Sequence record: NC_104726.1
Length of the DNA stretch: 64,000 nt
Origin: a phage
Strand: one strand, 5' to 3'
The notes beneath the pieces were generated by a model. That model did no database searches, was not told where the DNA came from, and worked only from the letters and a program-made list of their open reading frames with translations. This document shows positions 1-64,000 of the stretch, piece after piece; position 1 is the stretch's first letter; every line of letters begins with the position of its first letter. The position numbers were made by a program, and so were the translations under genes.

Positions 1-29
1 TTGCTACCGGGTTGTTCATTAAGCGCTCC

Positions 30-608
30 TCAGCGTTCATAGTAAATCTTATTTAACATTACCTCATCCTTTGCAGAAAGGATATCAAGATATGCATCAC
101 CAAATCTTCCTGCAACAACCTCTGCATGATACATCACTTCGTTAACATCGTCAAGAGTGATAACCGGATGACCATATCTTTCTGAATATTGTCTCAGGGT
201 GCGATGTAACGAGTCGTCATCATATGCAGACTTTTTAATATCACAAACACGACGAATAGCCTTGATGTCGAAAAAACCTGTGCGATACCACCCAAGAAAA
301 AGGTTTCGTGCAGTGTCAACATCTACATTGATACCATCAAGAACCTTATCTACAAGATAGCTGTCATCCTTTGGACCAGCGTCCTTAGTGCGAATGTAGT
401 TGCCATCTTTTCCAGGCGACATCTCCTTCTCATCCCCAACCTGCATGCCATCATTTGGCGGTGTTAGCCACTTATCCGGATGCTTACGATCACGAGCGTT
501 AGAATGATTACGCTGGAAACCGGGCTTCCACTTGAAAGTTTTCTCCATCTGTTCTTCATTCTGATAACGTTTTGCAATCTTTTCACGGTCATCTTTGCGT
601 GAACCCAT
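30..608 (-). CDS. hypothetical protein (192 aa)
   Basis: Long ORF on minus strand; no recognisable motif. Confidence 0.5.
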   Translation of the reverse strand: MGSRKDDREKIAKRYQNEEQMEKTFKWKPGFQRNHSNARDRKHPDKWLTPPNDGMQVGDEKEMSPGKDGNYIRTKDAGPKDDSYLVDKVLDGINVDVDTARNLFLGWYRTGFFDIKAIRRVCDIKKSAYDDDSLHRTLRQYSERYGHPVITLDDVNEVMYHAEVVAGRFGDAYLDILSAKDEVMLNKIYYER

Positions 609-1111
609 AGCTGCCTCCTCTTCAAGTTATAGAAAAACTCACTGTATCGCTTTGTAACGAGCTTTTCTATCAAACTGGTGCGATTGCATTACCTGGTATA
701 GTTTATATAGTTGTGGAGCGATTTAGGGGCCTTCTTGTCAGTTTCCACACATAAACTTCATCCAAGCTCGCGCGGGAGACTCTCAACCGACTCCTTACGG
801 CGCTGGCAAGCTTTCGTCGGTGGTCCACATCAGTGCTCGGCCTTTGGCCTGCGCTATCGCTTCGCTCCCACACATGTTAACAGACCTGCATGTATGAACT
901 TCTGTTATTGTGTGCACCAAGGAGGCCCGGCATCTCGCCCCTCGTAGGCGAGTGCCAATGAAGGGCCGACACTGCCCATAGTAAGTAATAAATTTAAAAC
1001 ATGGTACTTAGGATCTAGTATATTCTACATAAGTTAAGTATATGTACTTAGTACCATAAGTACTAGATCTTTTATTTTTTATTATTTAGTTATTTTAGTT
1101 ATATTCTTTAT

Positions 1112-1220
1112 GTGTCCGTATCACGGACAGTTAGTGTCCGTATTACGGGCAGATGTGTCCGCGTGACGGACAGTAGTGTCCGTATCACGGACAGTTAATA
1201 GTATCCGTTCCATGGCGAAC
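1112..1220. repeat. tandem array of four to five 22-bp-period palindromic units (GTGTCCGT-N3-ACGGACAG); operator-like
   Basis: Read directly: gtgtccgtatcacggacag repeated at about 1112, 1134, 1156, 1177, with a degenerate copy near 1201; each unit is an inverted repeat. Confidence 0.6.
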
Positions 1221-1268
1221 ATAAAACATACGAATCCTTATAGTACAGATATTTAAGTTTTTACTGGT

Positions 1269-1619
1269 CTAACCAGTTGTTGACATCCGAATAACTTCTT
1301 CTGGTGGCAAAACTTTGGAAAATGTGCATCTTTTACCTCTCCCTTGTGTGGATGTTTCAACCACTCCTGCACATTCTAAAGTTTTAACGCACGCTGCTGC
1401 TTTTGTTTTCTTTATCCCAACATCTGCTGCAATTTTCCTTGTGCTTGGTGTGAAGCGTGAATTTCCTCCAAGCTTATACCAGTTGTGCAGGTAGCAGTAT
1501 ACGATCTTGTCATACAAGTCAAGAACAACAACCTCCCCAGTTGTGTCATTCAAAACTTTTGACATAGATAGTATTTCAAGGGGGACTTTAAGATATAGCA
1601 GCTTATCCCCATCTTTCAT
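1269..1619 (-). CDS. hypothetical protein (116 aa), possibly DNA-binding
   Basis: ORF adjacent to the palindromic repeat array; basic C-terminus; no firm motif. Confidence 0.45.
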   Translation of the reverse strand: MKDGDKLLYLKVPLEILSMSKVLNDTTGEVVVLDLYDKIVYCYLHNWYKLGGNSRFTPSTRKIAADVGIKKTKAAACVKTLECAGVVETSTQGRGKRCTFSKVLPPEEVIRMSTTG

Positions 1620-1666
1620 ATCTCCTGATTCTCCTTGTGTGGCAATTTTCTTTAAAATAGCAGGGA

Positions 1667-2221
1667 TTACTCCCTGCTGTCAATATCAAAACTCATTGCA
1701 ATACGGTATGCCTCTTCTAATTGTAAGAGTCTCCCCCACACATCCCAACCGACATCAAGCTGCCTGCCAAACAACTGTTGTGTGGTTCCGTGAGCATGAC
1801 CGAACAGTTGGACTGATCCGTGAGGCTTTCTGTTCCACTTTGCAAACTGGTAATGGCTCATACAGATCAAATTCTTGTTGTGGCGAAGCTCGTAATAATC
1901 TACAACCTCATGACCGAACTCTTTCATAATTCTGACAGTCGTCCTTGTGTCATGGTTGCCACGAACAAGAATAATATGTCCGTTCAACATATTTAGAATA
2001 TCTGGAAGTAAGTTGTTGATATTCTTATCATTAGTGCACGCAATATCTCCCAAGTGGAACACAGTGTCTGCAGGTGACACAACAGAGTTCCACTCGGCGA
2101 TGATTCCCGCATTCATACTGTCAAGATTGTGATCATACTGAGATCTGTGTTTTTGACATGAATCAAACTCCATGACCCGCTGGTGGAGAAAGTGTGTGTC
2201 GCTTGTTACAAAGTATTTCAT
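1667..2221 (-). CDS. calcineurin-like metallophosphoesterase (putative RNA 3'-phosphatase / 2',3'-cyclic phosphodiesterase)
   Basis: Motifs D-T-H (SDTHF), GD (HLGDIA), GNHD, GHAHG; start moved to the internal ATG at MKYFVTSDTHF with GAGGA Shine-Dalgarno (SD); 7-nt gap after upstream kinase gene. Confidence 0.75.
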   Translation of the reverse strand: MKYFVTSDTHFLHQRVMEFDSCQKHRSQYDHNLDSMNAGIIAEWNSVVSPADTVFHLGDIACTNDKNINNLLPDILNMLNGHIILVRGNHDTRTTVRIMKEFGHEVVDYYELRHNKNLICMSHYQFAKWNRKPHGSVQLFGHAHGTTQQLFGRQLDVGWDVWGRLLQLEEAYRIAMSFDIDSRE

Positions 2222-2228
2222 ACATTCC

Positions 2229-2639
2229 TCATTTAAGTTTAATGCAGTTTTTAAGCTGGCGTTCCATACGATCCACAACCTTGTCTGGAACATCATGAAT
2301 GCTTTTATTACCGTGGCGGTTTTCAACCACGATCACGGTATAACTATACCCATGAGTGATTGCCATGTCAACATATTCCTGCACATGTTTTTCTTTTGTA
2401 AACGTATTACTTACCACGATACGGTCGTATCCCATACGCATCATATCTTCTACGTTATCTTTGCACCATTTTGCTGCGAGTGTTACTTTACTTGCATCCC
2501 AGTTGTAATTGCCGTCATCGTCATACCAGAACATGTCGTTCTCAAAATGTGGATACAGACCCTCTAAAGATAGCGCATTTGCCAGTGTTGATTTGCCAGA
2601 CCCTGGTAGACCACGCACGATATATAGCATTTTAGACAT
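2229..2639 (-). CDS. P-loop polynucleotide 5'-kinase-like protein (T4 Pnk kinase-domain-like)
   Basis: Walker A GLPGSGKST and VVSNT motif resembling T4 Pnk IGCPGSGKST / IISDTN; start at MSKMLYIV with GGAGG SD. Confidence 0.7.
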   Translation of the reverse strand: MSKMLYIVRGLPGSGKSTLANALSLEGLYPHFENDMFWYDDDGNYNWDASKVTLAAKWCKDNVEDMMRMGYDRIVVSNTFTKEKHVQEYVDMAITHGYSYTVIVVENRHGNKSIHDVPDKVVDRMERQLKNCIKLK

Positions 2640-2739
2640 AGCGACCCTCCGTTTTAATTTCAACGGTAGTATACCTAACTGTTTTGTTAATTTCAAGTGT
2701 TGACACTAAGTTATTTGTGTGGCAGGATAGACTGACAAA

Positions 2740-3675
2740 ATGACAAATGAGGAACATATAATGAAGTATTTTAATGCAGACGACCTAGTTGACAAAGGTC
2801 TTGCAACCAGTAGGTATTACCCAGATCTCGGGTTAAAGATCTATAAATATGCTAGAAAAGTATTTTACAACAATTTATGGCATTTGTCCCCTCGTTTACT
2901 GGAGTGCCGAGGCATTGTTGTAGGTAATGAAGGAAATGTTGTGGCATGGCCCTTCACAAAAGTGTTTAACTTGGGAGAAAACTCCACCAACCTGCCTGAC
3001 AATAAGCTTGTGACTGCGGTAGAGAAAAAGAACGGATTCCTTGGTGTGGTATCATCTCATAAAGGTGACCTATTGTTCTCAACAACCGGGTCTCTTGATT
3101 CTCCATATTGTAACCTTGCAAAGGAAACCATCCAAGAGCAATGTGGTAATTTAGATCTTATCAAGAAGGTTATGGGCAATGAAAACATGACATTCATGTT
3201 TGAAATTTGTCACCCTTCAGATCCGCATATTGTTCAAGAAGACCATGGCGCATATTTGATAGGTTGCAGATATAATGATTCTGGAATAATGCTACCAGAA
3301 GCAGCTTTAGATGGGATTGCCAAATACCTTGGTGCAAAACGTCCTAACACTGTGCGTGAAATTCCGTTCAGCTATGCAAAAGAATTAGCTGCAGAAACAA
3401 GAGGTGAAGGGTATATGATTCGTAAGCCTTACTACCCTTATGATCTGCAGCTGAAGATCAAGTCTCCATACTATCTGGCACGGAAGGCAGTAATGAGGGG
3501 TAAAGCTTGGAAGATTTGGGATGATGATATCTTTAAACGTGTTGACGAAGAGTTTTACGGTATGGTAAAATTTATTCGTAGCAACTATACAGAAGATGTG
3601 TGGAATTGCTTATTAGAGCAGGAGCGTCGTGAGATACTGGACTACTATTTCCACAACGAGGACTATATGCAATGA
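2740..3675 (+). CDS. RNA ligase (covalent nucleotidyltransferase, Rnl/Trl1-like)
   Basis: Motif I K-K-N-G (EKKNGFLG, compare Trl1 KANG), motif III FMFEI, motif IV EGYMIRK, motif V LKIKS; divergent from the kinase-phosphoesterase operon. Confidence 0.7.
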   Translation: MTNEEHIMKYFNADDLVDKGLATSRYYPDLGLKIYKYARKVFYNNLWHLSPRLLECRGIVVGNEGNVVAWPFTKVFNLGENSTNLPDNKLVTAVEKKNGFLGVVSSHKGDLLFSTTGSLDSPYCNLAKETIQEQCGNLDLIKKVMGNENMTFMFEICHPSDPHIVQEDHGAYLIGCRYNDSGIMLPEAALDGIAKYLGAKRPNTVREIPFSYAKELAAETRGEGYMIRKPYYPYDLQLKIKSPYYLARKAVMRGKAWKIWDDDIFKRVDEEFYGMVKFIRSNYTEDVWNCLLEQERREILDYYFHNEDYMQ

Positions 3676-4022
3676 AGAAGTGGATTGTGTGGCTTGATGA
3701 TTTTAGAGATCCGTCAGATTATGGACTCCCAGACGCTCTGTGGCTAAAGAATTCTTCTGAGTTTATGGATTTTCTTAATGATAAGAGAAAGCTCTACAGA
3801 CGCGTATCTGAGTGGTATTTTGACAATGATCTAGGTGAAGTGCTTGAAGGGTACGACTGCTTCTCTGCGCTAGAGGAGAAACTTGTATTCGGAAAGCCAC
3901 CACTTATTGACAACGTGATTATTTTCGTGCATACTTCTAATCCATCGGCAGCTCGTAAATTTATGCTTGCTGCTGACTCATTCAAGAAGTTTGGAATAGA
4001 GATTAAACAAAACATCTACTGA
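3672..4022 (+). CDS. hypothetical protein (116 aa)
   Basis: ORF overlapping upstream stop (ATGA); between RNA ligase and Sir2 genes. Confidence 0.5.
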   Translation: MKKWIVWLDDFRDPSDYGLPDALWLKNSSEFMDFLNDKRKLYRRVSEWYFDNDLGEVLEGYDCFSALEEKLVFGKPPLIDNVIIFVHTSNPSAARKFMLAADSFKKFGIEIKQNIY

Positions 4023-4030
4023 GGACACTT

Positions 4031-4792
4031 ATGCGACGACTGATTATTATCTCCGGTGCTGGTTTGAGCGCTGAATCTGGTATTCCCACTTTCCGATCTG
4101 GTAGCACTGCAATGTGGGAGAATTTCAGCATCGATGAGGTGTGCAACATCCACACCTTTGCCAAGAATTACTATAAGGTGCATGACTTTTACAATGCACG
4201 TCGTGTAGCTCTGGGCAGTGTTGATCCTAACCTTGCACATCTTCGGATCGCTGAGTGGTATTCCCGCTGGTCTGGTCGTGTGATCAACCTTACCACCAAT
4301 GTAGATGATTTGCTGGAGCGTGCTGGTGTAAAACATGAAGATATTTTACATGTCCACGGGTATTTGCCTGAAATCACCTACGAAGATGCTGAAGGTAATG
4401 ATGTAATTAAAAATATCGGATACACGGAGGTAGATACAGGCAAGTATACCTGGGTTAAGCCCAATGTAGTGTTATTCGGTGAGGTTGCTCCTAAGTATAC
4501 AGACATGTATGACCTGTTGACATCTCTCACAAGCAATGATATGGTGATCCTAGTAGGTTGTTCTAACACAGTTATTAATTTTAACTGGGAATTGTTTCCT
4601 GCTACTTGTAAAGGCACAAAACTGCTGATTGTAAACAAGTATGACTCGCAGAGTGCAGATGGAAGTGGCATTTCACGTAGCGACCTTTATCAATATGAGG
4701 ATCGCGGGATCCCTGTATGGTTTAACGGTGCTGTTGACGCTTTCTCTGATAAAGCATTTATTGAAACTGTAGAAAACTTTATGGAACTTTAA
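4031..4792 (+). CDS. Sir2 (sirtuin) family NAD-dependent protein
   Basis: Canonical sirtuin signature GAGLSAESGIPTFR, TTNVDDL (QNID-like), catalytic HG in LHVHGYL. Confidence 0.8.
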   Translation: MRRLIIISGAGLSAESGIPTFRSGSTAMWENFSIDEVCNIHTFAKNYYKVHDFYNARRVALGSVDPNLAHLRIAEWYSRWSGRVINLTTNVDDLLERAGVKHEDILHVHGYLPEITYEDAEGNDVIKNIGYTEVDTGKYTWVKPNVVLFGEVAPKYTDMYDLLTSLTSNDMVILVGCSNTVINFNWELFPATCKGTKLLIVNKYDSQSADGSGISRSDLYQYEDRGIPVWFNGAVDAFSDKAFIETVENFMEL

Positions 4793-4805
4793 AAGGAGAC
4801 CTTTA

Positions 4806-5519
4806 ATGCTGAATACTAAACTGATCGACAACCTGGAAAAACTGTCTCAGCCTGAAAACTACCTTTGGTCTGCCAACTGGGTGGAAAACTGGAACCGTGT
4901 GGCAGCTAAAGTGAAAAAATCATACACACCATTCGAATTACAGCTTAGCTTCATTGAGGAAGAGTTCAATGAGGTTTTGGAAGAGCTGGAGAAAGGTGAT
5001 GGTGGAGATCACCTGCTAAAAGAGGCCTGCGATCTTCACGTTGTCACAAGTTATGCCGCTTATCTTGTTAATGATAATCACGAAAAGTGGTCAAACCTGT
5101 TTGATAATCCACGAGGTCTTAAGTTCAAGATCGGTGAGTTCTATGATACACTGATCGCTGCGAAAAACACATCCAAGCAAAGAGCGTCAGCTTACCGCTT
5201 AGCGGAGTTGTCAACAGCTTTGCTGTTCCAGCTTCGCGGCGATGTGTGTGGGATGATGCGGAAGGTTCTCAAATCTAATGACAGCAAGTTTGCACGGATC
5301 AACCATCTACGATATTCTCACGGTGCCAGTGCAGATATGTCTACTGAATTGCTCATAGAGTTAGAGATTGAAGATCTTGAGCGTCGTTTTGGTGGTCGCT
5401 ACGAAGGTTTCGTTGCTAAAGAGGAGTTCTACAACGGTAATAAAGTTATTATATTCCTTGACAGTAAAGGTAAGATTATGAAGCCTTCGAGCTTCAAGGA
5501 TGTAACAGAGTATATTTAA
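4806..5519 (+). CDS. hypothetical protein, possible MazG-like all-alpha NTP pyrophosphohydrolase
   Basis: Acidic EEEFNEVLEELEKGD...KEACDL pattern resembling the MazG/HisE E-x-x-E metal motif; weak. Confidence 0.45.
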   Translation: MLNTKLIDNLEKLSQPENYLWSANWVENWNRVAAKVKKSYTPFELQLSFIEEEFNEVLEELEKGDGGDHLLKEACDLHVVTSYAAYLVNDNHEKWSNLFDNPRGLKFKIGEFYDTLIAAKNTSKQRASAYRLAELSTALLFQLRGDVCGMMRKVLKSNDSKFARINHLRYSHGASADMSTELLIELEIEDLERRFGGRYEGFVAKEEFYNGNKVIIFLDSKGKIMKPSSFKDVTEYI

Positions 5520-5525
5520 CAACAT

Positions 5526-5548
5526 AGCCGGGATTACCCGGCTTTACT
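5526..5548 (+). terminator. rho-independent terminator-like hairpin
   Basis: agccggg-atta-cccggct followed by a T-run, just after the stop at 5519. Confidence 0.5.
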
Positions 5549-5581
5549 TATTATGGAAAGTATGCAGTGAGGTAGTTAGTT

Positions 5582-5890
5582 ATGTACAAGCATTCCAGAG
5601 ATCTTGAAAAAGATGCTGTGTTTGGCGACCAGATGAAGGAGCTGATCAAACTTATAGGTAGAATGGAAGATAAGTTTGACACTAAAATCTACATCGATAG
5701 CAAGATCTTCAACCACAAAATATGGACAAATGTGTGTGTTGGGCTACATGGTGATAAAGATATTGTAAATTTGGTTGTAATAAAGTTCATAGTGTGGCAG
5801 AATAGGACTATACGTTATTCCGATCCACACTTACTTGTTTATCCTATAAAAGACCTACTACAGAAGGAGGACTGCAATGCCGTTATTTAA
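5582..5890 (+). CDS. hypothetical protein (102 aa)
   Basis: ORF with upstream SD-like sequence. Confidence 0.45.
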   Translation: MYKHSRDLEKDAVFGDQMKELIKLIGRMEDKFDTKIYIDSKIFNHKIWTNVCVGLHGDKDIVNLVVIKFIVWQNRTIRYSDPHLLVYPIKDLLQKEDCNAVI

Positions 5891-6146
5891 TCTTGCTAAA
5901 CCTGTAGAAGCACACCAGTTTGATGGAAGCTCTTCATCAGTATCTGATCTGCAACGGTGGATTGATACAGGTGTGTTTACATCGTCACCTGTTCGGACCA
6001 GAGATATTCGTCGCATGTGTGAGCTTGTTGAGCCGTTTGGCAACTTGGTTTTGTACCAGGGAGATTGGTTAGTTGACTTTATGGGAGACTGGTTGGTAAT
6101 GAGTAAAGAAGAGATGTTTAAAATTTTTAAGGAAGAGGCCGAGTAA
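5877..6146 (+). CDS. hypothetical protein (89 aa)
   Basis: ORF overlapping neighbours on both sides. Confidence 0.45.
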   Translation: MPLFNLAKPVEAHQFDGSSSSVSDLQRWIDTGVFTSSPVRTRDIRRMCELVEPFGNLVLYQGDWLVDFMGDWLVMSKEEMFKIFKEEAE

Positions 6147-7429
6147 TGCATCAAATCAAAACAACACTGTACGCACTGAACAAAGATGGCAGCTACCAAC
6201 AGTGGAAAGTATTCACTGATGGCGAAAAGGTTATCGTAGAGTTTGGCAAGCTTGACGGTAAATTGCAGTACAAAGAGACGGTATGCACACCTAAAAACGT
6301 AGGTCGTGCCAACGAGACTACAGCTGAGCAACAGGCCGAGCTTGAGGCTATCAGCAAGTGGGAAAAACAAGTCCGTCTGGGGTATGTTGAAAACATGGAA
6401 GATTGCGAGCAGGGTGTTGATCTTTTACCTATGCTGGTGCATGACTACCTGAAGCGTGGCAAGGCACTTAAATTACCTTGCTGGATCTTGCGTAAGTTAG
6501 ATGGCCTTCGTCTGCTTGTTGTTTTCCAAAATGGTGAGCCTAAATTTATTTCCCGTGGTAATAAGTCCTACCCTATTCAAGGAAAGCTTTTAGAGCAACT
6601 TCGTTCTTTCCATTCTACCACTGGGATTAAACAACTTGATGGGGAACTATACATTCATGGTCTTCCTTTGCAGAAAATAGTGTCTCTTGCTAAACGGTGG
6701 CGCACACAGGAAGAGATTCAGGCCGAGATCGATAAAGACTATGAGGCAGATAAAAAACGCCGTCATGCAGCAATTAAGGCAGGCTTATCAACATACAAAA
6801 ACTTCAACAAGGTAGATATTCCTGTCGATGTTGAGCCTGTTCGTGATGATTTGCGTTACGGTGGATACTGTAGCTACGATCTGGAGTATCACATTTTTGA
6901 TATTCCTAGCGACAAGGTGTGGTGGGATCCAGAAACAGAGTCTGGACGCTGCAAGGATCTTATGGATGCAGAGGATACCGTTACCACTCTGATGCTTGAT
7001 CATATCAAGGTTGTTGACGCAGAGCTTGCGTACACAGTTGATCATTGCGAAGAATCTGTTGGTATATTCATGTCCGAAGGATATGAAGGTACTATCATGC
7101 GTAATTTCTGCGGTAAATATGAGTATGGTCAGCGAACATCTGAAGCATTGAAATGGAAAAAGTTCAACGACGCAGAGGTGAAAGTTATTGACGTTGAGAA
7201 AGATAAGAATGATGAAGGTGTTCTTATCTGTGTTGACAAGGAAGGTATTGTTGTTAAAATGAAGATGAAAGGTACGCACGAGGAGCGTAGCTATGACAGA
7301 ATGCAGGAAATGATCGGCAAGTTTGTCACCTTCAAATATCAAGCAAGGACAGAAGACAACAACTACCAATTCCCTGTCGGTATCTGCGTCCGAAATGTTA
7401 ACCCAGATACTTGGGAGGTTCTGGAATGA
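6146..7429 (+). CDS. ATP-dependent DNA ligase
   Basis: Motif I KLDGLR (KxDGxR), motif IV EGTIMR, motif V KWKK; 427 aa. Confidence 0.8.
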   Translation: MHQIKTTLYALNKDGSYQQWKVFTDGEKVIVEFGKLDGKLQYKETVCTPKNVGRANETTAEQQAELEAISKWEKQVRLGYVENMEDCEQGVDLLPMLVHDYLKRGKALKLPCWILRKLDGLRLLVVFQNGEPKFISRGNKSYPIQGKLLEQLRSFHSTTGIKQLDGELYIHGLPLQKIVSLAKRWRTQEEIQAEIDKDYEADKKRRHAAIKAGLSTYKNFNKVDIPVDVEPVRDDLRYGGYCSYDLEYHIFDIPSDKVWWDPETESGRCKDLMDAEDTVTTLMLDHIKVVDAELAYTVDHCEESVGIFMSEGYEGTIMRNFCGKYEYGQRTSEALKWKKFNDAEVKVIDVEKDKNDEGVLICVDKEGIVVKMKMKGTHEERSYDRMQEMIGKFVTFKYQARTEDNNYQFPVGICVRNVNPDTWEVLE

Positions 7430-7554
7430 TGTAGGATGGTTTAGTAGGTAACGGTAGCCAATTGAATGATGGTTTTTCAATTGGCACCTACATAACCACA
7501 CCACACAGTGGTGCTGATCGGGGCTCGTTATGAGTGAACTGGAGAGTATGAAAA

Positions 7555-8052
7555 ATGAAACTTGATAAAAATATTCAACGAAAAGCTTTCTTGGATCTTA
7601 TTGGCTGGGCAGAGGGAACAACAACCCACCCTGCCACCAAATGTGGAGGATACGATGTTGTAGCATACGGGATGGACGGAAAACCTGAAATCTTTACAGA
7701 TTTTTCTACACACCCTTTTGCAAACGGTCGCCCTGGTAAAGTGTTTAACTCAAAAGGGCAAAGAACTACAGCCTGCGGTAAATATCAATTTCTTGTCAAA
7801 TACTGGGAACACTACAAAAAACAGCTTAAGTTGCCGGATTTTGGACCAGATAGCCAGGATAAGTGGGCAATCCAGTTGATCAGGGAACGTAAAGCACTTG
7901 AAGACATAGATAACGGTCATATTAAATCTGCTATACGTAAGACCTCAAATATTTGGGCTTCGTTCCCATACAACCAGTACGACCAAAATCCAAAAACCAT
8001 TGACAAGTTGCTTAAGAAATTTGTAGAGTTTGGAGGTGTTGTTCTGGATTAA
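7555..8052 (+). CDS. endolysin, phage lambda R-type lytic transglycosylase
   Basis: NIQRKAFLDLIGWAEGT...GKYQFL...SNIWAS closely parallels lambda R (NQRKAFLDMLAWSEGT...GRYQLL...SNIWAS). Confidence 0.9.
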   Translation: MKLDKNIQRKAFLDLIGWAEGTTTHPATKCGGYDVVAYGMDGKPEIFTDFSTHPFANGRPGKVFNSKGQRTTACGKYQFLVKYWEHYKKQLKLPDFGPDSQDKWAIQLIRERKALEDIDNGHIKSAIRKTSNIWASFPYNQYDQNPKTIDKLLKKFVEFGGVVLD

Positions 8053-8060
8053 TGATCAAA

Positions 8061-8086
8061 AGGTAGGCCACTCGCCTACCTTTCTA
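8061..8086 (+). terminator. terminator-like hairpin
   Basis: aggtaggc-cactc-gcctacct followed by a short T-run. Confidence 0.4.
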
Positions 8087-8106
8087 CACCAGAGGTGTGT
8101 TGAGAT

Positions 8107-8868
8107 ATGAAGATACATTTCTTTTTTAATGATCATTACCCTTATTGGTACAAGGATGGTGATCTAATCTTTTGGAAACCTGGCTACAGTAGGAATGGAA
8201 ATAGGGCTGGACACTACAACAAAAAGACTGGATATTTCCAAGTGTACAATAAGCTGACAAATGTTAAACGTGGCAGACATAGGGAAATTTTTGACATGTT
8301 TTACGGATGTGTCACAGATACTTGGCATATCGATCATATCGTATCTAAGAAAAATTCTACTAACGGAGTGCCTGTAGACAAGATAGAAAACCTTCAAATG
8401 TTGAAGCCATGGGATAACTACTGTAAGAGAGCCTTGGAAAATGTACAAAGCAATAATACCTCTACAGTGACTGGTGTGGTATGGCTGAAAAGAGAGGGTA
8501 AGTGGAGGGCAAGTAGAAGGATAAATAGGGTAAATGTTAGGTTGGGAGATTTTGACACTTTCGAAGAGGCTAAATCTAGGATTGAATGGTCGATAGCCAA
8601 CCCGGAAGAGGCTTTAAAGATAGTTCCAAACCCGCACAAGAATAATATCCTGCCCGGTATTGATTGGTCTAAGAAAGATACCTGTTGGAGGGCACGAGAT
8701 AACAAAGGAAGAAACTTAAGGTGCTTCAACGACAGGAAGTGGCTAAATCCGTGGTGGGAGGCAGTTTGTGCAAGAAAGTCTTGGGAAGTAAACTGTCTCT
8801 ACGGAGAGATGTCACTAACTGAGTGGAAGTTATCCAGAGGCTATCCAAGACCTTGTGTTAAGGATTGA
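8107..8868 (+). CDS. HNH homing endonuclease with AP2-like DNA-binding domain
   Basis: HNH core WHIDHIVSKKNSTNGVPVDKIENLQML; AP2-like GVVWLKREGKWRASRRINRVNVRLGDFDTFEEA. Confidence 0.8.
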   Translation: MKIHFFFNDHYPYWYKDGDLIFWKPGYSRNGNRAGHYNKKTGYFQVYNKLTNVKRGRHREIFDMFYGCVTDTWHIDHIVSKKNSTNGVPVDKIENLQMLKPWDNYCKRALENVQSNNTSTVTGVVWLKREGKWRASRRINRVNVRLGDFDTFEEAKSRIEWSIANPEEALKIVPNPHKNNILPGIDWSKKDTCWRARDNKGRNLRCFNDRKWLNPWWEAVCARKSWEVNCLYGEMSLTEWKLSRGYPRPCVKD

Positions 8869-8931
8869 TCATTGACATAACCACACGGACGTGGTATTGT
8901 TACCTCATAAAATGTTTAGGAGGGTTTAACC

Positions 8932-9138
8932 ATGAAAGATTTTCTGTTGGCAATTTTGTTCATGGCAGCATGTCTGGCCTGTGGTGTCGTGTTTGCAGGT
9001 GAAACAGCGTATCTTGTCGATGTATACCGGGACAATGGTAAACGTATTTGCCTTTATGAGACAAGTCAAGGTGAGCTCTACGAGCTTGTGAAACAAGGCG
9101 AGGCTGGATCTTGTCCTCGCACCCATTTCTTTGAATGA
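8932..9138 (+). CDS. small secreted/membrane protein (68 aa)
   Basis: N-terminal hydrophobic signal-like segment LLAILFMAACLACGVVFA; strong SD AGGAGGG. Confidence 0.5.
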   Translation: MKDFLLAILFMAACLACGVVFAGETAYLVDVYRDNGKRICLYETSQGELYELVKQGEAGSCPRTHFFE

Positions 9139-9147
9139 GGAGAATAC

Positions 9148-9612
9148 GTGGAAGACGGACGTTTAATGAAGTCTGAACGCAGGCTTATTGTGCAACTGAT
9201 CCCAGAAACAGCTTGGTATAATAACCTCCGAAACGCTGTAAAGAAGAGTGAGTGGGATAAGATCCGCAAGAAGTGCTATAGAGAAGCCAACTACACCTGT
9301 GAGGTGTGCGGCGGTAAAGGCAGCAAACACCCAGTGGAGTGTCATGAACTTTACACTTTCGAAGAGGGAGTGATCCGGCTTGTCGGACTGATAGCGTTGT
9401 GCCCAGATTGTCACACATCGGTGCATCCTGGGTTAGCAAATATCCGTGGAAAGTATGCTCAGGCAGTTAATCAGTTGGCTAAGGTGAATAAGATCACCAA
9501 AGGTATGGCAGAGGCGTATTACCGAGACTGCTTTGCAGAGTGGCGTGAGCTTAGTAAAGTTCCAGAATGGAAGACTGACTTTTCGTGGATAGAGGGGTAC
9601 CTTGATGGCTAA
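9148..9612 (+). CDS. hypothetical Cys/His-rich protein (zinc-binding, HNH-like fold possible)
   Basis: CEVCGG...HPVECHE...CPDCH cluster; GTG start with GAGGAG SD. Confidence 0.45.
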   Translation: MEDGRLMKSERRLIVQLIPETAWYNNLRNAVKKSEWDKIRKKCYREANYTCEVCGGKGSKHPVECHELYTFEEGVIRLVGLIALCPDCHTSVHPGLANIRGKYAQAVNQLAKVNKITKGMAEAYYRDCFAEWRELSKVPEWKTDFSWIEGYLDG

Positions 9613-9895
9613 GAGACCTGTAAAAGAGAAATTCGATAAGACAGCTTTTGTATTCGATACACCTCTGGACGATATCATCAGAGGTATGCAAGCCTTGTAT
9701 CGGAAGGCTGAATCTGAGCAGTTGTCTGAATCAGAACTTTACTGGCTTGGTTGGTGGGAGTTAAACCTGCCTAAAGCTGAAAGTTCTTGTCTGAGAACTG
9801 TTAAAACGTGCGCCCAAGAAAACGCTGCACTTGGAATCTACCACAAAAGGAAAAGATCAACAAAAAGCTCTCCAAGAAAGACTAAAAAGTCTTGA
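9602..9895 (+). CDS. hypothetical protein (97 aa), basic C-terminus
   Basis: ORF overlapping upstream stop. Confidence 0.45.
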   Translation: MMAKRPVKEKFDKTAFVFDTPLDDIIRGMQALYRKAESEQLSESELYWLGWWELNLPKAESSCLRTVKTCAQENAALGIYHKRKRSTKSSPRKTKKS

Positions 9896-9921
9896 CAAAA
9901 GTGTTATTAATCTGATATTAT
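9892..9921 (+). promoter_or_regulatory. sigma70-type promoter (TTGACA-18-TATTAT)
   Basis: Read directly: ttgacaaaagtgttattaatctgatattat, upstream of ORF at 9955. Confidence 0.55.
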
Positions 9922-9954
9922 CGGTCAGATATCTATAAACTAGGAGAACCAGAT

Positions 9955-10263
9955 ATGCTTAAAATTTTTATTATTGAAGATAAAGATATTGTCCAGTTGT
10001 ATGCAAACGAGAATCATAAAGGTATGATTCTGAAGAAGGCAAGTAACCTTCATGAAAACACAATTCAACCTGGTGATGTAATTAAGATCTGTGGTTATAT
10101 GATACCAGACTCCTTGATGAAAATAACCCACCACTGGGGGTCTAATCCGTTCCTTTTTGAAAAGTATTGGGATGTTGAGTCACTTATTGCAGAGAGTGAT
10201 GATGCATTCCATTACAGCATCCAACCATCTTGCAGAATAACTAACAGGAGGGTCTTTGAGTAG
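9955..10263 (+). CDS. hypothetical protein (102 aa)
   Basis: ORF with SD, downstream of the promoter. Confidence 0.5.
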   Translation: MLKIFIIEDKDIVQLYANENHKGMILKKASNLHENTIQPGDVIKICGYMIPDSLMKITHHWGSNPFLFEKYWDVESLIAESDDAFHYSIQPSCRITNRRVFE

Positions 10264-11395
10264 AGAATATCCACTTATTGAGTCCATAGATTGTCTGGCT
10301 GATCTTCTTGAACCTGACGCTATAGTTTATTATGACTTCGATCAGGTTGCATATCAAGCTGCAGCAAGTTGTGAAAAAAGGACAATTGAGGTAACACACA
10401 AAGCCTCCGGACGTAAGAAGATGTTTAAAACACGAACAGAGTTCTGGGGGCGGCAGAAGAACACCGTTGGTGGTTGGTTAAAAGCTGAGAATACCAACCG
10501 TGAAGCTGCATGTAAAAAGGCTGGCAAGGAGTTTATTCCGTGGACACGAGAAGATTTCGATGTCTTGGATATCCAAACCCCTGATCCTGTAGAGAATTGC
10601 TTGCACACAATTAAGTGTAAAGCTAATGCAGTCCTTAATTATCTCGGTATTCCGGAAGATCGGTGCGTGGGGGTACTTGGAGGCACAGGTAATTTCAGAC
10701 TAGATCTTCCCATGCCGGAAAGATATAAAGCCAACCGTAACAATACTCTTCGACCACTGCTGCTTGGAGATGCAAGACAGTATCTCCAAAAGCAGTATAA
10801 TGCTCAAGTGATCAACGGTATCGAGGCTGATGACTGGTTAGCTATCCAGCAATTTGAAGGTTGGAACCACTACCAAAAAACAGGTAAGTTCAACAAGTTT
10901 ATTATCTCTATTGATAAGGACCAAAGAACACTACCGGGGCTTGTGTTCGATCCCATGCGAAACGATAAGGGAGATTTTGTAAGGGAAACCCCTATGCTGA
11001 TCGATAACGGTATGGGGAACATCTTCATGAAGCCTAATGGAGAGGTTGGTGGTTACGGAATGCTGTTCTTCGGATACCAAATGCTGTGTGGTGACTCTGC
11101 TGACAACATCAAGCCGTATCAAGGACTTATCGGTAAGGGTAAGTTCGGGGATGCCTCAGCATTCTACCTACTGTCTCAGTGCAGCACTCCAAAGGAGATG
11201 TGGGCGGCTATTATTGATCAGTACAAGAAGTGGTTCCCGAAAGGTGTTGTTAAGTATACTGACTTCAATGGTATTGATCGTAGAATTTCCGTAGGTCAGT
11301 GGATGAGTATAATTTTTGACTGTTTGTATATGAAGCGAACATTCAATGATCGAACAAAACTTGTTAACGTTCTTAGAAATGTTGGAGCAATTTGA
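10256..11395 (+). CDS. 5'-3' exonuclease / RNase H (FEN family, T4 RNase H-like)
   Basis: FEN motifs YKANR, EADD, GDSADNI; TTG start after AGGAGG. Confidence 0.8.
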   Translation: MSREYPLIESIDCLADLLEPDAIVYYDFDQVAYQAAASCEKRTIEVTHKASGRKKMFKTRTEFWGRQKNTVGGWLKAENTNREAACKKAGKEFIPWTREDFDVLDIQTPDPVENCLHTIKCKANAVLNYLGIPEDRCVGVLGGTGNFRLDLPMPERYKANRNNTLRPLLLGDARQYLQKQYNAQVINGIEADDWLAIQQFEGWNHYQKTGKFNKFIISIDKDQRTLPGLVFDPMRNDKGDFVRETPMLIDNGMGNIFMKPNGEVGGYGMLFFGYQMLCGDSADNIKPYQGLIGKGKFGDASAFYLLSQCSTPKEMWAAIIDQYKKWFPKGVVKYTDFNGIDRRISVGQWMSIIFDCLYMKRTFNDRTKLVNVLRNVGAI

Positions 11396-11727
11396 TGACT
11401 AAAAATTCTGTAGATAATGCAATTATGGAAGCTGTTTTTGAGGATGATCATACAACAGGGACCATTAAAACAAAAAATACATTTATTGTTGCCACAGGTA
11501 TGTGGCGGTTGTATGAAGATGACACTATTTCATACATCCTGTACACAGATGATTACGCAGATGACCGTGTATGGTCTGCTGTTTTAAAAGAGGATTGTGA
11601 GTTGATTGAGGGCGAGCGGTTATGCATGTTCACCAGTGTGGAAACAGATGTTAAGCTTTGCTCTCTCGTCCTGTTCAAAGATAAGGCTTATGCTCCTGAT
11701 GAAGGAGAGGAGGATGAGGAAGCATGA
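11392..11727 (+). CDS. hypothetical acidic protein (111 aa)
   Basis: ORF overlapping upstream stop (ATGA); glutamate-rich C-terminus. Confidence 0.5.
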   Translation: MMTKNSVDNAIMEAVFEDDHTTGTIKTKNTFIVATGMWRLYEDDTISYILYTDDYADDRVWSAVLKEDCELIEGERLCMFTSVETDVKLCSLVLFKDKAYAPDEGEEDEEA

Positions 11728-12353
11728 GAGAGCGTCTATTATCCATAGACCAGTCGTTGACACACACAGCTTGCGTTGTATGGGACGATGGAAAGCCTGT
11801 TCATAAGGTTGTGTTACGAACTCAAAGCTCATCTGCAAAAGAGAAGAAACCAGGGACGGTTTCTTTTGCAACAGCTGCTGAGCGTATTGACTGGATCTGC
11901 AAACAGGTCAGATATTATATCCACACGCACGGCGTTGACACCGTGGTTATGGAAGGGCTTTCCTTTGGATCACGCGGGGATGCCACACGTGAACTGGCTG
12001 GGTTGTTTTACGGTCTTGAAGTTATGCTTTGGGATGCTTTGGCTGATTGTGAAAATGACGGCCTGTTTAAGGTCCACACAGTGACACCAACAACTGCCAA
12101 AAAGTTTGCTCGTAGTCATCTTCCTGAGGAACTTGCTTTTGAGGAGAAGAAAAAGCTTGACAAAAAGACAGGTAAAGAGCATACTGTGAAGAAACCTGTT
12201 ACGATGGATAAAAAGTTGATGGTTAAGGCCTGCGAAGTATCTGAACCAGGGTTCCTAGATGGGATCAATTTGGTACAAGGTAAGGCCGATCTCGCAGATG
12301 CTTATTGGATAGGCAGGGCGCATCTGGAGGGATTATCGCAAAGCGTAAAATAA
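11724..12353 (+). CDS. RuvC-like Holliday junction resolvase
   Basis: N-terminal SIDQSLTHTA (RuvC motif-I-like Asp), VVMEGLSFG, C-terminal DAYWIGRAHL. Confidence 0.55.
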   Translation: MRERLLSIDQSLTHTACVVWDDGKPVHKVVLRTQSSSAKEKKPGTVSFATAAERIDWICKQVRYYIHTHGVDTVVMEGLSFGSRGDATRELAGLFYGLEVMLWDALADCENDGLFKVHTVTPTTAKKFARSHLPEELAFEEKKKLDKKTGKEHTVKKPVTMDKKLMVKACEVSEPGFLDGINLVQGKADLADAYWIGRAHLEGLSQSVK

Positions 12354-12910
12354 GAAAGAAAGCTGTCAAAGCCCCAGTTCATAACGGGTGGTTAAAAGAT
12401 TCTAAGGACATAGCCAACTTTCGAAAAGAATTGTCAGAGGAGCAAGATGGTCTTGATCCGATCTTGTGCGAGCCACTTCGTAAGCCTTGTCTAGATCATG
12501 ATCATCTGACTGGTCGTTGCAGGGGTGTTTTGTCTCAGTGCACTAATACCTTTGAGGGGTATGTGCTTAAATACTGGATGAAATACTGTAACGAGTATAC
12601 AGATTGCAGTTTATCAGAGGCGTTGCGCCGGATGGCTGACTATCTGGAGAAAGACTACAGCGACTTCCCGCTCCACAAAAACTACAGAGATGATATGACA
12701 AAGTTCTTGAGGAGATGCTCTAAAGCTACGATCATTGCACGAGCAGAATCAGATCTCAATCTTGTCATTAATCCAGAGTGCACCAAGCATGAGGCTATTG
12801 AGTTCTACATGCAGGAGTTTATAAAGAAAACTGAGGAGAGAGATTTCTATGGGGATGAAAAAGGTATTCAATCCTTGCGATTCAGTTCTGATCAGGATGA
12901 AATACCGTAA
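12305..12910 (+). CDS. endonuclease VII-like recombination endonuclease
   Basis: CLDHDHLTGRCRGVLSQCTN matches the Endo VII zinc/catalytic signature (HxH-TG-RG-LC-xx-CN); start is TTG and uncertain. Confidence 0.7.
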   Translation: MDRQGASGGIIAKRKIRKKAVKAPVHNGWLKDSKDIANFRKELSEEQDGLDPILCEPLRKPCLDHDHLTGRCRGVLSQCTNTFEGYVLKYWMKYCNEYTDCSLSEALRRMADYLEKDYSDFPLHKNYRDDMTKFLRRCSKATIIARAESDLNLVINPECTKHEAIEFYMQEFIKKTEERDFYGDEKGIQSLRFSSDQDEIP

Positions 12911-13070
12911 CTGGAAAGGTGTTGTTGCAGATCGCTGCGTTACTGAGCCTAATTTATGGTTTGGCTCTACAGAATATCATAAAGAAGAGCAGTGGTTGAT
13001 GCATGCCTTCGATGTAGACAAGGGCGAATATCGTGACTTCGCTTTAAAAGACATTCTTCAGTTTTACTAA
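12897..13070 (+). CDS. hypothetical small protein
   Basis: Internal ATG (MKYRNWKG) chosen over the longer track ORF that overlaps Endo VII; weak SD. Confidence 0.35.
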   Translation: MKYRNWKGVVADRCVTEPNLWFGSTEYHKEEQWLMHAFDVDKGEYRDFALKDILQFY

Positions 13071-13076
13071 GGAATC

Positions 13077-14066
13077 TTGACGATGATGACAAAGTTAACT
13101 CTTGAGCAAATTTTAACACTAAAGCAACAGGGATACACTAATAGACAAATTGCTCGTGAATTTTTAGGCCGTGAGTCACGTGAGAGCTGGATCCGACTAC
13201 AGCTTAAACGTGCACAAGAGAATATGTCAGAGATTGTAGGAGAAGCAACGGAGCGCTTCCTTGAAGAGCACAAAGGCGCTAAAGTTTGGGTGTATGATAC
13301 AGAGACATCCCCAACAAACGGCTGGTTCTTTGGGCACTATAAGACCAACATTCAAACCTGTGGTATTGAAGTTATGCCTTATATGCTAACTTTCGCAGGT
13401 AAGTGGTTAGACAGTCCTAGTGTGGTTGACTGCGCTCTTCCCGATTACAAAATGTGGGATGAGGATATTCACAATGACCTCGAATTGATTCAGGACTTGT
13501 GGTATTATCTGGATAAATGTGATGTCGCAGTAGCCCACAATTCAGGTTTTGACTGTGGGTGGGCAAACCAACGATTTGCATTTCACGGGTTGCCTCCAAC
13601 AAGCCCATACAAAGAGGTTGACACCCTTAAAATGATCAAGAAGGCATTCCGTTTGAATGCAAACACTTTGGAGTATGCATGCAAATACTTCCAACTTGCC
13701 AGACAGAAACTGATTGACCACACATTTGAAATGTGGATCAAGTGTGTTCATGGTGATCTTGAGGCGTTTAAACAGATGCGGGAGTACAATGTTGGTGATA
13801 TCCTATCTCTGGAAGGCCTGTATTTGCTGGCACGCCCGTTTGCTAAGCAGCACCCCAACATGTCATTGTACTACCAGGATGAGGAGCCAAAAGTTCGTTG
13901 CCCACGCTGCGGTGGAGAACACCTTCACGAGGAAGAAGCTTTGGCGTATACTCAACTGAGTGCATTTAAAACATATCGCTGCGAAGGTTGTGGATCTGTT
14001 GTTCGTGACCGTAACAACATCCGTACCAGAGAAGAAATGAAAAACACCCTGATTCAGATAATCTAA
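13077..14066 (+). CDS. DnaQ-like (DEDD) 3'-5' exonuclease with C-terminal zinc ribbon
   Basis: Exo I VWVYDTET, Exo II VAHNSGFDCGW, Exo III YNVGD; CPRCGG...CEGCG. Confidence 0.7.
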   Translation: MTMMTKLTLEQILTLKQQGYTNRQIAREFLGRESRESWIRLQLKRAQENMSEIVGEATERFLEEHKGAKVWVYDTETSPTNGWFFGHYKTNIQTCGIEVMPYMLTFAGKWLDSPSVVDCALPDYKMWDEDIHNDLELIQDLWYYLDKCDVAVAHNSGFDCGWANQRFAFHGLPPTSPYKEVDTLKMIKKAFRLNANTLEYACKYFQLARQKLIDHTFEMWIKCVHGDLEAFKQMREYNVGDILSLEGLYLLARPFAKQHPNMSLYYQDEEPKVRCPRCGGEHLHEEEALAYTQLSAFKTYRCEGCGSVVRDRNNIRTREEMKNTLIQII

Positions 14067-14075
14067 TCAAGTATA

Positions 14076-14103
14076 GGGAGGCTTGCGCCTCCCTTTTCCT
14101 TTT
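14076..14103 (+). terminator. rho-independent terminator-like hairpin
   Basis: gggaggc-ttgc-gcctccc followed by ttttcctttt; lies inside the longest-ORF extension of the next gene. Confidence 0.55.
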
Positions 14104-14112
14104 GGAGGCACT

Positions 14113-14931
14113 TTGAGCAAGAAAGAGTCCAACGACAAATATTACACAAACCCTGAGTATGCAGAATATCTTGTTGGTAAAGTAAAAGATAAGTATGGAA
14201 ATTGTGCATACGTTGAGCCTTCTGCTGGAAGGGGTTCTTTTTCAAAACTATTTTCAGAGATACTGTCTTACGATCTAGTACCAGATCCTGAATTTGAAGG
14301 ACCAACACCGTGCATTCAGGCAAACTTCTTGGAGGTGCATCCCAAGGCAGATGTCTTCATAGGTAACCCACCATTTGGCAAGAATTCATCTTTAGCTTGC
14401 AAATTCTTTAACCATTGTGCATCATTGCTAGAGCTTGGAGGGGCTATAGCCTTCATCTTGCCACGGACATTTGAAAAAATATTTTTTGCAAACAAACTGG
14501 ACATGTCGATGCACCTTGTCTACAGTGAAAGGTGCCCTAAGAACTCGTTTCTACTTAATGGCAAACCTTATGACGTGCCGTGTGTTTTCCAAATTTGGGA
14601 GAAAAAGGCGTGCAACAGGGATCCTGTAGAGATTGGGGAGAATAAGTTATTTTCTTTTAGCACTCCAGATGACTACGACTTCTGTGTAAGACGTGTTGGG
14701 TATAATGCTGGAAAAGTATTGGGGGAGGATGACCCAAAATCTGAAGAATCTACATATTTCATAAAATCTTTAGTTGACGGTGTTGACAGAGTGTTTGCTG
14801 AATGCTATTCTTCTTTTCAAGAAGAAGCAGGTAAGACTGCTGGAATGAAGAGTATAGGCAAGAAAGAACTACAATACATTTTGGAGACCCGGTATGATCA
14901 AAAGCATAGACTTGACCAAAGAACTTACTGA
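14113..14931 (+). CDS. DNA N6-adenine methyltransferase (NPPF motif)
   Basis: Catalytic motif IV GNPPFG; start moved to the in-frame TTG after GGAGG and downstream of the hairpin; track ORF begins 14083. Confidence 0.7.
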   Translation: MSKKESNDKYYTNPEYAEYLVGKVKDKYGNCAYVEPSAGRGSFSKLFSEILSYDLVPDPEFEGPTPCIQANFLEVHPKADVFIGNPPFGKNSSLACKFFNHCASLLELGGAIAFILPRTFEKIFFANKLDMSMHLVYSERCPKNSFLLNGKPYDVPCVFQIWEKKACNRDPVEIGENKLFSFSTPDDYDFCVRRVGYNAGKVLGEDDPKSEESTYFIKSLVDGVDRVFAECYSSFQEEAGKTAGMKSIGKKELQYILETRYDQKHRLDQRTY

Positions 14932-15352
14932 TGCAAAAGCTTTTGGTGAGACAGCGGTACAAAGAGGCCAGGCTATGGGACTGGCACTACCTTTCGTCTT
15001 AAAAGAGCACTTTACAGATTTTCAACTTATCAAGGGTGATAAGGGAATTCTTATCCTGGAGCATAAGTTGAGTAAGAAACGCTATAAAGTTGTTTTTAAT
15101 TCTAAAGCTCCAACAAAACTGGGATTCAGAACTTACAATCTTAACCCATCCTACACTAAGGGTGTAGGAAGAGTAGAACAACAGCATTTCAGTGCCAGAG
15201 CTTCTTTAGCCCCTTTGATGCTAAATTTTTCAGGGGTGGCTTTAGGATACCTTGACAAGAAAAGAGTTCTTCATGTCCGTTTCACAGACTTTGTAACGCT
15301 TTTAGCTAACAATGAGGTAGATGAAAAGGGACGTGTAAAAACAAACTTCTAA
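14894..15352 (+). CDS. hypothetical protein (152 aa)
   Basis: ORF overlapping upstream gene end. Confidence 0.5.
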   Translation: MIKSIDLTKELTDAKAFGETAVQRGQAMGLALPFVLKEHFTDFQLIKGDKGILILEHKLSKKRYKVVFNSKAPTKLGFRTYNLNPSYTKGVGRVEQQHFSARASLAPLMLNFSGVALGYLDKKRVLHVRFTDFVTLLANNEVDEKGRVKTNF

Positions 15353-15367
15353 TAACGCATAGTATGA

Positions 15368-15571
15368 TTGGAGACAGCAATGACACTAAAGTTAACAGTT
15401 CCAGACAGCTTTTCAGAAAACTTTATCCCAGAAATGATGGATAAGATGCGATCATTGCTTGATCAGATTGAAGAGGCTGTTTGGGAAGACGATGCTGTAG
15501 TGGCTAACGAGCTGGTAGATAAGTGTAAAAGTATTATTGATGCAGTTGAAGAATACCACGGAGGTTTTTGA
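15368..15571 (+). CDS. hypothetical acidic protein (67 aa)
   Basis: ORF with SD GGAGACAGCA. Confidence 0.45.
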   Translation: METAMTLKLTVPDSFSENFIPEMMDKMRSLLDQIEEAVWEDDAVVANELVDKCKSIIDAVEEYHGGF

Positions 15572-16185
15572 TGGATATTATTGTTCTTAACGCCCCACCT
15601 AGTAGTGGTAAGGATCACATTGCAGATCTCTTGTTGGAAGCTATTCCTAACTCACACCATCATGAGGTTAAGGAGATGCTCTTCAGCGTGGCAATTAAGG
15701 CAGCTGGTGTAACTCCTCAACTCTGGAATGCACTTTATGACCGCCACTACAAAGAAGAGCCTTGCCCTTTCTTAATGATAGACGGTAAGCATGTTTCTCC
15801 GCGAGAGTGGATGATCCATTGTAGTGAAAATCTGATTAAACCTATCTTTGGTGAAGATGCTTTCGGTAAGGCCGCAGTCACATCCTTGAAGAAAGATTTC
15901 CCTAAAGGTAAAGGGGTTGTTGTTTACTCCGATGGTGGATTCAAAGAGGAGCTGGCATGCCTTAGTGAGTACGCATACAGCACAGGTGGAGATCTGTTGT
16001 TGTTCCGTATTCACCGTGTCGGATATGACTGGGGAAATGATTCCAGAACCTATCTAAGTCTGGAAAAGAACGGAATAAAAGGGATTGAGTTCGATGTTGT
16101 AAACCCTGAAGGTGCACCTTGGGAGTGTGCATCGGAGATTGTGTGCAAGTATATTGATGCTAAAGAGGCCCAAGAAGAATGTTAA
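15568..16185 (+). CDS. deoxynucleoside monophosphate kinase-like P-loop kinase
   Basis: N-terminal P-loop-like NAPPSSGKDHIAD resembling T4 gp1 SGVKRSGKDTTAD. Confidence 0.5.
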   Translation: MMDIIVLNAPPSSGKDHIADLLLEAIPNSHHHEVKEMLFSVAIKAAGVTPQLWNALYDRHYKEEPCPFLMIDGKHVSPREWMIHCSENLIKPIFGEDAFGKAAVTSLKKDFPKGKGVVVYSDGGFKEELACLSEYAYSTGGDLLLFRIHRVGYDWGNDSRTYLSLEKNGIKGIEFDVVNPEGAPWECASEIVCKYIDAKEAQEEC

Positions 16186-16772
16186 TCGGAATTGATGTAG
16201 ATTTGACACTGGTAGATTCAGGAACAGCATGGTGGGAGTGGTTGGAGCGTTTGTATGGTCCAGCCAGTAAGACAGTCGCTAAACCTTCTAATGGACTGAT
16301 GTATTACGATCTGTCAAAGTATTGGCCTGATCGCCCCAAAGAAAACATCATAGGGCCTTTTGATTTCTGGAGTGACCCATTCCTCTACGACTTTCTTAAG
16401 CCTGAAGAGGGGGCTATTGAGGTTATGAAAGATTTGGTGGCTCGTGGTCACAAGCTTGCATTTATCTCGGTATGCAAGAAAGGTCACCTTGCATCTAAAT
16501 CAAGGTTCTTAAAGCGTTGGACCAGTGATTTTATGGATCTGGACGATCACACCCAGGGTCACGGCTTCTACGCCACACATTTCAAAGGAAATGTGGCTGT
16601 AGATGTTATAATTGACGACAGGCATGAATACCTCAACCAATTCGCTTCACGACCTGAAGTTATTAAAATCCTAAAAGATACGCCTTATGAGCAATTCGAG
16701 GAGTTAAAGGTCAGTATTGACTATACCGCCAATAGCTGGTATAAAATAGGAAAGTTTTTAGAAGGTATTTGA
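16179..16772 (+). CDS. HAD-superfamily hydrolase (putative nucleotidase)
   Basis: HAD motif I GIDVDLTLVD (DxDxT); downstream DD motif. Confidence 0.55.
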   Translation: MLIGIDVDLTLVDSGTAWWEWLERLYGPASKTVAKPSNGLMYYDLSKYWPDRPKENIIGPFDFWSDPFLYDFLKPEEGAIEVMKDLVARGHKLAFISVCKKGHLASKSRFLKRWTSDFMDLDDHTQGHGFYATHFKGNVAVDVIIDDRHEYLNQFASRPEVIKILKDTPYEQFEELKVSIDYTANSWYKIGKFLEGI

Positions 16773-16773
16773 A

Positions 16774-16974
16774 ATGGGCAGATGTTCTAAAGGTGGCGAT
16801 CCTGTAGTCAGATACGGAGACTGGCTAGAGGTATATAATCTGGAGGGAAAGCTAGTGTATGCTTCCAGGATCACCCAGGATATGTGCTCTGATATGTTTA
16901 ACAGGTACCTTGCATTTAAGGCCAACATAAACCCAGACGAAATTTCCAAAATTAAAACAAGGAGAGCTAAATAA
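16774..16974 (+). CDS. hypothetical protein (66 aa)
   Basis: Short ORF tightly packed between neighbours. Confidence 0.4.
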   Translation: MGRCSKGGDPVVRYGDWLEVYNLEGKLVYASRITQDMCSDMFNRYLAFKANINPDEISKIKTRRAK

Positions 16975-17957
16975 TGCTAAAACTGTGCACTGCAAAGATT
17001 ATTGCTGACAGCATTTCCGAGAAAGGTAAGCGTATAACCACTTTTGAGCTAGAGTATCCTAGAATCATTCACTCTGAACTCATGACACACCGAGTTTTCA
17101 GCAGAAACGCCATGTCCTCTCGTGCAGTACCTGTTAACAAAATGCTGCAGCAGGTTGTGGAAAATCCTGCAATGCCAGTTCGTTTTGGTGTAAACCAGCG
17201 AGGTATGGAGGATGGTGGCGATCACGATCAGAAGATCCGTGTAGAGTATACTGATCTTGAGTTCTCTCCTGAAGAGTTCTGGAAAGAAGCTGCCAAAAAT
17301 GCAGCCTGGCATGCAGAGAAGTTCGCACTTGCTGGTTACCATAAGCAAGTGTGTAACCGCTTAGTGGAGCCTTTTCAACGCATGAAAACAGTTGTAACAA
17401 GCACAGAGTGGAATAATTTTTTCCATCTCCGTTGCTGGCACGATGCGGATCCTACGATTCAGATGTTGGCTAATTGTATGTGGGAAGCTCTTGTGAATAG
17501 CACTCCTGAAATCCTTAAACCAGGGCAATGGCACACTCCATATGTAGAGCACGTTTATTTGGACGGAGAGTTTAACTACGCTGTACTTGACACAGAAGGA
17601 AAGCTCTGCATTCTCGATACTAAAGAAGCTCTGTCTATCAGTGCTAGTTGCTGTGCACAAGTATCTTATCGAAATATTGACAGCACGTTTGAAAAGGCAG
17701 ACAGTGTGGCTAAAAAATTGATTGGTGGGGATCGTATCCATGCAAGCCCTTACGAGCACCAGGCAACACCTATGGATCACGATAACGCAATGGAACGTTT
17801 AAACTACTACCTGTCTTCATGTGAAATCACACAAGACAGCTGTGTTTGGCAGGAAGGTGTAACCCATCAAGACCGTGATGGTAAATTCTGGTCTGCCAAC
17901 TTTTGTGGGTGGGTTCAGCACAGACAACTGCTTAATAACCACTTCGTGAAATGTTAA
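16974..17957 (+). CDS. ThyX-like flavin-dependent thymidylate synthase family protein
   Basis: ThyX-like signature THRVFSRNAMSSR (RHR-X7-S pattern with first R replaced by T); 327 aa is longer than typical ThyX. Confidence 0.5.
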   Translation: MLKLCTAKIIADSISEKGKRITTFELEYPRIIHSELMTHRVFSRNAMSSRAVPVNKMLQQVVENPAMPVRFGVNQRGMEDGGDHDQKIRVEYTDLEFSPEEFWKEAAKNAAWHAEKFALAGYHKQVCNRLVEPFQRMKTVVTSTEWNNFFHLRCWHDADPTIQMLANCMWEALVNSTPEILKPGQWHTPYVEHVYLDGEFNYAVLDTEGKLCILDTKEALSISASCCAQVSYRNIDSTFEKADSVAKKLIGGDRIHASPYEHQATPMDHDNAMERLNYYLSSCEITQDSCVWQEGVTHQDRDGKFWSANFCGWVQHRQLLNNHFVKC

Positions 17958-17986
17958 TCCTATCACAGCGATAGGTAACTTTTGTG

Positions 17987-18015
17987 TTGACTAATAGTAT
18001 CAGATAATCTATAAT
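17987..18015 (+). promoter_or_regulatory. sigma70-type promoter (TTGACT-17-TATAAT)
   Basis: Read directly: ttgactaatagtatcagataatctataat. Confidence 0.6.
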
Positions 18016-18043
18016 AATGGCTCACTTTGTTGGTGAGCCAGAA

Positions 18044-18517
18044 ATGGAGACAGATATGAGTAATGTTATGATTCCTAAAAAGACATTTATTTCAGTTACT
18101 TTAGATTTCCTAGCTACCGTCCCTGGGTTTAACGTTCGCACACGAAACGGTCTCCGAGCTGCACTCTTTGCCGTAGGGTTTGATTTAAAAAGTATTGATG
18201 TTCTTCGTGGAAAAAACGTTCGATGCAAAAATAAGCCAACACATTATCGAAAGGCAGATGTATTTGCTGGTGTTATGCGTGCAGACTTTAGATACCCGCA
18301 AATGTATAACGGTGTAGATATTTTAGATGTGGATAAAGCACCTGGTGAGGCAATGCTTGTTCAAGATCTCCCGTATGATATCCCAGTAGAGGATCGTGTT
18401 AATGTAAGAAAGTATACAAAACAATCTGAAAAGGCTGAAGATATTCATATTGTTGATGAACCTTTCAATTTTGAAGATCTGCATCGCCTGGAAAAATTAT
18501 TCGGTATTGAAAGCTAA
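18044..18517 (+). CDS. hypothetical protein
   Basis: Start moved downstream of the promoter -10 (track start 18017 lies inside the promoter); alternative ATG at 18056. Confidence 0.5.
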   Translation: METDMSNVMIPKKTFISVTLDFLATVPGFNVRTRNGLRAALFAVGFDLKSIDVLRGKNVRCKNKPTHYRKADVFAGVMRADFRYPQMYNGVDILDVDKAPGEAMLVQDLPYDIPVEDRVNVRKYTKQSEKAEDIHIVDEPFNFEDLHRLEKLFGIES

Positions 18518-18527
18518 GGTGGTGAAG

Positions 18528-18758
18528 ATGAGTCATAACTCCAAGTGGAAGGATCTTGGTTTTGCAAGTCGGGCAGAATATGTTGGTTGGCTTTGGTTCA
18601 ACGGCCTGACAAACGATATTAAAATGTATGATGATGTTTATTATGACGAGTATACAGGCAAAATTATAAATATCTCTGTAGAAGAGGATACCTTTATCCA
18701 GCAAGATACTGATACCTGCCTTGATAAATACGTTAATGAAGTGGAGGAAGCAAATTGA
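18528..18758 (+). CDS. hypothetical protein (76 aa)
   Basis: ATG after AAGGTGGTGAAG SD; track ORF extended upstream into previous gene. Confidence 0.45.
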   Translation: MSHNSKWKDLGFASRAEYVGWLWFNGLTNDIKMYDDVYYDEYTGKIINISVEEDTFIQQDTDTCLDKYVNEVEEAN

Positions 18759-21070
18759 TCACCAAGGTAATTAAAAGCAACGGATGTGAAGTGGCATTCG
18801 ATCCAGAACGTTTAAATAAGGCAGCTATTTTCGGTGACGACGGTAACGGCAATTGGTCACATATTGCACTGGATGCATACAAACGACTGTATGATGGATG
18901 CACAACCAAAGAAGTTAACCAAGCTATTATAGACTCCTGTGTTAGCCGTAAAGACGAAGCACATTCCCGTATGGCTGGTCGTGTTCTTATTGGTCAGATT
19001 TATAAAGAGGCTTTTGGAGGGTTTACAAAGATCCCTTCCTTACCATCATTTTACAACGACATGGTTGAGAAAGGGTATTGGGAGGATATGGGTTATAGCT
19101 TTACCGAGTTAAACACTTTAGGCACTGTTATTGATCACAGTAAAGATCTCGGTTATGGCTATGCAGTCCTTAAACAGTTTCGCGACAAATACGGGATCAA
19201 GGATACTCTTAAAGACACCTTGTTTGAATCTCCTCAGATGATGTTTATGGGGATAGCAATGGCTGTCATGAAGAATATGCCGAAAGAACGTCGTATCAAC
19301 GATGTTGTAAAATTATACACTTATCTGTCCGACTTAAAGATCAATGCCCCGACACCGTACTTAAACGGTCTGCGCACAGGTAAGACAGGGTATGCATCTT
19401 GTTGTGTAATAAAAGCTGACGATACAGCAAAATCTATTGGTGTGGCACGTGAAGTTGCGTACACAATGACGGTTAACCAAGCAGGTATCGGCTACTACTT
19501 ATCCTCAAGATCTGCAGGCGATGGTGTTCGTGGTAACACTATTAAACATATGGGTAAGATTCCATATTATCGAGGTATTGATGCTGGGGTTAAGGAGAAC
19601 AGACAACAATCACGTGGTGGTTCTGCAACAGTATCATTCCTTGCACTGGACCCGCAGATTGATGAGCTAATCCGTTTGAGAAACCCTATGACTGTTGCTT
19701 CAAAAAGAATCAACACCATGGACTACTCCATCGGTATTAATAGGTCGTTTATCAACCGTGTGGCTAAGAATTTGGATTGGATGCTTGTTTCTTATAAGCA
19801 CGCGCCTCAACTGCATGAGGGTATCTTCACCATGTCTATGGAGGAGTTTGATGCAGAGGTTGATCGTATCGCTAAAGATGACAGTATTCCTAAAACATGG
19901 ATCCGAGCTAGAGATCTTGCTGTTGAGCTGATCACGCAGCGTACCGAGGTGGGAAGACTGTACGTATACTGGACAGATGAGATGAATAGACATACACCTT
20001 TTAAAGATGTGATCTATTCAAGTAACCTGTGTGCAGAAATAGCTCTCCCGACAAAAGGCTATTCAGATATGCGTAATATCTTCAAGCACGATGTTGATGA
20101 TGGCGAAGTTGCATTGTGCTTCCTGTCATCTCTTGTAGCTGGGAGGGTTACCCCAGAGGAGTATGAGGATGTTGCATACTACACGGTGCTTATGATTGAC
20201 AATGTTATGGAAATCATGACATATCCGTATGAAAATATGGAGAGCACTGTTAAAAAACGCAGATCCATCGGGGTTGGCCTTACCAATGTTGCACATTTTA
20301 TTGCCAGCCACAAGGTTACTTACGGATCTCCTGAAAGTAAACAGCTTGTTCACGATCTTGCAGAACTTCACAGCTACAGCTTGCATAAGGCAAGTTTACG
20401 GTTGGCAAAAGAGCGTGGTGTCTGCGAGTGGATGCATAAGACAAAATATCCAGAAGGTTGGTTACCAATCGACACCTATAACAAAGAGGTCGATAGCGTG
20501 GTGAAAGATCCTTCTCTTAAACAGGATTGGGAAGGGTTACGTAAAGAGATCATTGAAAATGGTGGGCTACGTAATAGCGTTCTTGAAGCATATATGCCTA
20601 ATGAAAGCTCTTCGCTGGCAACAAACACCACTAACGGGGTTTATCCTGTCCGTGAGCACATTATCTTTAAAAAGTCGCCACAAGGGCAGGTGCTGTTTAT
20701 CGTTCCTGACTATGATGAGTTGAAAGAGTATTACACTTCGGCTTGGGATGTTGATACTAACGACATGATCGATATGTATGCTGTGATTCAAAAATTCACA
20801 GGTCAGGCAATCAGCGCGGATTTGTACATAGACTACACCAAGTTGAAAGATGGTAAAATTTCAATGAAGGAGCAGCTAGGGTACCTTATCCGTGCCACTA
20901 AATTCGGAATGAAGACATGGTATTATTTAAACTCTAGGGTTGGTGCTGGCGACTCCTTGGCAGAGGAACTTCATGCCAAGAAACAGGCTGAAGATGAAAC
21001 CAGAAAGAACTATCCTTTGAATGCAGATAGTTCAGTTGAAGATCAGTATTGCGAAAGTTGTGCACTATAA
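18755..21070 (+). CDS. nrdA: ribonucleoside-diphosphate reductase large subunit
   Basis: N-terminal ATP-cone (VIKSNGCEVAFDPERL), class I active-site NLCAEIALPT; 771 aa. Confidence 0.9.
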   Translation: MITKVIKSNGCEVAFDPERLNKAAIFGDDGNGNWSHIALDAYKRLYDGCTTKEVNQAIIDSCVSRKDEAHSRMAGRVLIGQIYKEAFGGFTKIPSLPSFYNDMVEKGYWEDMGYSFTELNTLGTVIDHSKDLGYGYAVLKQFRDKYGIKDTLKDTLFESPQMMFMGIAMAVMKNMPKERRINDVVKLYTYLSDLKINAPTPYLNGLRTGKTGYASCCVIKADDTAKSIGVAREVAYTMTVNQAGIGYYLSSRSAGDGVRGNTIKHMGKIPYYRGIDAGVKENRQQSRGGSATVSFLALDPQIDELIRLRNPMTVASKRINTMDYSIGINRSFINRVAKNLDWMLVSYKHAPQLHEGIFTMSMEEFDAEVDRIAKDDSIPKTWIRARDLAVELITQRTEVGRLYVYWTDEMNRHTPFKDVIYSSNLCAEIALPTKGYSDMRNIFKHDVDDGEVALCFLSSLVAGRVTPEEYEDVAYYTVLMIDNVMEIMTYPYENMESTVKKRRSIGVGLTNVAHFIASHKVTYGSPESKQLVHDLAELHSYSLHKASLRLAKERGVCEWMHKTKYPEGWLPIDTYNKEVDSVVKDPSLKQDWEGLRKEIIENGGLRNSVLEAYMPNESSSLATNTTNGVYPVREHIIFKKSPQGQVLFIVPDYDELKEYYTSAWDVDTNDMIDMYAVIQKFTGQAISADLYIDYTKLKDGKISMKEQLGYLIRATKFGMKTWYYLNSRVGAGDSLAEELHAKKQAEDETRKNYPLNADSSVEDQYCESCAL

Positions 21071-21077
21071 TTTTAAA

Positions 21078-21097
21078 GGGGCTTCGGCCCCATTTTA
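21078..21097 (+). terminator. hairpin (attenuator/terminator-like) between nrdA and nrdB
   Basis: ggggc-ttcg-gcccc followed by attttag. Confidence 0.4.
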
Positions 21098-21109
21098 GAG
21101 GTTAGAATA

Positions 21110-22198
21110 ATGGCTGTATTTAATGCTGAGAACACCGCTCATAAAACTGGTGACTATCCGCTGTTTCTAGGACAGCAAATGGGTATGTACGACTCTATCA
21201 ACAAAAAATATCCACAACTGTTTGAACTATACAAAAAACAAAAAGAGCAAGATTGGGCAGAGGATGAAGTGGATTTGTCGCAATCTATTTCAGATTTTGT
21301 AACATGCTCAAAGTCAACTTATGACGTGATGGTGCAGACCTTGATGTGGCAATGGGAGGCTGATAGCGTTGCGGCAAGATCGATCATCTGCCTCTTTTCA
21401 CCATTCATCACTAATAGTGAGCTTTTCACTCTATTGATGAAACAGTCAGAGATTGAAGTTCTTCACGCACTAACTTACTCAGAGATTGTTAGACAATGCC
21501 TCCCCAATGCCCGTGAGATTATAGAAGAGATTCAGGAAAACCAAAACGTTCTGAGCAGATCCGGCGTTATTGTCAAATACATGCAAGAGCTTGAGGTTAT
21601 TGGTGCAAAATACCGCCTGGATCCTTCTAGTGTTGAAGAAGATATTGTGCGGAAATGCATTCTTAGAGCGCTTTTTGCACTTTTAGCCCTGGAAAGTATT
21701 GAGTTTATTGCAAGTTTTGCATGCACTTTCGCAGTAGCTGAACAGGGTATTTTTGTTCAGGTGGCGCAGCTTGTTCAAAAAATCATGCTTGACGAAATGC
21801 TACATTCGAAAGGTGATTTTGCCATCATTGATATCTTGCTTAACGATCCCGCATGGGAGAAAAGCTTCCTGGAGATAAAAGGGGAGTTAAAAGAGATTCT
21901 TGATGAAGTACGAACCAAAGAGTACGGTTGGAGTGACTATATTTTCAGCGAAGGAAGAGCGATTATAGGTCTTAACTCACCGTTGCTTAAAGAATGGGTT
22001 GACTATAACTGCTCACCGATTTATGATTACTACGACATCGACAAAGACTTTGTGCCGCCAACAAAGGACCCGCTACCGTTTATGCAGGTGTGGATGAAAC
22101 CTTCATTGCAACAGACGGCGAACCAAGAAATGTCGAACACTGACTACCGCGTCAACACAACTGTTAACGACGCTGAAGAAGAAATTTGGGAGTTTTAA
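21110..22198 (+). CDS. nrdB: ribonucleoside-diphosphate reductase small subunit
   Basis: Position directly after nrdA, 362 aa, ferritin-like helical composition with E/H-rich segments. Confidence 0.8.
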   Translation: MAVFNAENTAHKTGDYPLFLGQQMGMYDSINKKYPQLFELYKKQKEQDWAEDEVDLSQSISDFVTCSKSTYDVMVQTLMWQWEADSVAARSIICLFSPFITNSELFTLLMKQSEIEVLHALTYSEIVRQCLPNAREIIEEIQENQNVLSRSGVIVKYMQELEVIGAKYRLDPSSVEEDIVRKCILRALFALLALESIEFIASFACTFAVAEQGIFVQVAQLVQKIMLDEMLHSKGDFAIIDILLNDPAWEKSFLEIKGELKEILDEVRTKEYGWSDYIFSEGRAIIGLNSPLLKEWVDYNCSPIYDYYDIDKDFVPPTKDPLPFMQVWMKPSLQQTANQEMSNTDYRVNTTVNDAEEEIWEF

Positions 22199-22201
22199 TA
22201 T

Positions 22202-22480
22202 ATGAGCTGCGAAAAATCTTTTTTCATCATCATTTACGGTAAGGATAACTGCCCACATTGTGTCAGAGCAAAAGAATTTGCAATCAGCAAAGGTCTGCCT
22301 TTTGTATATAAGACACTTGGCGAGGGCTACACAAAAGAAGAGCTTATTGAGAAGTGTAGTCCAATCGTCCCCCGAACGTTGCCGCAGATCTTCTTAGAAA
22401 GCGATCTTGACAGTATCCATATAGGCGGTGCCGACGATTTCATCTCTTTTGTTAAGAATGGTTTTGGAGAGAAAAAGTGA
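22202..22480 (+). CDS. glutaredoxin/thioredoxin-like redoxin
   Basis: CPHC active-site motif near N-terminus, 92 aa, between nrdB and nrdD. Confidence 0.7.
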   Translation: MSCEKSFFIIIYGKDNCPHCVRAKEFAISKGLPFVYKTLGEGYTKEELIEKCSPIVPRTLPQIFLESDLDSIHIGGADDFISFVKNGFGEKK

Positions 22481-23337
22481 AAGTTGTAAAACGGGACGGT
22501 AGAGAAGAGTTCTATAACGGAATTAAGGTGATCAAGGCGGCAGAGTCCGCCTTACTTGAGTCTGGACATACTGAAGAAGAAGCTTACCGGATCGCTTGTG
22601 CGGTTAATGAAGTTGTTGCTAACAATCTGCCAACCGACCAGTGCACGATCTCTGTAAAAAATATCCATATCCTTGTTGAAGATGCTCTTATGGATATGGG
22701 TTTAAAATGTGCAGCCAGAGAATACATCCAGTATAGACAGACAAGAGATAATAACAGAGAGGCAGGTGGAAAACTGCTTGCAGATATTAGTGGCTTCTTG
22801 GATCGAACTTGTGATGAATTTACAAAAGAAAACGCAAATAAGCCTACTAATCATGTACACACTCATCGCGACCTGCTTGCAGGTATTCTTAGCAAACACC
22901 TTGCATCAACACAGATCCTGCCAGACCGTGTCTCCGAAGAGCACAATAAAGGCTTCATCCATGTGCATGATCTTGACTACTTGATCAGTCCGTTAACAAA
23001 CTGTTGCTTGGTAAATTATCCAGATATGTTGGAAAACGGATTCAACATTGGTAACGCCCATGTCAGTAAGCCGAAGTCAATAGGGGTTGCAACAACAATC
23101 CTTAGCCAAATCTCTAGTGCGGTAGCTAGTGCTCAATATGGTGGTCAGACTATGAGCCATATTGATCATTATCTGGCACAGTATGCTGAAGCGACCTATG
23201 AGAAGAACCTTAAATTTTGCCAGGAACATTGGTTGCCAGATGCTGAAACTGTTGCAATGCAAATGACAGATAAAGACGTGTTTGACAGCATGCAGACGTT
23301 GCTTTATCAGATCAACACACTAACCTCGGTAAACGGT
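22477..23337 (+). CDS. nrdD: anaerobic ribonucleoside-triphosphate reductase, exon 1
   Basis: ATP-cone N-terminus; ORF ends in stop TAA at the first three intron bases; T4 NrdD-like sequence continues in exon 2. Confidence 0.85.
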
Positions 23338-23594
23338 TAACAAACTGGCCGTTTTAAAACTCTGCTAACCTTAGTATGAGGGGTCAGCTGATCGCTGGCT
23401 AACGGGGAACGCTAAGGCGAAAGCTATGCCAATCCCGTGACTAGCTTCACAAGGAGTGAGGCGGTTGTAACGACTAACCTTTTGGTGTAGGGATTATGGA
23501 AGATTCCGAAACGCAGGGGTCTGATTAAGAATCACACGGTGTGATTTCAGGCAAGAGATAGTCTGGCCTTGTGGAAACATAAGGGTGGGGACCG
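23338..23594 (+). other. group I self-splicing intron (no internal ORF) in nrdD
   Basis: Exon 1 ends in U; internal guide gccguu pairs with exon end aacggu (U-G at splice site); intron ends in G; P/Q/S-like core elements; splicing restores ...SVNG|QTPF... in frame. Confidence 0.8.
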
Positions 23595-24857
23595 CAAACC
23601 CCTTTTATCACATTAAGTTTAGGACTGGATACCTCGGTCTTTGGTAGAATGATTACCAAAAATTACTTGAAAGTCCACAAAATGGGTCTTGGTGAAGAAC
23701 GGATCACACCTGTGTTCCCTAAAGTGCTGTTCTTCCTAGAAGAGGGTGTCAACATGAACCCTGAGGATCCTAACTATGATTTGAAACGATTAGCTCTGGA
23801 ATGCTGTGCAGAACGTATCTACCCTGACTTCGTATCTGTACCACTAAATAGAAAAGTGACAGGCTCGACAGATGGCAAAGTAACGAGCATGGGTTGCCGG
23901 AGTTTTCTTAGCAAATACAGTGACTTGGAAACAGGCGAGGAGAAATATCTTGGCAGATTTAACTTAGGCGTTGTTAGCCTTAACCTACCAATGATTGCGG
24001 CAAAAGCTAAGACGGAAGGTGTTGATTTCTTTGCAGTTCTTGACGAATACTTGGATCTTGCATACGAGGCTCACCTTGTAAGGGTTAACCGTCTAAAAGG
24101 AACAAAGGCAGGGCAGAACCCCATCATGTGGTGTGAAGGAGCTCTTGCTCGCCTGGATCCTGAAGAGAGTATTGATAAACTCTTCTATGACGGGTACGCT
24201 TCCATCAGCATTGGGTATATTGGTGTGTATGAAACCTGTCAGATTTTGGGTAGAGAGGGTGACAAGGCTTTAGCTCTTGGAATCCTTCAGCACATGAGAG
24301 ATGCTTGTGAGCGATACAAGAAGGAAAGTAGACTAGCGTTTAGCTTGTACGGCACTCCTTCTGAGAGTCTATGCTATAAAGCTGCAACCTGTCTGGATCG
24401 TGAATATCCGGAAGTGTTGAAGCACGAGCATGAATATCTCACCAACAGTTTCCATCAGCCAGTATGGATCAATAGCTCTCCTTTTGATAAGTGGGAGTAT
24501 GAGGAAGGTTTTGCTATGATCTCCTCCGGTGGCAACATCGGATACGTAGAGACACCTAACCTGAAAAACAACCTTGATGCTTTAGAGGCTCTTGTTGACT
24601 TCGGGTATAAACACATTATGTATTTTGGTATTAACCAACCTGTGGATAAATGTCTCAAGTGTGGTTTCTCTGGTGAGTTCAGTGCAACAGCTAAAGGGTT
24701 CTGCTGCCCTGCGTGCGGATGCCACGATGAACAATATATCTCAGTGATCCGAAGAGTGTCTGGATACCTTTCCAGTCCTAACTCCCGTCCTTACAATAAA
24801 GGTAAGCAAGCGGAAGTTATCGAGCGAGTTAAGCACTACGGAAGTTGTGGTTGCTGA
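23595..24857 (+). CDS. nrdD: anaerobic ribonucleoside-triphosphate reductase, exon 2
   Basis: Glycyl-radical motif RRVSGYL near C-terminus; zinc site CLKCGF...CPACGC; frame continuous with exon 1 after intron removal. Confidence 0.85.
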   Translation, partial: QTPFITLSLGLDTSVFGRMITKNYLKVHKMGLGEERITPVFPKVLFFLEEGVNMNPEDPNYDLKRLALECCAERIYPDFVSVPLNRKVTGSTDGKVTSMGCRSFLSKYSDLETGEEKYLGRFNLGVVSLNLPMIAAKAKTEGVDFFAVLDEYLDLAYEAHLVRVNRLKGTKAGQNPIMWCEGALARLDPEESIDKLFYDGYASISIGYIGVYETCQILGREGDKALALGILQHMRDACERYKKESRLAFSLYGTPSESLCYKAATCLDREYPEVLKHEHEYLTNSFHQPVWINSSPFDKWEYEEGFAMISSGGNIGYVETPNLKNNLDALEALVDFGYKHIMYFGINQPVDKCLKCGFSGEFSATAKGFCCPACGCHDEQYISVIRRVSGYLSSPNSRPYNKGKQAEVIERVKHYGSCGC

Positions 24858-24923
24858 TACTTGACAAAAGCCACAAGGATGTGGCACCCTTAGTTCAAAG
24901 ACGAGAACTAAGAGGATTCAGCA

Positions 24924-26084
24924 GTGAGAAAACTTACAACCGAAGATTTTATAGAGGGGGCGAAAGCAGTTCATGGTGATAAATATGATTATTCCAAAGT
25001 CAAATATGTGGGTGCACACACCAAGGTTGTAATTATATGCCCTGAGCATGGAGAATTTAAGAAAACTCTTGGAGATCACCTCCGTAAAAAACAGGGTTGC
25101 CCAAAATGTCAGATTGAAGCAGAAAGAGCGGCTTCTGCTGAAAAATTTAAAGCGGAGGCCGAGGCTAAGTATAATTATAAATATGATTACTCTAAGGTAG
25201 AGTATGTAAATGCTAAAACTAAAGTTGTGATTGTTTGTCCTGTTCACGGCGAGTTTGAGCAAAAGCCTGATAACCATCTCCGCGAGGGGGGTTGCCGTAA
25301 GTGTGGAGGAACTGAGAGAAAGACTACTGAAGAGTGGATCGCTGAGGCAAAAGCGCTTCATGGCGATAAGTATGATTACTCTCTTGTAAATTATAAAACC
25401 GGTAATGATAAAGTGGAGATAATCTGTAATACATGTGGTGCTCACTTCCCACAAAGACCTCATGACCATGCACCAAGTGGAAAAGGTTGCCCCGAGTGCG
25501 GGAAGAAGAAGGTGGCCGAGGTTAGTAGGAAGACGCAGAGAAAGAAAGCATCTGAGGTAGCTAAAAGGTTTGAGGCAAGAGCCAGAGCTATCCATAAAGA
25601 TAAATACGATTATTCCGGGGTGGAATATGTTAATAGGGAGACAGAGGTCACTATCATCTGTCCGATTCACGGGGAGTTCACACAAAAACCGTTTGTCCAC
25701 ATCAACCAAAAAGCTGGCTGTCAAAAATGTGCTAAAGTCGGCTTCTTATCTCATGAACATGGTAGCCTTTATATCATGGTTGACGATCTGGAAGTACCAA
25801 CTATGATGAAAATTGGTGTGAGTGTCCGGGTAGATGAACGAAGAAAAGATGTGTTAAAAAGAGCTAAAAAAGCTGGTGCTAGATTCTCTGATCTACATGT
25901 TATAAAAACTTGGGAAGGAACAACAGACGACATGCAAACTTTAGAAAAAGCTATGCACCAAGCCTTGAGCCAATACAAAATCAACTTCACAGAGAAGTTT
26001 GATGGCTGTCGAGAGTTCTTCTACTACAGACCGGAGGTATTCGAGCTAGTAGAAGAACATTTGAAGAAATTTGCTAATAAATAA
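24924..26084 (+). CDS. zinc-ribbon-repeat protein with C-terminal T5orf172/GIY-YIG-like domain (putative free-standing homing endonuclease)
   Basis: Four about 60-aa repeats of HGDKYDYSxVxY...KVxIICPxHGEF...GCPxC; C-terminal KIGVS...REFFYY; GTG start. Confidence 0.6.
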   Translation: MRKLTTEDFIEGAKAVHGDKYDYSKVKYVGAHTKVVIICPEHGEFKKTLGDHLRKKQGCPKCQIEAERAASAEKFKAEAEAKYNYKYDYSKVEYVNAKTKVVIVCPVHGEFEQKPDNHLREGGCRKCGGTERKTTEEWIAEAKALHGDKYDYSLVNYKTGNDKVEIICNTCGAHFPQRPHDHAPSGKGCPECGKKKVAEVSRKTQRKKASEVAKRFEARARAIHKDKYDYSGVEYVNRETEVTIICPIHGEFTQKPFVHINQKAGCQKCAKVGFLSHEHGSLYIMVDDLEVPTMMKIGVSVRVDERRKDVLKRAKKAGARFSDLHVIKTWEGTTDDMQTLEKAMHQALSQYKINFTEKFDGCREFFYYRPEVFELVEEHLKKFANK

Positions 26085-26145
26085 TAACACACAAAGGGCC
26101 AGCTTTATTCTAGCCCTTCAGTCCGTTGTAAATTAAGGAGTTGTT

Positions 26146-26271
26146 ATGTCATCTGGTGGCTTTAAAGTAAAAATTTGTAAACACTGCGGTTGTAAGTGCA
26201 ATCTTCGTTGGTGCAAGGCACTGGACGATTTTATTTGGCATTGCCCTAAATGTGATGCGGAGTATCTATGA
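26146..26271 (+). CDS. small zinc-ribbon protein (41 aa)
   Basis: CKHCGCKC...CPKCD; AAGGAG SD; stop overlaps nrdG start. Confidence 0.4.
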   Translation: MSSGGFKVKICKHCGCKCNLRWCKALDDFIWHCPKCDAEYL

Positions 26272-26741
26272 ATATTGCCGGATACACAGAAATATCTTAC
26301 ACCGAAGGGCCAGGTATTAGAACTGCCTTATGGGTATCTGGGTGCCCACACGCTTGCCCTGGTTGCTTTAATCAGGCATTTTGGTCAAAAGATAAGGGGA
26401 GAGAGTTTACTGAAGAAGACTTGCAAAAAATCTTGTCAGATTTAGATAACCCGTCTGTGTGCGGTATCTCTCTGCTGGGTGGAGAACCCTTAGCATACTA
26501 TAATGAGCCAGATATTATTAGCCTGATGGAGAAAATTAAGGAAAAATTTGGTGACAAGAAAACTATTCTTGTATATACTGGGTTCACATTTGACCATATC
26601 TCTAGTAATGTTCTTAAACTGGCTGATATCATCATTGACGGTAAGTATGTAAAAGATTTACCAACCAAGAAACCGTTCCGAGGTAGCGATAACCAAAGAA
26701 TGTTTAAAAAAGTAGCAGGCGGTTGGGTCCAGGTAGACTAG
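26268..26741 (+). CDS. nrdG: anaerobic ribonucleotide reductase activating protein (radical SAM)
   Basis: GCPHACPGC cysteine cluster near N-terminus; immediately follows nrdD region. Confidence 0.85.
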   Translation: MNIAGYTEISYTEGPGIRTALWVSGCPHACPGCFNQAFWSKDKGREFTEEDLQKILSDLDNPSVCGISLLGGEPLAYYNEPDIISLMEKIKEKFGDKKTILVYTGFTFDHISSNVLKLADIIIDGKYVKDLPTKKPFRGSDNQRMFKKVAGGWVQVD

Positions 26742-26744
26742 TTG

Positions 26745-26774
26745 TTGACAAAGCTTTGTTTAGATAGGTATAAT
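26745..26774 (+). promoter_or_regulatory. sigma70-type promoter (TTGACA-18-TATAAT)
   Basis: Read directly: ttgacaaagctttgtttagataggtataat. Confidence 0.55.
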
Positions 26775-26805
26775 TATCGTAAAATGAAAGCAGAGGAGGT
26801 GCCAA

Positions 26806-26919
26806 ATGGCTAAAAAAGCCTTGAAGAAGGCGTACAAGAAAGAGATTGCGCTTGAGCTTAAGAAAAAACACAAGCGTGAAAAGAAACATCATGAAGATGA
26901 AGAGGGGGTGCAACAGTGA
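26806..26919 (+). CDS. small lysine-rich protein (37 aa)
   Basis: GAGGAGG SD 6 nt upstream of ATG; stop overlaps next start. Confidence 0.4.
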   Translation: MAKKALKKAYKKEIALELKKKHKREKKHHEDEEGVQQ

Positions 26920-27266
26920 CACAAGAACGTATCGATTTGGCTAATAAGTTTGTAGATCTCATTTTGCCACGGTTAGTTACTCAACATGCAGATGCTATTT
27001 CTACTAATCTTGATGGCTTACGTCTAATGCTGAATCGCACAGATGACCCTCGTATTCGGGCTGATTTAGAAGCCTCTGCCAACAAACTGGAAAAGTTCTT
27101 GCAAGTAGGTACGCAAGAAGCCTTACACAAGATTATGGTGGAAGGTTTCTCTAAAGAATTTACCATTAAAGAGCTTAAGGAGCTGATCCACCAAGAAGAG
27201 ATGAATATCCGAGTTCAGGCTGTTGCAAGCAGCATGGAAGCGGCTATTGAAAAACTGTTGCAGTAA
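26916..27266 (+). CDS. hypothetical protein (116 aa)
   Basis: GTG start overlapping upstream stop. Confidence 0.45.
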   Translation: MTQERIDLANKFVDLILPRLVTQHADAISTNLDGLRLMLNRTDDPRIRADLEASANKLEKFLQVGTQEALHKIMVEGFSKEFTIKELKELIHQEEMNIRVQAVASSMEAAIEKLLQ

Positions 27267-27304
27267 AAGTTCCAGACACATCTCAATCTGAAAGGAGTCC
27301 CAAC

Positions 27305-28099
27305 ATGGGTCGAGCTAAAGAAACAAAACGCATGCGTGATGAAGCTAAAGAGGCTCGCAAATCTGATCGCCTGCGTAAAGCTGCTGAGAAATTTGCTGAA
27401 GAACGAGAGCACACAGCTCCAGCTCTCCGACCGATGAATAAAAAACAAGAGTATTATCTCCACCTTCTTAAAACTAAACAGTTAGTGATCGCAACAGGGC
27501 TGTTTGGCACAGGCAAGTCGTTTATGGCTGCAGCTTATGCTGCAGACCTGCTTCGTAAGAACGAGATTGATAGAATTATTGTTTGCCGCCCAAATGTTGA
27601 ATGTGGAAGCCATGGCACGGGGTTCAAACCTGGAGGTGTATTACAGAAAAACGAACCTTTCTTAAAATCAATTTTAGAAACTCTCAAAAAACGACTCGGA
27701 CCTGGTGCTTATAGTACGTTATTGGGAGACGGTCAGACTGGGCGCATCGAGGTGCAAGAGGTTGCAACAATCCGAGGTCGAGATTTCTCTGATCGTTGCA
27801 TCATCCTAGTTGATGAGTTTCAGTTGACAACCTGTGCAGAGGCTTTGGCAATTGCCACACGGCTTGGTGAGCATGCACAAATGATTTGCATGGGAGACTT
27901 ACGACAGAACGATCTCAAAGGCACCTCAGGACTTCAGTGGCTGATCGACTTTGTAACGAGGCACGAAATCAACGGTGTTGGTATCGTAGATTTTGACGAG
28001 CCAGAAGATGTGGTTCGCTCAGGTATTGGTAGACTGTTTGCACTAGGCCTTATGACTGACCGTAATAAAGGTGTGTGGACCCCTGAGGCAGGTTTATAA
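27305..28099 (+). CDS. phoH: PhoH-like ATPase
   Basis: Walker A GLFGTGKSF, Walker B ILVDEFQ, PhoH-like length and layout. Confidence 0.85.
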   Translation: MGRAKETKRMRDEAKEARKSDRLRKAAEKFAEEREHTAPALRPMNKKQEYYLHLLKTKQLVIATGLFGTGKSFMAAAYAADLLRKNEIDRIIVCRPNVECGSHGTGFKPGGVLQKNEPFLKSILETLKKRLGPGAYSTLLGDGQTGRIEVQEVATIRGRDFSDRCIILVDEFQLTTCAEALAIATRLGEHAQMICMGDLRQNDLKGTSGLQWLIDFVTRHEINGVGIVDFDEPEDVVRSGIGRLFALGLMTDRNKGVWTPEAGL

Positions 28100-28111
28100 T
28101 ATATATAGGAG

Positions 28112-28135
28112 AGAGGGTGATATTATTCACCCTCT
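28112..28135 (+). terminator. terminator-like hairpin
   Basis: agagggtga-loop-tcaccctct immediately after phoH stop. Confidence 0.4.
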
Positions 28136-28142
28136 ATTTAAG

Positions 28143-29072
28143 ATGCGTTTAGGAGAACAGTTATCACGAGAAGAAGTGTTTATCAAGAAAGCTACTGATA
28201 AGCATGGTGACAAGTATGATTACTCCAAAGTTGTATACAAAAACAACACAACACCTGTGAATATAGTGTGCAACAAGTGTGGTACAGTTTTTAGTAAAAC
28301 TCCTAAGTCTCACCTTATAGGCGCAGGATGCCCAGATTGTAAGAACAGGGAGTTAAGTGAGAGATTCCGAATGTCTAAGGAGGAGTTTGTAAAAAGGGCA
28401 ACAGAACTGCACAAGGGGAAGTATGACTACTCTCTTGTAAAAAGTTTTTCTAACAGGAACGACACTGTTACTATTATTTGCCCCATCCACGGAGAGTTCA
28501 AGCAGACAGTTGCAAATCATTTAGCTGGTGGGTGCTACAAGTGTGGAAAAAGAGCGACAGCTAAAAAGATGAGGAAGTCTAAAGATAGATTCATAGAGGA
28601 TGCTACTCAACTACACGGAGACATATATGACTATTCAGAAGTGAAGTATGTGAATACCCACACTCCTGTAACCATTATCTGCAAGTCTTGCGGGTGTAAG
28701 TTTCTTCAACAGCCTGCAAACCACCTGTGCGGTAACGGTTGCCCAGAATGCTCTACTTCAGGATTCAGGCAGAGTACTAAAGAGAGCTGTCTGTACCTTC
28801 TTGTTGATGATCTTACCATTCCCACGGTTATAAAAGTTGGGGTGACTATCAATCTACAGAGCAGACTATACAACATAAGAAGGAACACAAATTTTCCTGT
28901 TCACGTGCTTAAAGTATTTACTTTCGAGCAGGGGTGTGCTACCATGCAGATTGAAAAATTGGTGCATAAAGTCTTTGCAGATCGCAACTGCCACTTCGAA
29001 GGTTTCGACGGGGCAACGGAGTGGTTCTGGTACTCTCATGATATTGTAGAGTTTCTAGAAGACAATTGTTGA
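28143..29072 (+). CDS. zinc-ribbon-repeat protein with T5orf172/GIY-YIG-like domain (paralogue of 24924-26084)
   Basis: Three HGDKYDYS...CPxHGEF...GCPxC repeats plus C-terminal KVGVT...TEWFWY; start at internal ATG after the hairpin. Confidence 0.6.
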   Translation: MRLGEQLSREEVFIKKATDKHGDKYDYSKVVYKNNTTPVNIVCNKCGTVFSKTPKSHLIGAGCPDCKNRELSERFRMSKEEFVKRATELHKGKYDYSLVKSFSNRNDTVTIICPIHGEFKQTVANHLAGGCYKCGKRATAKKMRKSKDRFIEDATQLHGDIYDYSEVKYVNTHTPVTIICKSCGCKFLQQPANHLCGNGCPECSTSGFRQSTKESCLYLLVDDLTIPTVIKVGVTINLQSRLYNIRRNTNFPVHVLKVFTFEQGCATMQIEKLVHKVFADRNCHFEGFDGATEWFWYSHDIVEFLEDNC

Positions 29073-29097
29073 CAAACAGATAAGCTTTAGGTATTAT
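29069..29097 (+). promoter_or_regulatory. sigma70-type promoter (TTGACA-17-TATTAT)
   Basis: Read directly: ttgacaaacagataagctttaggtattat. Confidence 0.6.
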
Positions 29098-29127
29098 TAT
29101 CGGACAAAACAAGGAGAAGGAGATAGT

Positions 29128-29439
29128 ATGGCTACAATACAAGAGAGACTGAATAAAATATACTGCCTGTTTGTCTATAACGGCGAGACAATTTTGGCAA
29201 ATAAAGGATCCAAGAATGTGTGGATCAAGGACAGTGGTGGTAATATAATCAACTTAGCGTTGCTACGTGAGCGCCGACACAGATTCTTTATCGAGTCTCG
29301 GATTATTGAAAGCAGCACCTGCTACAGAACAGGCGATAAAGTAATTGTTGACAATGATACGTGGTATGTGGTAGACTGGCAATCATTGAGCTGTGATGCT
29401 TCTGACAATCGTAAGTATTCCCTAGTGATTGCTAAATAA
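29128..29439 (+). CDS. hypothetical protein (103 aa)
   Basis: GGAGAAGGAG SD upstream of ATG. Confidence 0.5.
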   Translation: MATIQERLNKIYCLFVYNGETILANKGSKNVWIKDSGGNIINLALLRERRHRFFIESRIIESSTCYRTGDKVIVDNDTWYVVDWQSLSCDASDNRKYSLVIAK

Positions 29440-29499
29440 AGGTAAATGTGAATCAGTTTTAAATAAATAGCTTTCAACTTCCAATATTAAGGATTTCTC

Positions 29500-30549
29500 A
29501 TGAATTTAACACCTCGCAGCACCATGGTACACGGCATGAAAGAAAAACAGAACGGTTTCGAACCTATGAGTAATAAAATGTTTGGTATGCCGGGTGGTAT
29601 TATGGAAACATACAGCTACCCAACACCTGTTGTTGACCACGTTCTTTATATCGACGATTTGGAAGACTTACAAGATCATATGTCTCGTCTGCAGACGATC
29701 CGTATGGCTCAGCCAGAAGAAAGTATCCGTGTAATCATTAACAGTCCTGGTGGTTGCGTTCACATTGCTATGGCGTATTTGCAGGCATTCCGCGAGTCTC
29801 AGGCAAGCGTTGTTGCACATGCTGAAGGGATGTGCTGCTCTGCTGGAACAATCTTATGGCTTGGTTGTAAAGAACGTACTGTGGCTCCGGACACAGAGTT
29901 TATGTTCCACTACTATCAAGGTGGCACTTATGGTAACGGTGTGAACATGAATACTCAGGTCAGCTACTGGAAAAAACGTTTTGAACGCCTGATCGAAAAA
30001 TACTACGGTGGGGTGCTGACAGAAGATGAGATCGCATCCATCACAGCTGGTGGCGAAGTGTGGTTGGACGGAGAAGAGCTGGCAGCACGCACTGGAGCTA
30101 TTATTCTGGATGAAGGCAACATACAACGCATCCAGAACGGACAAAAACCGAAAAAGCTTCTGGCAAAAGGTGATGAAGAAGGCGTGTTAGGTGAAGCAGG
30201 TCTTCCGGAGATTCACCAGTGCACATCTTTAGATGAGTTAGTTCATGCTGTTGAATCTGCAAAAGCGGGTGGTTCGAAAGGTGATGTTCACACTGTGTTC
30301 CTGAATCTGCAGATGGAGAGTGGCGAGACCGTCAGAATTGCCCTGGGTGAGATTACTTCAGAAGATCTGCAGAGATTCTCTGTCGTTGAACTTCAGGATA
30401 TTCTGTCTCAATTGAAGACTACTCTGAACGGCGGTGAAGAGGTTAAGGTGAAAGATAAGACTCGCAAGCGTCTGGTGGACAATATTATTAAAACAGCAAA
30501 AGAGCTCAATGAAAAAATCCTGGGTGCAGGAATTGTCGAAGAAGCTTAA
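29500..30549 (+). CDS. ClpP-like serine peptidase with C-terminal extension
   Basis: ClpP signature INSPGG, catalytic Ser context MCCSAGT, His in FMFH; 349 aa with acidic C-terminal half. Confidence 0.7.
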   Translation: MNLTPRSTMVHGMKEKQNGFEPMSNKMFGMPGGIMETYSYPTPVVDHVLYIDDLEDLQDHMSRLQTIRMAQPEESIRVIINSPGGCVHIAMAYLQAFRESQASVVAHAEGMCCSAGTILWLGCKERTVAPDTEFMFHYYQGGTYGNGVNMNTQVSYWKKRFERLIEKYYGGVLTEDEIASITAGGEVWLDGEELAARTGAIILDEGNIQRIQNGQKPKKLLAKGDEEGVLGEAGLPEIHQCTSLDELVHAVESAKAGGSKGDVHTVFLNLQMESGETVRIALGEITSEDLQRFSVVELQDILSQLKTTLNGGEEVKVKDKTRKRLVDNIIKTAKELNEKILGAGIVEEA

Positions 30550-30561
30550 ACATTAATTCTA

Positions 30562-30585
30562 AAGCCCTCTTCGGAGGGCTTTTAT
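30562..30585 (+). terminator. rho-independent terminator
   Basis: aagccctc-ttcg-gagggctt followed by tttat. Confidence 0.6.
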
Positions 30586-30600
30586 GATCTGGAGATTTGC

Positions 30601-31134
30601 ATGACTTGTGCTAGAAAACCTGATGAACAACGTAACGCCTACGATGAGTATGTGACACCGGAGTGGTGTGCAGAAGGGCTGTATGACCTTATTCCGTTCC
30701 CAGAAGACTGGACCTACTTAGAGCCTTGCAGGAATAGTGCCTCAGGTGTGTTCTACTCCCGTATGCCGTTAGGATCTGCATGGGGAGAAATACAAGAAGG
30801 TGTTGACTATCTGAATACAGAATACAACCATGTTGACTGTATTATCACCAACCCACCATACAGCCTGGCTCGTGAGTTTGTAGACAAGGCGTTGAAAGAT
30901 GCTGACGTAGTTATTATGCTTTTGCGTCTTAATTTTCTGGAAAGCAAAGCCAGATTTGAATGGTGGCTTGATAATGCACCTACTACTGTGATCACAATAT
31001 CTAAGCGTCCATCATTTCAATCAAACGGCAGAACTGACGGGCAAGCATATGCATATTTTGTGTGGGATAAGAAAAACCGTTTAGACTTGCCGCCGTTTAT
31101 GTGGTTGGCACCCCCAGAGGTAGACCTGAAATGA
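30601..31134 (+). CDS. DNA methyltransferase (NPPY motif; N6-adenine or N4-cytosine)
   Basis: Motif IV IITNPPYS; small 177-aa MTase. Confidence 0.65.
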   Translation: MTCARKPDEQRNAYDEYVTPEWCAEGLYDLIPFPEDWTYLEPCRNSASGVFYSRMPLGSAWGEIQEGVDYLNTEYNHVDCIITNPPYSLAREFVDKALKDADVVIMLLRLNFLESKARFEWWLDNAPTTVITISKRPSFQSNGRTDGQAYAYFVWDKKNRLDLPPFMWLAPPEVDLK

Positions 31135-31415
31135 AAATGAGTGCTAAGGACAAATTACACCATCTAGCGCTAAAACGCCCTGTAACGCTCCCTGACGAGC
31201 TTAACTCCATTTATGATGCGATTGTAGGGGAGATACAAAATAAAGCGTTAGCAGGCTTTCTGGGGTGCGGATTTTCGATAAATCTACCCTCGCATCTCTC
31301 AGATTACTTCCCGCACATTGTTGGAGATTTAAGGGCAGGAGGTCTGCAGGTAGATGTTGTTGGGATCTCCCCAGAGAAAAATAATACGGTTGCCTACTTG
31401 ACAGTAACCTGGTAG
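31131..31415 (+). CDS. hypothetical protein
   Basis: ATG overlapping upstream stop (ATGA); track ORF extends upstream into MTase. Confidence 0.45.
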   Translation: MKMSAKDKLHHLALKRPVTLPDELNSIYDAIVGEIQNKALAGFLGCGFSINLPSHLSDYFPHIVGDLRAGGLQVDVVGISPEKNNTVAYLTVTW

Positions 31416-31451
31416 TTGTGTATTGTTGTTTTCAACAAGAGGGGGTCATTT

Positions 31452-31691
31452 ATGTACAAGTCATTTTCAATCTACTCAAGACAGGCGAAACACTACACAG
31501 AGATCCTGATCACTCAGAAAAAATCTGTGGAAGGTGAGTGGGAATATCACCATAAAATGTTGCGTCCAGACTGGGTTTTTGATAGACTTATTGCTATGAT
31601 CCCTCTCGGAGAAGTATACCCTCTGACAGCCCATCGCGATGCTTGGGATTTAATTGATTACATAGATTCATTTAAGGAGCCTAGATTATGA
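31452..31691 (+). CDS. hypothetical protein
   Basis: Internal ATG with AGGGGG SD. Confidence 0.45.
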   Translation: MYKSFSIYSRQAKHYTEILITQKKSVEGEWEYHHKMLRPDWVFDRLIAMIPLGEVYPLTAHRDAWDLIDYIDSFKEPRL

Positions 31692-32086
31692 AGATTGAGA
31701 TTACTAAAGAAGGTAAGAAAGTGTCCGGCAACTATGCAACAGTAATTCGGGATTTAATGTTTGAAGCCACCAAGATCGGTACATCTAAAGTTGGTCAAAC
31801 TGTTAGTGTGAAAAGTAATATCTCCACAGGAGAGAAGGTATTCATTGTGGTCAAAGGGCAGGATCCCGTGGAAGGAACAGTGGGCCGAGGTGGCTACCTG
31901 TGCATTTCTGAAGAGCCGCGTATGTTAGTGGCTGACGCTACTATGGGTGGGAAACGTGTGTGCGAGGCGGATGAGGTAATGATTATCCAACCTGTTGATC
32001 CAGATGACCCAGCAACTTGGGTGGTAGGAAATGAAATCTTCTCTTTAGAAGAGTTATCCTTCCCAGCACCGCGCTCTGTTCAGTAA
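31688..32086 (+). CDS. hypothetical protein, possible distant member of small-protein family A
   Basis: MKIEIT N-terminus and VFIVVKG core similar to family A members. Confidence 0.5.
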   Translation: MKIEITKEGKKVSGNYATVIRDLMFEATKIGTSKVGQTVSVKSNISTGEKVFIVVKGQDPVEGTVGRGGYLCISEEPRMLVADATMGGKRVCEADEVMIIQPVDPDDPATWVVGNEIFSLEELSFPAPRSVQ

Positions 32087-32123
32087 TAATTTATCTTACC
32101 AGGGACGGTAGGTAGGAGGTAGC

Positions 32124-32357
32124 ATGAAAGTTAAATTTCTTACAGATTTAGGGTACCCTTCCTTGGTTGACTGTGTCGGTAAAATTGTGGAAGCAAAACG
32201 GCTATCTGCAAACGAGAATGTTGTCCTGGTTAAAGGGAAGGATTTACTAGCTGCAGGTGCAGAGTCTGGCAGGATCTCTCCTGATTATATGTATTACCTA
32301 TCTTTAAGTAATCTGCCAGAGCGAGGCGGTAAAGGCCTTGAAGTTGTGGAGGAGTGA
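32124..32357 (+). CDS. small acidic protein, paralogue family A
   Basis: MKVKFL...LVKGKDLLAAGA...EVVEE pattern shared with ORFs at 35686, 35900, 37416-40076. Confidence 0.55.
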   Translation: MKVKFLTDLGYPSLVDCVGKIVEAKRLSANENVVLVKGKDLLAAGAESGRISPDYMYYLSLSNLPERGGKGLEVVEE

Positions 32358-32887
32358 CAGGTATGCTTCTGATTAACTGGGAAGACCTCTATGGGGACAA
32401 AGACCCTGTTGCGTTTGTTGATCGTAGGTGGAGATACACTGAAGAACAACTGGCGGCAAAAAATTTAACTGCAAAACGCAGAAAGATCATCCAGTGCAAG
32501 TACAAATACGCACAGTTTGCTGCAAAAGTGTCTCCACAAATCGAGAGCTTTGTGCTTAAATTGTATGACGAGTACCTCAAATTCAAATTGGATTTTGTGC
32601 AGGTGTACCGTGCACAGGTACGACCAGATACCAACATATGTAGATGGAAGGTTGTTTGTGAAGGTAAAGATTTGCCGCTCAGCTTGACAATTGAGTGGCG
32701 TTATGGGTATCATGAGTGTGGTCTGTATGATATTTGGGATGTCATTGTAGATCCTGCTAAGCATCTGAACACAGAGGAGCTGGAATATATCAATAAGGTT
32801 ATTCTCGATATGTTTTTCAGCTACACACATGAAAACTCTGAGAAAGAACGGGATAATTTTCTTGACACCCTCAGCGACCATTTGTAG
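32354..32887 (+). CDS. hypothetical protein (177 aa)
   Basis: ORF overlapping upstream stop. Confidence 0.5.
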   Translation: MTGMLLINWEDLYGDKDPVAFVDRRWRYTEEQLAAKNLTAKRRKIIQCKYKYAQFAAKVSPQIESFVLKLYDEYLKFKLDFVQVYRAQVRPDTNICRWKVVCEGKDLPLSLTIEWRYGYHECGLYDIWDVIVDPAKHLNTEELEYINKVILDMFFSYTHENSEKERDNFLDTLSDHL

Positions 32888-32917
32888 TATACAATTTAAC
32901 CTACAAAGGGAGGACCA

Positions 32918-33145
32918 ATGAGTATAAATGTTGTGCTAATAGGTTACCTGGTAATGTCCGTTATAACAGCGGTATTCTTGACAGGTGTATGCATCGTGTC
33001 CAGACGAAGGGTGAAGTTTGATGATTTTATCACCATCATCACTGCTGCACCTTTTTGGCCTGTTGTTATCTTCATCGTAATAATGTGCCTAGTTGATTAC
33101 TACAAGAATATCAGGAAGGAGAGTAGGGATGGAGACCGCACCTAA
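32918..33145 (+). CDS. small membrane protein (two hydrophobic segments)
   Basis: Hydrophobic stretches VVLIGYLVMSVITAVFLTGV and FWPVVIFIVIMCLV. Confidence 0.45.
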   Translation: MSINVVLIGYLVMSVITAVFLTGVCIVSRRRVKFDDFITIITAAPFWPVVIFIVIMCLVDYYKNIRKESRDGDRT

Positions 33146-33281
33146 AACTATCTATACTGTTCTTAAAGAGATTGCGTTCTACGCAGATCTTAGCCAGGCA
33201 CCTTTATGGGAAAAGAGCATGTATTTAAAATGGTGCGTTAATTTAGGGAGACCTTCCAGTGTTTCAAGCCATGTTTATTGA
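33129..33281 (+). CDS. hypothetical small protein
   Basis: ATG after AAGGAGAG SD; overlaps neighbours. Confidence 0.35.
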   Translation: METAPKTIYTVLKEIAFYADLSQAPLWEKSMYLKWCVNLGRPSSVSSHVY

Positions 33282-33364
33282 GATGCTATCTGGGATATTG
33301 TTACTAGTAGCCATCTTAGGTGGTGCAGTTCTGATGTATAACTATCTTGAAAAAGGAGACAGCA

Positions 33365-33550
33365 ATGGTAAAAAATAAATCTTTAGAGCAGGCTGAAAAC
33401 CTTCTCCACGAGCTGGTAAAGGAGTGGAAAGTTGAATACTCAGATTTTAATGCACGAGAGGGTGAAGATTATTGGCCTACGGAGCGCTCAGAGGGCGAAT
33501 GGTATCAAGATTTTATAGAGTGGTTATATCAGACGTGCGATGAGGGGTGA
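33365..33550 (+). CDS. hypothetical small acidic protein
   Basis: ATG after AAAGGAGACAGCA SD. Confidence 0.45.
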   Translation: MVKNKSLEQAENLLHELVKEWKVEYSDFNAREGEDYWPTERSEGEWYQDFIEWLYQTCDEG

Positions 33551-34017
33551 CGATGTTTGTTAAATATGTAAAAACGTGCCTCAACAGTCTTGGCAGAGAG
33601 CATTGGTACACCTTGCTTGAAAAAGGGGAAATTTTAACAAAATCTGGAAAGATAACTTTGATACCTCTTGATAGTAAAGGTAAAGACCCGTCACGACTTG
33701 TTATAGATGATTACGTTACAGGTGTGACGTTCGAGGTCTCTGTGGAGAGGTTAATACGCAGAGCTGGCGGCCCTTATGACCGAAGAGAGTATGTTTTCGA
33801 TTCCGTTACAGAGATGGGGGAGCATCCGTCTTTAATGTTCAGGATGGTAATCAGAGATATGAGGTCATCTATAGATAGGATCGTAAAGGACATTAAGGAA
33901 CCTTTTAGAGTAAAAGTTAAGAAGTTTTTCGATTCTAAGATTAACATACTCGCCGTTGCACTAGGTGTAGTTCAACTTCTGTTAATTTTGCACTATTTTG
34001 AACTACTATTTAAGTAG
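33547..34017 (+). CDS. hypothetical protein with C-terminal transmembrane segment
   Basis: C-terminal ILAVALGVVQLLLILHYF hydrophobic helix. Confidence 0.5.
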   Translation: MTMFVKYVKTCLNSLGREHWYTLLEKGEILTKSGKITLIPLDSKGKDPSRLVIDDYVTGVTFEVSVERLIRRAGGPYDRREYVFDSVTEMGEHPSLMFRMVIRDMRSSIDRIVKDIKEPFRVKVKKFFDSKINILAVALGVVQLLLILHYFELLFK

Positions 34018-34079
34018 TAGTTGAGATATGGCACAAAGGATGTGCCATAGTGAAATAAACTAAGAAAGAGGTAGAGAGA

Positions 34080-34427
34080 ATGCCAAAGATTAAAACGTTA
34101 TTACTGTGGGTAGCTGTTTTAGCTTTTATAGGGTACTGGACTTGGGAAACTGAATTAAAAGATATCGGATATACCAGTCTTGAGAGCAAGGCGTGCATTG
34201 GCATAACCGATGCGTTCAGGCAAAATGCTATGGATCACGAATGTGTTGATGCAGATATAGATGAGAAACTGTCTAAGGACAAAGATTTTTACCATGGGCA
34301 TGCTTTACTTGATAGTGGTGACACTGTAGAGTTCTGGTCGTGGTTTCGTGAAGATGGAACAATAAAAACAGCAGTAAAGATCTCTAACAAAGAGTTAATG
34401 CTGTTGCAGCAAAAGGAGGCTCAATGA
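34080..34427 (+). CDS. hypothetical protein with N-terminal transmembrane/signal segment
   Basis: TLLLWVAVLAFIGYW N-terminal hydrophobic segment. Confidence 0.5.
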   Translation: MPKIKTLLLWVAVLAFIGYWTWETELKDIGYTSLESKACIGITDAFRQNAMDHECVDADIDEKLSKDKDFYHGHALLDSGDTVEFWSWFREDGTIKTAVKISNKELMLLQQKEAQ

Positions 34428-34711
34428 TCTGGATATCCTATGCTGATGGCACCATGCTGTATACTGCAGGTACTAGGTATGAAGTTCAGGAGGACGATAA
34501 AAAATTTATCGTAAAAACATTTGACAAGGACGACAACCTTTTGTTAGAATTGACTTACAAGGTTGGGGAGGTATCTAGCATCCAGTTGGATTGTGGTCAT
34601 AAAGATAATCCACTCAAAAAACCTGGAGTAGGTAAGGCTTCAGAAGAACGTCTGTCTCGTATTGCAGAAAGCGTTTCTCCCCAAAAATCTAAGAAGAGGA
34701 CTAGAAAATGA
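34424..34711 (+). CDS. hypothetical protein (95 aa)
   Basis: ORF, ATGA overlap with neighbours. Confidence 0.45.
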   Translation: MIWISYADGTMLYTAGTRYEVQEDDKKFIVKTFDKDDNLLLELTYKVGEVSSIQLDCGHKDNPLKKPGVGKASEERLSRIAESVSPQKSKKRTRK

Positions 34712-34902
34712 AAAACTTACGTTTTAACACTTATTACTACAACACATTGAATGATTTGTATTATATTGTTCGAAGTAAAAGTCCTGAAACAGTCCTATTC
34801 TGCCGCGAACCTTTCAAAGGGGAGGAAGTAGAGTCTGAGATGAATGTTAGCCAGATCACCTCTTTGTTGCTCTCAGGCGCAATGGAAGAAGCAATATTCT
34901 AA
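34708..34902 (+). CDS. hypothetical protein (64 aa)
   Basis: ORF, ATGA overlap. Confidence 0.4.
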   Translation: MKNLRFNTYYYNTLNDLYYIVRSKSPETVLFCREPFKGEEVESEMNVSQITSLLLSGAMEEAIF

Positions 34903-34920
34903 ACCAGGCAGGAGGGTTTT

Positions 34921-35109
34921 ATGAAGCACTATTGCCTGTCTGGTAGAATGGGTGCAGATTGTGATTGGGTTTTCTTAAAACTTGTCAGCATTCGAGAGTT
35001 CATCCCAGAGGAAGAGCAAGAAAGCGAGCTGATGTCATGGATCAACCATTACGGTAACACTTTTCGGCATGTTAAGGTAGAAGAGTTGCCAAGCGAGGCT
35101 GAATTATGA
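34921..35109 (+). CDS. hypothetical protein (62 aa)
   Basis: ORF with SD GGAGGG. Confidence 0.4.
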   Translation: MKHYCLSGRMGADCDWVFLKLVSIREFIPEEEQESELMSWINHYGNTFRHVKVEELPSEAEL

Positions 35110-35402
35110 AACTTTTTGAGTGGTTTAAAAAGTTTAAATATAAAGCTGTAGCCATCGTGCCGTGGTCCATTCAGTGGGTTGATGAAGGTGGTCTACCGAT
35201 ACCTGGTGACAAAGATACTGGGTACTGGATTATGATGGAGAACGGGTTTGGAAAGCGAAAGTATACGTGCACAAACTCTACTCGATCTGCACTTAATAGA
35301 GTGCCCGGTTACAAACTTATGGTTGTGTGGAAAATGTCAGGCGTGCCTCCAGCCAATGCTCAATTTCTTACTGACAATCCGACCACGGTAGAGGGAGATT
35401 GA
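35106..35402 (+). CDS. hypothetical protein (98 aa)
   Basis: ORF, ATGA overlap. Confidence 0.45.
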   Translation: MKLFEWFKKFKYKAVAIVPWSIQWVDEGGLPIPGDKDTGYWIMMENGFGKRKYTCTNSTRSALNRVPGYKLMVVWKMSGVPPANAQFLTDNPTTVEGD

Positions 35403-35686
35403 TAATGAAAAAGATTAACAGTAGTGAAGTAGAGTTTAAACTTGTCGGAAAAGGCACTTACTGGGAAGTTCGTCAAAAGGTATATTTGTTCGGTCTTATT
35501 CCCTACTGGTCTAAATTCTACTGGGGAGCTAACGAGTTGGGAAGATATGCCACCAAATCAATGGCACTTATTGGTATAGCAGAGTACATTGCAGCCCGAG
35601 ACAGGGTTGGAACCACTTATTACTACACTGCTGACGATATTCGTAACAGTGTTTACGTCCCACAACCACCTGATGGAGACCGTTGA
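35399..35686 (+). CDS. hypothetical protein (95 aa)
   Basis: ORF, overlap with neighbours. Confidence 0.45.
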   Translation: MIMKKINSSEVEFKLVGKGTYWEVRQKVYLFGLIPYWSKFYWGANELGRYATKSMALIGIAEYIAARDRVGTTYYYTADDIRNSVYVPQPPDGDR

Positions 35687-35910
35687 TGAAAGTTAAAGTT
35701 TTAGATTCAAGCTTCTATATTGGTCAGGAGCCTTTAGTAGGAAAAGTGTTTACTGCTGTCCCTAACGAAGATTACCCTGACCTTTTAAAAATAAAAGGAG
35801 CAGATCTTATTGCCGCTGGTGCATCTCAGGAATGCTTTGACAGTCAGTGGACCTATAACTTTGCCCTAGGTGAGGATGTAGAGGTAGTGGAGGACGATCA
35901 TGAAGGTTAA
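35686..35910 (+). CDS. small acidic protein, paralogue family A
   Basis: MKVKVLDSSFYIGQ...KGADLIAAGA...VEVVED. Confidence 0.55.
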   Translation: MKVKVLDSSFYIGQEPLVGKVFTAVPNEDYPDLLKIKGADLIAAGASQECFDSQWTYNFALGEDVEVVEDDHEG

Positions 35911-36154
35911 AATTCTTGATTCTAACGTCTACTTGGGACAATCCTTCCTGAATGGAAAGGTCGTTCCTGCGGTATACTTTGAAGGGTTGCCGTGGGATGA
36001 TCCTGTGCGGCAACATCACAGTTATGTAGGCCACAACGTGGTGTTTATCTTGGGATCAGACCTGATCACCGCTGGTGCACCTGAATATTATTTCGGGGAA
36101 GAGTCCTACTATGCCTTTGGGGTAGGGTCAGATGCAGATATTGTAGAGCTGTGA
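35900..36154 (+). CDS. small acidic protein, paralogue family A
   Basis: MKVKILDSNVYLGQ...GSDLITAGA...DIVEL. Confidence 0.55.
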   Translation: MKVKILDSNVYLGQSFLNGKVVPAVYFEGLPWDDPVRQHHSYVGHNVVFILGSDLITAGAPEYYFGEESYYAFGVGSDADIVEL

Positions 36155-36166
36155 TGGGTAACCGTT

Positions 36167-36565
36167 GTGAAAAATAAACTGTTTAAAGTTACAATGAAAA
36201 TTCGCGGGGCTTGGAGCGTAAAGCAAGGGCGTATTCCAGAATTTGAGAAAGACTTCTACGTAGTCTCCACCTCGGAGGAGGCTGCATGCTGGCAGGCTGG
36301 CTATGCCTATGCAAGAACCTGGTACGAAGGATACCAGACTGGGGGCTATGACGGAGAAATTATCAGCAAGGGTGTAGAAGAAATTAATGTGTTGACAAGT
36401 GAAAAAGTTTTTGTTATAGTGCATCCAGATTCCAGAGTGAAGCATTACTGGAATGCCAGAACAAAAACTTGGACACCGTTTGCAGATTCTGCTACGCCAC
36501 TTTTAAACCAGAAAGCTCTTGACTCTGCCCCAAGTTATGGGGTTGTTGAAGAAAAGCTAAACTGA
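36167..36565 (+). CDS. hypothetical protein, paralogue family B
   Basis: HPDSRVKHYWNARTKTWTP matches HPHSNIAYYWDVLNNEWTP in the ORF at 38377. Confidence 0.5.
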   Translation: MKNKLFKVTMKIRGAWSVKQGRIPEFEKDFYVVSTSEEAACWQAGYAYARTWYEGYQTGGYDGEIISKGVEEINVLTSEKVFVIVHPDSRVKHYWNARTKTWTPFADSATPLLNQKALDSAPSYGVVEEKLN

Positions 36566-36582
36566 AACAGTGAGGTGTCACC

Positions 36583-36873
36583 ATGATGGATTTAATTCTA
36601 AATATTGATAACGCAGGAGAGTTTAAAGACGATGGTGTAACAAGCATGGACAAACCCTGCTCTGCTAAGGTTGACTCAAAATGGACCTACAAGTTTGACG
36701 GAGAGACCTTCGCAAATGATGAGAAGGTTGTAGATGCTGCAGCCATTTTAAACGCTCTAGGGTACGACCCTGTGAATTCTTTGATCAAGGATCCTGTTGA
36801 GTTTGCAGAGTATGTTCGAAAAATGGCAGATCTTGCTGTGGATATTTTAAAAACTATCGACAACAAGCTGTAA
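36583..36873 (+). CDS. hypothetical protein (96 aa)
   Basis: ORF with SD GAGGTG. Confidence 0.45.
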   Translation: MMDLILNIDNAGEFKDDGVTSMDKPCSAKVDSKWTYKFDGETFANDEKVVDAAAILNALGYDPVNSLIKDPVEFAEYVRKMADLAVDILKTIDNKL

Positions 36874-36879
36874 AAACTG

Positions 36880-36908
36880 TTGACACAACGCTTCAGATTT
36901 AGTATCAT
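36880..36908 (+). promoter_or_regulatory. sigma70-type promoter (TTGACA-17-TATCAT)
   Basis: Read directly: ttgacacaacgcttcagatttagtatcat, upstream of the hpf-like gene. Confidence 0.5.
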
Positions 36909-36957
36909 TGTTTTCAAAGAGAGATAGTTATTCCCTCTTCCTTAAAAGGAACACGTT

Positions 36958-37278
36958 ATGCAAATTGAAATCACTGGCAACAATGTAGAAATCACAGAAG
37001 GTATGGTATCTTTTATTTCCCGCAAAATGTCCAAGCTGGAGCGTTTACATCCCTCTGTTAACTATGCACGTGTGAGTGTAAAAGTTGAAAATGATCACCA
37101 GGAAGTTATGGCGTTCATTTTTGACAATTCTGGAAAAGAAGTTATTGCCAAGGCTAAAGGCAGTGATGCTTACGAGGCAACTGACCGTATGGTAGATGTT
37201 GCAGCACGTCAGCTGGCTAAATGCGGTGGAAAGAAAGGTAAGGGGAAAGGCAAAGTAAAGATTGACTTTGGAGAATGA
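36958..37278 (+). CDS. hpf: ribosome hibernation promoting factor / ribosome-associated inhibitor (HPF/YfiA family)
   Basis: MQIEITGNNVEITEG...KAKGSDAYEATDRMVDVAARQLAK closely parallels E. coli HPF MQLNITGNNVEITEA...AEGQDMYAAIDGLIDKLARQLTK. Confidence 0.85.
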   Translation: MQIEITGNNVEITEGMVSFISRKMSKLERLHPSVNYARVSVKVENDHQEVMAFIFDNSGKEVIAKAKGSDAYEATDRMVDVAARQLAKCGGKKGKGKGKVKIDFGE

Positions 37279-37415
37279 GGTGCTACAATGGGTGTGATTA
37301 AGAAATTAGTCCCAAATGTAGAGATTGCATGCTTTGAAATTATGTTTGCAATCGCAGTTGTAGTTAATGTGTTAGGTTACGGCTATTAATATCAAATAAT
37401 TGAGGAGACCTCTAA

Positions 37416-37685
37416 ATGAAAATTAAATTATTCCAAACTGAGCTGGCAGACAAAAATTGTGGACTGGTTGAAGGCATGATTGTTGAAGCACAACCAGTGG
37501 ACTATATGAAGGTGGTTCGTGATGCCCTAGGTGAAGGTTTTGATCTGATGGAGCCAGCTCTGCGAGAAGATGTTATCGAGATGGCTAAAAAGCACACACC
37601 TGAAGGTTTGGTGGTGTTTGTTGCACCGGGTAACGGAGAAGAGTTGATTGTAACTCCTGATGTGTATGAGATTGTAGAGGAATAA
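37416..37685 (+). CDS. small acidic protein, paralogue family A
   Basis: MKIKLFQ...VVFVAPGNGEELIVTPDVYEIVEE. Confidence 0.5.
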   Translation: MKIKLFQTELADKNCGLVEGMIVEAQPVDYMKVVRDALGEGFDLMEPALREDVIEMAKKHTPEGLVVFVAPGNGEELIVTPDVYEIVEE

Positions 37686-37776
37686 TCCTGCTTGGATTAG
37701 CATACTTCCTCGCTAAGGAAGATTTGTAATTATTTGTGGGAAAGGAGTCCCAATCTCTTACCAGAGGTGATACTAT

Positions 37777-38040
37777 ATGATTGTTTATTTTAAAACTTCA
37801 GGTGGATACCCTGATTCTCAAAGCTTGATCGGAAAAACGTGCACAGCATACTCACCTCTTGATGAGGAGGTAAGCGATATTTTACGAAATATGTATCGGA
37901 TTGACCCCCAAGAAGCCTTTGATCAAAACCTTGTATTTGTCAAGGGCTCAGATATGAAGTCTTTGGGAGCATTCCCTGAAGCAGATGATGATGCCGTTTA
38001 TTCGTTCATGACTCCTTTTGAAGCTATGGTTGTTGGGTGA
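37777..38040 (+). CDS. small acidic protein, paralogue family A
   Basis: LVFVKGSDMKSLGA...EAMVVG. Confidence 0.5.
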   Translation: MIVYFKTSGGYPDSQSLIGKTCTAYSPLDEEVSDILRNMYRIDPQEAFDQNLVFVKGSDMKSLGAFPEADDDAVYSFMTPFEAMVVG

Positions 38041-38044
38041 TAAT

Positions 38045-38377
38045 ATGAAAGTACGCTTTATTGGTGAAACAATTCCTGTGCATCTCCGGTCGCCTGAGGA
38101 TTCTGCAGATCTTGCATCTCAAAAGGCGAGAGGTTATGATAAGAAAGTAACCTCAACCGATGTAGTGCTTGAGGCTACTAGTCTACCTGACCCTGCTGCA
38201 TTCTTTAATCATTATGGGTACTATTTCAGCAATCTGATGAATATCGGTGAGCTTGTGTTTATTAGTGGTGGAGAAATTGTTAGCAAGCTTGGCGGCGATC
38301 CGGATATCTTTCATGAAACCTGTCCTTTTGCATTTGTGGTAGGTTCAGATGTGGAAGTTATTGAGGAGGTGCGGTAA
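38045..38377 (+). CDS. small acidic protein, paralogue family A
   Basis: MKVRFIG...LVFISGGEIVSKLGG...DVEVIEEV; start at internal ATG. Confidence 0.5.
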   Translation: MKVRFIGETIPVHLRSPEDSADLASQKARGYDKKVTSTDVVLEATSLPDPAAFFNHYGYYFSNLMNIGELVFISGGEIVSKLGGDPDIFHETCPFAFVVGSDVEVIEEVR

Positions 38378-38772
38378 TGGTAAGCCTATACCGTGTTGAG
38401 TATAGCTCAGATACTGTATACAACGTAAGAAGCAAAGATCGCAGCGACAGAGTGCAAGAAATGTATGTTCTTGCCGACAGTCCGTTATCTGCAGCGTTCA
38501 AGGCAGGGGCTCTTGCATCTCGTTGGAAATTTGAAGGTGGATCTTTCTATGAAGAAACCCTTGAAGATTCTGTTGTTATTTCTTCTGTAGAGGTTTCAGA
38601 TGACTACGAAGGGAAAAAGTTCGTAATGCGGCACCCACACAGCAACATTGCGTACTACTGGGATGTTCTGAACAACGAGTGGACCCCAGATCTTCAGAAG
38701 GCTACTGTGCTAACACCGTTTTTGGCAGATAAGTTCCCACCAGAAGGTAATTTATCCGCACTGTTTCAGTAA
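38377..38772 (+). CDS. hypothetical protein, paralogue family B
   Basis: Shares the HP-x-S...YW...W-TP block with the ORF at 36167. Confidence 0.5.
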   Translation: MVSLYRVEYSSDTVYNVRSKDRSDRVQEMYVLADSPLSAAFKAGALASRWKFEGGSFYEETLEDSVVISSVEVSDDYEGKKFVMRHPHSNIAYYWDVLNNEWTPDLQKATVLTPFLADKFPPEGNLSALFQ

Positions 38773-38790
38773 TTTTCTTGCACACAGGTG

Positions 38791-38819
38791 TTGACAACGC
38801 CAACCCTGTGTGAAATAAT
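38791..38819 (+). promoter_or_regulatory. sigma70-type promoter (TTGACA-17-AATAAT)
   Basis: Read directly: ttgacaacgccaaccctgtgtgaaataat. Confidence 0.45.
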
Positions 38820-38851
38820 ACCTTCATCTTAACAAGACAGGGGACCGATTG

Positions 38852-39109
38852 ATGAAGATTAAATTGAAAAACCTTGAAACGGCAGAGATTCAGGACGGTG
38901 TTGATTTCCGTTCTAAAGATGGTGACATCTTAGAGGTAAATATTCCAACCTACGAGCTGATTAAAGGTTTTGGCAACGTTCCGGAAGAGGATATTACAGA
39001 AATTCTTATGATGTTGATTCTTGACGGAACTGTGTTTGTAGGTGAAGGTGAGAACGCTATTGCAATCCCAGGCCATTTTTATGAAGTAGTTGACGAAGAG
39101 GTGCTGTAA
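38852..39109 (+). CDS. small acidic protein, paralogue family A
   Basis: MKIKLKNL...TVFVGEGENAIAIPGHFYEVVDEEV. Confidence 0.5.
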   Translation: MKIKLKNLETAEIQDGVDFRSKDGDILEVNIPTYELIKGFGNVPEEDITEILMMLILDGTVFVGEGENAIAIPGHFYEVVDEEVL

Positions 39110-39460
39110 ATGAAAGTAGAAATTACCGGTTTTGATGTGAATGTGGTTCCGGAAGATATTTTAGCTAAACTTCCAGAAGGTTTTGGTAACGGCGTTGTGG
39201 TGGATGCTGTTCCTCCTACCAAAGACATTCTGCTGCAGTATGGTGTAGCAGAGGAAGATGTCGATAAAGTTCTTACAATGATGGCAATCGATCGTGTTGT
39301 CGTTGTTAAAGGTCTCGATAATTTTGAGAGTGATCCCCTGATTATTCGTGGAGATGACTACAAAATCATCGATAATGAAGGCCAAGAGTTCTATGAACCT
39401 TGTGCAGAAGATATTCTTAACTTATTACTGGAAGCAGGTACCGAAGAGGAGGACGAATAA
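39110..39460 (+). CDS. small acidic protein, paralogue family A
   Basis: MKVEITGFD...VVVVKGLD...; highly acidic C-terminus. Confidence 0.5.
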   Translation: MKVEITGFDVNVVPEDILAKLPEGFGNGVVVDAVPPTKDILLQYGVAEEDVDKVLTMMAIDRVVVVKGLDNFESDPLIIRGDDYKIIDNEGQEFYEPCAEDILNLLLEAGTEEEDE

Positions 39461-39789
39461 TGAAGATTGACCCGTTACTGAAGGCTCGTGCAGAAAAAGC
39501 GTACACCATTAAGCTGACCAACCTGGTTCCTACTTGTCATCCAGATGTAGGTTGGCCTGAAGGTCTGGTAGAGGGGACTGTAACAGCTGCATACCTCCCT
39601 AACATCAAATACCTTATGGAAATCTTGGAGCTGGATGAGGAAACGGCAGAAGAGTTACAGTTGGACATGAAACAAAGTGGGACTCTGGTTATTCACGGGT
39701 GGTATAATACTAAAGACGCAGAAGACCCTCTTGTAACTTCTAATCTGGCATATGAAATCTTAGGACCTTTGAACCTGGGGGAAGACTAA
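39460..39789 (+). CDS. small acidic protein, paralogue family A
   Basis: MKIDPLL...LVIHG...YEILGPL; ATGA overlap. Confidence 0.5.
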   Translation: MKIDPLLKARAEKAYTIKLTNLVPTCHPDVGWPEGLVEGTVTAAYLPNIKYLMEILELDEETAEELQLDMKQSGTLVIHGWYNTKDAEDPLVTSNLAYEILGPLNLGED

Positions 39790-40076
39790 TGAAAGATCTG
39801 GTTAAGATTAAGATTAAAGATACCAACGGCGAACTCAGCCATTTTGGAATTAATGATGGTGACGAGCTGATCGCACACCTGCCTACCAAGGAAGTTGTAA
39901 GCAAAGCAGTTGCCGGAGAAGAAGATGCAATGCAGGCTGCAGGTGTGGATGAAAACTATGTAGCCATGTGCATGTGCCGAGACCAGGTTGTTCTGTATAA
40001 AGCGTATCGACCAAACGGAGCCACGGAGTGGCTTGTATTCCGACCCGAAGGATATGAAATCTTAGAGGCACTATGA
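39789..40076 (+). CDS. small acidic protein, paralogue family A
   Basis: MKDLVKIKIKD...PEGYEILEAL; ATGA overlap. Confidence 0.5.
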   Translation: MKDLVKIKIKDTNGELSHFGINDGDELIAHLPTKEVVSKAVAGEEDAMQAAGVDENYVAMCMCRDQVVLYKAYRPNGATEWLVFRPEGYEILEAL

Positions 40077-40165
40077 TAAATCTTGCCAAGGTTGCAACGG
40101 CACTGTTAATTATTTGCTGGTCAGTAACCTTAACACTGTGTCTTGTATTTCGGTAAGGTGCTTAT

Positions 40166-40429
40166 ATGAACATCCTGATGTGGGTTGTAGCAGTGGCGTT
40201 TGTTGCATGTTTTTGCTGCTGGGTTGCGGTGAGGATTTCTGTAGCTACCCTTCGGAAGTTGGGGTTCTCAGAGTGGGATATTAATATCCTTTCTTTTCGC
40301 AATGAAACAATCTCAGCCGCCCTGCTCTGTAAGAAATTCAAGTGGGAACCTTGCGAGGTCATGAACTATCTAAGAACGGGAGATATCCCTGAAAGATTTA
40401 AAAAAGTTCTTGACGACAAGGATAAATGA
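40166..40429 (+). CDS. hypothetical membrane-anchored protein (87 aa)
   Basis: N-terminal hydrophobic segment ILMWVVAVAFVACFCCWVAV. Confidence 0.45.
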   Translation: MNILMWVVAVAFVACFCCWVAVRISVATLRKLGFSEWDINILSFRNETISAALLCKKFKWEPCEVMNYLRTGDIPERFKKVLDDKDK

Positions 40430-40457
40430 TAGTATAGTGACTAACAAGAGGTGAGGA

Positions 40458-40598
40458 ATGACTGATTTTACTGAAGCTTTAATGATGGCCTTGTCTGTTT
40501 TAGCGCTATCGGTGTGTTTTGGGGCGTTATTCACATCTCTGGTTAAAGTTTTACATACAGTATTATTACCCAAGGAGCGCAGTAATGACGAAGATTGA
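40458..40598 (+). CDS. small membrane peptide (46 aa)
   Basis: AAGAGGTGAGGA SD 3 nt upstream of ATG; hydrophobic core; not in ORF track (under 60 aa). Confidence 0.4.
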   Translation: MTDFTEALMMALSVLALSVCFGALFTSLVKVLHTVLLPKERSNDED

Positions 40599-40836
40599 CT
40601 TAAATGCTGGAGACCATGTTGTTGTCAAATGCATCGGAGATTATCTTGGATTCACAATCGGCAATACTTACGAGGCGGTAGTGGCGAAGGTTTACCATGA
40701 TAAAGTCCTCAGTCTTGTATTTGACTGCGATGATGATGGGGATGACCGATACGTCTGTGAGGTGCTGGCACGAGACGATAGTGAAGACCAGAAATTCCTG
40801 GTTATTGAACTGAACGGTATTTTTGTAGAACGTTAA
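40585..40836 (+). CDS. hypothetical acidic protein
   Basis: ATG after AAGGAGCGCAGTA; overlaps upstream peptide gene. Confidence 0.45.
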   Translation: MTKIDLNAGDHVVVKCIGDYLGFTIGNTYEAVVAKVYHDKVLSLVFDCDDDGDDRYVCEVLARDDSEDQKFLVIELNGIFVER

Positions 40837-40864
40837 TTTAAAACAACATAAGGAGACTCTCACT

Positions 40865-41170
40865 ATGGCTAAATCTAAAGTTGAACTGTTCACCTCTCTT
40901 CCTTCTGACACTGCAGAGCGTGATCGCCTTCGCAAAACAATCGAAGAACTGGTAGAACTCCAACTTCAGATTAAAGATCTGAAAGATGCCATTAAGGATA
41001 TCATTCTCGTTGAGAAGCAGGATCACCTGTATTCTCCTAAATTCATCAAATCTCTGGTGGCTACCGAGTTCGATATTCGCTATGAGGCTGAAAAACGTCG
41101 CGCTAAAATCGAAGAAGAGGTTGAGCACATGTCTGAGGCAGACATTCTGTTCAAACGCTCTGTAGAATAA
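40865..41170 (+). CDS. hypothetical coiled-coil protein (101 aa)
   Basis: AAGGAGACTCTCACT SD; heptad-like charged sequence. Confidence 0.5.
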   Translation: MAKSKVELFTSLPSDTAERDRLRKTIEELVELQLQIKDLKDAIKDIILVEKQDHLYSPKFIKSLVATEFDIRYEAEKRRAKIEEEVEHMSEADILFKRSVE

Positions 41171-41176
41171 TGACAA

Positions 41177-41203
41177 AGAGGGGGGCTTGGGCCCCTCTTT
41201 TTA
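41177..41203 (+). terminator. rho-independent terminator
   Basis: agaggggggcttgggcccctct followed by ttttt. Confidence 0.6.
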
Positions 41204-41225
41204 CTATCTATGAAGGAGATTTGAG

Positions 41226-41552
41226 ATGGGTATACCGATTACTGTAAAAGAGCTAAATGAACGTGATGCAGGTGGTCTATGGCCTGCACGAAAAATCCGC
41301 TGCGTCTATATGAAAGAGAATCTTGAACATCTTGATCAACAGATAAAGGTCGGCGATATTTTCGAGGTCTTCTATTCCAATCGGCGCAACTGGGAAACCA
41401 TTCAGCCTTCTGGTTTTGTTCTTGCCAAACTTGACACTGGAGAAGTGATTATCCCTGGGTTGGATATTGTCTTCGAAATTATCCAAGAGTGGGATCCGGA
41501 TAAGATTAGATACGAAGAATTATTCGGTAAAGGTATTATCAAACCTGTGTGA
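41226..41552 (+). CDS. hypothetical protein (108 aa)
   Basis: ORF with GAAGGAGA SD. Confidence 0.5.
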   Translation: MGIPITVKELNERDAGGLWPARKIRCVYMKENLEHLDQQIKVGDIFEVFYSNRRNWETIQPSGFVLAKLDTGEVIIPGLDIVFEIIQEWDPDKIRYEELFGKGIIKPV

Positions 41553-41863
41553 GGTGGATTATGTCTACAAAGGCGGCTAAATACTCCTATATGCCATCAA
41601 CCTCTGCAGAGGTAGACTTTAGTTTCGATGTGTTTCCACTGTTTGAGGTGATTCTGGCATACCCAACAATACTATCTACTCCTGAATCACTTGTACCTGT
41701 TAAGTTGCAGAACGCTATGCATTCTATGCACTACAACAATAATAAATGTAGGCACAGATGGTGTCAGGACGAGGAAAAAGATTTGGATAGTTTGAGGGAT
41801 TTTGACAGTCACCTTTTGACACCTTTCAGCTACTCCAACCTTGATAAGCCCTCATGGGTATAG
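41549..41863 (+). CDS. hypothetical protein (104 aa)
   Basis: ORF, ATGA-type overlap. Confidence 0.45.
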   Translation: MRWIMSTKAAKYSYMPSTSAEVDFSFDVFPLFEVILAYPTILSTPESLVPVKLQNAMHSMHYNNNKCRHRWCQDEEKDLDSLRDFDSHLLTPFSYSNLDKPSWV

Positions 41864-41887
41864 CAAAATATCAAATTTAAGACACCT

Positions 41888-41914
41888 AGGACGCTCTGTG
41901 GCGTCCTTTTCTTT
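41888..41914 (+). terminator. rho-independent terminator
   Basis: aggacgc-tctgtg-gcgtcct followed by tttcttt. Confidence 0.55.
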
Positions 41915-42076
41915 ATCTGGTGCACGATTGCATACCTTGGACAGATAATCTCGTTACAGAGCGTTTAAGAGCTTTCTACAAACAAGTCTCTCTTTCGAGC
42001 GTAGCGAGAACGCACGTCCGTTTTGACCAAAATCACCATACGCTCGGATTTTAACCAAACCCTCGCGGCGTTTCTG

Positions 42077-42105
42077 TTGACACATTGCCGCTCCAGTGAT
42101 AGTAT
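42077..42105 (+). promoter_or_regulatory. sigma70-type promoter (TTGACA-17-TAGTAT)
   Basis: Read directly: ttgacacattgccgctccagtgatagtat. Confidence 0.55.
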
Positions 42106-42223
42106 CCACACATCGTTTGGAGAATATGGGATACACAATGAAAACATTGTCAGAGGTTTTGGTGGTGATCCTGATGATCATTACGTCCATAGTGGCTGTT
42201 GCCGGAATACTCACGGGTGGAAC

Positions 42224-42436
42224 ATGATCAACACACATGCATCTGAAGAGACATCCGAAGGAGTGACCATATGTCCCTTGGATGAGCCAGTTAAAGAGGA
42301 AAACTTAGATTCTGAGGACTATTCATCTTCGTCCCAGACAGATCCTGAGGCTGATGACCTAACGTGGGAAGACATCGTAGACATCTGGTTCTCCATTATG
42401 CCTGAGCACGAAGAGTTCAGAGGTGGTAGACTATGA
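42224..42436 (+). CDS. hypothetical acidic protein
   Basis: Internal ATG of track ORF 42023-42436, downstream of the promoter; preceded by a 33-aa hydrophobic peptide ORF (about 42126-42227) overlapping by ATGA. Confidence 0.35.
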   Translation: MINTHASEETSEGVTICPLDEPVKEENLDSEDYSSSSQTDPEADDLTWEDIVDIWFSIMPEHEEFRGGRL

Positions 42437-42556
42437 AGCACCGAGCCCACACAGGTTCCTCATGCTAAAGCATGGCCTGAAGAGGCAAACGTGCATAATT
42501 CCTGTGCATTGTGACGTATAAAACCCGTTCACACTCTCATTTCCAGAGGAGATTTC

Positions 42557-42772
42557 ATGAAGATAGAAATATTTGGTGGAGCTGACAACACTCGTGGCCT
42601 GATTTACCTTGAATTCGATGAATCATACCTGCCAGAGGTGTTAAATATAGGCTCTGTTGCTGAGGCTTTGGGAGTAAACCCTAAAGAACTCCACTCTTGT
42701 GCTGAGATCGATGGTTGGGAAGAGACCATGAACATTGATTTCAGTGAAGTAGAGGATGAACCGCTTGACTGA
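42557..42772 (+). CDS. hypothetical acidic protein (71 aa)
   Basis: AGAGGAG SD; last plus-strand gene before the non-coding region. Confidence 0.5.
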   Translation: MKIEIFGGADNTRGLIYLEFDESYLPEVLNIGSVAEALGVNPKELHSCAEIDGWEETMNIDFSEVEDEPLD

Positions 42773-44235
42773 CACACAATTAGCTGCCCGGCTAAAGTGC
42801 TGGAAGCACCTATAACACATCTTTCAACTAAATTTCCTACCACCACAATCACTTACCTCCCACACATGACTGTTTGCTTGTTTAGTGAGCAGTCATGCCT
42901 TGACATTCTTGCCTATCCTGATAAAATTAAGTTCTTCTCTTTTCTTTTACCGAGTAATTCGGGTTTTCTGTTCTCTTCGGTTTGAAGGGGTATGGAGATA
43001 CACCTGAGTGAACAGGGTGAACAACCGAACATTTGGCTATGGCATTAGCATGGCGAAGCGGACGGGTGACGAAAGAGGGGCCGGAGGACACCAGTCACTG
43101 CCATATGATATATGGGTGATAACCTGAAGAGTCTGAATAAGTGTTTAAGTACCAGTCAGAGGAAAAGGTGAATGGTAGCCGAAGGGGGAGGGGGGTTTCT
43201 TGTATCTTTAATTTGTATATTATGTATACACTCGTAAACCAATCTCATCTGAATCTGTTTACCACACAAAGTAGATAGGGACAAATATCACCTATTAAAC
43301 TTGAATTATTTATAGAAAATACCACAACACCACTTAAGTCTTTGATTTTACACACAAATCCTACAGATATTCAACCTCTATATTTAACATATTCATAACA
43401 TATTCCATACTCTACCTGTCTGATCAATTTACCCAACCACATCCTCCATATTTTCCCTGTCTGTACTACCCCTGCCCCGCCGGGAGTCCCGTCATATCTG
43501 GCTTTCCAGCAAATATCACACCCACAAATATCATTACCTGAAGAGGGTTTCATCCCATAATACCTGCCTTACCTGAAGAGCGCTTCATATACCCCGTAAA
43601 TTTTTTAATTGACCCCCTCCCCGCCGCCGGAGGGGTCGGCTTTTCCCACACAGGCCTGAAGAGTCAGCCAGAAATATCTGAACAGGTCCAGTTATACCAC
43701 GATTTTGACCTGACCGACAGGAGTGCTGCCAGGCGGACGAAATGGGAATCATTCTCATTCTTATAACAATTCTCAAATATCGAGGCAGTGAGGCAAATTA
43801 ATAGGTGAGGCCGTTCACACAATGGCACAACATTTGCAACCTATCTTGTGGGAGTGAATGAGAATACCTATCATTGTGAGAATAGTTATCATTACGGGCA
43901 ATTTAACATAATACCCATTATGCGCACCACTGGCGATCCATACAGGGATTGATAACATGAGTTACCGTTTACGCACATAACAATTATATTTCTTACTATT
44001 TGTGTGGGATATAGTTAGCAGCCAATAGATTAGATATTAACCTGCGGACTTCTGACCGTCCAGACGTCTAAACGCCCACACAACAAGGGTTATACATACA
44101 CAACTGAATGTAAACAGGGCCGCAAAAATGCTACCATACCAGTTTGTAAATTTTCATGCAGCACTTGACAAAGAGGAGAAAAACTTGTCTGACACCTTAT
44201 ACACTTTCGACACAATAACGACTGTTATTATTTCA

Positions 44236-44315
44236 TGTTTCACTGTTCACGTATAGATTGTTCCCGCATAGACTGTTTACGCCTGGATAGTTTACACCTT
44301 AACTGTTTACACAGA
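44236..44315. repeat. iteron-like direct repeats of (C)TGTTTAC-type motif
   Basis: ctgttcac, ttgttccc, ctgtttac, tagtttac, ctgtttac spaced about 11-14 bp apart. Confidence 0.45.
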
Positions 44316-44384
44316 TAGGATAAGCCATGACATTCGTTTGCATGAAAACAATTAGCAAGTTAACAATTAACAAGTTAATAATAT

Positions 44385-44580
44385 ATGACATAATATAAAA
44401 GCAGGGCAACTATTAGCAGATCTATAGTTGCCTTGCTTGTTATGTCATGATTAACTGAATACAAGGCAACTATGATCTGATTAATAGATTGCAGACAAAC
44501 TATCACGGGGGTGATGGTTACTGCTTTTATATTATGTCGCGACTCCGTCGCGCCATGCCATTCGTTTGCATAGTTGCCTT
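44385..44580. repeat. nested inverted/direct repeat structure (18-bp perfect inverted repeat flanking GGCAACTAT repeats)
   Basis: gacataatataaaagcag at about 44387 and its reverse complement at about 44521; ggcaactat four times in both orientations; ccattcgtttgcat direct repeat. Confidence 0.55.
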
Positions 44581-45185
44581 ATTGTTACGAATAAAACAAT
44601 TGCATTGTTAATGATTTCTTATCTTTCTCTTAGTCATCTAATGATTACAGTCAGTATAGTTATGTACAGTAAACATTAGACGACTAAAGATTTCTCTGTT
44701 TATTATAACTTACCATTACAATTTCGGACTGTTTACCAAGAATGTTGACACATAAGCTGATTTATGTTATGCAGTTTACACGAATAATTATTTTATGCAG
44801 GTATTGACTATTCCGTTATTCTATGGTTGGAATAAATACTTAGCAGACTATAGAATGGTGAGCGTACGTAAATTCTGAGATCTGGCGGCTATAGTTATAC
44901 TCGATTTTTCACGTAGAACACGCTTTTGTGGTTGTGTAAGTGTATGACTTATAAAGATTTTTAGTTGTTGACAAGACACTGAAGATATGCATCAGGTTAA
45001 ATTTTGTGCAATAGCTGCATTACGTGCACTTTTGGGAGAGAAAACGGGTAAAAATGGGCCTGCTACCACACAATGAAAGATTATGCAATAGTTATTTTCC
45101 ATGTATATTTGTACAGTATGTGGAATTGATGGCTAGTCAATTATTCCACTTGCCAGGTAGGGCCGTTTATGGTAGGAGAAGAGCA

Positions 45186-45215
45186 GACAAAAAGAAAGGG
45201 GCCTTTAAGCCCCTT
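45186..45215 (-). terminator. rho-independent terminator (minus strand)
   Basis: aaggggc-cttta-gcccctt hairpin; on minus strand followed by tctttttgtc; just downstream of the stop at 45234. Confidence 0.6.
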
Positions 45216-45233
45216 GATAATTCAGTTAAGAAA

Positions 45234-45653
45234 TTATAATGATTCGTATATTTCAAAAATCCGATTTGCCAGGTCGTTACGGTAGCGGAATTTTTCCTCA
45301 CGTTTGATCATCAGATCTTTAAAGCCATATTCTTTAAGCACTTCATTAACTTTATGGCGGCATACCTTCATATTATCTTGAGCGTCACCAATAAACTTGT
45401 TGCTGTGGTGCATTGCTTTAATTTCTTCTTCCAGGACCAGGGCAACCACCCGGACCGGATCAAGCTGGTAGGCGGTAACATCGATGCGGCATTGTAGACG
45501 GCTTTTAACGTCTGCCACCGGATATACTGCAACCTCTTCCCCGTCAACATTGACAATAACTAGTTTACCATCGATTTCGAATCCTTTCGCCGCCGGACCG
45601 TGACAAAAAGCGTTATCAAAGCTATATGCCGGATTATTAGATTTAATGTTCAT
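45234..45653 (-). CDS. hypothetical protein (139 aa)
   Basis: ORF with SD on minus strand. Confidence 0.5.
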   Translation of the reverse strand: MNIKSNNPAYSFDNAFCHGPAAKGFEIDGKLVIVNVDGEEVAVYPVADVKSRLQCRIDVTAYQLDPVRVVALVLEEEIKAMHHSNKFIGDAQDNMKVCRHKVNEVLKEYGFKDLMIKREEKFRYRNDLANRIFEIYESL

Positions 45654-45797
45654 GGTGTTTTTACCTCTTAGTTAATTTTCTTACAACTTCCCTTCAAAAA
45701 GAATATAGCAAAACTGCCGATCCTTGTCAACCAAGGATAGCATAATTTTTATGTGATCAAGGGGCTTTATTGCCCCCTGATCGTGCAACTTGTTGTA

Positions 45798-46061
45798 TTA
45801 TTTGTTGCTCATCCAGTTTTCCCAGGCTGCCTGATAATCTGCCTCACTGCGGCGGATCTCTTCTTGCTCTTCAAGTCGGATCTCTTCTTCCAGGTACCCC
45901 AGTATATCGGCTTTTTTGGTCTGGCGTAACATCCAATCATCTTTTTTACGGGTAAAGATCTTATATGCTTTCTCGCAAACCTCTTTTTTGCTACCTTTTT
46001 GGACTTCAAGAACTTTGTAGGCCATGTACTGAACTAGTTTGAGCTGATCAAGACGTTTCAT
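45798..46061 (-). CDS. hypothetical protein (87 aa)
   Basis: AGAGG SD upstream of ATG at 46061. Confidence 0.5.
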   Translation of the reverse strand: MKRLDQLKLVQYMAYKVLEVQKGSKKEVCEKAYKIFTRKKDDWMLRQTKKADILGYLEEEIRLEEQEEIRRSEADYQAAWENWMSNK

Positions 46062-46121
46062 GATGTTTACCTCTTTATGCGGTTCTGATTAGTGGGCCTT
46101 TTGGCCCGTGTCATTATCTTA

Positions 46122-46394
46122 TTACTTATGGCGGCAGAATTCAAGCGTTTTTAATTGATAATCTTCCTCAGCCTGGAGTACGACCGCCTCGATCATTTCG
46201 TTGGCATTGTTAAAGCCATAACCTTTAGCGAAATCATCCGCGCCACCTTCGTGATCATGTTCTGCGTTCATCGCTTCCACAAAATGGAATTCAAGATTAT
46301 TGAGGTAAGGGCTTGATGTTCCGTCCTCTTTTTCGATGAGATCCCAAATAGCATTAAAACGTGATTCGACTTCTTGATTAATCCAGCTTGACAT
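46122..46394 (-). CDS. hypothetical acidic protein (90 aa)
   Basis: GGGAGGAAAA SD; leader hairpin upstream. Confidence 0.5.
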   Translation of the reverse strand: MSSWINQEVESRFNAIWDLIEKEDGTSSPYLNNLEFHFVEAMNAEHDHEGGADDFAKGYGFNNANEMIEAVVLQAEEDYQLKTLEFCRHK

Positions 46395-46604
46395 AATGTT
46401 TTCCTCCCTTCTGGTTGTTGTGTGGGCACTTTTGCCCCTTCAAGATAATGTTACCCCACCCCCTGGCAGATGTCAACGGTTTTTATAGTTCTTATATGAT
46501 AGGCAGGCCCGGTGATTGTCTCCCCCCGTCGCCAGGTGCCTGCCGTGTAATAAGTATAACAAAAAACAGGACCATTGCAAGCCCTGTTTTGTAGTTTATA
46601 AATA

Positions 46605-46796
46605 TTATATTTTTTCGCCTATGTAGTCCGGTCGGTTTTTCTCTGTCATGCGCTTAAGCAATTCTTGCATGTTGCTTATGGCTTGTAGTGTATCCTCTTC
46701 AAGGGATGAATCAAGATAATCAGGATCATTCTTCACCTTGCAATGATTATGATAACGCAGTACCGCCAGTACTTTTTTAACTTCTTCCGCTGTCAT
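46605..46796 (-). CDS. hypothetical protein (63 aa)
   Basis: ORF immediately downstream of small membrane peptide gene. Confidence 0.4.
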   Translation of the reverse strand: MTAEEVKKVLAVLRYHNHCKVKNDPDYLDSSLEEDTLQAISNMQELLKRMTEKNRPDYIGEKI

Positions 46797-46804
46797 TATC
46801 GCGC

Positions 46805-46939
46805 CTAAAACAATGAGTTAATATATAACACCAGATCGCTGACTACCAGGACAACATTAATCAGCACATACCTAACCATAAAGGGAAAGATCGCCAACAT
46901 TGCCGCCACGATCCCCATGGTAATAATTATCTTTCTCAT
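46805..46939 (-). CDS. small membrane peptide (about 44 aa)
   Basis: Read directly: ATG two bases after upstream stop; hydrophobic; not in track (under 60 aa). Confidence 0.35.
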   Translation of the reverse strand: MRKIIITMGIVAAMLAIFPFMVRYVLINVVLVVSDLVLYINSLF

Positions 46940-46941
46940 GG

Positions 46942-47226
46942 TTAACGGTTCACGTAAGTTTTCCCGTTCACGGTTATGGGCAGATCCTCCAGGTCTGGAT
47001 CTTCCTTAAGGTCGCGAGCAAGCTCACCGCACCGGATACCCTCGAATCCGTAGTACTCTGTTGTGCCGTCCTTAAAAGTTTTAGCGGCAAGGCATAAGCG
47101 ATAAGTAACCCCGATTTGATTGACGGCATGAATATCCGTTAGATTAACCTCTTTTGCCAGCTCTTTAGCCATTACAGGCGCATTAAGTCCAACAACCAGG
47201 GTAACCACTGCGATCATCTTTTTCAT
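46942..47226 (-). CDS. secreted/periplasmic protein with signal peptide (94 aa)
   Basis: N-terminal MKKMIAVVTLVVGLNAPVMA signal-like sequence; AGAGGATAGACA SD. Confidence 0.5.
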   Translation of the reverse strand: MKKMIAVVTLVVGLNAPVMAKELAKEVNLTDIHAVNQIGVTYRLCLAAKTFKDGTTEYYGFEGIRCGELARDLKEDPDLEDLPITVNGKTYVNR

Positions 47227-47317
47227 TGTGTCTATCCTCTTTCTGCTACGTTTAAGGCGGCGGTAACCGCCTGTTTATGCTTTGTTGGTTAATTTTCAGG
47301 TATCTGTGTAAATTAAA

Positions 47318-47533
47318 CTATGCTGTACGCTCAACTATAACAACGGTTTGGGGGATCTCCCCTTCCACCACTAGTAAGGCCTTTTTCTGCGTGATAGATA
47401 TCTTTACCCGTTGCAGCGTGGCGGTGAAGTCTTTCATTTCGTCACGCGGTGTTTTAGTGCAGTACCAGATCTCAGGCTTGCCGATCTGTAAGTTGCGTAA
47501 AAATTCCGTTTTGCCTGTTTTGTTAGTGATCAT
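47318..47533 (-). CDS. hypothetical protein (71 aa)
   Basis: ORF with SD GAGGTTGG. Confidence 0.45.
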   Translation of the reverse strand: MITNKTGKTEFLRNLQIGKPEIWYCTKTPRDEMKDFTATLQRVKISITQKKALLVVEGEIPQTVVIVERTA

Positions 47534-47542
47534 TTGCCAACC

Positions 47543-47647
47543 TCACCCGATACCGTTGGAAGACAAGATCATATTAGACATGGTTGCAATCAGGCCAATA
47601 CCCAGGGCAATAACCAAGATCACTGCATCGATTAATTTCTGTTTCAT
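47543..47647 (-). CDS. small membrane peptide (about 34 aa)
   Basis: Read directly: MKQKLIDAVILVIALGIGLIA...; AGAGAATAAACACC upstream; not in track. Confidence 0.3.
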   Translation of the reverse strand: MKQKLIDAVILVIALGIGLIATMSNMILSSNGIG

Positions 47648-47724
47648 GGTGTTTATTCTCTTCTGTTAGTAACCTTATTCATGGGGCCGCTACCACAGCC
47701 CCAGGGTAAGGCAGCTATGTGCTT

Positions 47725-48051
47725 TTAGTGTTTCATTCCAACCATCGCGGCACGGATCGCCGTAGTGCTGTACTTGAAGCCGTCCGGGGTCTTATCTTGT
47801 CCGGTTAGCTCCAGAAAAAGCATCATATCCCGCGCCGCATCATTACGATTAGCATTGGCGTTAATAAAGCCTTGGGCCAACCGGTACAATGACTCATCGT
47901 TATTAATCCAAAGGCTTACATTCCAATGAGTTTTGTTTTTGTAACCGTTATAACCTTTATTGCTTTTCATGATGTTTACCTCTTCTTTGTTCCAGGTGGC
48001 GGACCATTCCACCGCCTTATGTATTATGCTTTGTAAGATGGCTGTTGTCAA
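47725..48051 (-). CDS. hypothetical protein (108 aa)
   Basis: ORF with AGAGGTAAACATC SD. Confidence 0.5.
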   Translation of the reverse strand: MTTAILQSIIHKAVEWSATWNKEEVNIMKSNKGYNGYKNKTHWNVSLWINNDESLYRLAQGFINANANRNDAARDMMLFLELTGQDKTPDGFKYSTTAIRAAMVGMKH

Positions 48052-48057
48052 ACTATT

Positions 48058-48237
48058 TTAACGATAATCATCGTACGCTTTATTAACCTGGCGGATATAA
48101 CATTCAAAAGCCAGATCAATAGATTTATATTCACGGATATACTCACCATAGGAAACCACATACATTTCTATAGCTTCCTCATATGCGAGGAGAATAGAAT
48201 CTAAGCCTACGATCTCAGTCTTTGCAATAATAGCCAT
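48058..48237 (-). CDS. hypothetical small protein (about 59 aa)
   Basis: Read directly: MAIIAKTEIVGLD..., N-terminus similar to ORF at 48602-48886; AGAGGATAAAA SD; not in track. Confidence 0.35.
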   Translation of the reverse strand: MAIIAKTEIVGLDSILLAYEEAIEMYVVSYGEYIREYKSIDLAFECYIRQVNKAYDDYR

Positions 48238-48312
48238 GATTTTTATCCTCTTTGTAGTTGGTGGGGTTCGTTGCCCCCTCTGATTTATATATTACAGTCT
48301 TATATGGTCATG

Positions 48313-48546
48313 TCAACTATTTTCAAAAAATTTTTCTGCTGTGATATTCTTCCCGGTAGGGTTCGCTACTTTCAAAATTTTATCATGCACTGGACGCCCA
48401 AAAGAATAAGCGCCGTACACAGTAAACCAATAATCGCCGTCAGGTTGTACTATTACTGCCGCATATGGTACGCCTTTTTCGTTTTTGCTGACAAAATAGA
48501 TCACGTTGCCATTAATAGCCTCGGCGCGTTTAATTTGTTCCATCAT
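48313..48546 (-). CDS. hypothetical protein (77 aa)
   Basis: ORF with AGAGAGGCAAATC SD. Confidence 0.45.
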   Translation of the reverse strand: MMEQIKRAEAINGNVIYFVSKNEKGVPYAAVIVQPDGDYWFTVYGAYSFGRPVHDKILKVANPTGKNITAEKFFENS

Positions 48547-48601
48547 GATGATTTGCCTCTCTTTATTTTCATAATTGGGGGCCTTTTCGGCCCCGCCAGG
48601 T

Positions 48602-48886
48602 TTATTTATTGATAGCGTGCAGCGGGAAAGCTACGCCAGGTTGATAAATAACCTTTACAACCTCATCAGGACAAAAGAAGTTGCAGAACTCACCGCAATA
48701 GGCCTCATCCTCTTTCAACTCTTCATCAACATACTCAAAAAAGTAGTCGATGCTTGGATAATCCTGGCCGTGATTATAGTCAACCATCGTTAATAATAAC
48801 TCTTGATCATTCCGTAGGATGTGCATACCCGCTTTTAAGTATTTTGCTTCCATTTCTACTACATCGCCAGCGGTAATAATAGCCAT
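48602..48886 (-). CDS. hypothetical acidic protein (94 aa)
   Basis: ORF with AGGAGTTAAAATC SD. Confidence 0.5.
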   Translation of the reverse strand: MAIITAGDVVEMEAKYLKAGMHILRNDQELLLTMVDYNHGQDYPSIDYFFEYVDEELKEDEAYCGEFCNFFCPDEVVKVIYQPGVAFPLHAINK

Positions 48887-49088
48887 GATTTTAACTCCTA
48901 TCTATCTGGTCAACGATTGGGGGCCTCCCCCTCGACAACTCTTATTATCCATATTGTCGGGAATGATGCAAGTACTTCTTTAAAAATTTTTTAAGCGCCC
49001 CGTATGCCGTTGTAACGCCAAAATAATAAAGGCCATGCAACCGCATGGCCTTTATGTGATTATATTGCTGCAGGCCCTGCTAGGGGCC

Positions 49089-49439
49089 TTATTTTGCATT
49101 CTTGCCTGTATTGCCGCCACGGTACCAGCGTTTGCGGTGAAAATGGTAATAATCACCCTCGGCATTAAACATCAGATGATTTTCAATAACCAGCTTACGA
49201 AGGTGGGCCGGATCTTGTTCCATTCTTGCCAGATTCCGGCGGCTGTTACGTAAGCGTATAAATTCCATATTCAGGCCGTTGATTGCAGCATGGATGTCAA
49301 AGTAACCGCCTTTGAGACGTTCACGCATGGCGTTAAGCTCAACACAATATACAGATTTCTCACAAATCAAGGCATTAGCTAGGGCGCGGACCTGGGCAAG
49401 GGGGTTAAGCTCATTAAGGTAATATAGTTTGACTTTCAT
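49089..49439 (-). CDS. hypothetical protein (116 aa)
   Basis: ORF, basic C-terminus. Confidence 0.5.
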   Translation of the reverse strand: MKVKLYYLNELNPLAQVRALANALICEKSVYCVELNAMRERLKGGYFDIHAAINGLNMEFIRLRNSRRNLARMEQDPAHLRKLVIENHLMFNAEGDYYHFHRKRWYRGGNTGKNAK

Positions 49440-49456
49440 AAAATCGCCTGCTGAAA

Positions 49457-49756
49457 TTAGTTTGAGAAAACATCGTTCACAATAGCGATCACAATGCCGC
49501 CCACCTTGTCACGGTCAACAATGCACAAATCACCATGGATCATGCGGTAGTCTGGATGATCTTTCACAGAATAGTCAATAAGTGTTTTCTTGTCGTCCAG
49601 CTTCGTAACTTCCATTCTCATAACGATATGAGAATCATCAAAGGCATTATTCCGAAAAGTCATAGCCTGACCGCCAGGGCACCCGGTGATCTCCACTTCC
49701 ACACCATCTACGATCTGACCATCAAAGAAATAAAGATTATTAGCCTGGATAAACAT
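49457..49756 (-). CDS. hypothetical protein
   Basis: Start set to ATG (MFIQANN) 6 nt after AAGGAGTG SD. Confidence 0.5.
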   Translation of the reverse strand: MFIQANNLYFFDGQIVDGVEVEITGCPGGQAMTFRNNAFDDSHIVMRMEVTKLDDKKTLIDYSVKDHPDYRMIHGDLCIVDRDKVGGIVIAIVNDVFSN

Positions 49757-49802
49757 GTCTATCACTCCTTGTTAACTGCGTAGTATTTTAACAGGGTTTA
49801 AA

Positions 49803-49846
49803 TTTACTTTATTGATGGCCCTGGAGTCAAGGCCATCTAAAAATAA
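49803..49846. repeat. 44-bp repeated intergenic element, copy 1 (palindrome GATGGCC-N10-GGCCATC with embedded TTGACT on minus strand)
   Basis: tttactttattgatggccctggagtcaaggccatctaaaaataaa; near-identical copies at about 53544 and 54163. Confidence 0.7.
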
Positions 49847-49849
49847 ATT

Positions 49850-50050
49850 TTACAGGCCTACAATCTCTTTGATTCGTTTTACTGCTGCCTCAGCGCCTTG
49901 GGGGTAGAAATTATGGTAACCGATCACGCGAGTGATACTAATCGCAGTTTGATGATCTTCATAATAGCCCTTGAAGATTTCTTGACCGTCAATCAGCACG
50001 GCAATTTTTTCTTCTTTTTTGAAGTTAATAACGCGGATATTGTTGCTCAT
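49850..50050 (-). CDS. hypothetical protein (66 aa)
   Basis: AAAGGAGAAACAAA SD. Confidence 0.5.
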   Translation of the reverse strand: MSNNIRVINFKKEEKIAVLIDGQEIFKGYYEDHQTAISITRVIGYHNFYPQGAEAAVKRIKEIVGL

Positions 50051-50191
50051 TTTGTTTCTCCTTTCTGGTTTTTGTGTTGGTGGGGATTAGCTCCCCGTTG
50101 ATTATTATTATCCATATTTCGGACCGGATTGCAACACCCCGGAAGAAAAATTTTTTGAAAAAGTTAGGCCCCCAGGGATCGGGGGCCGTTA

Positions 50192-50311
50192 TCAGTTACT
50201 TACAGCGATAAAATACATCCCTACGCCTAACAATATTTCAAGGGCGATGATCTCAAGCCATACCATAACCCGGCGCACCTTATCGGTGCGGGGCTTATCC
50301 TTGGTTGTCAT
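50192..50311 (-). CDS. small membrane peptide (about 39 aa)
   Basis: Read directly: MTTKDKPRTDKVRRVMVWLEIIALEILLGVGMYFIAV; AGGGGGAG SD; start overlaps upstream stop (ATGA); not in track. Confidence 0.35.
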   Translation of the reverse strand: MTTKDKPRTDKVRRVMVWLEIIALEILLGVGMYFIAVSN

Positions 50312-50553
50312 CGTCTCCCCCTTTCATCCTGGTAGTAGTGACGTGGTTTACAATGGCCCCCAGGAGTACCATCACCACGCACATCACAAGAAAAATTATC
50401 TCTGTCGTTGTTCGATCCATTGTTATAAAATTCCTTAAGATCAGGCCTGAAAATAAAGCGTTCGTTATTGAATCCATCACGCCAGGCGGCTGGCTTCAAA
50501 TCTTCATCAAAGGGATTAATTAACGTGGTATTATTTAAACGGCTGGCCCACAT
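50308..50553 (-). CDS. hypothetical protein (start uncertain)
   Basis: ATG after GAGGAA SD; an alternative overlapping frame (50295-50420) encodes a hydrophobic 41-aa peptide with its own SD. Confidence 0.35.
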   Translation of the reverse strand: MWASRLNNTTLINPFDEDLKPAAWRDGFNNERFIFRPDLKEFYNNGSNNDRDNFSCDVRGDGTPGGHCKPRHYYQDERGRR

Positions 50554-50902
50554 ATTTTCTATTCCTCTCAAATAGGCGATCCGCCTCAGTTAAACAAATC
50601 TCATGGGCGTGATCTCTGGTTTTAGCTTCATCGAAAACCTGTTGTGCAAGGCTGCAGCGTAGGGAGACTGGAAGATCACTATAATAGGCGTTGACAAATG
50701 TTTGCGCGTCATACAGGTCGGAAAATACTTTACCCTTTCTATTATCGCCTTTGTCAACAATTGCAAGGATAACAAGTACAATAGTTGCAACCACCCCCAG
50801 GAAAATAGATATAATAAACCATAAAAAGGCGGATCTACCCATCTTGCCAGCGATCCAGGCGTTAAACAAGGCAACTAATACGGCCAAAATAATAAATTCC
50901 AT
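50531..50902 (-). CDS. membrane protein with two N-terminal transmembrane helices
   Basis: Start at ATG (MEFIILAVLVALF) after AAGAGG SD; second helix FLWFIISIFLGVVATIVLVILAIV. Confidence 0.5.
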   Translation of the reverse strand: MEFIILAVLVALFNAWIAGKMGRSAFLWFIISIFLGVVATIVLVILAIVDKGDNRKGKVFSDLYDAQTFVNAYYSDLPVSLRCSLAQQVFDEAKTRDHAHEICLTEADRLFERNRKYVGQPFK

Positions 50903-50966
50903 TCTATGTACCTCTTTTGCAGTTCTGTTTAACAATAAGGCGGCAAATATGCCGCCTGTTACCTGA

Positions 50967-51347
50967 TTAAAAATTATCGCCGTAAATCTTTCCGCTTTCT
51001 GCCCACACCACCACGCGGGGCATACTATCCCACACGTCTTGTTTTAGATTGAGCGCGTGCAATTCTTCAGTGGTGCCCATACCAGGCACGGGCTGATTGT
51101 ATACTGCAAAACGACCACCTGCATAATCATAGGCCAGGGTTAAATCACACTGAATCATCTTTTTGATCATGGCGTTGAGCATAGCGTTAGCCGCATACTG
51201 GTCACGTTTTAAAGGCAACTCTTTGATTAGTTTGCGATAGTTTTCAATGTGATCGCACACTGTTTCACGTGGAAGATCTTTCATATCCTCGCGAAAGGTA
51301 ACCAGGTTAAACATAACGGTGTCAATAGCTTTAGTAGTGTTTTTCAT
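50967..51347 (-). CDS. hypothetical protein (126 aa)
   Basis: AGAGGAAAACATT SD; leader hairpin. Confidence 0.5.
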   Translation of the reverse strand: MKNTTKAIDTVMFNLVTFREDMKDLPRETVCDHIENYRKLIKELPLKRDQYAANAMLNAMIKKMIQCDLTLAYDYAGGRFAVYNQPVPGMGTTEELHALNLKQDVWDSMPRVVVWAESGKIYGDNF

Positions 51348-51437
51348 AATGTTTTCCTCTTTGTTTTGTGTGGGGCAAACGTCTTGCCCCCCTTGAGTTT
51401 TAATATAGCAGGTTTTTAGATTATTGCAACACTTTAT

Positions 51438-52061
51438 TTATGAAAAACTCATCTCTCCATATTCATCCACATCAAACCGCCAATCATTGGCCTCAATAAG
51501 GCCGATCAGGTTTTCGGTAGTGAACTGTTCTAGATAGGCCTCCTCCAGGTCTACGTAAACCTTGCGGGATAGCTCCCGTACCGTCTCGGTGATCAGCTCT
51601 TCCAGGTCTTCCACTTTGTTTTCTTGTTTGGCGGTCAGATCTAGCCAGGTGGTATCAATGTATCCGCTTACAGTGTTTTCATGGCTGTAATGGCTGTACT
51701 TGTCGCGTTCAACACTGGCTGATAACTCGCCATCGTGCATTGTGCCGAACAAGTGACGAATTGATCGGAACTTGGTCAGGGCCTTTACTTTACGCAAAAA
51801 TTTTTCTAAATCCACGTTTTCAGCACTGATTGACGCGCCGTCACCCTGGCACCAAAAGCCGGACCAATGTACTTTGGTATCTTCAAGGCCGTACTCTGGA
51901 AAGATATATTCTTTGTAGTGTTCAATTACACTTTCTGCAAAAAAGTCATCCCCGCTGTGTTCTTCTCTTTCGCGTACCATTTCAATGGCTTTTTCTTTTT
52001 GTTCGTCGGTCAGCACGTCGAAAGATAAATTGTAACCTGTGGTAATGTTAACGGTGGTCAT
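51438..52061 (-). CDS. hypothetical acidic protein (207 aa)
   Basis: AGGAGAAAATATC SD; promoter and leader hairpin upstream; HWSGFWCQGDGA segment. Confidence 0.55.
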   Translation of the reverse strand: MTTVNITTGYNLSFDVLTDEQKEKAIEMVREREEHSGDDFFAESVIEHYKEYIFPEYGLEDTKVHWSGFWCQGDGASISAENVDLEKFLRKVKALTKFRSIRHLFGTMHDGELSASVERDKYSHYSHENTVSGYIDTTWLDLTAKQENKVEDLEELITETVRELSRKVYVDLEEAYLEQFTTENLIGLIEANDWRFDVDEYGEMSFS

Positions 52062-52118
52062 GATATTTTCTCCTGTTTTCTTTGTTAGTGGCGGTAAGTT
52101 TTCCCGCCTGTGTGTTTA

Positions 52119-52146
52119 ATTATACTTATTGAGATTTACTTGTCAA
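52119..52146 (-). promoter_or_regulatory. sigma70-type promoter on minus strand (TTGACA-16-TATAAT)
   Basis: Reverse complement reads ttgacaagtaaatctcaataagtataat; drives gene 51438-52061. Confidence 0.6.
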
Positions 52147-52396
52147 CACTATTTTTTAAATTATTGTGGCGCAAAATGTTTAAAATCTCCTCAACGTCAT
52201 CAACACGGCGGCAATTTTTAAACGCTACCAATTGCCCCATGATTTTAATCACTGGGCGGCCTTGCCAGTGCCCCTGGAGAAAGCGCGCCTTGACTTTATC
52301 GGTGGAACTATCACGCCACCAAATGGCCTTGTTGTTGCAGTAGTAAAAATTATTCAGGACAACATCAACTTTATCAAAATTTTTTAATTTACGCAT
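52136..52396 (-). CDS. hypothetical protein (86 aa)
   Basis: ORF downstream of the minus-strand promoter at about 52429-52456. Confidence 0.45.
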   Translation of the reverse strand: MRKLKNFDKVDVVLNNFYYCNNKAIWWRDSSTDKVKARFLQGHWQGRPVIKIMGQLVAFKNCRRVDDVEEILNILRHNNLKNSVDK

Positions 52397-52428
52397 GGCG
52401 TTTACGCCTTTCTCTCTTTGATGTGGTT

Positions 52429-52456
52429 AGTATAGCTAACCTGTTTAAGATGTCAA
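52429..52456 (-). promoter_or_regulatory. sigma70-type promoter on minus strand (TTGACA-16-TATACT)
   Basis: Reverse complement reads ttgacatcttaaacaggttagctatact. Confidence 0.55.
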
Positions 52457-52600
52457 GCTTTAAATAAAATCACTGTCAATGATATTTTTAACGCCATAAA
52501 ACGGCCCTAAGCGATGTTTTCAGGTTAAAGGGGGGCGATTGCATAGGTGGGGCCTTTTTGGCGCTTACAGGGCCAACCAGGGGCGCTATTCGTAGGATAG

Positions 52601-52629
52601 AAATAAAAAGCCCCGCACAATGGCGGGGC
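52601..52629 (-). terminator. rho-independent terminator (minus strand)
   Basis: gccccgc-acaatg-gcggggc hairpin followed on minus strand by tttttattt; just after the stop at 52638. Confidence 0.6.
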
Positions 52630-52637
52630 GTTGGTTG

Positions 52638-52859
52638 TTATTTGTCTTTATGGCGGTATCGTTCTGCCTGTCGTTCACGTTCCAAAAGTAGGCCAGGCAA
52701 TTTACGATCATAATGATTTCGCCAGATCTTTCCAAATCTTTTTGGCTTATTCAGTTTATTGTTACGCTGGCGTCGTTCCGGCAGCTCTTCGGAATCATGA
52801 GATCGCTTTACAATCTTCTCAAAATTAATCTTCATATATTCCCCCCTTGCTAACTTCAA
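52638..52859 (-). CDS. hypothetical basic protein (73 aa)
   Basis: ORF; Arg/Lys-rich. Confidence 0.45.
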   Translation of the reverse strand: MKLARGEYMKINFEKIVKRSHDSEELPERRQRNNKLNKPKRFGKIWRNHYDRKLPGLLLERERQAERYRHKDK

Positions 52860-53178
52860 TATTGGCCTGAATCGCCCGGATACGCCGTTTTATAACCTCC
52901 TGATCCTTGCAATCATATCCCCAAAAGTCTACGATTTTTGCGCCTCCAGCCTTTAGGCGGTATAGTGTTTCTTGCATCTTGTAAGCCGGGATCGGTCGCG
53001 GTGTTACCTGGTCTCCTTTCTCATCCTTGTACTTGATAATATAGTCTTCATTGTCGTTGAATACCCAAAATGGGTATTCTGTGAGCGCGTTGCTCTCTTT
53101 CTCGTTTTTAGATTGGATCTTGTTTACAATTAAAGCCGTAGCAATAGCGCCAATAATAAAACTAGCCCCGCTGATCAT
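52825..53178 (-). CDS. membrane-anchored protein (N-terminal TM)
   Basis: Start at ATG (MISGASFIIGAIATALIV) after AAGGAG SD. Confidence 0.5.
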   Translation of the reverse strand: MISGASFIIGAIATALIVNKIQSKNEKESNALTEYPFWVFNDNEDYIIKYKDEKGDQVTPRPIPAYKMQETLYRLKAGGAKIVDFWGYDCKDQEVIKRRIRAIQANIEVSKGGIYED

Positions 53179-53254
53179 GTTACTTTCTCCTTTCATGGTG
53201 TTAATAAACTATCTTTATAGATGGCCCTGCCACCAGGGCCACCGAAAAAACAGC

Positions 53255-53500
53255 TTATTTGACAATACCGACAAAACAGATCCCACCTTCCCCAACATAG
53301 GCGATGTCGGTAACCTTATAATTGGTTAAGATCTGCTTATTTAGTTCATTAATAAAATCGGTCATCGCGTTGGTGTAGTTGTCTTCCATGTCTAGGGAAT
53401 AATCCCAGGTGTAAACCTTTTTACGTCCGAAGCCTTTTACCATGATACGGGCGCTTTTGGTGTTGGTAGGGGCGTAATATTTGGTAATTAGTGCGGCCAT
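53255..53500 (-). CDS. hypothetical protein (81 aa)
   Basis: AGGAGTTAAAACC SD. Confidence 0.5.
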   Translation of the reverse strand: MAALITKYYAPTNTKSARIMVKGFGRKKVYTWDYSLDMEDNYTNAMTDFINELNKQILTNYKVTDIAYVGEGGICFVGIVK

Positions 53501-53543
53501 GGTTTTAACTCCTATGCATTAGTTCAGTGTTAACAGTATAAAG

Positions 53544-53587
53544 TTTACTTTATTGATGGCCCTGGTGTCAAGGCCATCTAAAAATAA
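53544..53587. repeat. 44-bp repeated intergenic element, copy 2
   Basis: tttactttattgatggccctggtgtcaaggccatctaaaaataa. Confidence 0.7.
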
Positions 53588-53589
53588 TC

Positions 53590-53931
53590 TTACTCGTTTT
53601 CTTCCAGCTCCGCAAGCTCTTCTTTTGCTTCTTCCAACTCTGTCTGTAATTCCTGGTATTCTTCATCGTCCTCAATATCCAGGCTGTCGATGTAGTCGCT
53701 AAATCCGCAGCGGTAAGCGATAGGATCTAGCTCCTTGAGGATACGCGACGGAAGAAAAGAAATGTTTCCGATCATAATTTCGCCGTAGATCTCGTCTAAC
53801 CATTCATCATAGTTTTCGTCGTACTTGTCCTCGTCGATTTCAAAGTTATCGATCTTGTTCTCAAGGTCTGCGATCTGTTTTTTCAGCGCGGCGATCTGCA
53901 TAGCTTTATCTGCGGCGGTCATAGTAGTCAT
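53590..53931 (-). CDS. hypothetical acidic coiled-coil protein (113 aa)
   Basis: AAGGAGAAAACACC SD; D/E-rich. Confidence 0.5.
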   Translation of the reverse strand: MTTMTAADKAMQIAALKKQIADLENKIDNFEIDEDKYDENYDEWLDEIYGEIMIGNISFLPSRILKELDPIAYRCGFSDYIDSLDIEDDEEYQELQTELEEAKEELAELEENE

Positions 53932-53981
53932 GGTGTTTTCTCCTTTTGTGTGTTCTGGGAAGTTTTCCCGTTTATGTGGTT

Positions 53982-54009
53982 AGTATACTGATCTAAGTTA
54001 GCTTGTCAA
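53982..54009 (-). promoter_or_regulatory. sigma70-type promoter on minus strand (TTGACA-16-TATACT)
   Basis: Reverse complement reads ttgacaagctaacttagatcagtatact. Confidence 0.55.
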
Positions 54010-54129
54010 TTAAAAGTTTAAGAAAAATTTTGCGATACCGTTGGCGCTACCCATCAACATTTGCGCCAGGATGTAACCAATGATGCAAACGATAATAGTT
54101 ACCTTTGTGTGCTGGCGTGTAGTACTCAT
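54010..54129 (-). CDS. small membrane peptide (about 39 aa)
   Basis: Read directly: MSTTRQHTKVTIIVCIIGYILAQMLMG...; AAGGGGG SD; not in track. Confidence 0.35.
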   Translation of the reverse strand: MSTTRQHTKVTIIVCIIGYILAQMLMGSANGIAKFFLNF

Positions 54130-54162
54130 CTTTAAGCCCCCTTTCCGCTCAACTGTGGTTAG

Positions 54163-54207
54163 TTTACTTTATTGATGGCCCTGGAGTCAAGGCCATCTAA
54201 AAATAAA
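54163..54207. repeat. 44-bp repeated intergenic element, copy 3
   Basis: tttactttattgatggccctggagtcaaggccatctaaaaataaa. Confidence 0.7.
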
Positions 54208-54208
54208 C

Positions 54209-54604
54209 TCAGTAAGTTTTCAGTACTTTCCCGTCCAATCTGTCAAGCTGGATCTCGATAGCTGCAGAAAACCTATTATAAACCACATCGCCCATGGAGT
54301 CCAGCCAATCTATGACGTTATACACCTGCTCTTTATTCTTGCAAGTCCGGATCCGTTTCATTACGTAAGACGGATCAATATTAGTGCTCTCGTTGTTGTG
54401 GTCATGCGCCTGGCCTGCTGCATTAGCTATAGATTTTACAACCACCTGAAAGGGCTTTAAGGTGCCTTTTGCGTTCATCTCACGCGCTTTTGCGGCGCGG
54501 TTGTTATATGTTACACAACGGCGGCAAATGTTGACCAAATGCATATCAATAATTTTTTCATCGTTTGCCAGTTCGTTCATGATGCGGCGTACGTTCTTAT
54601 TCAT
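54209..54604 (-). CDS. hypothetical protein (131 aa)
   Basis: AAGGAAAAAGATC SD; leader hairpin ggcgggaa...ttcccgcc upstream. Confidence 0.5.
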   Translation of the reverse strand: MNKNVRRIMNELANDEKIIDMHLVNICRRCVTYNNRAAKAREMNAKGTLKPFQVVVKSIANAAGQAHDHNNESTNIDPSYVMKRIRTCKNKEQVYNVIDWLDSMGDVVYNRFSAAIEIQLDRLDGKVLKTY

Positions 54605-54688
54605 GATCTTTTTCCTTTGTGTTGGCGGGAAACATTCCCGCCTTTTGTGTCTAGTTTACTTTAATTTTGCAGCGTGTCAATAATTTTT

Positions 54689-55087
54689 TTATTCGTGGGC
54701 ACATGTTACAATGTGCTTTTTATAGCCTAGGTGGTTAGCAAGTGCCGACAAAAACTCTTCTTCATAGATCCAGCCGTTGGCAGTGATCCCCATAGCATTT
54801 AATGCGCTCTCAAGTGCTGCGTTAGCTTTATCATAACCGTGACCGCTCGCCTTGCCGCCAGTATAACCGTACTTATTGTTCTTGTTGTCGTGCATCCAAA
54901 AAACGCAGTAGTTAGTGTTACCGCTGGCGGCGGCATAGTACCGGATCTCCGCTACTTCGTGCAAATTATTATCATCGTCCAGGCCAACCAGATTATAAGC
55001 CTTGTAAAATCCACGATCACGGCGGCAGTTCTTGACATCAGAAAAAGAGAAGTCGGCATTATCAAAATTAAAGGTAGTGGTTTTCAT
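54689..55087 (-). CDS. hypothetical protein (132 aa)
   Basis: AAGAGGATAAAATC SD; promoter upstream. Confidence 0.5.
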   Translation of the reverse strand: MKTTTFNFDNADFSFSDVKNCRRDRGFYKAYNLVGLDDDNNLHEVAEIRYYAAASGNTNYCVFWMHDNKNNKYGYTGGKASGHGYDKANAALESALNAMGITANGWIYEEEFLSALANHLGYKKHIVTCAHE

Positions 55088-55119
55088 GATTTTATCCTCT
55101 TAGTGTCTTTTGCGATTTC

Positions 55120-55148
55120 AGTATATTTTGTGTCAGACCATATGTCAA
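55120..55148 (-). promoter_or_regulatory. sigma70-type promoter on minus strand (TTGACA-17-TATACT)
   Basis: Reverse complement reads ttgacatatggtctgacacaaaatatact. Confidence 0.6.
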
Positions 55149-55150
55149 CA

Positions 55151-55348
55151 TTATTTTTTATTAAACCAGTGGTTGATCTGACCTTTTGTCAGGGCGCAAC
55201 GGTTAAGCTGTTGCAGGGTATAGCTATGACCGCGACGAAATTTATAAAGGCCTTGCCCGTTGTTGATGGTTACATCCACCCGGCAAATCACTTGATTGGT
55301 GACCACCTGGCGAGTGTTGCGACGTACTTTAATTCCGTAGGCGTTCAT
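55151..55348 (-). CDS. hypothetical protein (65 aa)
   Basis: GAGAGGATAAAAAATC SD. Confidence 0.45.
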   Translation of the reverse strand: MNAYGIKVRRNTRQVVTNQVICRVDVTINNGQGLYKFRRGHSYTLQQLNRCALTKGQINHWFNKK

Positions 55349-55426
55349 GATTTTTTATCCTCTCTGTTAATTGGTGTGGTGTTGTTCACCTTGCGAGGAT
55401 AAGAATAACAAGAACTGTCCGAGCTG

Positions 55427-55609
55427 TCAACCATTAGTTAAAATTATTTTTGGGTAGAATTCTCCAGCCGCCGCCCCTGCCAGGTTAACCATCATTTTTT
55501 CGTACTCTTCTTTATGTTCCAACGCTCCCGCCATAGCCTTTTCAACCAGGGCGATAGCCTCAGCGTCATTAATAGCTACATTTTCCAGGGGGATCATATT
55601 ACCTTCCAT
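55427..55609 (-). CDS. hypothetical protein (60 aa)
   Basis: GAGGAGGTACAAAA SD. Confidence 0.45.
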   Translation of the reverse strand: MEGNMIPLENVAINDAEAIALVEKAMAGALEHKEEYEKMMVNLAGAAAGEFYPKIILTNG

Positions 55610-55869
55610 TTTTGTACCTCCTCTTCAATTGTTACCTATCCTATAGCATAGGCCCACCAGGTTTGCAAGCCTTCATTATCTCCTACCTGGTCAGTTAGGC
55701 CCTGCCAGGCTGGCCCCGCCAGGTTGCAGCGGTCAGCGCATCAGGTTAGAATTTTTTTTTTGAAAAGTGTTGACAGCGGCCCCGCCAGGTGGCAAAATAT
55801 ACCTATCGAAAGGACGGCAGGCACCGGTGACGGGGGAGACAACCACCGGGGATGGGCGCTGCATGAAAT

Positions 55870-55889
55870 GAGAACGATTATCATTATCG
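55870..55889. promoter_or_regulatory. Fur-box-like palindrome (GAGAACGATTATCATTATCG)
   Basis: Hexamer-repeat structure close to the GATAATGATAATCATTATC iron-box consensus, downstream of a GC-rich hairpin. Confidence 0.4.
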
Positions 55890-56005
55890 TCTAAAAATTT
55901 ATGCAAAAACTTCTTGCTTTCTTTGTCCTGTGTGTTACTATAATAACAAGCCGGGGCAGTAGGGGCCGGGAGACAATCACCGGGCCTGCCCGTTATTCTG
56001 CAAAC

Positions 56006-56022
56006 GAGAATGATTATCATTC
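56006..56022. promoter_or_regulatory. Fur-box-like palindrome (GAGAATGATTATCATTC)
   Basis: Second copy in an imperfect about 90-bp direct repeat of the preceding element. Confidence 0.4.
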
Positions 56023-56135
56023 AAAATTCTAAATGAGAACTCCTCGCATTTAATAAATTTAATTAGCACGCTAATTACCCTCCGTAACAATTTCCTATAA
56101 AATAGTATCCACTAAAATATTCCCATATAGAAATT

Positions 56136-56320
56136 TTAAAAATCCATTTCTGAAAACGAAAAATCGATTTCGTCCCCAAAAATTTCAGGCCAAGAGCCGG
56201 AGCGATTTCCAGAAAATCCGATTCAGAAAACGAAAAACAGATCAAGTACTGAGAAATTTATCGAGAAAAATTTTCAGAAAATCCAAGCCCTGAAATGAAA
56301 AGTAGATCGAGTACCTGGAA
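56136..56320. repeat. three imperfect about 40-bp A-rich direct repeats (AGAAAATCC...TGAAAACGAAAAA...GAT...)
   Basis: Units starting near 56139, 56212 and 56277 with 65-73 bp periodicity. Confidence 0.55.
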
Positions 56321-56626
56321 AGCTGCACCGCAACTTCAAGATAGTGGTTAGATTGTTACCATAGAAGGTCAAGGGTAAGTGGAGGAAGTTCTAGTAGAGG
56401 GAGGTTAGCATGTGTGGGAAATCTATAATGGTGGCCTGGAATATGGTGCAAACGATAGGATGAGTTATTCAGCTTGTCGCGCCTACTCTGAAAAATCCAT
56501 TTTAGTTTTCGATCCATTTTCTGATTTTCTAAGAATTTTAAAATATCTGGCCCGGTGAAATATCAAAAGGAGGAAATCCATTTTAGAAATCCCCCTTATA
56601 CTTGATATGCCAGGAATTTTCAAGTA

Positions 56627-56956
56627 TCAGCTGTCTTTGTTTTTAGGTTTGTACATGCGCAGAGGTATGGTCTTTGTAACATTCCATTTCCTCAACCCTT
56701 CCCAGCTCCAGTTGTGGGCGTGATACCCGGTTATGCATGCACTGCTGGCGTGATCATAAGCATAAGAGAACGCTATGTGCACCAGGTGGGGCCAGTCCTT
56801 CCACGGCTGTGGACCGTAAGCCTTTCTCCAACACCGACACAAACTAATTGTCTCAAGAATAGGGAGAATAACAATTCCATATACCACCACCAGAATGGTC
56901 AGTGCAATGATTGTCAGGAACACATACCCTGCAGTTGAAATGATGATCTCTGTCAT
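56627..56956 (-). CDS. membrane protein (109 aa)
   Basis: Two N-terminal hydrophobic helices; AAAGGGGA SD. Confidence 0.5.
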   Translation of the reverse strand: MTEIIISTAGYVFLTIIALTILVVVYGIVILPILETISLCRCWRKAYGPQPWKDWPHLVHIAFSYAYDHASSACITGYHAHNWSWEGLRKWNVTKTIPLRMYKPKNKDS

Positions 56957-57156
56957 TTGTCGTCCCCTTTCTTACGAATATAGATGTGAGAGCCTGCCTG
57001 TATATAAATTTCTCGACCATCCTCTGCAAAGATATGAAATACACGATCACCTTCGTACTCGATACGAGATATCTTCATAATGGTCTTTCCACCTGGGATA
57101 CGGATCTCGTCCCCCACAGCGATGTTCCATGCAGATTTAAGCTTAAACATCTGCAC
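56953..57156 (-). CDS. hypothetical protein (67 aa)
   Basis: AAGGAGGGTGCAG SD; ATGA overlap with downstream gene. Confidence 0.5.
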   Translation of the reverse strand: MQMFKLKSAWNIAVGDEIRIPGGKTIMKISRIEYEGDRVFHIFAEDGREIYIQAGSHIYIRKKGDDK

Positions 57157-57388
57157 CCTCCTTTGGGAACTTGAACTCTGGCATAGCCATATACGCTACA
57201 ACAGGGTTGTGATCAAAGTAGAACTGACCGTTAATTATCCCGGTTTTGTCCACATAGTTACCAGATCCTGCAAGAACAACCTCGCAAGCTCCGAAATCCA
57301 CATTGCCATCCTCATCAGCCATGGCTACGATATACTTTCCAAGAGGCATGTTTTTAACGCCGTCTACAAATGTCCACTCTGTGTTCAT
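57143..57388 (-). CDS. hypothetical protein (81 aa)
   Basis: ORF in tightly packed operon. Confidence 0.45.
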   Translation of the reverse strand: MNTEWTFVDGVKNMPLGKYIVAMADEDGNVDFGACEVVLAGSGNYVDKTGIINGQFYFDHNPVVAYMAMPEFKFPKEGADV

Positions 57389-57397
57389 ACTTTACCC

Positions 57398-57730
57398 TTA
57401 AGGTAGCCAGTAAACAATCTCGCCTTTCAGCTTCATATCGTTTCCAACATAAATTTCCCAGCCATCCATCTTAGCAACTGTAGGCCCAAAGTCATCCGCA
57501 CCCCTTACCTCTTTCCAGGCTCCGTAGTCAGGTTGCCAGATATAGAATCCACCTTCTTTGTCCCATGCTCCGTACACTACGTTTAACAGGTTTCCCATTG
57601 CAACAATGGTGGGCCGTGGGAATAATACATCTACAGATGCGCCACAATTTCGGGTATCTTTTAAGTTGCAATCCCAAAAGATGTCTGCCAGTGTGGCGGC
57701 GATAGCTTTACGTCTTTCCAAAGTTACCAT
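57398..57730 (-). CDS. hypothetical protein (110 aa)
   Basis: ORF in tightly packed operon. Confidence 0.5.
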   Translation of the reverse strand: MVTLERRKAIAATLADIFWDCNLKDTRNCGASVDVLFPRPTIVAMGNLLNVVYGAWDKEGGFYIWQPDYGAWKEVRGADDFGPTVAKMDGWEIYVGNDMKLKGEIVYWLP

Positions 57731-57740
57731 GGCACGATAC

Positions 57741-57932
57741 TCACTTGTTGTTAAGAAGTTCTAAAACTTTCTGTTTTACTTTATCAAGATCTGTTGATTC
57801 AAAAACTGTGCGATATCCCCAACTTTGCCCGTAGGAGTGACTGCAATCCCCGTAGCACCATTGCTCAATTTGATAGTATTCAAGGAAGGGGTGCTGTCTA
57901 ACTATGATACCATCCCGGTTAAAAATTACCAT
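57741..57932 (-). CDS. hypothetical protein (63 aa)
   Basis: ORF in tightly packed operon. Confidence 0.4.
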   Translation of the reverse strand: MVIFNRDGIIVRQHPFLEYYQIEQWCYGDCSHSYGQSWGYRTVFESTDLDKVKQKVLELLNNK

Positions 57933-57995
57933 AATACATCACTCTCTGTTAGTTTATGCATATATTATACACTGCAGTTTTCAGATGTCAATCTT

Positions 57996-58247
57996 TTACA
58001 GGTTACTCCAGTATAATCGGCATTTACATTTTGGGCAATGAGGTTCTTTTATGTAATAACCATCAGTCTTTGGAACACTTTTTGGTGCAGTTTTAAGATT
58101 GTACCGAGTAAAACACCGGAAGCAGGTTACCTCTCCAACCTGTTGATCGTTTATCCACTCGCCAGAGTAAAGCTCTCTCTTGTTTCTCATAATTCTCTCC
58201 CAAATCCTCTGCAATCTTATACCAAAATCTCCAGCCAGAAAGCACAC
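57996..58247 (-). CDS. small zinc-ribbon protein
   Basis: CFRC...CPKCKC cysteine pairs. Confidence 0.45.
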   Translation of the reverse strand: MCFLAGDFGIRLQRIWERIMRNKRELYSGEWINDQQVGEVTCFRCFTRYNLKTAPKSVPKTDGYYIKEPHCPKCKCRLYWSNL

Positions 58248-58441
58248 GGGAACATTTTGATGATTGAATCTTTACCTGGTTCAGTAGTTCTTTTTCCGTA
58301 TGGTAGGTAGAAATACACTCCTGCAGATTCGAACACAGCCCCTTCGGTCGTATCTATCACAGCCAGAATTAAGATTTTAGTCTCCACAGCGCTCTCCTCT
58401 CTTAGTCGTTGTGGAAACTATATCACCTCAGAAGATGGTCG

Positions 58442-58900
58442 TCAACACTTTTTATACTCTACTACAACCACATCAATATCTGCAGTTGCAAGATTAATTA
58501 CATCTTCTACGTGTTCCCACTTTAGACCGCCAATACCGCATCCGATTTTAGGAATGTAGAACGGCAATGACACACCTTTGAATACCTCGTTGACTCGCTC
58601 AAAACCTTTCATTATTGAGAAGTATTCAGCATTGGGCCCTGGGTAGAACTGGGTATACAGGTTGATTCCATATACGACCCTGTTCTTGGCAAAATGCTCC
58701 CAACAAGAAAACATACCCAGCTTGTCCAGATTACCATAGGCAGTCTCTTTGTCGGCTGCCAGTGCTTGAGGGAACTCACGGGCAATATCTTTCGCTATGC
58801 CTGCACCCATTGTATGAAAGCAGTTACAACCGTGGATCAGGTGACCAGCACCGCTCTTAAAAAGGGAGATTAAATCTCCACCTACAGTATCAATAATCAC
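58442..58900 (-). CDS. Macro-domain protein (ADP-ribose binding/processing)
   Basis: Macro signatures HGCNCFHTMGAGIAKDI and IPKIGCGIGGL (compare N-x-x-G-G-G-V and G-x-G-x-x-G blocks). Confidence 0.7.
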   Translation of the reverse strand: MIIDTVGGDLISLFKSGAGHLIHGCNCFHTMGAGIAKDIAREFPQALAADKETAYGNLDKLGMFSCWEHFAKNRVVYGINLYTQFYPGPNAEYFSIMKGFERVNEVFKGVSLPFYIPKIGCGIGGLKWEHVEDVINLATADIDVVVVEYKKC

Positions 58901-59315
58901 GGTATGTCAGCTCCTCTTCCGCAATTTCAAAAAACTCATCCCAACCTTGTGGCATATTTGAGTTGCCGAAGTGGCTTTCATAGTAAAGGTTCTCACCACT
59001 TGGGAGATAGAAATCTGTTACCTCGTAGAATCCACAATCGTCGCACTCGCCTTCTTCAAACTTGGCCTCAACCTTAATACCTAGGAAGGTGAAAAGTTTA
59101 TGGATATCTTCAGTTTCGAACTCCCAGCAGATATTGTTTTCCGCATCGGTGTAGAACTGGATCAGCAGACCATTATCCAGTTTACCAAAATATTCTGTGA
59201 AGTAACTACCTTCCCAGAAATCTTTATGACAAATAATATCCATGCGCTTGCCCATGATAAAGGTGTGGGCGTTTTGGGCATCGTCACGAATCAGTTTTGG
59301 CATTTCATAGATCAT
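58890..59315 (-). CDS. hypothetical protein (141 aa)
   Basis: ORF overlapping downstream gene start. Confidence 0.5.
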   Translation of the reverse strand: MIYEMPKLIRDDAQNAHTFIMGKRMDIICHKDFWEGSYFTEYFGKLDNGLLIQFYTDAENNICWEFETEDIHKLFTFLGIKVEAKFEEGECDDCGFYEVTDFYLPSGENLYYESHFGNSNMPQGWDEFFEIAEEELTYRDY

Positions 59316-59383
59316 CTTAGTTCTCCGGGTTCAACAGGTGGTGGTGCTACAGGAAGATCATAAAACATGGCTATCACAGTCTC

Positions 59384-59581
59384 TTACACAGGAATTGCTT
59401 CAAATAGACCGTTATCTATACCGTCCTTCAGATAGAGATTATATTCTATGTCGGTATCTGTATAAAGGGCAGCATCCAGCATTCTATCTGTGAGTCCATC
59501 CATTGGGTGGAGAAACCACCACCCACGCCAGTCAAAGTAACAGCCTGGTGCATCTTCTCTTACACGGATTCGATAAATCAT
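59384..59581 (-). CDS. hypothetical protein (65 aa)
   Basis: ORF. Confidence 0.4.
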   Translation of the reverse strand: MIYRIRVREDAPGCYFDWRGWWFLHPMDGLTDRMLDAALYTDTDIEYNLYLKDGIDNGLFEAIPV

Positions 59582-59677
59582 GGGCAGTGGTCTCCTGTTA
59601 GTTATACATCCCAGTTTTCTTCGTTCATCGCGTCCTCCCGTTTTATGAAGTTATAATTGCACACCTTTCAACCTGTG

Positions 59678-60094
59678 TCAACAGAAAACTTCAACAAATT
59701 CTTCCACAGTTTTAATGTCATGGGAAAAAGGTTTACGGCTATAACGGGCAATAGCACTATCAACCACCGCCCGATACTCAAGATCTTCAGAATATTTCAT
59801 GAAGCATTGCAGCGTCTCTGGGCAGATAGCTAAATAGCTCCACCACCCTTCTTCAGATTGGTAGTCGAATCCCATACTTTCCAACCATGAAGCATATACT
59901 CCTGCACCCTCAAGCCAGTGAGTATTTTCATCCAGAAACTTGTTAATAGACATGTGAGCTTCTAAGCATTTATCCAGCTCTTTTCCGTTAACCAGCCACG
60001 CACTGACCGTGGCGCATCCAAGGTCTACAGATTGAGTTGACAGGTTGTATTGGTCATAGTTCTCAGGTTTAACAATGATATCTTCTAATGTCAT
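59678..60094 (-). CDS. hypothetical protein (138 aa)
   Basis: AAGGAGATCTGAAAA SD. Confidence 0.5.
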   Translation of the reverse strand: MTLEDIIVKPENYDQYNLSTQSVDLGCATVSAWLVNGKELDKCLEAHMSINKFLDENTHWLEGAGVYASWLESMGFDYQSEEGWWSYLAICPETLQCFMKYSEDLEYRAVVDSAIARYSRKPFSHDIKTVEEFVEVFC

Positions 60095-60156
60095 TTTTCA
60101 GATCTCCTTATACAAAAATGCCCCACCCTTTCGGGCAGGGCTATGTTAACTAGGTG

Positions 60157-60780
60157 CTAAAAGTATTCGTAGAGGTATCCATCGGGGGCTGGAATTTTTT
60201 CATGAATGTAGTAATCAACACATATTCCGGTTTCTCTTCTACAAGAATTGTGGGATACCCATTCTTTAAGAACGTTTCCATTCATGTCCAGCCTCCTTAC
60301 ATTTTTACACCGTCTACCGCTGGTGCTTCTATGCAATAGAATATCCTCCGTCTGCTTGTCTTTATTTTCTCCCCAGGTCGTTAAACGGATATTATCAAAA
60401 GAGTACCCTTTGAAATCATCTATCCTGTCACAAGAAGGCTTTTTCCTTTTGTCGTATCCGCTGGCTACCCACTGATCATACAACTCTTTGTAACCGTTCA
60501 GGTATAGCCACTCCTTAAACTCTTTTTTGGTGTAAGTCGGAGGCGGGTGACCTCTTTGCTTGCTGTTGCACTTTTGAGCCTTGTACAGCACGCGTATTAC
60601 ACCTTTTTCTGAAGAGTCGTGGGAAAATTGGTCAGCCTCCCTGCTGGCCTTCTTGCAACACTCTTTGCACTTATTAAGATGACCGTCAGACATCTTTGGG
60701 TGTTTGTAGAACTCGGAGAGGTTTTTCACCTCTCCGCACTTGATGCACCTCTTACAATGCGTGGATTCTACTTTTGCCAT
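60157..60780 (-). CDS. putative homing endonuclease-like protein (zinc finger plus degenerate HNH-like block)
   Basis: N-terminal CKRCIKCG...C-x-x-C zinc finger; [23 protein letters not shown] resembles an HNH_3-type core with substitutions; start at internal ATG (MAKVESTHC). Confidence 0.45.
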
Positions 60781-62023
60781 ATTGCAAACCCACCGGAGCG
60801 AAAGGTATGTCATCACAGAACTCATACTGTGCTGGATTCTGATCCATTGGGTCATCTTCCTCATCATTTACAGGAGGAGCGTCTACAGTGTTTTGCTGTG
60901 GAGCTGCTTCCTGTTTGGCAGCCTGAGGTTCTTGATGGTCAGTGGACTCAGCACCGTTCTTGATCCAATCGTACAACGGCTCAGCCAGATTAGTCAAGAC
61001 ATCTTTTGCTTCTGCAGTAATTGCCGCTGCAAAATCATCAACTTTCGTTTTCTTGTCAATACGGCGACAAGCGTTCAACACCGCATTACCGACACTGGCA
61101 CCTACTTCATCTTCAGTTCGGTTGGTGGCTTGAGCATACTCTTTCTTAAGCTCAATAGTGACTACGTGTAGTGTTTTAGCCACTCCTAGTGGGTCGTCTA
61201 CCTTAAACCCGCGATCCAGGATGATTTGCAACGCATTGATGCTATGCCCCGTTTCCACACCGATAGGGTCGTAAGAGGATTTACGCTTGCCACCAGAGCC
61301 TTGAGTACCGTTCTCTGCCTTAGGAGGATAGGCTTTGAAACCACTGATAATGTTTCCGGTGTCTTTGTCAACAATGGCTGCAACACGACCACCTACCACC
61401 AGGTCTTTAAGCTGCTCATCAGTTACAACCATAGCACCTTCGCCAATCTTGTGGTCATTAACAGTAACCACGTTGCCAACAATCTGAGTCACATCACCAT
61501 AGATGCGTAAAACGTCCTGATTGGCATTCTGCTGAGGTTTCTGCTTCTGGCCTTGTGATTGTGCACCTTGTTGCTGTTTTTGCTGCTGAGTCGCTGCTGG
61601 AGCCTCTCCTGCACCCAGCTTAACCATCTTAGCCAGTGAGCCTTTGTAGTAGGTCTTACCGTTATGCTCGTTTGCCTTCAAAGGGATATTTACGATCCAT
61701 CCTGGCGTTACGGTTTCCCACTTGTCATCAATTTTAACAGAGACAGAGTCTTGATGACCCGGTTTAAGCAGCTTATCGCCCATACTGATCCAAACTTCTT
61801 CACCACCTTGAAGTAGGTTATCAGAGGAATCCAGTTCAGAAATCAGTAAAGAGATGGTGTGGCTGGACTCAATTTTCTTACCTTGCCACACAGTGGTTTT
61901 AATACCTGTTGTAGGATCAGCACCTTTGATAGGCTTGATGCTGACGCGTTTAATCATGCCGTGAGCCAGTAAAACAGTTTCACGCGGATTCATCGGGTTA
62001 GCGAATTGTTGAATAACGCTCAT
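60752..62023 (-). CDS. putative single-stranded DNA-binding protein (OB-fold N-domain, Gln-rich linker, acidic tail with DDIPF)
   Basis: Acidic C-terminal region [21 protein letters not shown] resembling the SSB tip motif DDDIPF, followed by 16 extra residues that overlap the next gene. Confidence 0.45.
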
Positions 62024-62388
62024 TCTTTGTCTCCTTGTTCTTCGTTAGTGTTTGCCGTGTGTGCAAACCCTGCTTGAATTAATTTGTCCTGAACTTGAGC
62101 CAACAGGCCCATTGCAAAACTTGTGGTCCCAGAGAGGGCCATCAACATATCTCGTTGTTGAGCTACCCAACCTAAGGCATAGTCCAAACGACGATATTTT
62201 TCTTCTTCACGCAGAGCCTGAAATAATTGTTCAGCCTCCGGTTGTTGTGTGAGCTCCTGAAGTCTTCCCATGAAAGAAGAAAGCACTAGCAAAAGAGACA
62301 CTTGATCTTTACTTAACCCTAAGAAAAATTCTTGAGGTTGTTCTTGCTCGTTCATCGCAACCGACTCTTGATCGTTCATTTGTTCCAT
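62020..62388 (-). CDS. hypothetical acidic protein (122 aa)
   Basis: ORF, ATGA overlap. Confidence 0.5.
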   Translation of the reverse strand: MEQMNDQESVAMNEQEQPQEFFLGLSKDQVSLLLVLSSFMGRLQELTQQPEAEQLFQALREEEKYRRLDYALGWVAQQRDMLMALSGTTSFAMGLLAQVQDKLIQAGFAHTANTNEEQGDKE

Positions 62389-62471
62389 TATGGAATCTCC
62401 GATTTTATTTGAACAACATAGAAGGAGACACTATTTTAGCATCCCCTTCTGTAAATTACAATAGGTATTTG

Positions 62472-62717
62472 TTAGCCAATCACTTCGAAAGTTCCCCAAT
62501 TCCCGTCCAGCAGGCAGGTGATCGGATCCCCATCGTCGTCAAAGATTTCAAAGTTTTCAGCATCCAGGATGTGGCCCTCGAACACAATACTTTCGTCGCC
62601 ACCGCCAGAGATAACAGCATATTCCTTGCCTTGAGTCAAGTTTTGACACCCTTTGCCACCAAAACCTACTTCAACACAACGTACTTTCTGTCCTGCGCGA
62701 GCAACTGCTTCAGTCAT
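62472..62717 (-). CDS. hypothetical protein (81 aa)
   Basis: AGGAGACC SD. Confidence 0.5.
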   Translation of the reverse strand: MTEAVARAGQKVRCVEVGFGGKGCQNLTQGKEYAVISGGGDESIVFEGHILDAENFEIFDDDGDPITCLLDGNWGTFEVIG

Positions 62718-62734
62718 CTTAAGGTCTCCTGATA

Positions 62735-63055
62735 TTAATCGTCAAGTTCAAAATAGATTTTAACAGCTTCATCAAAGATTGGAATCCCGATGTTGTTGAT
62801 AAGCTGCCAAACTACCATATCTTTACCTGGGTCTGGGAGAATGTCAACCTTTCTCCATGCGCTGTATATCCAGTTTGGACCACCTTCTGCACTAACTGGC
62901 AGATTTTCACCAGCCTCCTGCAGATACTTATACAGCAAAAGATATTCTGGATACTCTAGAACACTGTCCTCTGTAGTATATAGCAGTTCACGGTATACTT
63001 TTAAGAACCCTGCTGGGGTGATGTTTTCAGTCTTCATTTGCTGCTTCTCCTGCAT
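62735..63055 (-). CDS. hypothetical protein (106 aa)
   Basis: ORF. Confidence 0.5.
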   Translation of the reverse strand: MQEKQQMKTENITPAGFLKVYRELLYTTEDSVLEYPEYLLLYKYLQEAGENLPVSAEGGPNWIYSAWRKVDILPDPGKDMVVWQLINNIGIPIFDEAVKIYFELDD

Positions 63056-63419
63056 TCATCAGATCTGCCATAGCGTCACCCACGAAGAGAACAACCACAT
63101 CGTTGACCGCGTCAGCATCATCTTTGTTGACGTTGCTGAATTTAGGACACACAGCAATAATCATATAGACACCGTTACCAACCTGAACTGTCCGTGTGGT
63201 GCACATCATGGCTGTATTTGTACCTTCTTTGAAAGCGAATCCTTGAAGACGCTCCTCCAAAGTGTTACCGGTAGATTTCAGAAGCGCCAGCTCGTCCAAG
63301 GCATAGATGATATCTCCGGAAGTTAGTGTTGCCTTGCCATCAGACACCATAATCACTCCATCAGCACCGTCAAGCTTAGAGGCTTCAAAGATATCGATAT
63401 CCCAAATATTTTTCATCAC
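63027..63419 (-). CDS. hypothetical protein (130 aa)
   Basis: ORF overlapping neighbours. Confidence 0.5.
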   Translation of the reverse strand: MMKNIWDIDIFEASKLDGADGVIMVSDGKATLTSGDIIYALDELALLKSTGNTLEERLQGFAFKEGTNTAMMCTTRTVQVGNGVYMIIAVCPKFSNVNKDDADAVNDVVVLFVGDAMADLMNAGEAANED

Positions 63420-63736
63420 GCTTCCTCGTCGTCTAAGGAGTTGAAGATTTCACCGAAATATTCTAAGACTTCTAGCTCTCGTGTGGTGCAGAAAACACAG
63501 TCACCGTTGTCATCCTCGATAACGGCCTCTTTACCCAGCACATCTACTTCAAGTTTATCGTTCAACAGGACGGCCCCTGTGTAAACTTTGTCAGCTGTGC
63601 AGTCCCGAAAAGCAGAGTCCTTCTCTAGATAGTCTGGCTTAACCTTGGCTTTAATTCGTTGATATTGTTTGGTCATTGCTGTGGTCCCCTTTCGTTTTGA
63701 TAGGACCATTGTATTAGGTCCTATCGCTGTTGTCAA
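63416..63736 (-). CDS. hypothetical protein, paralogue of 63740-63994
   Basis: Shared DSAFRDCT / DRAFKDCT block and Cys spacing. Confidence 0.5.
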   Translation of the reverse strand: MTTAIGPNTMVLSKRKGTTAMTKQYQRIKAKVKPDYLEKDSAFRDCTADKVYTGAVLLNDKLEVDVLGKEAVIEDDNGDCVFCTTRELEVLEYFGEIFNSLDDEEA

Positions 63737-63739
63737 GTA

Positions 63740-63994
63740 TTAATGTTCAGTTTTTACAAAAACTACTTCGTTAACAGTGCACCAGACAGAGTCTCCTTCA
63801 TCATCTTTAAAGGTAAGGCACTGTGCTGAGTTTTCCAGCTCATCAAGCTCTTCTTGTGATAGAGGGGCCCCTTCTTCCAAAAGGGCTTTTACCAAAGGGT
63901 TCTCACAAAACTCTGCTTCATAAGTAGCGCCAAGTGTGCAATCTTTAAAAGCTCGGTCGTTTGCAACGCATTCTGGTTTCAACATGATTTTCAT
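63740..63994 (-). CDS. hypothetical protein, paralogue of 63416-63736
   Basis: Shared D-x-AF-x-DCT block; acidic. Confidence 0.5.
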   Translation of the reverse strand: MKIMLKPECVANDRAFKDCTLGATYEAEFCENPLVKALLEEGAPLSQEELDELENSAQCLTFKDDEGDSVWCTVNEVVFVKTEH

Positions 63995-64000
63995 CTTAGA

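Follow-up and report, generated by a model that had tools for sequence, protein, structure and literature searches.

The anaerobic ribonucleotide reductase gene nrdD of the phage analysed here, a Vequintavirus (rV5-like coliphage) represented by a window of 64,000 nt (the whole stretch of DNA under study), consists of two exons around a 257-nt insert at positions 23338–23594, and we conclude with a probability of roughly 0.93 that it represents a phage IA2-type group I intron. The intron is already known at the annotation level, from records of near-identical phages, and is an ordinary feature rather than a discovery. The main value of the finding lies in annotation: nrdD is intact once the intron is removed, whereas most public records of these phages break it into two or three pieces and add a 'hypothetical protein'.

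Exon layout and intron boundaries

The exons and the insert are arranged as follows:

22477–23337, plus strand: nrdD exon 1, from the ORF list and the sequence, ending ...AAC GGU
23338–23594, plus strand: group I intron of 257 nt without an ORF, placed by its exact absence from rV5 and naam, an RF00028 score of 29.8 bits, a custom model and covariation
23594, plus strand: terminal guanosine (omega G) at the 3' splice site, read from the sequence, the boundary being fixed by intron-less alleles
23595–24857, plus strand: nrdD exon 2, with first codons CAA ACC CCU (QTP...) and a gap-free T4 NrdD alignment over the junction

Exon 1 opens with a GTG codon that overlaps the stop of the glutaredoxin gene, at the position equivalent to the start of the rV5 nrdD CDS, and codes for the ATP-cone together with the N-terminal portion of NrdD, while exon 2 encodes the remainder, glycyl-radical domain included. 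The original prediction had described two nrdD ORFs in different frames, and the sequence agrees: the upstream ORF (22477–23340) runs in frame 1 to a TAA stop right behind ...TCG GTA AAC GGT, and the downstream reading frame is frame 3. The predicted figure of 257 nt is correct as the length of the intron but not as the spacing of the two listed ORFs, as the first downstream ATG, with which a 402-aa ORF in the frame of exon 2 begins, stands at 23649 and leaves the conserved residues QTPFITLSLGLDTSVFGR upstream, outside the listed ORF. Exon 1 does end in ...aacggU, at 23337, and excision of 23338–23594, whose last base is the anticipated G, fuses ...SVNG to QTPF... in frame as proposed, giving a product of 707 aa. 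Pfam places the ATP-cone at residues 1–91 of this protein, NRDD at 118–701 and Gly_radical at 580–682. The proposed contiguity with T4 NrdD is borne out by alignment to the solved structure (PDB 1h78; E = 9.5e-168) with no gap across SVNG|QTPF, and the spliced product is also gap-free against another NrdD of known structure (9d3x). The reading frames of both exons are open throughout, with 94–99% identity to intact alleles.

The intron boundaries are those originally proposed and are exact. The spliced junction aligns in one unbroken piece with rV5 (DQ832317) and with phage naam, whose alleles are both exactly 257 nt shorter between common exon anchors; the boundary cannot be shifted, because the neighbouring bases differ (T/C and T/G). 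The splice-site codon is GGU in intron-bearing alleles versus GGG in intron-less ones, in line with the need for a U at the 5' splice site. The first bases of the intron, UAA, form an in-frame stop. In the ORF list, no plus-strand ORF of at least 30 aa lies within 23338–23594, in keeping with the predicted lack of a homing endonuclease gene, and the sole ORF touching the insert is one of 44 aa on the minus strand with a TTG start.

Fold and family membership of the intron

The insert carries the following elements, P3.1 and P3.2 being our own labels:

23331–23354, plus strand: P1, exon AAACGGU (23331–23337) with internal guide GCCGUUU (23348–23354), 7 bp
23360–23365, plus strand: P3 5' strand CUCUGC, pairing with GCAGGG at 23513–23518; equivalent in T4 sunY
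23369–23399, plus strand: extra hairpins P3.1 (23369–72/23378–81) and P3.2 (23383–88/23394–99), by pair check
23400–23402, plus strand: J3/4 UAA, directly after P3.2
23403–23466, plus strand: P4-P6 domain ('P' and 'Q' elements), with P4 CGGGG/UCCCG, P5/P5a with a GAAA loop, and P6/P6a
23472–23476, plus strand: P7 5' strand GACUA, in the 'R' element GUUGUAACGACUAA, pairing with UAGUC at 23559–23563
23477–23507, plus strand: P7.1 (23477–79/23484–86) and P7.2 (23490–94/23503–07), by pair check; both covary and T4 sunY has the same layout
23513–23518, plus strand: P3 3' strand GCAGGG, with GAAAC just before it, as in T4 sunY
23519–23552, plus strand: P8 (23519–24/23547–52) with distal stem P8a, by pair check and covariation
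23553–23563, plus strand: J8/7 AAGAGA and P7 3' strand UAGUC ('S' element), by Rfam alignment, pair check and conservation
23567–23584, plus strand: P9 hairpin CCUUGUG-GAAA-CAUAAGG, by pair check and covariation

All core helices (P1, P3–P9 and P7.1/P7.2, with no P2) form with standard pairs, including the P3/P7 pseudoknot. The original prediction had pointed to P-, Q- and S-like segments, which were located in the insert together with the R element. It had also proposed an internal guide, gccguu, pairing with the end of exon 1 through a U-G wobble; the pair check recovers this strand in P1, closed at the 5' splice site by U23337·G23348 and extended by 2 bp (23338–39 with 23346–47), and U·G is the most frequent pair in this column across the intron family. 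Insertion of P7.1 and P7.2 between P7 and the 3' strand of P3 is characteristic of subgroup IA and is taken here as the mark of IA2 in the Michel-Westhof classification, and both helices occupy that place here, at 23477–86 and 23490–23507. The P3 of the Rfam alignment, in which the strand just before J3/4 pairs with CG-CAGGG, was rejected, as it contains mismatches and fails in the HNH-bearing form of the intron described below. CUCUGC/GCAGGG was adopted as P3; it agrees with T4 sunY and covaries at six of six pairs, with 94% of cells paired. P10 would amount to no more than 2 bp (CA/UG), and P9.0 too is weak; the 2-bp candidates for the two shift register between the intron forms, and both assignments are tentative. 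An unconstrained minimum-free-energy fold finds local hairpins (z-score −3.07, a modest value), pairs the P3 5' strand locally and misses P3 and P7, and is therefore unusable as a test of the intron.

A close known counterpart in the same host gene is the T4 nrdD (sunY) intron, of subgroup IA2, which encodes I-TevII. Its core runs in parallel with that of the window's intron: no P2, AAAA-P3-UAA, P4-P6, P7.1/P7.2, GAAAC-P3', P8, AAGAnA-UAGUC and P9, with P3 in the context AAAA-UCUGCC ... GAAAC-GGCAGA, and both introns start with UAAC. They differ in the stretch from P3 to J3/4, where sunY has neither of the two extra hairpins, and in size: sunY spans 1033 nt and carries a GIY-YIG endonuclease ORF within its 3' portion, whereas the window's intron has 257 nt and no ORF. 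A shared insertion site was considered and rejected: sunY follows nt 538 of T4 nrdD, while the position of the window's intron corresponds to nt 570, which is 32 nt further downstream.

The Rfam search proposed as a check on the original prediction failed at the curated threshold. Intron_gpI (RF00028) scores 29.8 bits against a gathering cut-off of 50, and at that cut-off no match to the intron was returned over the whole window; a permissive search matches the full-length model with an E value of 8e-6 in the local search and 1.1e-3 for the window as a whole. We also built a custom covariance model from three copies of the ORF-less intron, which gave 112 matches in 100 sources (phage contigs), T4 sunY among them at 39 bits. 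Only 3 of the 18 custom-model matches in 13 related loci coincide with an above-cut-off Rfam match. Because most of these matches also miss the cut-off, the sub-threshold score reflects insensitivity of the Rfam model rather than a defect of the intron, and genome scans that rely on the Rfam cut-off would under-call such compact phage introns. Cmscan misaligned the ORF-bearing relatives because of their large insert. The stronger full-model matches of the family span about 185–365 nt, so the predicted label 'minimal' is only relative for an intron of 257 nt.

Compact ORF-less group I introns of similar size with the same helices occur in uncultivated phages (IMG/VR contigs), with both post-P3 hairpins and their conserved GU...GC closure. 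They show little sequence similarity beyond the P4/P7 core, the conservation of P4 being partly by construction as the loci were gathered with a pattern that fixes P4. Those checked lie in other genes, among them ones for a GyrB/Toprim protein, the DNA polymerase III alpha subunit and a peptidoglycan-binding C39-like peptidase; the host genes of the closest family members are named from upstream exon domains only, and splicing at model coordinates gave imprecise 3' boundaries. The two-hairpin pattern can be seen in some 120 phage introns. In the covariation alignment P3.1 is 94% and P3.2 97% paired, the closing G-C and U·G pairs being invariant and the inner pairs covarying. We found no description of this compact two-hairpin class in the open-access literature searched. 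The P4-P6 domain is near-identical to intron cores from Listeria and Bacillus phages, and the P7 5' strand GACUA is close to invariant across the family.

Covariation supports the fold as a whole. The alignment of 103 distinct rows has 91.9% paired cells, a value somewhat inflated by the fitting of the alignment to the model, compared with 40–45% once the partners are slid, and 72 of the 74 base pairs vary on both sides in the alignment of custom-model matches. The window's intron agrees with the family at 38 of 39 near-invariant columns.

Predicted splicing and its alternatives

From these sequence features we infer that the intron is catalytic and is spliced. By the canonical group I pathway, the pre-mRNA would fold into the P1–P9 core, and free guanosine at P7 would attack the phosphodiester after U23337, held in P1 by its wobble with G23348. 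The exon-1 3'-OH, once freed, would attack after terminal G23594, joining the exons as ...AACGGU|CAAACC... and so allowing the full-length 707-aa NrdD to be translated; on unspliced RNA, translation would stop at the intron-opening UAA.

A decayed or protein-dependent intron, either no longer able to self-splice or dependent on a host or phage cofactor for it, and leaving nrdD poorly expressed or effectively a pseudogene, is very unlikely. It would accord with the missing endonuclease ORF and P2, the very short P10, the sub-threshold Rfam score and the lack of an intron match at the site in some two thirds of related phage records. Decay is nevertheless hard to reconcile with two open exons so close to intact alleles, with the retained family-invariant positions, or with an intron whose conservation is no lower than 98.8% over 13 records of different isolates and whose few substitutions among three aligned copies are all compatible with the structure.

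Less probable still is a split gene without splicing, in which the insert is kept in the mRNA and NrdD consists of two polypeptides that assemble after translation. Such a situation has been reported for NrdA of Aeromonas phage Aeh1, split by mobE (PMC7344957), and here the ATG at 23649 could open the second polypeptide; that codon, however, sits 54 nt inside exon 2 and its use would drop the T4-alignable QTPFITLSLGLDTSVFGR segment. The insert moreover holds a complete, covarying group I core, whose invariant nucleotides would not be expected to persist in a passive spacer. Finally, a frameshift mutation, sequencing artefact or pseudogene, which the different frames of the two ORFs might suggest, has a negligible chance of being correct, being refuted by the covariation and by a difference from intact alleles that amounts to one clean 257-nt group I block rather than an indel, 100% identical in seven independently sequenced phages.

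Related introns at the nrdD site

The intron is found 100% identical and in the same place in the BASEL phages HeinrichReichert (MZ501073), AlexBoehm and RudolfGeigy, and GenBank entries QXV79969.1, QXV75731.1 and QXV84261.1 are the exact product spliced at the 23337/23595 junctions. The boundaries in those records were set by comparative genomics, the sole statement made on them, which comes without structure, subgroup or splicing data (PMC8594841). In the BASEL records nrdD begins at the ATG that corresponds to 22690, leaving out the ATP-cone, and this start appears to lie 71 codons too late. The window's phage carries an extra gene behind nrdD that is absent from those phages. Our literature searches found no described Vequintavirus nrdD intron; the rV5 paper reports introns in the terminase gene only, and rV5 nrdD is intact.

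Among 120 related records, the ORF-less form is present in 13 and an HNH-bearing form in 28, with about 79 giving no intron match; rV5, naam and typing phage 14 are confirmed to be intron-less at the site. The intron is thus polymorphic for presence and absence at a single site among close relatives, and the locus offers a natural series for intron gain, loss and endonuclease turnover: the site may be empty or hold either the ORF-less or the HNH-bearing intron, and some phages have a second intron downstream.

The HNH-bearing sibling (in FV3, FFH2, slur16, EmilHeitz, isim, JEP1 and others) occupies the same nrdD site and shares its architecture with the ORF-less form. Its 797 nt include a 177-aa HNH_3/I-HmuI-like ORF in the P8 loop, lying in EmilHeitz and FV3 between the P8 strands GCUCUAU and GUAGAGU, and it is about 86% identical to the ORF-less intron in the alignable parts (5' core to P7, and J8/7 to P9). 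Compensatory changes between the two forms fall in P1, P3, P3.1, P6a, P8 and P9. In P1 of the sibling, exon CAACGGU pairs with guide GCCGUUG, an A-U to C-G change; its P3 is CUCUCC/GGAGAG, against CUCUGC/GCAGGG in the ORF-less form, and its P9 is CCCUGUG/CACAGGG. The flanking exon codons are ACC CCU UUU with the ORF-less form versus ACU CCA UUC with the HNH form. Because P7.1, P7.2, P3' and P8 are unrelated in sequence between the forms, with the P3 5' strand compensating, the ORF-less intron is no simple ORF deletion.

The ORF-less form, which encodes no homing endonuclease, would be unable to home alone for want of that gene, and may be inherited vertically or carried by exon recombination; alternatively, it may be mobilised by the HNH enzyme of its same-site sibling. 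It is a tentative and rather doubtful proposal, prompted by the unrelated P7.1-P8 region and the different flanking codons, that the ORF-less intron is a separate lineage and does not derive from the HNH-bearing one by deletion; it might persist by trans mobilisation or site immunity during co-infection with an HNH-carrying sibling phage. Apart from this, it would be one of a large class of compact phage group I introns with the two post-P3 hairpins, most of which the Rfam cut-off misses.

Two further observations concern the relatives. The ribosome-binding site of the HNH ORF, GGAGAG, is the 3' strand of P3, and the second intron seen in some related phages lies further downstream.

Intron Boundaries and the Predicted Spliced NrdD Protein

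The nrdD region (22477-24857) shares 99.6% identity with Escherichia phage HeinrichReichert, matches 120 records, nearly all Vequintavirus (rV5-like coliphages), and lies in the gene order nrdB, glutaredoxin, nrdD, nrdG. As originally predicted, two nrdD ORFs occupy different frames, with the upstream ORF in frame 1 and the rest of the gene in frame 3, and exon 1 ends in ...aacggU.

22477-23340, + strand: upstream nrdD ORF, GTG start, frame 1, with TAA directly after ...GUA AAC GGU

Removal of 23338-23594 (257 nt, G last) joins SVNG to QTPF in frame, as had been proposed along with a match to T4 NrdD. The resulting 707-aa protein contains ATP-cone, NRDD, and glycyl-radical domains and aligns gap-free over the junction with T4 NrdD (1h78, E 9.5e-168) and with a second solved NrdD, 9d3x. 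The predicted 257 nt holds as the intron length, but does not equal the spacing of the two listed ORFs. Natural intron-less alleles provide the decisive control for the boundaries: a synthetic spliced junction aligns unbroken to rV5, naam, and many others, and shared exon anchors are 83 nt apart in intron-less alleles versus 340 nt in the window, a difference of exactly 257 nt. Because the bases flanking each boundary differ, neither boundary can be moved.

The start codon is most likely GTG 22477, which overlaps the glutaredoxin stop, yields a complete ATP-cone (Pfam residues 1-91), and agrees with the rV5 annotation. In practical terms, public spliced nrdD annotations lack the ATP-cone because an internal ATG was used as the start; correctly spliced GenBank records of the BASEL phage collection begin at the ATG equivalent to 22690, removing 71 residues. 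Exactly spliced NrdD is already in GenBank for HeinrichReichert, AlexBoehm, RudolfGeigy, and EmilHeitz (the last with the long form), and the BASEL paper used comparative genomics for intron boundaries (PMC8594841). The group I intron call is therefore correct and already known at the annotation level. For this intron, our literature search found no published description of structure, subgroup, or splicing.

Intron Fold and the Compact Phage Family

In the proposed Rfam covariance check, the insert was unmatched at the curated threshold; Intron_gpI under permissive settings matched over its full length with 29.8 bits (E 8e-6 local, 1.1e-3 for the whole window). Weak Rfam matches elsewhere in the window, to Clostridium-PBP RNA (51345-51416, - strand, 34.3 bits, E 0.93) and rli43 (908-1155, - strand, 21.9 bits, E 0.44), fall far under the cut-off and are most likely due to chance. 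We derived the intron structure by hand and checked each pair; P2 is absent from this structure. The anticipated guide pairing with the exon end, including its U-G wobble, and the terminal G were both recovered.

Elements of the hand-derived intron structure
P1: exon AAACGGU with guide GCCGUUU, including the U23337.G23348 wobble
P3: CUCUGC 23360-65 with GCAGGG 23513-18
Two extra hairpins (P3.1, P3.2): 23369-81 and 23383-99, between P3 and J3/4 UAA
P4-P6 domain: P4, P5, P5a, P6, P6a
P7: GACUA 23472-76 with UAGUC 23559-63
P7.1 and P7.2: both present
P8 and distal stem P8a: both present
P9: helix closed by a GAAA loop
Omega G: 23594, intron 3' end

Rfam places the 5' strand of P3 elsewhere than CUCUGC. 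We rejected that placement because the T4 nrdD intron, sunY, has a parallel layout (AAAA-UCUGCC-UAAAA-P4 ... GAAAC-GGCAGA-P8, compared with AAAA-CUCUGC-UAA ... GAAAC-GCAGGG-P8 in the window) and because a sibling intron carries compensating CUCUCC/GGAGAG. The 3' tail GGGG (23587-23590) can also pair with exon-2 CCCC (23599-23602), so that the 3' splice site falls within a loop of 8 nt; the sibling has GGAG/CUCC at these positions, one compensatory change. This pairing may represent a genuine 3'-splice-site hairpin, or it may have arisen as a side effect of exon-codon co-conversion.

Scanning viral contigs with the pattern TAACGGGGAA-N(12-30)-CAATCCCGTG returned at least 120 stretches, whose upstream sequences also contain the two extra hairpins with a conserved GU...GC closure. 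A covariance model built from three ORF-less copies and the hand-derived structure, in which P7 stays unpaired since such a model cannot contain pseudoknots, gave 112 matches in 100 sources, mostly full-model; the stronger-scoring full-model matches span roughly 185-365 nt, and T4 sunY scores 39 bits. In the model alignment, which is itself fitted to this model, standard pairs fill 91.9% of cells (40-45% when 3' partners are slid 1-3 columns), both sides change in 72 of 74 pairs, and covariation occurs in every helix, including P3 and both extra hairpins. P7 is nearly invariant across the family, and P4 conservation is partly by construction since the collecting pattern fixes its strands. At near-invariant columns, the window intron has the family residue in 38 of 39. 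Phage introns of this class are very common, and the window intron is a typical example. Most members fall under the Rfam Intron_gpI gathering cut-off, and Rfam-based scans therefore under-report compact phage introns, losing most of the family in practice: among 13 related loci, an Rfam match at the cut-off coincides with only 3 of 18 custom-model matches, and family-model E values reach 1e-26 in loci L038, L110, L068, L049, L054, L107, L075, L062, L029, and L042.

Alleles at the nrdD Site and Comparison with T4

The ORF-less form occurs in 13 of the 120 related records at 98.8% identity or higher (seven at 100%), a 797-nt sibling in 28, and in roughly 79 no intron match was obtained; its absence at this site was confirmed for rV5, naam, and typing phage 14. 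The sibling is ~86% identical to the window intron in alignable parts (the 5' core through P7, and J8/7 through P9), whereas its P7.1, P7.2, P3 3' strand, and P8 are wholly different and a 177-aa HNH_3 / I-HmuI-like ORF lies inside the P8 loop. The ribosome-binding site of this HNH form, GGAGAG, is also its P3 3' strand, and both the start and the stop codon of the ORF overlap with strands of P8. The two forms differ in a compensatory manner in P1 (exon A/guide U to exon C/guide G), P3, the first extra hairpin, P6a, P8, and P9. At the splice site, alleles with the intron have GGU and intron-less alleles GGG, in keeping with the U required ahead of the 5' splice site. Synonymous codons likewise follow allele class (23595-23606 and the exon flanks in loci L002, L005, and L006), fitting co-conversion tracts or endonuclease target-site changes.

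Codons at the splice junction by allele class
Empty site: GGG CAA ACU CCA UUC
HNH form: GGU CAG ACU CCA UUC
ORF-less form: GGU CAA ACC CCU UUU

The T4 intron follows nt 538 of T4 nrdD, while the window intron lies at the equivalent of nt 570; the 32 nt between them rule out a shared site. Both have an IA2-type layout, but sunY lacks the two hairpins after P3 and carries a GIY-YIG ORF (I-TevII) in its 3' part. A second nrdD insertion is present in phage 241Ecol014PP (locus L003) and, by match pattern, in navn and the 'Campylobacter' phages A135/A147. In 241Ecol014PP it follows ...AUGGGU inside the conserved MGCRSF motif, and the sequence at its 5' end, GCUCAUGUAAAAUCUACCUAAACGGGG, is closely similar to T4 sunY, guide sequence included. 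The window lacks this intron, with the equivalent site after 23894.

2919-3680 of 241Ecol014PP: second insertion, a 762-nt group I intron with its own HNH ORF

Predicted Splicing, Mobility, and the nrdD-nrdG Interval

Judging from its anatomy, the window intron would splice by the standard two-step guanosine-initiated pathway, restoring the full-length nrdD reading frame; unspliced RNA would meet a stop at the UAA opening the intron. The intact, covarying core and two exons that are both open and conserved argue against a split gene expressed without splicing, against decay of the intron, and against a frameshift or pseudogene; a start at the downstream ATG would also lose 18 conserved residues. 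Without an endonuclease, the ORF-less intron should be unable to home alone; it may be inherited vertically, travel by exon recombination, or be assisted by the sibling HNH enzyme during co-infection.

24924-26084, + strand: 386-aa ORF between nrdD and nrdG (26268-26741)

This ORF combines repeated DUF723 / DUF4379 zinc-finger motifs with a MUG113 / T5orf172 domain at its C terminus and resembles a homing-endonuclease-type gene of the free-standing kind; T4 (mobC) and RB3 (segH) carry endonuclease genes at this position between nrdD and nrdG. The single other phage record with this ORF is that of E. coli O157 typing phage 14 (99.6%), whose nrdD is intron-less; HeinrichReichert has only a 117-nt ORF there.

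Approximately 19 'Campylobacter phage' records (MG065644, MG065655, MG065690, and others) have at least 90% identity to the window nrdD and are classed under Vequintavirus. The sole such record inspected, C2, is UNVERIFIED and unannotated, and the 'Campylobacter' host label of these records looks doubtful.

Follow-up and report, generated by a model that had tools for sequence, protein, structure and literature searches.

Two genes that flank nrdG and phoH in phage NC_104726.1, here called ORF A and ORF B, are probably free-standing homing-endonuclease genes (HEGs) of the T5orf172 class, a reading that the original prediction had suggested as one possibility, and would spread between related phages by cutting alleles that lack them. 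Their architecture and fold, their conserved catalytic residues, their patchy distribution with clean junctions, the conservation of their cassettes above that of the backbone and their linkage to recoded flanks are documented below. The window analysed is a stretch of 64,000 nucleotides of this record. Comparison with related phage genomes identified the phage as an rV5-like Vequintavirus; the T4-like context assumed at the outset was wrong.

ORF A, with a GTG start, sits between nrdD and nrdG, and ORF B, with an ATG start, follows phoH (Table 1). As described originally, the two bracket nrdG (26268–26741) and phoH (27305–28099), and three small ORFs also lie in the interval. The same annotation is found for ORF A in O157 typing phage 14, and for ORF B in navn and phiWec191. 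Public records mostly annotate these genes as 'hypothetical protein'.

Table 1. Features of the two loci (positions in the window).
Feature	Position	Strand	Evidence
Putative ORF-less group I intron in nrdD, 257 nt	23337..23593	+	Absent from Murica; Rfam RF00028 match below the gathering score
ORF A cassette, 1258-nt insertion	24887..26144	+	blastn against Murica, HeinrichReichert and FFH2; junction alignment
ORF A, T5orf172-class putative free-standing homing-endonuclease gene, 386 aa	24924..26084	+	Pfam, PHROG, BLASTP
ORF A predicted DNA-binding array, four zinc-finger units (DUF723/DUF4379 type)	24942..25730	+	Pfam, repeat alignment
ORF A T5orf172/MUG113 domain	25755..26039	+	Pfam, alignment with ICP1 Odn
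Small Cys-rich ORF, 41 aa, upstream of nrdG	26146..26271	+	Junction alignment
Divergent part of phoH, about codon 48 through the stop codon at 28099, and hairpin	27431..28142	+	blastn, alignment to relatives
ORF B, T5orf172-class putative free-standing homing-endonuclease gene, 309 aa	28143..29072	+	Pfam, PHROG, BLASTP
ORF B predicted DNA-binding array, three zinc-finger units	28173..28751	+	Pfam, repeat alignment, AF2 model
ORF B T5orf172/MUG113 domain	28782..29048	+	Pfam, alignment with ICP1 Odn
Sigma-70-like promoter of downstream gene, TTGACA-17-TATTAT	29069..29097	+	Conserved in empty-site genomes

BLASTP aligned the last three repeats and the C-terminal domain of ORF A with those of ORF B at 37% identity (E = 6e-55), and on this alignment the two are paralogues, as had been claimed. 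The predicted layout of three to four repeats of about 60 aa followed by a T5orf172/GIY-YIG-like domain also held, with Pfam scores above the gathering cutoffs. In both proteins an N-terminal array, in which DUF723 and DUF4379 exceeded these scores, precedes a C-terminal T5orf172/MUG113 domain. The array of ORF A comprises four units (aa 7–62, 73–127, 136–192 and 214–269) and that of ORF B three (aa 11–66, 80–134 and 148–203). Pairwise identity among the units is 43–56%, a similarity that, judged from sequence, is far above chance; the columns YDYS, Cys, Gly, Phe, His, Gly-Cys and Cys are invariant, as are the zinc ligands C-x2-[C/H]...C-x2-C. An AF2 model of ORF B rendered the units as separate, well-folded beads, with pLDDT of about 90 within units and a pTM of 0.38.

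The nuclease domain was recognized in both proteins by Pfam T5orf172 (PF10544; 27.1–31.1 bits for ORF A and 37.7–39.5 bits for ORF B, cutoff 20), by MUG113, also above cutoff, and by PHROG 681 'endonuclease' (5e-81 and 1e-66, respectively). The C-terminal motifs KIG/KVG...EFFYY/EWFWY are present, and the domain has the alpha/beta fold of GIY-YIG nucleases. The key residues are Y283, K296, G298, R306, E341, E364 and F366 in ORF A, and Y218, K231, G233, R241, E271, E293 and F295 in ORF B. E341 and E271 align with E180 of Odn, and the catalytic Arg and Glu (R306/E341 and R241/E271) were invariant when both proteins were aligned with ICP1 ORF121 and Odn. Only three proteins came back from a word-indexed homology search that used just the C-terminal domain as query, so the structure alignment was built from full-length homologues; E271 and E293 of ORF B were 90–100% conserved among 17 homologues. 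The first GIY-YIG tyrosine is kept (L-Y), and the second motif reads K-[IV]-G, with lysine for tyrosine. The canonical GIY-YIG model PF01541 did not match either protein at E ≤ 10, and together with the K-[IV]-G motif this places them in the divergent T5orf172 branch rather than among canonical GIY-YIG enzymes. Pfam and PHROG searches gave no matches to Seg or I-TevI families, NCBIfam gave no match for either protein, and PDB sequences, searched by profile, included no relative of solved structure.

Both genes are intergenic insertions missing from most relatives, so that the presence/absence polymorphism expected at syntenic loci was found and the genes are far from universal. Of 118 matching phage records, 92 have an intact empty junction at the ORF A site (site A); the ORF B site (site B) was empty in 112 of 113. 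The exact ORF A segment recurred in one other record among 50,697 phage records, and ORF B occurred in six of the phage records searched. From carrier to carrier the cassettes are 99.6–99.9% identical, more conserved than the backbone, and high-identity blocks shared with navn and C2 begin at site A. A check of the ORFs at the right edge of the navn block (39–45 kb) for a second HEG turned up only small ORFs of ≤139 aa. Scans of IMG/VR with ORF A and ORF B as queries returned no close relatives (identity ≤53% and ≤46%, respectively) and thus no extra carriers for tests of linkage. A split copy, with zinc ribbon and T5orf172 as separate ORFs, is carried by mEp021.

The ORF A cassette stands in place of about 33 nt of the empty-site genomes, between a terminator-like hairpin of nrdD and the small Cys-rich ORF. 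A ribosome-binding site, AAGAGGA, lies 8 nt upstream of the GTG start. In the two ORF A carriers, and in no other phage compared, the 5' end of the small Cys-rich ORF (26155–26196) is recoded and longer by 9 nt, which makes this patch a candidate for a disrupted or immune target of ORF A. A hyper-divergent patch in nrdD (24698–24755) was also considered as a target or immunity site and was rejected, as its two alleles do not follow the occupancy of site A. Three types of array are found at site A, with similar T5orf172 domains attached: the first has four DUF723-type units, the second two DUF723-type units and one CapR-type, and the third one DUF723-type unit and three CapR-type. The site A proteins navn_83 and inoa_68 match Pfam CapR (PF21817). 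For at least two of these array types the flank is recoded, and in different places: where the array is of the ORF A type, the change lies at the start of the small Cys-rich ORF, and where it is of the inoa/navn type, at the 3' end of nrdD.

At site B the linked flank is much of phoH itself. The divergent phoH segment shares only about 57% nucleotide and about 50% amino-acid identity with the usual Vequintavirus allele, and was seen only in company of ORF B. ORF B starts directly 3' of the hairpin and has no obvious Shine-Dalgarno sequence upstream. Its stop codon lies within the -35 hexamer of the promoter that serves the downstream gene; this promoter marks the right junction of the cassette (29058/29059).

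A third insertion lies close by in nrdD, as had been noted. This gene is split by a 257-nt insert that is precisely missing from Murica, in which nrdD is intact. Rfam at its gathering threshold reported nothing in 18–33 kb, and the putative intron emerged only in a focused E-value search of 451 nt, in which it matched RF00028 with 29.8 bits, below the gathering score of 50 (E = 8e-6). It segregates independently of ORF A and ORF B across relatives, as these do of each other, and is a neighbouring, independent putative mobile element that is part of neither.

We propose that the zinc-finger array of each protein, arranged as beads on a string, would read an extended DNA sequence and tether the C-terminal nuclease domain. 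On co-infection with a related Vequintavirus without the gene, the enzyme would cut the empty allele near the insertion point: for ORF A in the nrdD-nrdG intergenic region or at the start of the small Cys-rich ORF, and for ORF B in the 3' part of phoH. Repair of the break by recombination from the carrier would then copy the nuclease gene together with a variable flanking tract. The carrier itself would escape cutting, since we propose that its own site was destroyed by the insertion and by the recoded flank linked to it. We think it unlikely that each zinc-finger unit reads a short DNA sub-site, with array composition setting the target; if the relationship were modular and could be decoded, such arrays would provide a natural re-assortable DNA-recognition system with a monomeric nuclease attached, comparable to arrays of C2H2 zinc fingers or TALEs.

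Intact catalytic residues would also suit nucleases that have been weaponized or domesticated to cut the DNA of competitors, be it a satellite, the host or a co-infecting phage, and are kept for phage fitness. The ICP1 nuclease Odn, with which ORF A and ORF B have the T5orf172 domain in common, is such a weapon (PMC8263062), and exclusion of co-infecting relatives would give the same pattern of block-wise exchange. However, Odn takes its specificity from a RepA_N/DUF6945 part copied from its target, whereas ORF A and ORF B have generic HEG arrays, and no satellite-like target is known. Their rarity among relatives (one and six records), their intergenic sites with linked recoded flanks and the interchangeable alleles at site A are signatures of selfish elements, and we regard a weapon as unlikely. 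A role in anti-phage defence was rejected: the genes lie in the genome of a lytic phage, and PADLOC gave only weak matches (E = 7e-4 and 9e-5) of the T5orf172 region to the candidate system PDC-S57. Nothing was found in support of the early suggestion of a nucleic-acid sensor or anti-defence factor.

It is less probable still that the proteins act mainly as sequence-specific DNA-binding regulators of the neighbouring nucleotide-metabolism genes, with little or no cleavage, in the manner of CapR or of I-TevI autorepression. The CapR-type zinc-finger domain is a proven repressor module, and regulatory moonlighting of T5orf172 HEGs has been raised as a possibility (PMC8096241); the overlap of the 3' end of ORF B with the -35 hexamer of the next promoter would fit such a role. 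CapR, however, is related only to the N-terminal DNA-binding part of the ICP1 HEGs, which also have T5orf172; this domain is kept in ORF A and ORF B, with none of its conserved residues lost. Moreover, in about 80–95% of close relatives the same operon works with neither gene at the site in question, so that a regulatory role cannot be an essential one. Least probable of all, and by our estimate barely credible, is that the genes are decaying, inactive remnants carried passively on recombining blocks: HEGs often degenerate once fixed, mEp021 has its split copy and ORF B its lack of an obvious Shine-Dalgarno sequence, but both genes are full-length and uninterrupted with all zinc ligands and nuclease motifs intact, and the near-identity of the cassette copies indicates recent spread rather than long decay.

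Homing by ORF A and ORF B thus remains the reading that we favour, and on it the two genes bring a densely sampled coliphage lineage into the T5orf172 HEG class: about 120 Vequintaviruses have been sequenced, and they grow on E. coli K-12. For both sites, alleles that are empty, occupied or differently occupied are available, which suits a homing experiment. We suggest that such genes be labelled putative T5orf172-family homing endonucleases in annotation.

ORF A and ORF B do not belong with the T4 SegA-G and I-TevI enzymes. That type has an N-terminal canonical GIY-YIG domain and a C-terminal NUMOD or helix-turn-helix type DNA-binding domain. Here, in the opposite order, a zinc-finger repeat array forms the DNA-binding module and the nuclease follows it as the C-terminal domain, with lysine in place of the second tyrosine. 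I-TevI itself binds through a single zinc finger, a minor-groove-binding helix and a helix-turn-helix.

The original prediction held the zinc-ribbon array to be poorly characterized and allowed for a new homing-endonuclease-like family. Neither view was supported: such domains are covered in PMC8096241 and PMC10448857, and as the class was described in 2021–2023, ORF A and ORF B are new examples of it and not a new family. A T5orf172 domain has been shown to be a site-specific nuclease, and ICP1 Odn (gp88) is the only T5orf172 nuclease characterized biochemically (Barth et al. 2021, PMC8263062). Odn has a homologous domain, with conserved Y, K-x-G, R, E (E180) and E-x-F. It differs in that its DNA-binding part is RepA_N-like/DUF6945 from the PLE satellite, in place of zinc-finger arrays, and in that it serves as an anti-satellite weapon, whereas the genomic setting of ORF A and ORF B bears the marks of homing elements. 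The PLE repressor CapR resembles just the N-terminal DNA-binding part of the ICP1 HEGs, and its zinc-finger domain was shown by EMSA to bind DNA (Netter et al. 2021, PMC8096241). A related zinc-finger domain is present in ORF A and ORF B, which in addition keep a nuclease domain that appears competent from its sequence.

The closest likeness is to the T5orf172 HEGs of ICP1 and other phages, such as ICP1 gp121/ORF121, with the same N-terminal repeated zinc-finger array and C-terminal T5orf172. The T5orf172 HEGs carry repeated CapR/DUF723/DUF4379 zinc-finger domains, adjoin ribonucleotide-reductase genes and lie at exchange boundaries (Barth, Dunham and Seed 2023, PMC10448857). ORF A and ORF B are like them in patchy presence between close isolates, in ribonucleotide-reductase neighbourhood, in exchange-block boundaries and in the shuffling of DNA-binding repeats between alleles. 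The literature searched, from 2024 onward included, contained no experimental homing study of any T5orf172 HEG. The lineages named in PMC10448857 are ICP1-like, Plateaulakevirus, T5-like and VpaJT-like, whereas ours are from Vequintavirus coliphages; a search of its text found neither 'rV5' nor 'Vequintavirus'. Unlike those of the ICP1-type HEGs, the arrays of ORF A and ORF B are purely of the DUF723/DUF4379 type, not the CapR type. Finally, ORF B is tightly tied to a phoH allele of about 50% protein identity from a donor outside the sampled phages. This tie is a specific instance new to the T5orf172 HEGs and illustrates clearly how a selfish nuclease gene may carry along a foreign version of a gene that is conserved in these phages.

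ORF A and ORF B, the paired zinc-finger-array genes, were characterized together with their surroundings. Both open reading frames were confirmed exactly where the original prediction had placed them, and the annotations of O157 typing phage 14 (for ORF A) and of navn and phiWec191 (for ORF B) have CDSs of identical length in the same places. As judged by BLASTP, the two proteins are clear paralogues (37% identity, E = 6e-55), with four repeat units in ORF A and three in ORF B. The units, of ~56 residues apiece at a period of 63-78 residues, are 43-56% identical in pairwise comparison and have in common an invariant YDYS, two knuckles (C-x2-[C/H], then G-C-x2-C) and a conserved His. A six-frame motif scan of the 64-kb window revealed no additional copies. 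In both proteins Pfam assigned the repeats to DUF723 and DUF4379 ('probable treble-clef zinc finger') and the C-terminal ~100 residues to T5orf172 and MUG113, all above gathering scores. The paralogy, tandem zinc ribbons and T5orf172 domain that had been proposed are supported. Both were assigned to phrog_681 'endonuclease' in PHROGs (5e-81 and 1e-66), and the repeats also matched phrog_559 'HNH endonuclease'.

Features of the nrdD-phoH region, in window coordinates
Feature	Position	Strand	Description
nrdD insert	23337-23593		inside nrdD; ORF-less, 257 nt; precisely missing from Murica
nrdD 3' patch	24698-24755		hyper-divergent, dimorphic; 25 mismatches/58 nt vs typing phage 14
ORF A insertion	24887-26144		takes the place of about 33 nt
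ORF A	24924-26084	+	GTG start, 386 aa
Small Cys-rich ORF	26146-26271		38-41 aa, about 8 Cys, CxxC motifs; conserved
5' end of small Cys-rich ORF	26155-26196		recoded, +9 nt; restricted to the two ORF A carriers
ORF B insertion	about 27431-29058		divergent phoH segment and ORF B
ORF B	28143-29072	+	ATG start, 309 aa

The two parts of nrdD are followed by ORF A, the Cys-rich ORF (41 aa), nrdG, a pair of small ORFs, phoH, ORF B, an ORF of 103 aa and a ClpP-like protease gene, and the neighbours nrdD, nrdG and phoH match those first described. The T4-like context suggested at the same time was wrong: megablast with 22400-30600 retrieved 126 phage records, nearly all of them Vequintavirus (rV5-like) coliphages at 92-99% identity, each covering at most 83% of the 8.2-kb query. 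Records named 'Campylobacter phage' also occur among these hits. Sequence and NCBI taxonomy alike place about 20 such GenBank entries (C2 = MG065655.1, C5, A13b, A14x, D1 and others; UNVERIFIED) with the Vequintavirus coliphages, and their host labels are likely to be wrong. The surroundings (30601-31134 and upstream) form a nucleotide-metabolism and DNA-modification block with nrdA-like, nrdB-like, glutaredoxin, nrdD, nrdG, phoH, ClpP-like protease and putative N6-adenine methyltransferase genes. Public annotation of several of these is inconsistent; navn nrdG, for example, is labelled 'minor capsid protein'.

Alignment with five relatives, taking phage Murica as reference, revealed three independent insertions in the window. 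Murica nrdD is uninterrupted (2124 nt), and the nrdD insert scored 29.8 bits against the Rfam group I intron RF00028 (gathering score 50; E = 8e-6 in a 451-nt search). Relatives (FFH2, phiWec191, navn) have different nrdD introns at other positions, and some of these contain an ORF for an HNH or another endonuclease. The ORF A insertion lies between a hairpin 3' of the nrdD stop and the small Cys-rich ORF's ribosome-binding site. The right junction of the ORF B insertion is 29058/29059; the next gene has a near-consensus promoter whose -35 hexamer, TTGACA, contains the TGA stop of ORF B, and this promoter is kept in empty-site genomes.

Occupancy of nrdD, site A (nrdD-nrdG) and the ORF B site (after phoH) in the window and its relatives
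Phage	nrdD intron	Site A	ORF B
Murica	none	empty	absent
HeinrichReichert	ORF-less	empty	absent
FFH2	with HNH ORF	empty	absent
O157 typing phage 14	none	ORF A	absent
phiWec191	with endonuclease ORF	empty	present
navn	two	different allele	present
inoa	none	navn-type allele	absent
Window	ORF-less	ORF A	present

Over a collection of 50,697 phage records, the empty junction was uninterrupted in 92/118 matching records at site A and in 112/113 at site B. The exact ORF A cassette was found in one record and the ORF B cassette in six, and none carried the two together. Since empty junctions are common and the cassettes so few, the genes are clearly not universal at this locus, and the expected presence/absence polymorphism is real. 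ORF A and ORF B are intergenic insertions with clean junctions, and they are rare and assort independently among close relatives.

The ORF A cassette is more conserved than the backbone in which it lies. Between the window and typing phage 14 it differs at 5 of 1258 nt, as against 66/1293 in the left flank and 29/1286 in the right (Fisher p = 8e-15 and 4e-5; p = 1.5e-8 for the left flank without its hyper-variable patch). That patch, in the 3' region of nrdD, turns FCCPACGCHDEQY into FVCPECGNHEEGT in the NrdD C-terminal Zn-ribbon; its alleles showed no correlation with site A occupancy nor, obviously, with intron state.

Both genes are strictly linked to recoded flanking sequence. At its 5' end the small Cys-rich ORF reads MSSGGFKVKICKHCGCKC in ORF A carriers and MSSGIYKICKCGCSC elsewhere, the standard form being present in empty genomes and in those with other site A alleles. 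The inoa/navn allele is accompanied by a recoded last ~120 nt of nrdD. In the window phoH is a mosaic, about 96% identical to Murica over the first ~130-140 nt and about 57% (DNA) or 50% (protein) thereafter. This divergent allele has 100% protein identity across the six ORF B carriers and its next best match in the collection is 52% identical; ORF B is therefore carried together with part of a phoH that stems from an unsampled donor lineage. The small Cys-rich ORF overlaps the nrdG start codon in every Vequintavirus examined and is labelled 'ribonucleotide reductase' or 'hypothetical protein' depending on the record.

Site A also coincides with boundaries of exchange blocks. Calculated over 500-nt sliding windows, identity to navn was 90-99% left of site A, 99.8-100% from about 26.2 to 39.5-41.5 kb and 81-98% beyond; identity to C2 was 99.6-100% in a shorter block (about 26.3-31.5 kb). 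Both left edges lie at site A, and the right edges hold no HEG-sized ORF, only small ORFs. A further high-identity block with C2 spans about 36.5-41 kb, and the background around the blocks is 90-98%. Gene conversion that a nuclease initiates at these sites or close to them would leave such patterns, which are not proof of it. As the compared ORF B carriers share larger blocks, ORF B could have been carried along passively in ordinary recombination.

In mEp021, a 54.7-kb E. coli phage (unclassified Caudoviricetes), a 'zinc-ribbon' ORF (mEp021_66) and a T5orf172 ORF (mEp021_65) are separate, about 385 nt apart (1538-2872 of L009, the mEp021 sequence). The latter shows about 71% nucleotide identity to the C-terminal domain of ORF A, and the pair has the look of a split or decaying copy and of transfer between phage lineages.

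The zinc-finger array is very common, with at least 7,788 proteins at E <= 1e-5 in one search and hundreds of viral loci in IMG/VR, including jumbo-phage and giant-virus bins, often in several copies per contig. A crude motif count over the best 120 of these homologues gave a Vsr-like PD-(D/E)xK C-terminus in at least 47 and a T5orf172-like one in about 16; Pfam DUF559 was confirmed in one example. Most close homologues have 450-540 aa, 5-8 repeats and the Vsr-like (DUF559-like) domain, not T5orf172. Occurring with T5orf172, with PD-(D/E)xK and with an 'HNH endonuclease' PHROG match, the array serves at least three nuclease families. Three site A alleles have the T5orf172 domain in common and differ in their arrays: four DUF723-type units in ORF A, two DUF723-type and one CapR-type in inoa_68/navn_83, and one DUF723-type and three CapR-type in ECML-10. 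The array thus behaves as an exchangeable targeting module.

The C-terminal domain belongs to the T5orf172 branch of the GIY-YIG superfamily; the canonical Pfam GIY-YIG model did not match either protein, even at E <= 10, and the second GIY-YIG Tyr is replaced by Lys. Alignment of ORF A, ORF B, navn_83 (the alternative site A protein of navn), ICP1 Odn (gp88) and ICP1 ORF121 gave eight invariant columns. A Gly that shortly precedes the domain accounts for one; the remaining seven are Tyr (A283, B218), Lys-x-Gly (A296/298, B231/233), Arg (A306, B241), Glu (A341, B271) and Glu-x-Phe (A364/366, B293/295). The first Glu corresponds to Odn E180 (position 179 in the alignment, the start codon being clipped); in vitro, the target is cut by purified Odn but not by its E180A mutant (PMC8263062). 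With Arg, Glu and other key columns invariant, the catalytic residues, whose loss had been considered, are kept. An AlphaFold2 model of ORF B (17 homologues; mean pLDDT 85, pTM 0.38) folded every zinc unit and the C-terminal domain confidently and left their mutual arrangement undefined, a picture of beads on a string. The model shows a GIY-YIG-like fold for the nuclease domain; I-TevI (4.4), PD-T4-3 (3.9), T4 EndoII (3.9), Eco29kI (3.9) and UvrC (3.6) were lower-ranked for ORF B. Foldseek returned no significant match, and no solved structure of a sequence relative was found.

We consider ORF A and ORF B to be, with good probability, homing-endonuclease genes. The zinc array would bind an extended site in the empty allele and the T5orf172 domain would cleave close by; recombinational repair from the carrier would copy the gene with a variable stretch of flank, and the recoded flank would render the carrier immune, this flank being the 5' end of the small ORF in the case of ORF A and the divergent phoH in that of ORF B. 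Expression would probably come by read-through from nrdD and phoH past the hairpins; no strong promoter was found immediately upstream of either gene, nor a clear Shine-Dalgarno sequence for ORF B. The small probability that is left is divided among three alternatives: a weapon like Odn, a regulator like CapR, or a remnant without activity. T5orf172 nuclease activity has been demonstrated (Barth et al., 2021, PMC8263062), and the CapR zinc-finger domain, akin to the N-termini of ICP1 T5orf172 proteins, binds DNA specifically (Netter et al., 2021, PMC8096241).

The original prediction was right about what the genes are and mistaken about the phage type and their novelty: DNA binding by the related CapR zinc-finger domain was known, and 'T5orf172 HEGs' were defined by Barth, Dunham and Seed in 2023 (PMC10448857). 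In that work CapR/DUF723/DUF4379 domains, often repeated, occur in 87% of T5orf172 HEGs, which cluster near ribonucleotide-reductase and other essential genes; high-identity 'HEG islands' are bounded by HEGs, with recombination among repeats. Its text mentions neither rV5, Vequintavirus nor phoH. ORF A and ORF B show every sequence-level feature of this class and are therefore new members of it. Homing by T5orf172 HEGs was without experimental verification according to the same study, and we found no later verification in the literature. The finding is chiefly of practical value. E. coli K-12 supports the growth of Vequintaviruses, and culture collections already offer alleles of two sites in empty, occupied and alternatively occupied form, which makes these phages convenient for testing homing in this class directly; they could also reveal if array composition predicts target sequence. 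In their mode of working the putative nucleases resemble the free-standing GIY-YIG endonucleases of the T4 Seg type, but they are not members of the Seg family, as their domain order is reversed, their DNA-binding module is different and the canonical GIY-YIG match is absent.

What the first reader, a model, noticed from the sequence alone, without database searches (positions are those of the whole stretch)
36958..37278. Phage-encoded ribosome hibernation promoting factor homologue
ORF 36958-37278 aligns along its whole length with bacterial short HPF/YfiA (MQIEITGNNVEITEG vs MQLNITGNNVEITEA, conserved ARQL-K C-terminus) and adds a Lys/Gly-rich tail. It has its own sigma70-type promoter. A phage HPF could silence or protect host ribosomes during infection, or favour phage mRNAs.
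Basis: partly seen in the sequence, partly recalled or inferred. Interest (0 to 1): 0.7.

Follow-up and report, generated by a model that had tools for sequence, protein, structure and literature searches.

The report
Known rV5-phage ribosome hibernation factor homologue
The ORF is a real, selectively maintained phage copy of the bacterial ribosome-silencing protein HPF, but it was annotated in phage rV5 years ago and described and tested in a 2019 paper, so only its role in infection remains open.

Summary
ORF 36958-37278 (+) encodes a 106-aa protein. It passes the curated cut-offs of Pfam Ribosomal_S30AE and TIGR00741 (HPF/YfiA family) and is 43% identical to E. coli HPF. Its predicted fold superposes on HPF in the 100S ribosome (rmsd 1.1 A). 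A sigma70-like promoter (TTGACA-17-TATCAT) lies 50 nt upstream.

The window is an rV5-like Vequintavirus. The gene is present in all 118 related records and is under strong purifying selection (dN/dS 0.03-0.09).

It is not new. The rV5 record annotates both the gene (ORF144) and its promoter (P144). Mizuno et al. 2019 listed it as a viral HPF and expressed it in E. coli. They found no peptides in ribosome fractions and no change in 100S. That test used a 500 mM NH4Cl wash on late-exponential cells, so it is inconclusive.

New details from this work:
- About half of the named HPF-ribosome contact residues are replaced (Y30L, T53F, H55F, K80V).
- The protein is more basic than E. coli HPF (pI 9.0 vs 6.5).
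- The Gly/Lys tail is disordered and varies in length but is conserved in character.

Most likely it binds idle host 30S/70S early in infection. Its physiological role is unproven.

The parts
36880..36908 (+). sigma70-type promoter (TTGACA, 17-nt spacer, TATCAT) in the 84-bp intergenic gap upstream of the gene
   Evidence: Consensus scan gives 11 of 12 matches. Annotated as promoter P144 in rV5 NC_011041. The block AAACTGTTGACAC is invariant in 7 Vequintavirus copies and in the diverged sister lineage L002.
36946..36950 (+). Shine-Dalgarno sequence AAGGA, 7 nt before the ATG
   Evidence: Read directly from the sequence. The Murica record annotates an RBS at the equivalent place.
36958..37227 (+). 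[quoted passage not shown]
   Evidence: PF02482 covers residues 3-89. The AF2 model has pLDDT 84-97 over residues 1-90. Foldseek top hit is E. coli HPF 6h4n_x, TM 0.88, rmsd 1.1 A. dN/dS is 0.035-0.09.
37228..37278 (+). Disordered basic Gly/Lys tail (GKKGKGKGKVKIDFGE, residues 91-106) plus the stop codon
   Evidence: pLDDT is below 50 for residues 92-106. Residues 89-106 have net charge +4. Length variants of 99-106 aa arise by indels or frameshifts in the GKGKGK repeat. Within the genus almost all tail differences are synonymous, but counts are small.

Best explanation
This is the HPF/YfiA-family gene of rV5-like phages (Vequintavirus ORF144). It was acquired long ago from a gammaproteobacterial short HPF and has been kept under purifying selection.

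Shown: family membership, predicted fold, selection, and a conserved host-type promoter.

Inferred mechanism, step by step:
1. Host RNA polymerase transcribes the gene from a near-consensus sigma70 promoter, as part of the long block of small, probably early, host-takeover genes.
2. The protein docks, like cellular HPF, into the tRNA/mRNA channel between head and body of vacant 30S/70S ribosomes. Retained contacts are K26, D76, R84, K88 and K92. Extra Lys/Arg/Phe on the beta-sheet face and a flexible poly-Lys tail also contribute.
3. No phage record encodes RMF, and the protein has no long-HPF dimerisation domain. The expected product is therefore an idle, factor-occupied 70S rather than a 100S dimer.
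4. The likely benefit is to hold the ribosome pool released from host mRNAs in an intact, nuclease-protected and readily reusable state for phage mRNAs.
For: - Family: PF02482 at 56.7 bits and TIGR00741 at 56.8 bits, both above their cut-offs. 43% identity to E. coli HPF against 25% to YfiA.
- Fold: AF2 model with pLDDT 85 and the beta-alpha-beta-beta-beta-alpha order. The first 36 Foldseek PDB hits are all HPF/YfiA/pY proteins, many of them ribosome-bound.
- Maintenance: present in 118 of 118 related phage records and in a 64%-identical sister lineage in the same syntenic block. dN/dS is 0.035-0.09.
- Conserved positions: all family positions conserved at 85% or more are retained (M1, G7, T13, K23, D70, Y72, D76, Q85).
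- Contact surface: identity at named ribosome-contact positions is 0.38. That is typical of bacterial homologues of similar overall identity (mean 0.37; 101 of 141 controls are equal or lower) (contact list).
- Charge: the protein is more basic than E. coli HPF (pI 9.0 vs 6.5; core K+R 12 vs 9).
- Expression: promoter found and conserved.
- No RMF homologue in any phage record.
Against: - The only experiment found no rV5 HPF peptides in 70S/100S fractions, although the protein was present in crude extract, and no change in 100S (PMC6375957).
- Several named contact residues are replaced by residues that are rare or absent in over 100 bacterial homologues: D/E51M, T53F, H55F, Y30L, K80V.
- Conservative similarity at contact positions is low for the family (0.46; only 12 of 141 controls are equal or lower).
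- The score is far below NCBI's HPF equivalog cut-off (65 vs 125 bits).
- There are no expression-timing data for any Vequintavirus. 'Early' is inferred from the promoter type and gene block only.
- The protective benefit is pure inference.
Confidence: 0.5

Rival explanations
1. Anti-hibernation decoy. The phage protein occupies the HPF/YfiA site but binds weakly and reversibly and cannot cooperate with RMF. Its longer tail may intrude towards the RMF site, as the YfiA tail does. It would thereby prevent or reverse host 100S or inactive-70S formation, so that phage mRNAs are translated in starved or stressed cells.
For: - Mizuno et al. proposed this.
- Salt-labile or absent binding fits their negative result.
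- Contacts that stabilise HPF are remodelled: T53/H62 with m2G966, H55 with the uS9 C-terminus, K80.
- The tail is 11 residues longer than that of E. coli HPF. The YfiA tail is reported to run towards the RMF site and block RMF.
- No phage RMF was found.
Against: - Any occupant of the decoding channel itself blocks tRNA and mRNA, so a decoy must leave very fast.
- Expression in E. coli did not reduce the small 100S peak.
- The tail is basic, unlike the acidic end of the YfiA tail.
- Basic tails of this length are common in ordinary bacterial family members (28 of 108 have net charge +4 or more).
Confidence: 0.2
2. Neofunctionalised fold. The protein no longer binds ribosomes. It uses the HPF (dsRBD-like) scaffold for another ligand, such as another RNA or a nucleotide immune signal, in the way the structurally similar phage sponge Acb4 does.
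For: - No peptides in ribosome fractions despite expression.
- Clade-specific residues conserved between the two phage lineages differ from the bacterial consensus: V17, S40, F55, K60, K65, K67, A71, T75.
- The score is below both the HPF and RaiA equivalog cut-offs.
- Acb4 has a related alpha/beta RNA-binding-type fold and resembles V. cholerae HPF 4HEI.
Against: - 43% sequence identity to HPF over the whole core and retention of the most conserved family positions.
- Contact-position identity is within the bacterial range.
- The substitutions are to Lys, Arg or Phe, which are typical RNA-binding residues, and overall basicity increased.
- Acb4 similarity is structural only and was not tested here.
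- The negative ribosome experiment used conditions that are expected to strip hibernation factors (plus general knowledge).
Confidence: 0.12
3. Host translation shut-off or selectivity factor. By occupying the A/P sites and the mRNA channel of free 30S/70S, the protein raises the threshold for initiation. Strongly initiating phage mRNAs would then out-compete host mRNAs.
For: - Position in the promoter-rich small-gene block typical of takeover functions.
- The family's known mode of action is to block tRNA, mRNA and initiation-factor sites.
- Other phages target ribosomes immediately on infection (PhiKZ014, PMC10914614).
Against: - Expression in E. coli gave normal ribosome profiles and evidently viable cultures.
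- There is no evidence of any mRNA discrimination mechanism in this family.
- A lytic 137-kb phage needs maximal translation capacity.
Confidence: 0.12

Closest known systems
E. coli / Enterobacterales short HPF (YhbH; PDB 2RQL, 4V8H, 6H4N)
   Same: [quoted passage not shown]
- 43% identity, with a nearly identical N-terminus (MQ-I-ITGNNVEITE) and the ARQL-K motif in helix 2.
- Retains K26, E44, E60, D75, R83, K87 and K91 (HPF numbering).
   Different: - Scores 65 bits against a 125-bit equivalog cut-off.
- Contact residues are replaced: Y30L, D51M, T53F, H55F, K80V.
- Helix 2 ends in Gly-Gly, followed by a Gly/Lys tail 11 residues longer.
- pI 9.0 against 6.5.
- Driven by a constitutive-type sigma70 promoter on a lytic phage instead of the host rpoN-operon context (general knowledge).
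- No RMF partner is encoded by the phage.
E. coli YfiA / RaiA (protein Y)
   Same: - Same fold and same ribosomal site.
- Has a C-terminal extension beyond the HPF length. In YfiA this extension heads towards the RMF site and favours inactive 70S over 100S.
- RefSeq names the phage protein 'RaiA'.
   Different: - Only 25% identity.
- 22.8 bits against a 158-bit RaiA equivalog cut-off.
- The YfiA tail is net acidic (-4), whereas the phage tail is net basic (+4).
rV5 gp139 / ORF144 (ABI79209, YP_002003641), the 'viral HPF' of Mizuno et al. 2019
   Same: The same gene. It is 97% identical (105 vs 106 aa; a one-residue N8/N9 indel plus R22H and V34A) and sits in the same position with the same promoter.
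   Different: Nothing substantive. The window copy belongs to the slur16/Murica/HeinrichReichert subgroup (99.9% DNA identity).
Other phage ribosome-targeting early proteins (e.g. PhiKZ014)
   Same: A phage-encoded protein that would bind host ribosomes at the start of infection (PMC10914614).
   Different: PhiKZ014 has no cellular homologue, clamps the 5S rRNA on the 50S subunit, and is experimentally shown to bind. The rV5-type protein is a captured host factor aimed at the 30S decoding channel, and binding has not been shown.

Membership tests
HPF/YfiA family (Pfam PF02482 Ribosomal_S30AE; TIGR00741) | Profile-HMM score above the curated cut-off over the full domain | tested here: met
   PF02482 scores 56.7 bits against a 23.7-bit cut-off, covering residues 3-89 of profile positions 1-83/88. 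TIGR00741 scores 56.8 bits against a 40.9-bit cut-off.
HPF/YfiA family | [quoted passage not shown] | tested here: met
   The AF2 model gives E2-8, H14-30, E34-43, E48-56, E61-68, H71-90 with mean pLDDT 85. Foldseek PDB hits 1-36 are all HPF/YfiA/pY proteins. This is a prediction, not a solved structure.
Enterobacterial short HPF (NCBIfam NF007780 equivalog) | Score at or above the 125-bit equivalog cut-off | tested here: not met
   65.2 bits. It is the best-scoring model but lies well below the cut-off.
RaiA/YfiA (NCBIfam NF007654 equivalog) | Score at or above the 158-bit equivalog cut-off | tested here: not met
   22.8 bits and 25% identity to E. coli YfiA.
Short HPF (functional) | Conserved ribosome-contact residues: the helix-2 basic track 80/83/87/89/91/93, T53/H62 with m2G966, H55/E60 with the uS9 C-terminus, and Y30 stacking on A790 | tested here: inconclusive
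   - R83, K87, K91, E60, D75 and K26 are retained.
- K80V, T53F, H55F, Y30L and D51M are replaced. K89 and K93 depend on how the Gly-rich tail is aligned.
- Contact identity of 0.38 is typical for the family. Contact similarity of 0.46 is at about the 8th percentile of 141 controls.
- The contact list is taken from bioRxiv 10.1101/2025.10.07.680626.
Short HPF (functional) | Physical association with 30S/70S ribosomes | not testable with these tools
   The published test was negative by mass spectrometry after a 500 mM NH4Cl cushion on late-exponential cells (PMC6375957). The authors themselves call it inconclusive.
Short HPF (functional) | Promotes 90S to 100S conversion together with RMF | not testable with these tools
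   There was no change in the 100S peak on expression. No RMF homologue was found in any of 50,697 phage records.
Long HPF (Firmicutes type) | C-terminal dimerisation domain after a linker (about 180-190 aa in total) | tested here: not met
   The protein has 106 aa. Residues 92-106 are disordered and there is no second domain.
Acb4-type viral nucleotide sponge | Sequence or structural membership in the Acb4 family, oligomeric ligand pockets | not tested
   The only link is a literature note that Acb4's fold resembles HPF 4HEI. No Acb4 sequence was available to compare.

The most novel reading that the evidence does not exclude
The Vequintavirus protein is not a hibernation factor in the host sense. 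It would instead be a remodelled HPF mimic, either an anti-hibernation or anti-defence decoy at the decoding channel or a protein with a new RNA or nucleotide ligand. Its clade-specific surface (F53, F55, K60, K65, K67, loss of K80, Gly/Lys tail) would have evolved to keep host ribosomes available to the phage or to blunt a ribosome-directed host response.
Probability: 0.2. Interest if true: 0.6.

Novelty: already known. Interest (0 to 1): 0.2.

Why it matters
Phages that carry captured translation factors are a route to understanding how viruses manage host ribosomes. A proven phage HPF would show that ribosome hibernation is a target, or a tool, of infection. It could also bear on phage performance against stationary-phase or persister cells.

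This particular gene has been annotated since the rV5 genome and was analysed and tested in 2019. The scan finding itself therefore adds nothing new. What remains valuable is the unresolved question of whether the protein binds ribosomes under native conditions, and the residue-level map of what the phage lineage changed.

Tried and rejected
- **Chance or spurious ORF:** rejected. E=4e-15, and dN/dS is 0.03-0.09.
- **Recent capture from the E. coli host:** rejected. Identity to E. coli HPF is only 43%. An exhaustive HMMER search shows an isolated phage cluster, then a gap to bacterial proteins of 44% identity or less.
- **The tail as a novel appendage:** rejected in part. Basic C-terminal extensions of this length and charge are common in bacterial members (median 21 residues after K88; 28 of 108 with net charge +4 or more). 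Only the Gly/Lys repeat composition is unusual.
- **A second S30AE gene next door**, as some records annotate ('sigma 54 modulation factor' x2): rejected. The 89-aa neighbour and nine other neighbours have no significant Pfam hit.
- **A phage-encoded RMF partner:** none found.
- **A regulatory 5'-UTR hairpin:** the fold is not better than shuffles (z -0.9 to -1.1).
- **Literature searches for newer functional work** on phage HPF or Vequintavirus transcriptomics found nothing beyond Mizuno 2019.
- **Polikanov 2012 (PMC3377384)** could not be read. Contact data were taken from a 2025 preprint instead.

Full report
**Observation**

The ORF at 36958-37278 (+) is present as described: ATG start, 106 codons, and an AAGGA ribosome-binding site 7 nt upstream.

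Profile support:
- Pfam Ribosomal_S30AE (PF02482): 56.7 bits against a 23.7-bit gathering score.
- NCBIfam TIGR00741 (HPF/YfiA family): 56.8 bits against a 40.9-bit cut-off.
- PHROGs: placed in phrog_12469 ('unknown function', E=1e-69), with a weaker hit to the S30EA phrog_8990.

The promoter claim also holds. TTGACA-17-TATCAT (11 of 12 matches) lies at 36880-36908, in the 84-bp gap before the gene.

**What the window is**

The region is 99.9% identical to Escherichia phages slur16, slur12, navn, Murica and HeinrichReichert (genus Vequintavirus, rV5-like myoviruses of about 137 kb). The gene lies in a long co-directional run of small hypothetical genes. The rV5 paper describes this as 88 mainly small ORFs within one transcriptional unit. 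Ten neighbouring ORFs have no significant Pfam match.

**Already known**

All 118 related phage records carry the gene. Many label it 'sigma 54 modulation factor', 'ribosome hibernation promoting factor' or 'RaiA'. The rV5 RefSeq record annotates ORF144 as similar to the Klebsiella oxytoca sigma(54) modulation protein. It also annotates a 'Sigma70-type promoter; P144' at the homologous position.

Mizuno et al. 2019 (Nat Commun, PMC6375957) did the following:
- listed the rV5, FV3, JES-2013, FFH2 and typing-phage-14 proteins as viral HPFs;
- noted that they cluster among gammaproteobacterial HPFs;
- proposed that they might compete with cellular HPF to relieve translation inhibition;
- expressed the rV5 protein in E. 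coli.

Peptides were found in crude extract but none in 70S/100S fractions, and the 100S peak did not change. The cells were harvested at OD 1 (end of exponential phase), and the ribosomes were pelleted through 500 mM NH4Cl. The authors themselves list growth phase and salt stripping as possible reasons. From general knowledge, hibernation factors bind vacant ribosomes and are removed by high-salt washes, so the test is inconclusive. Literature searches found no later functional work.

**Anatomy**

An AlphaFold2 model built on a 37-sequence alignment has mean pLDDT 85. It shows the canonical beta-alpha-beta-beta-beta-alpha order (E2-8, H14-30, E34-43, E48-56, E61-68, H71-90) and a disordered tail (residues 92-106, pLDDT below 50). 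Foldseek against the PDB returns E. coli HPF in the hibernating 100S ribosome as the top hit (6h4n_x, target-normalised TM 0.88, rmsd 1.1 A). It is followed by 35 further HPF/YfiA/pY chains.

The protein is 43% identical to E. coli HPF and 25% to YfiA. It scores best on the enterobacterial HPF equivalog model, but at 65 bits against a 125-bit cut-off. It scores 23 bits against a 158-bit cut-off for RaiA. It is therefore a family member but not an equivalog of either host protein.

**Evolution**

An exhaustive HMMER scan of 1.84 billion cluster representatives finds one close cluster (P0004, 64-66% identity). There is then a gap to bacterial proteins of 44% identity or less. P0004 comes from 125-137-kb metagenomic contigs. 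These carry the gene in the same block of small genes and share about 73-76% DNA identity with Vequintavirus over a third of the region. No isolate in the phage collection carries it. The gene therefore predates the split of these two lineages.

Within Vequintavirus the core has dN/dS of 0.035-0.09 (for example 26 synonymous against 5 non-synonymous differences between the window and EcoIv14a). Tail differences are almost all synonymous, though counts are small. Against P0004, synonymous sites are saturated. Even so, the promoter block AAACTGTTGACAC is invariant.

Searching with E. coli HPF finds family members in only 129 of 50,697 phage records. Of these, 118 are the same rV5-like records found with the phage protein. 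The rest include Xanthomonas jumbo phage XaC1 and a few short contigs.

**Is the ribosome-binding surface intact?**

Against 108 bacterial homologues, every position conserved at 85% or more is retained (M1, G7, T13, K23, D70, Y72, D76, Q85). Most moderately conserved basic positions are retained too (K26, R29, R84, K88, K92).

A 2025 preprint gives residue-level contacts for enterobacterial HPF:
- a helix-2 basic track at 80/83/87/89/91/93;
- T53 and H62 on m2G966;
- H55 and E60 on the uS9 C-terminus;
- Y30 stacking on A790.

The phage protein keeps K26, E44, E60, D75, R83, K87 and K91. It has Y30L, D51M, T53F, H55F, H62I and K80V. It ends helix 2 with Gly-Gly, so the alignment of K89 and K93 is ambiguous. 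Several of these residues (M51, F53, A71, V17) occur in none of the bacterial sequences.

Measured against 141 bacterial homologues of comparable overall identity to E. coli HPF:
- contact-position identity is 0.38, which is ordinary (control mean 0.37);
- conservative similarity is 0.46, which is low (12 of 141 are equal or lower);
- the basic-track count is 4 (3 in P0004), below the usual 5-6.

The replacements are mostly Phe, Lys or Arg. The core has more basic residues than E. coli HPF (12 vs 9), and the pI rises from 6.5 to 9.0. I read this as a remodelled RNA-binding surface, not an abandoned one. This is inference.

**The tail**

Residues 89-106 (CGGKKGKGKGKVKIDFGE) carry net charge +4. 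Public copies range from 99 to 106 aa through indels and frameshifts in the GGx-AAx repeat (Murica, APCEc02, YN3, S127). All keep at least KCG-KKGKG. The sister lineage has an unrelated but also basic tail.

Basic extensions of this size are common in bacterial family members (28 of 108 with net charge +4 or more; median length 21). Only the Gly/Lys composition is unusual. The tail of YfiA is reported to run towards the RMF site and to exclude RMF. Whether the phage tail does the same cannot be decided here.

**Mechanism**

Shown: family membership, predicted fold, purifying selection, and a conserved host-type promoter.

Inferred: the protein is made by host RNA polymerase, probably early. 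It enters the decoding channel of vacant 30S/70S. No phage record encodes RMF, and there is no long-HPF dimerisation domain. It would therefore yield idle, occupied 70S rather than 100S. I consider a protective 'parking' role the most likely one: preserving ribosomes released from host mRNAs until phage mRNAs need them. Overall confidence in this chain is about 0.5.

Rivals:
- an anti-hibernation decoy (0.2);
- a neofunctionalised fold with a non-ribosomal ligand (0.12), by analogy with the HPF-like fold of the phage sponge Acb4;
- a shut-off or selectivity factor (0.12).

Low-salt gradients or cryo-EM of infected cells, together with a deletion phage, would discriminate among them.

**Verdict**

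Interest as a discovery is low. The residual interest lies in the unresolved function and in the lineage-specific remodelling documented here.

Noticed in passing
window 32124-32357, 35686-35910, 35900-36154, 38045-38377; and 36194-36565, 38377-38772: The HPF gene is flanked by two families of paralogous small proteins with no Pfam match. One is a family of 74-110-aa acidic proteins (35686-35910 vs 35900-36154: 40% identity, E=3e-14). The other is a pair of about 130-aa proteins (31% identity, E=1e-7). This suggests local duplication in the small-gene block.
   Followed up: partly
window 37288-37389 (+): A 33-aa strongly hydrophobic ORF (MGVIKKLVPNVEIACFEIMFAIAVVVNVLGYGY) starts 9 nt after the HPF stop codon. 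It is annotated in rV5 (ORF145) and other records, once as 'putative membrane protein', and is probably co-transcribed with the HPF gene.
   Followed up: no
public records matching window 36958-37685: Annotation is inconsistent. The same gene is called 'ATP-dependent protease La Type I' in several records and 'RaiA' in RefSeq, although it is much closer to HPF. In APCEc02, S127 and others the label 'sigma 54 modulation factor' sits on the neighbouring 89-aa gene (window 37416-37685), which has no S30AE match.
   Followed up: yes
phage collection hits to window 36400-37800: Eighteen GenBank records named 'Campylobacter phage' (MG0656xx; host given as Campylobacter or C. jejuni) are 97-99.9% identical to E. 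coli rV5-like phages over this region. The host labels look doubtful.
   Followed up: no
window 36979-36984 and 37228-37275: There are two in-frame length polymorphisms among otherwise near-identical copies. One is N8-N9 (window, Murica, HeinrichReichert; the same as E. coli HPF) against a single N (rV5 and most others). The other is slippage-type indels or frameshifts in the GKGKGK tail repeat, giving proteins of 99-106 aa.
   Followed up: yes
window 36918-36938 (5'-UTR): A short hairpin pairs an SD-like AGAGGG with an anti-SD-like CCCTCT just upstream of the real RBS. It is perfect in rV5 and has one mismatch in the window. In the sister lineage the GAGGG itself serves as the RBS. Folding energy is not better than shuffles (z about -1).
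   Followed up: partly
L002 4001-4312 (metagenomic contigs of 125-137 kb): A sister lineage of Vequintavirus-like phages is known only from metagenome and Logan assemblies, plus one NCBI record labelled E. coli. It carries a 64%-identical HPF homologue with a different basic tail and is absent from the isolate phage collection.
   Followed up: partly
protein P0123 (representative library): A 1160-aa protein matches the phage HPF in 8 separate stretches (E=5e-9), which suggests a tandem array of S30AE-like domains. Its origin is unknown.
   Followed up: no
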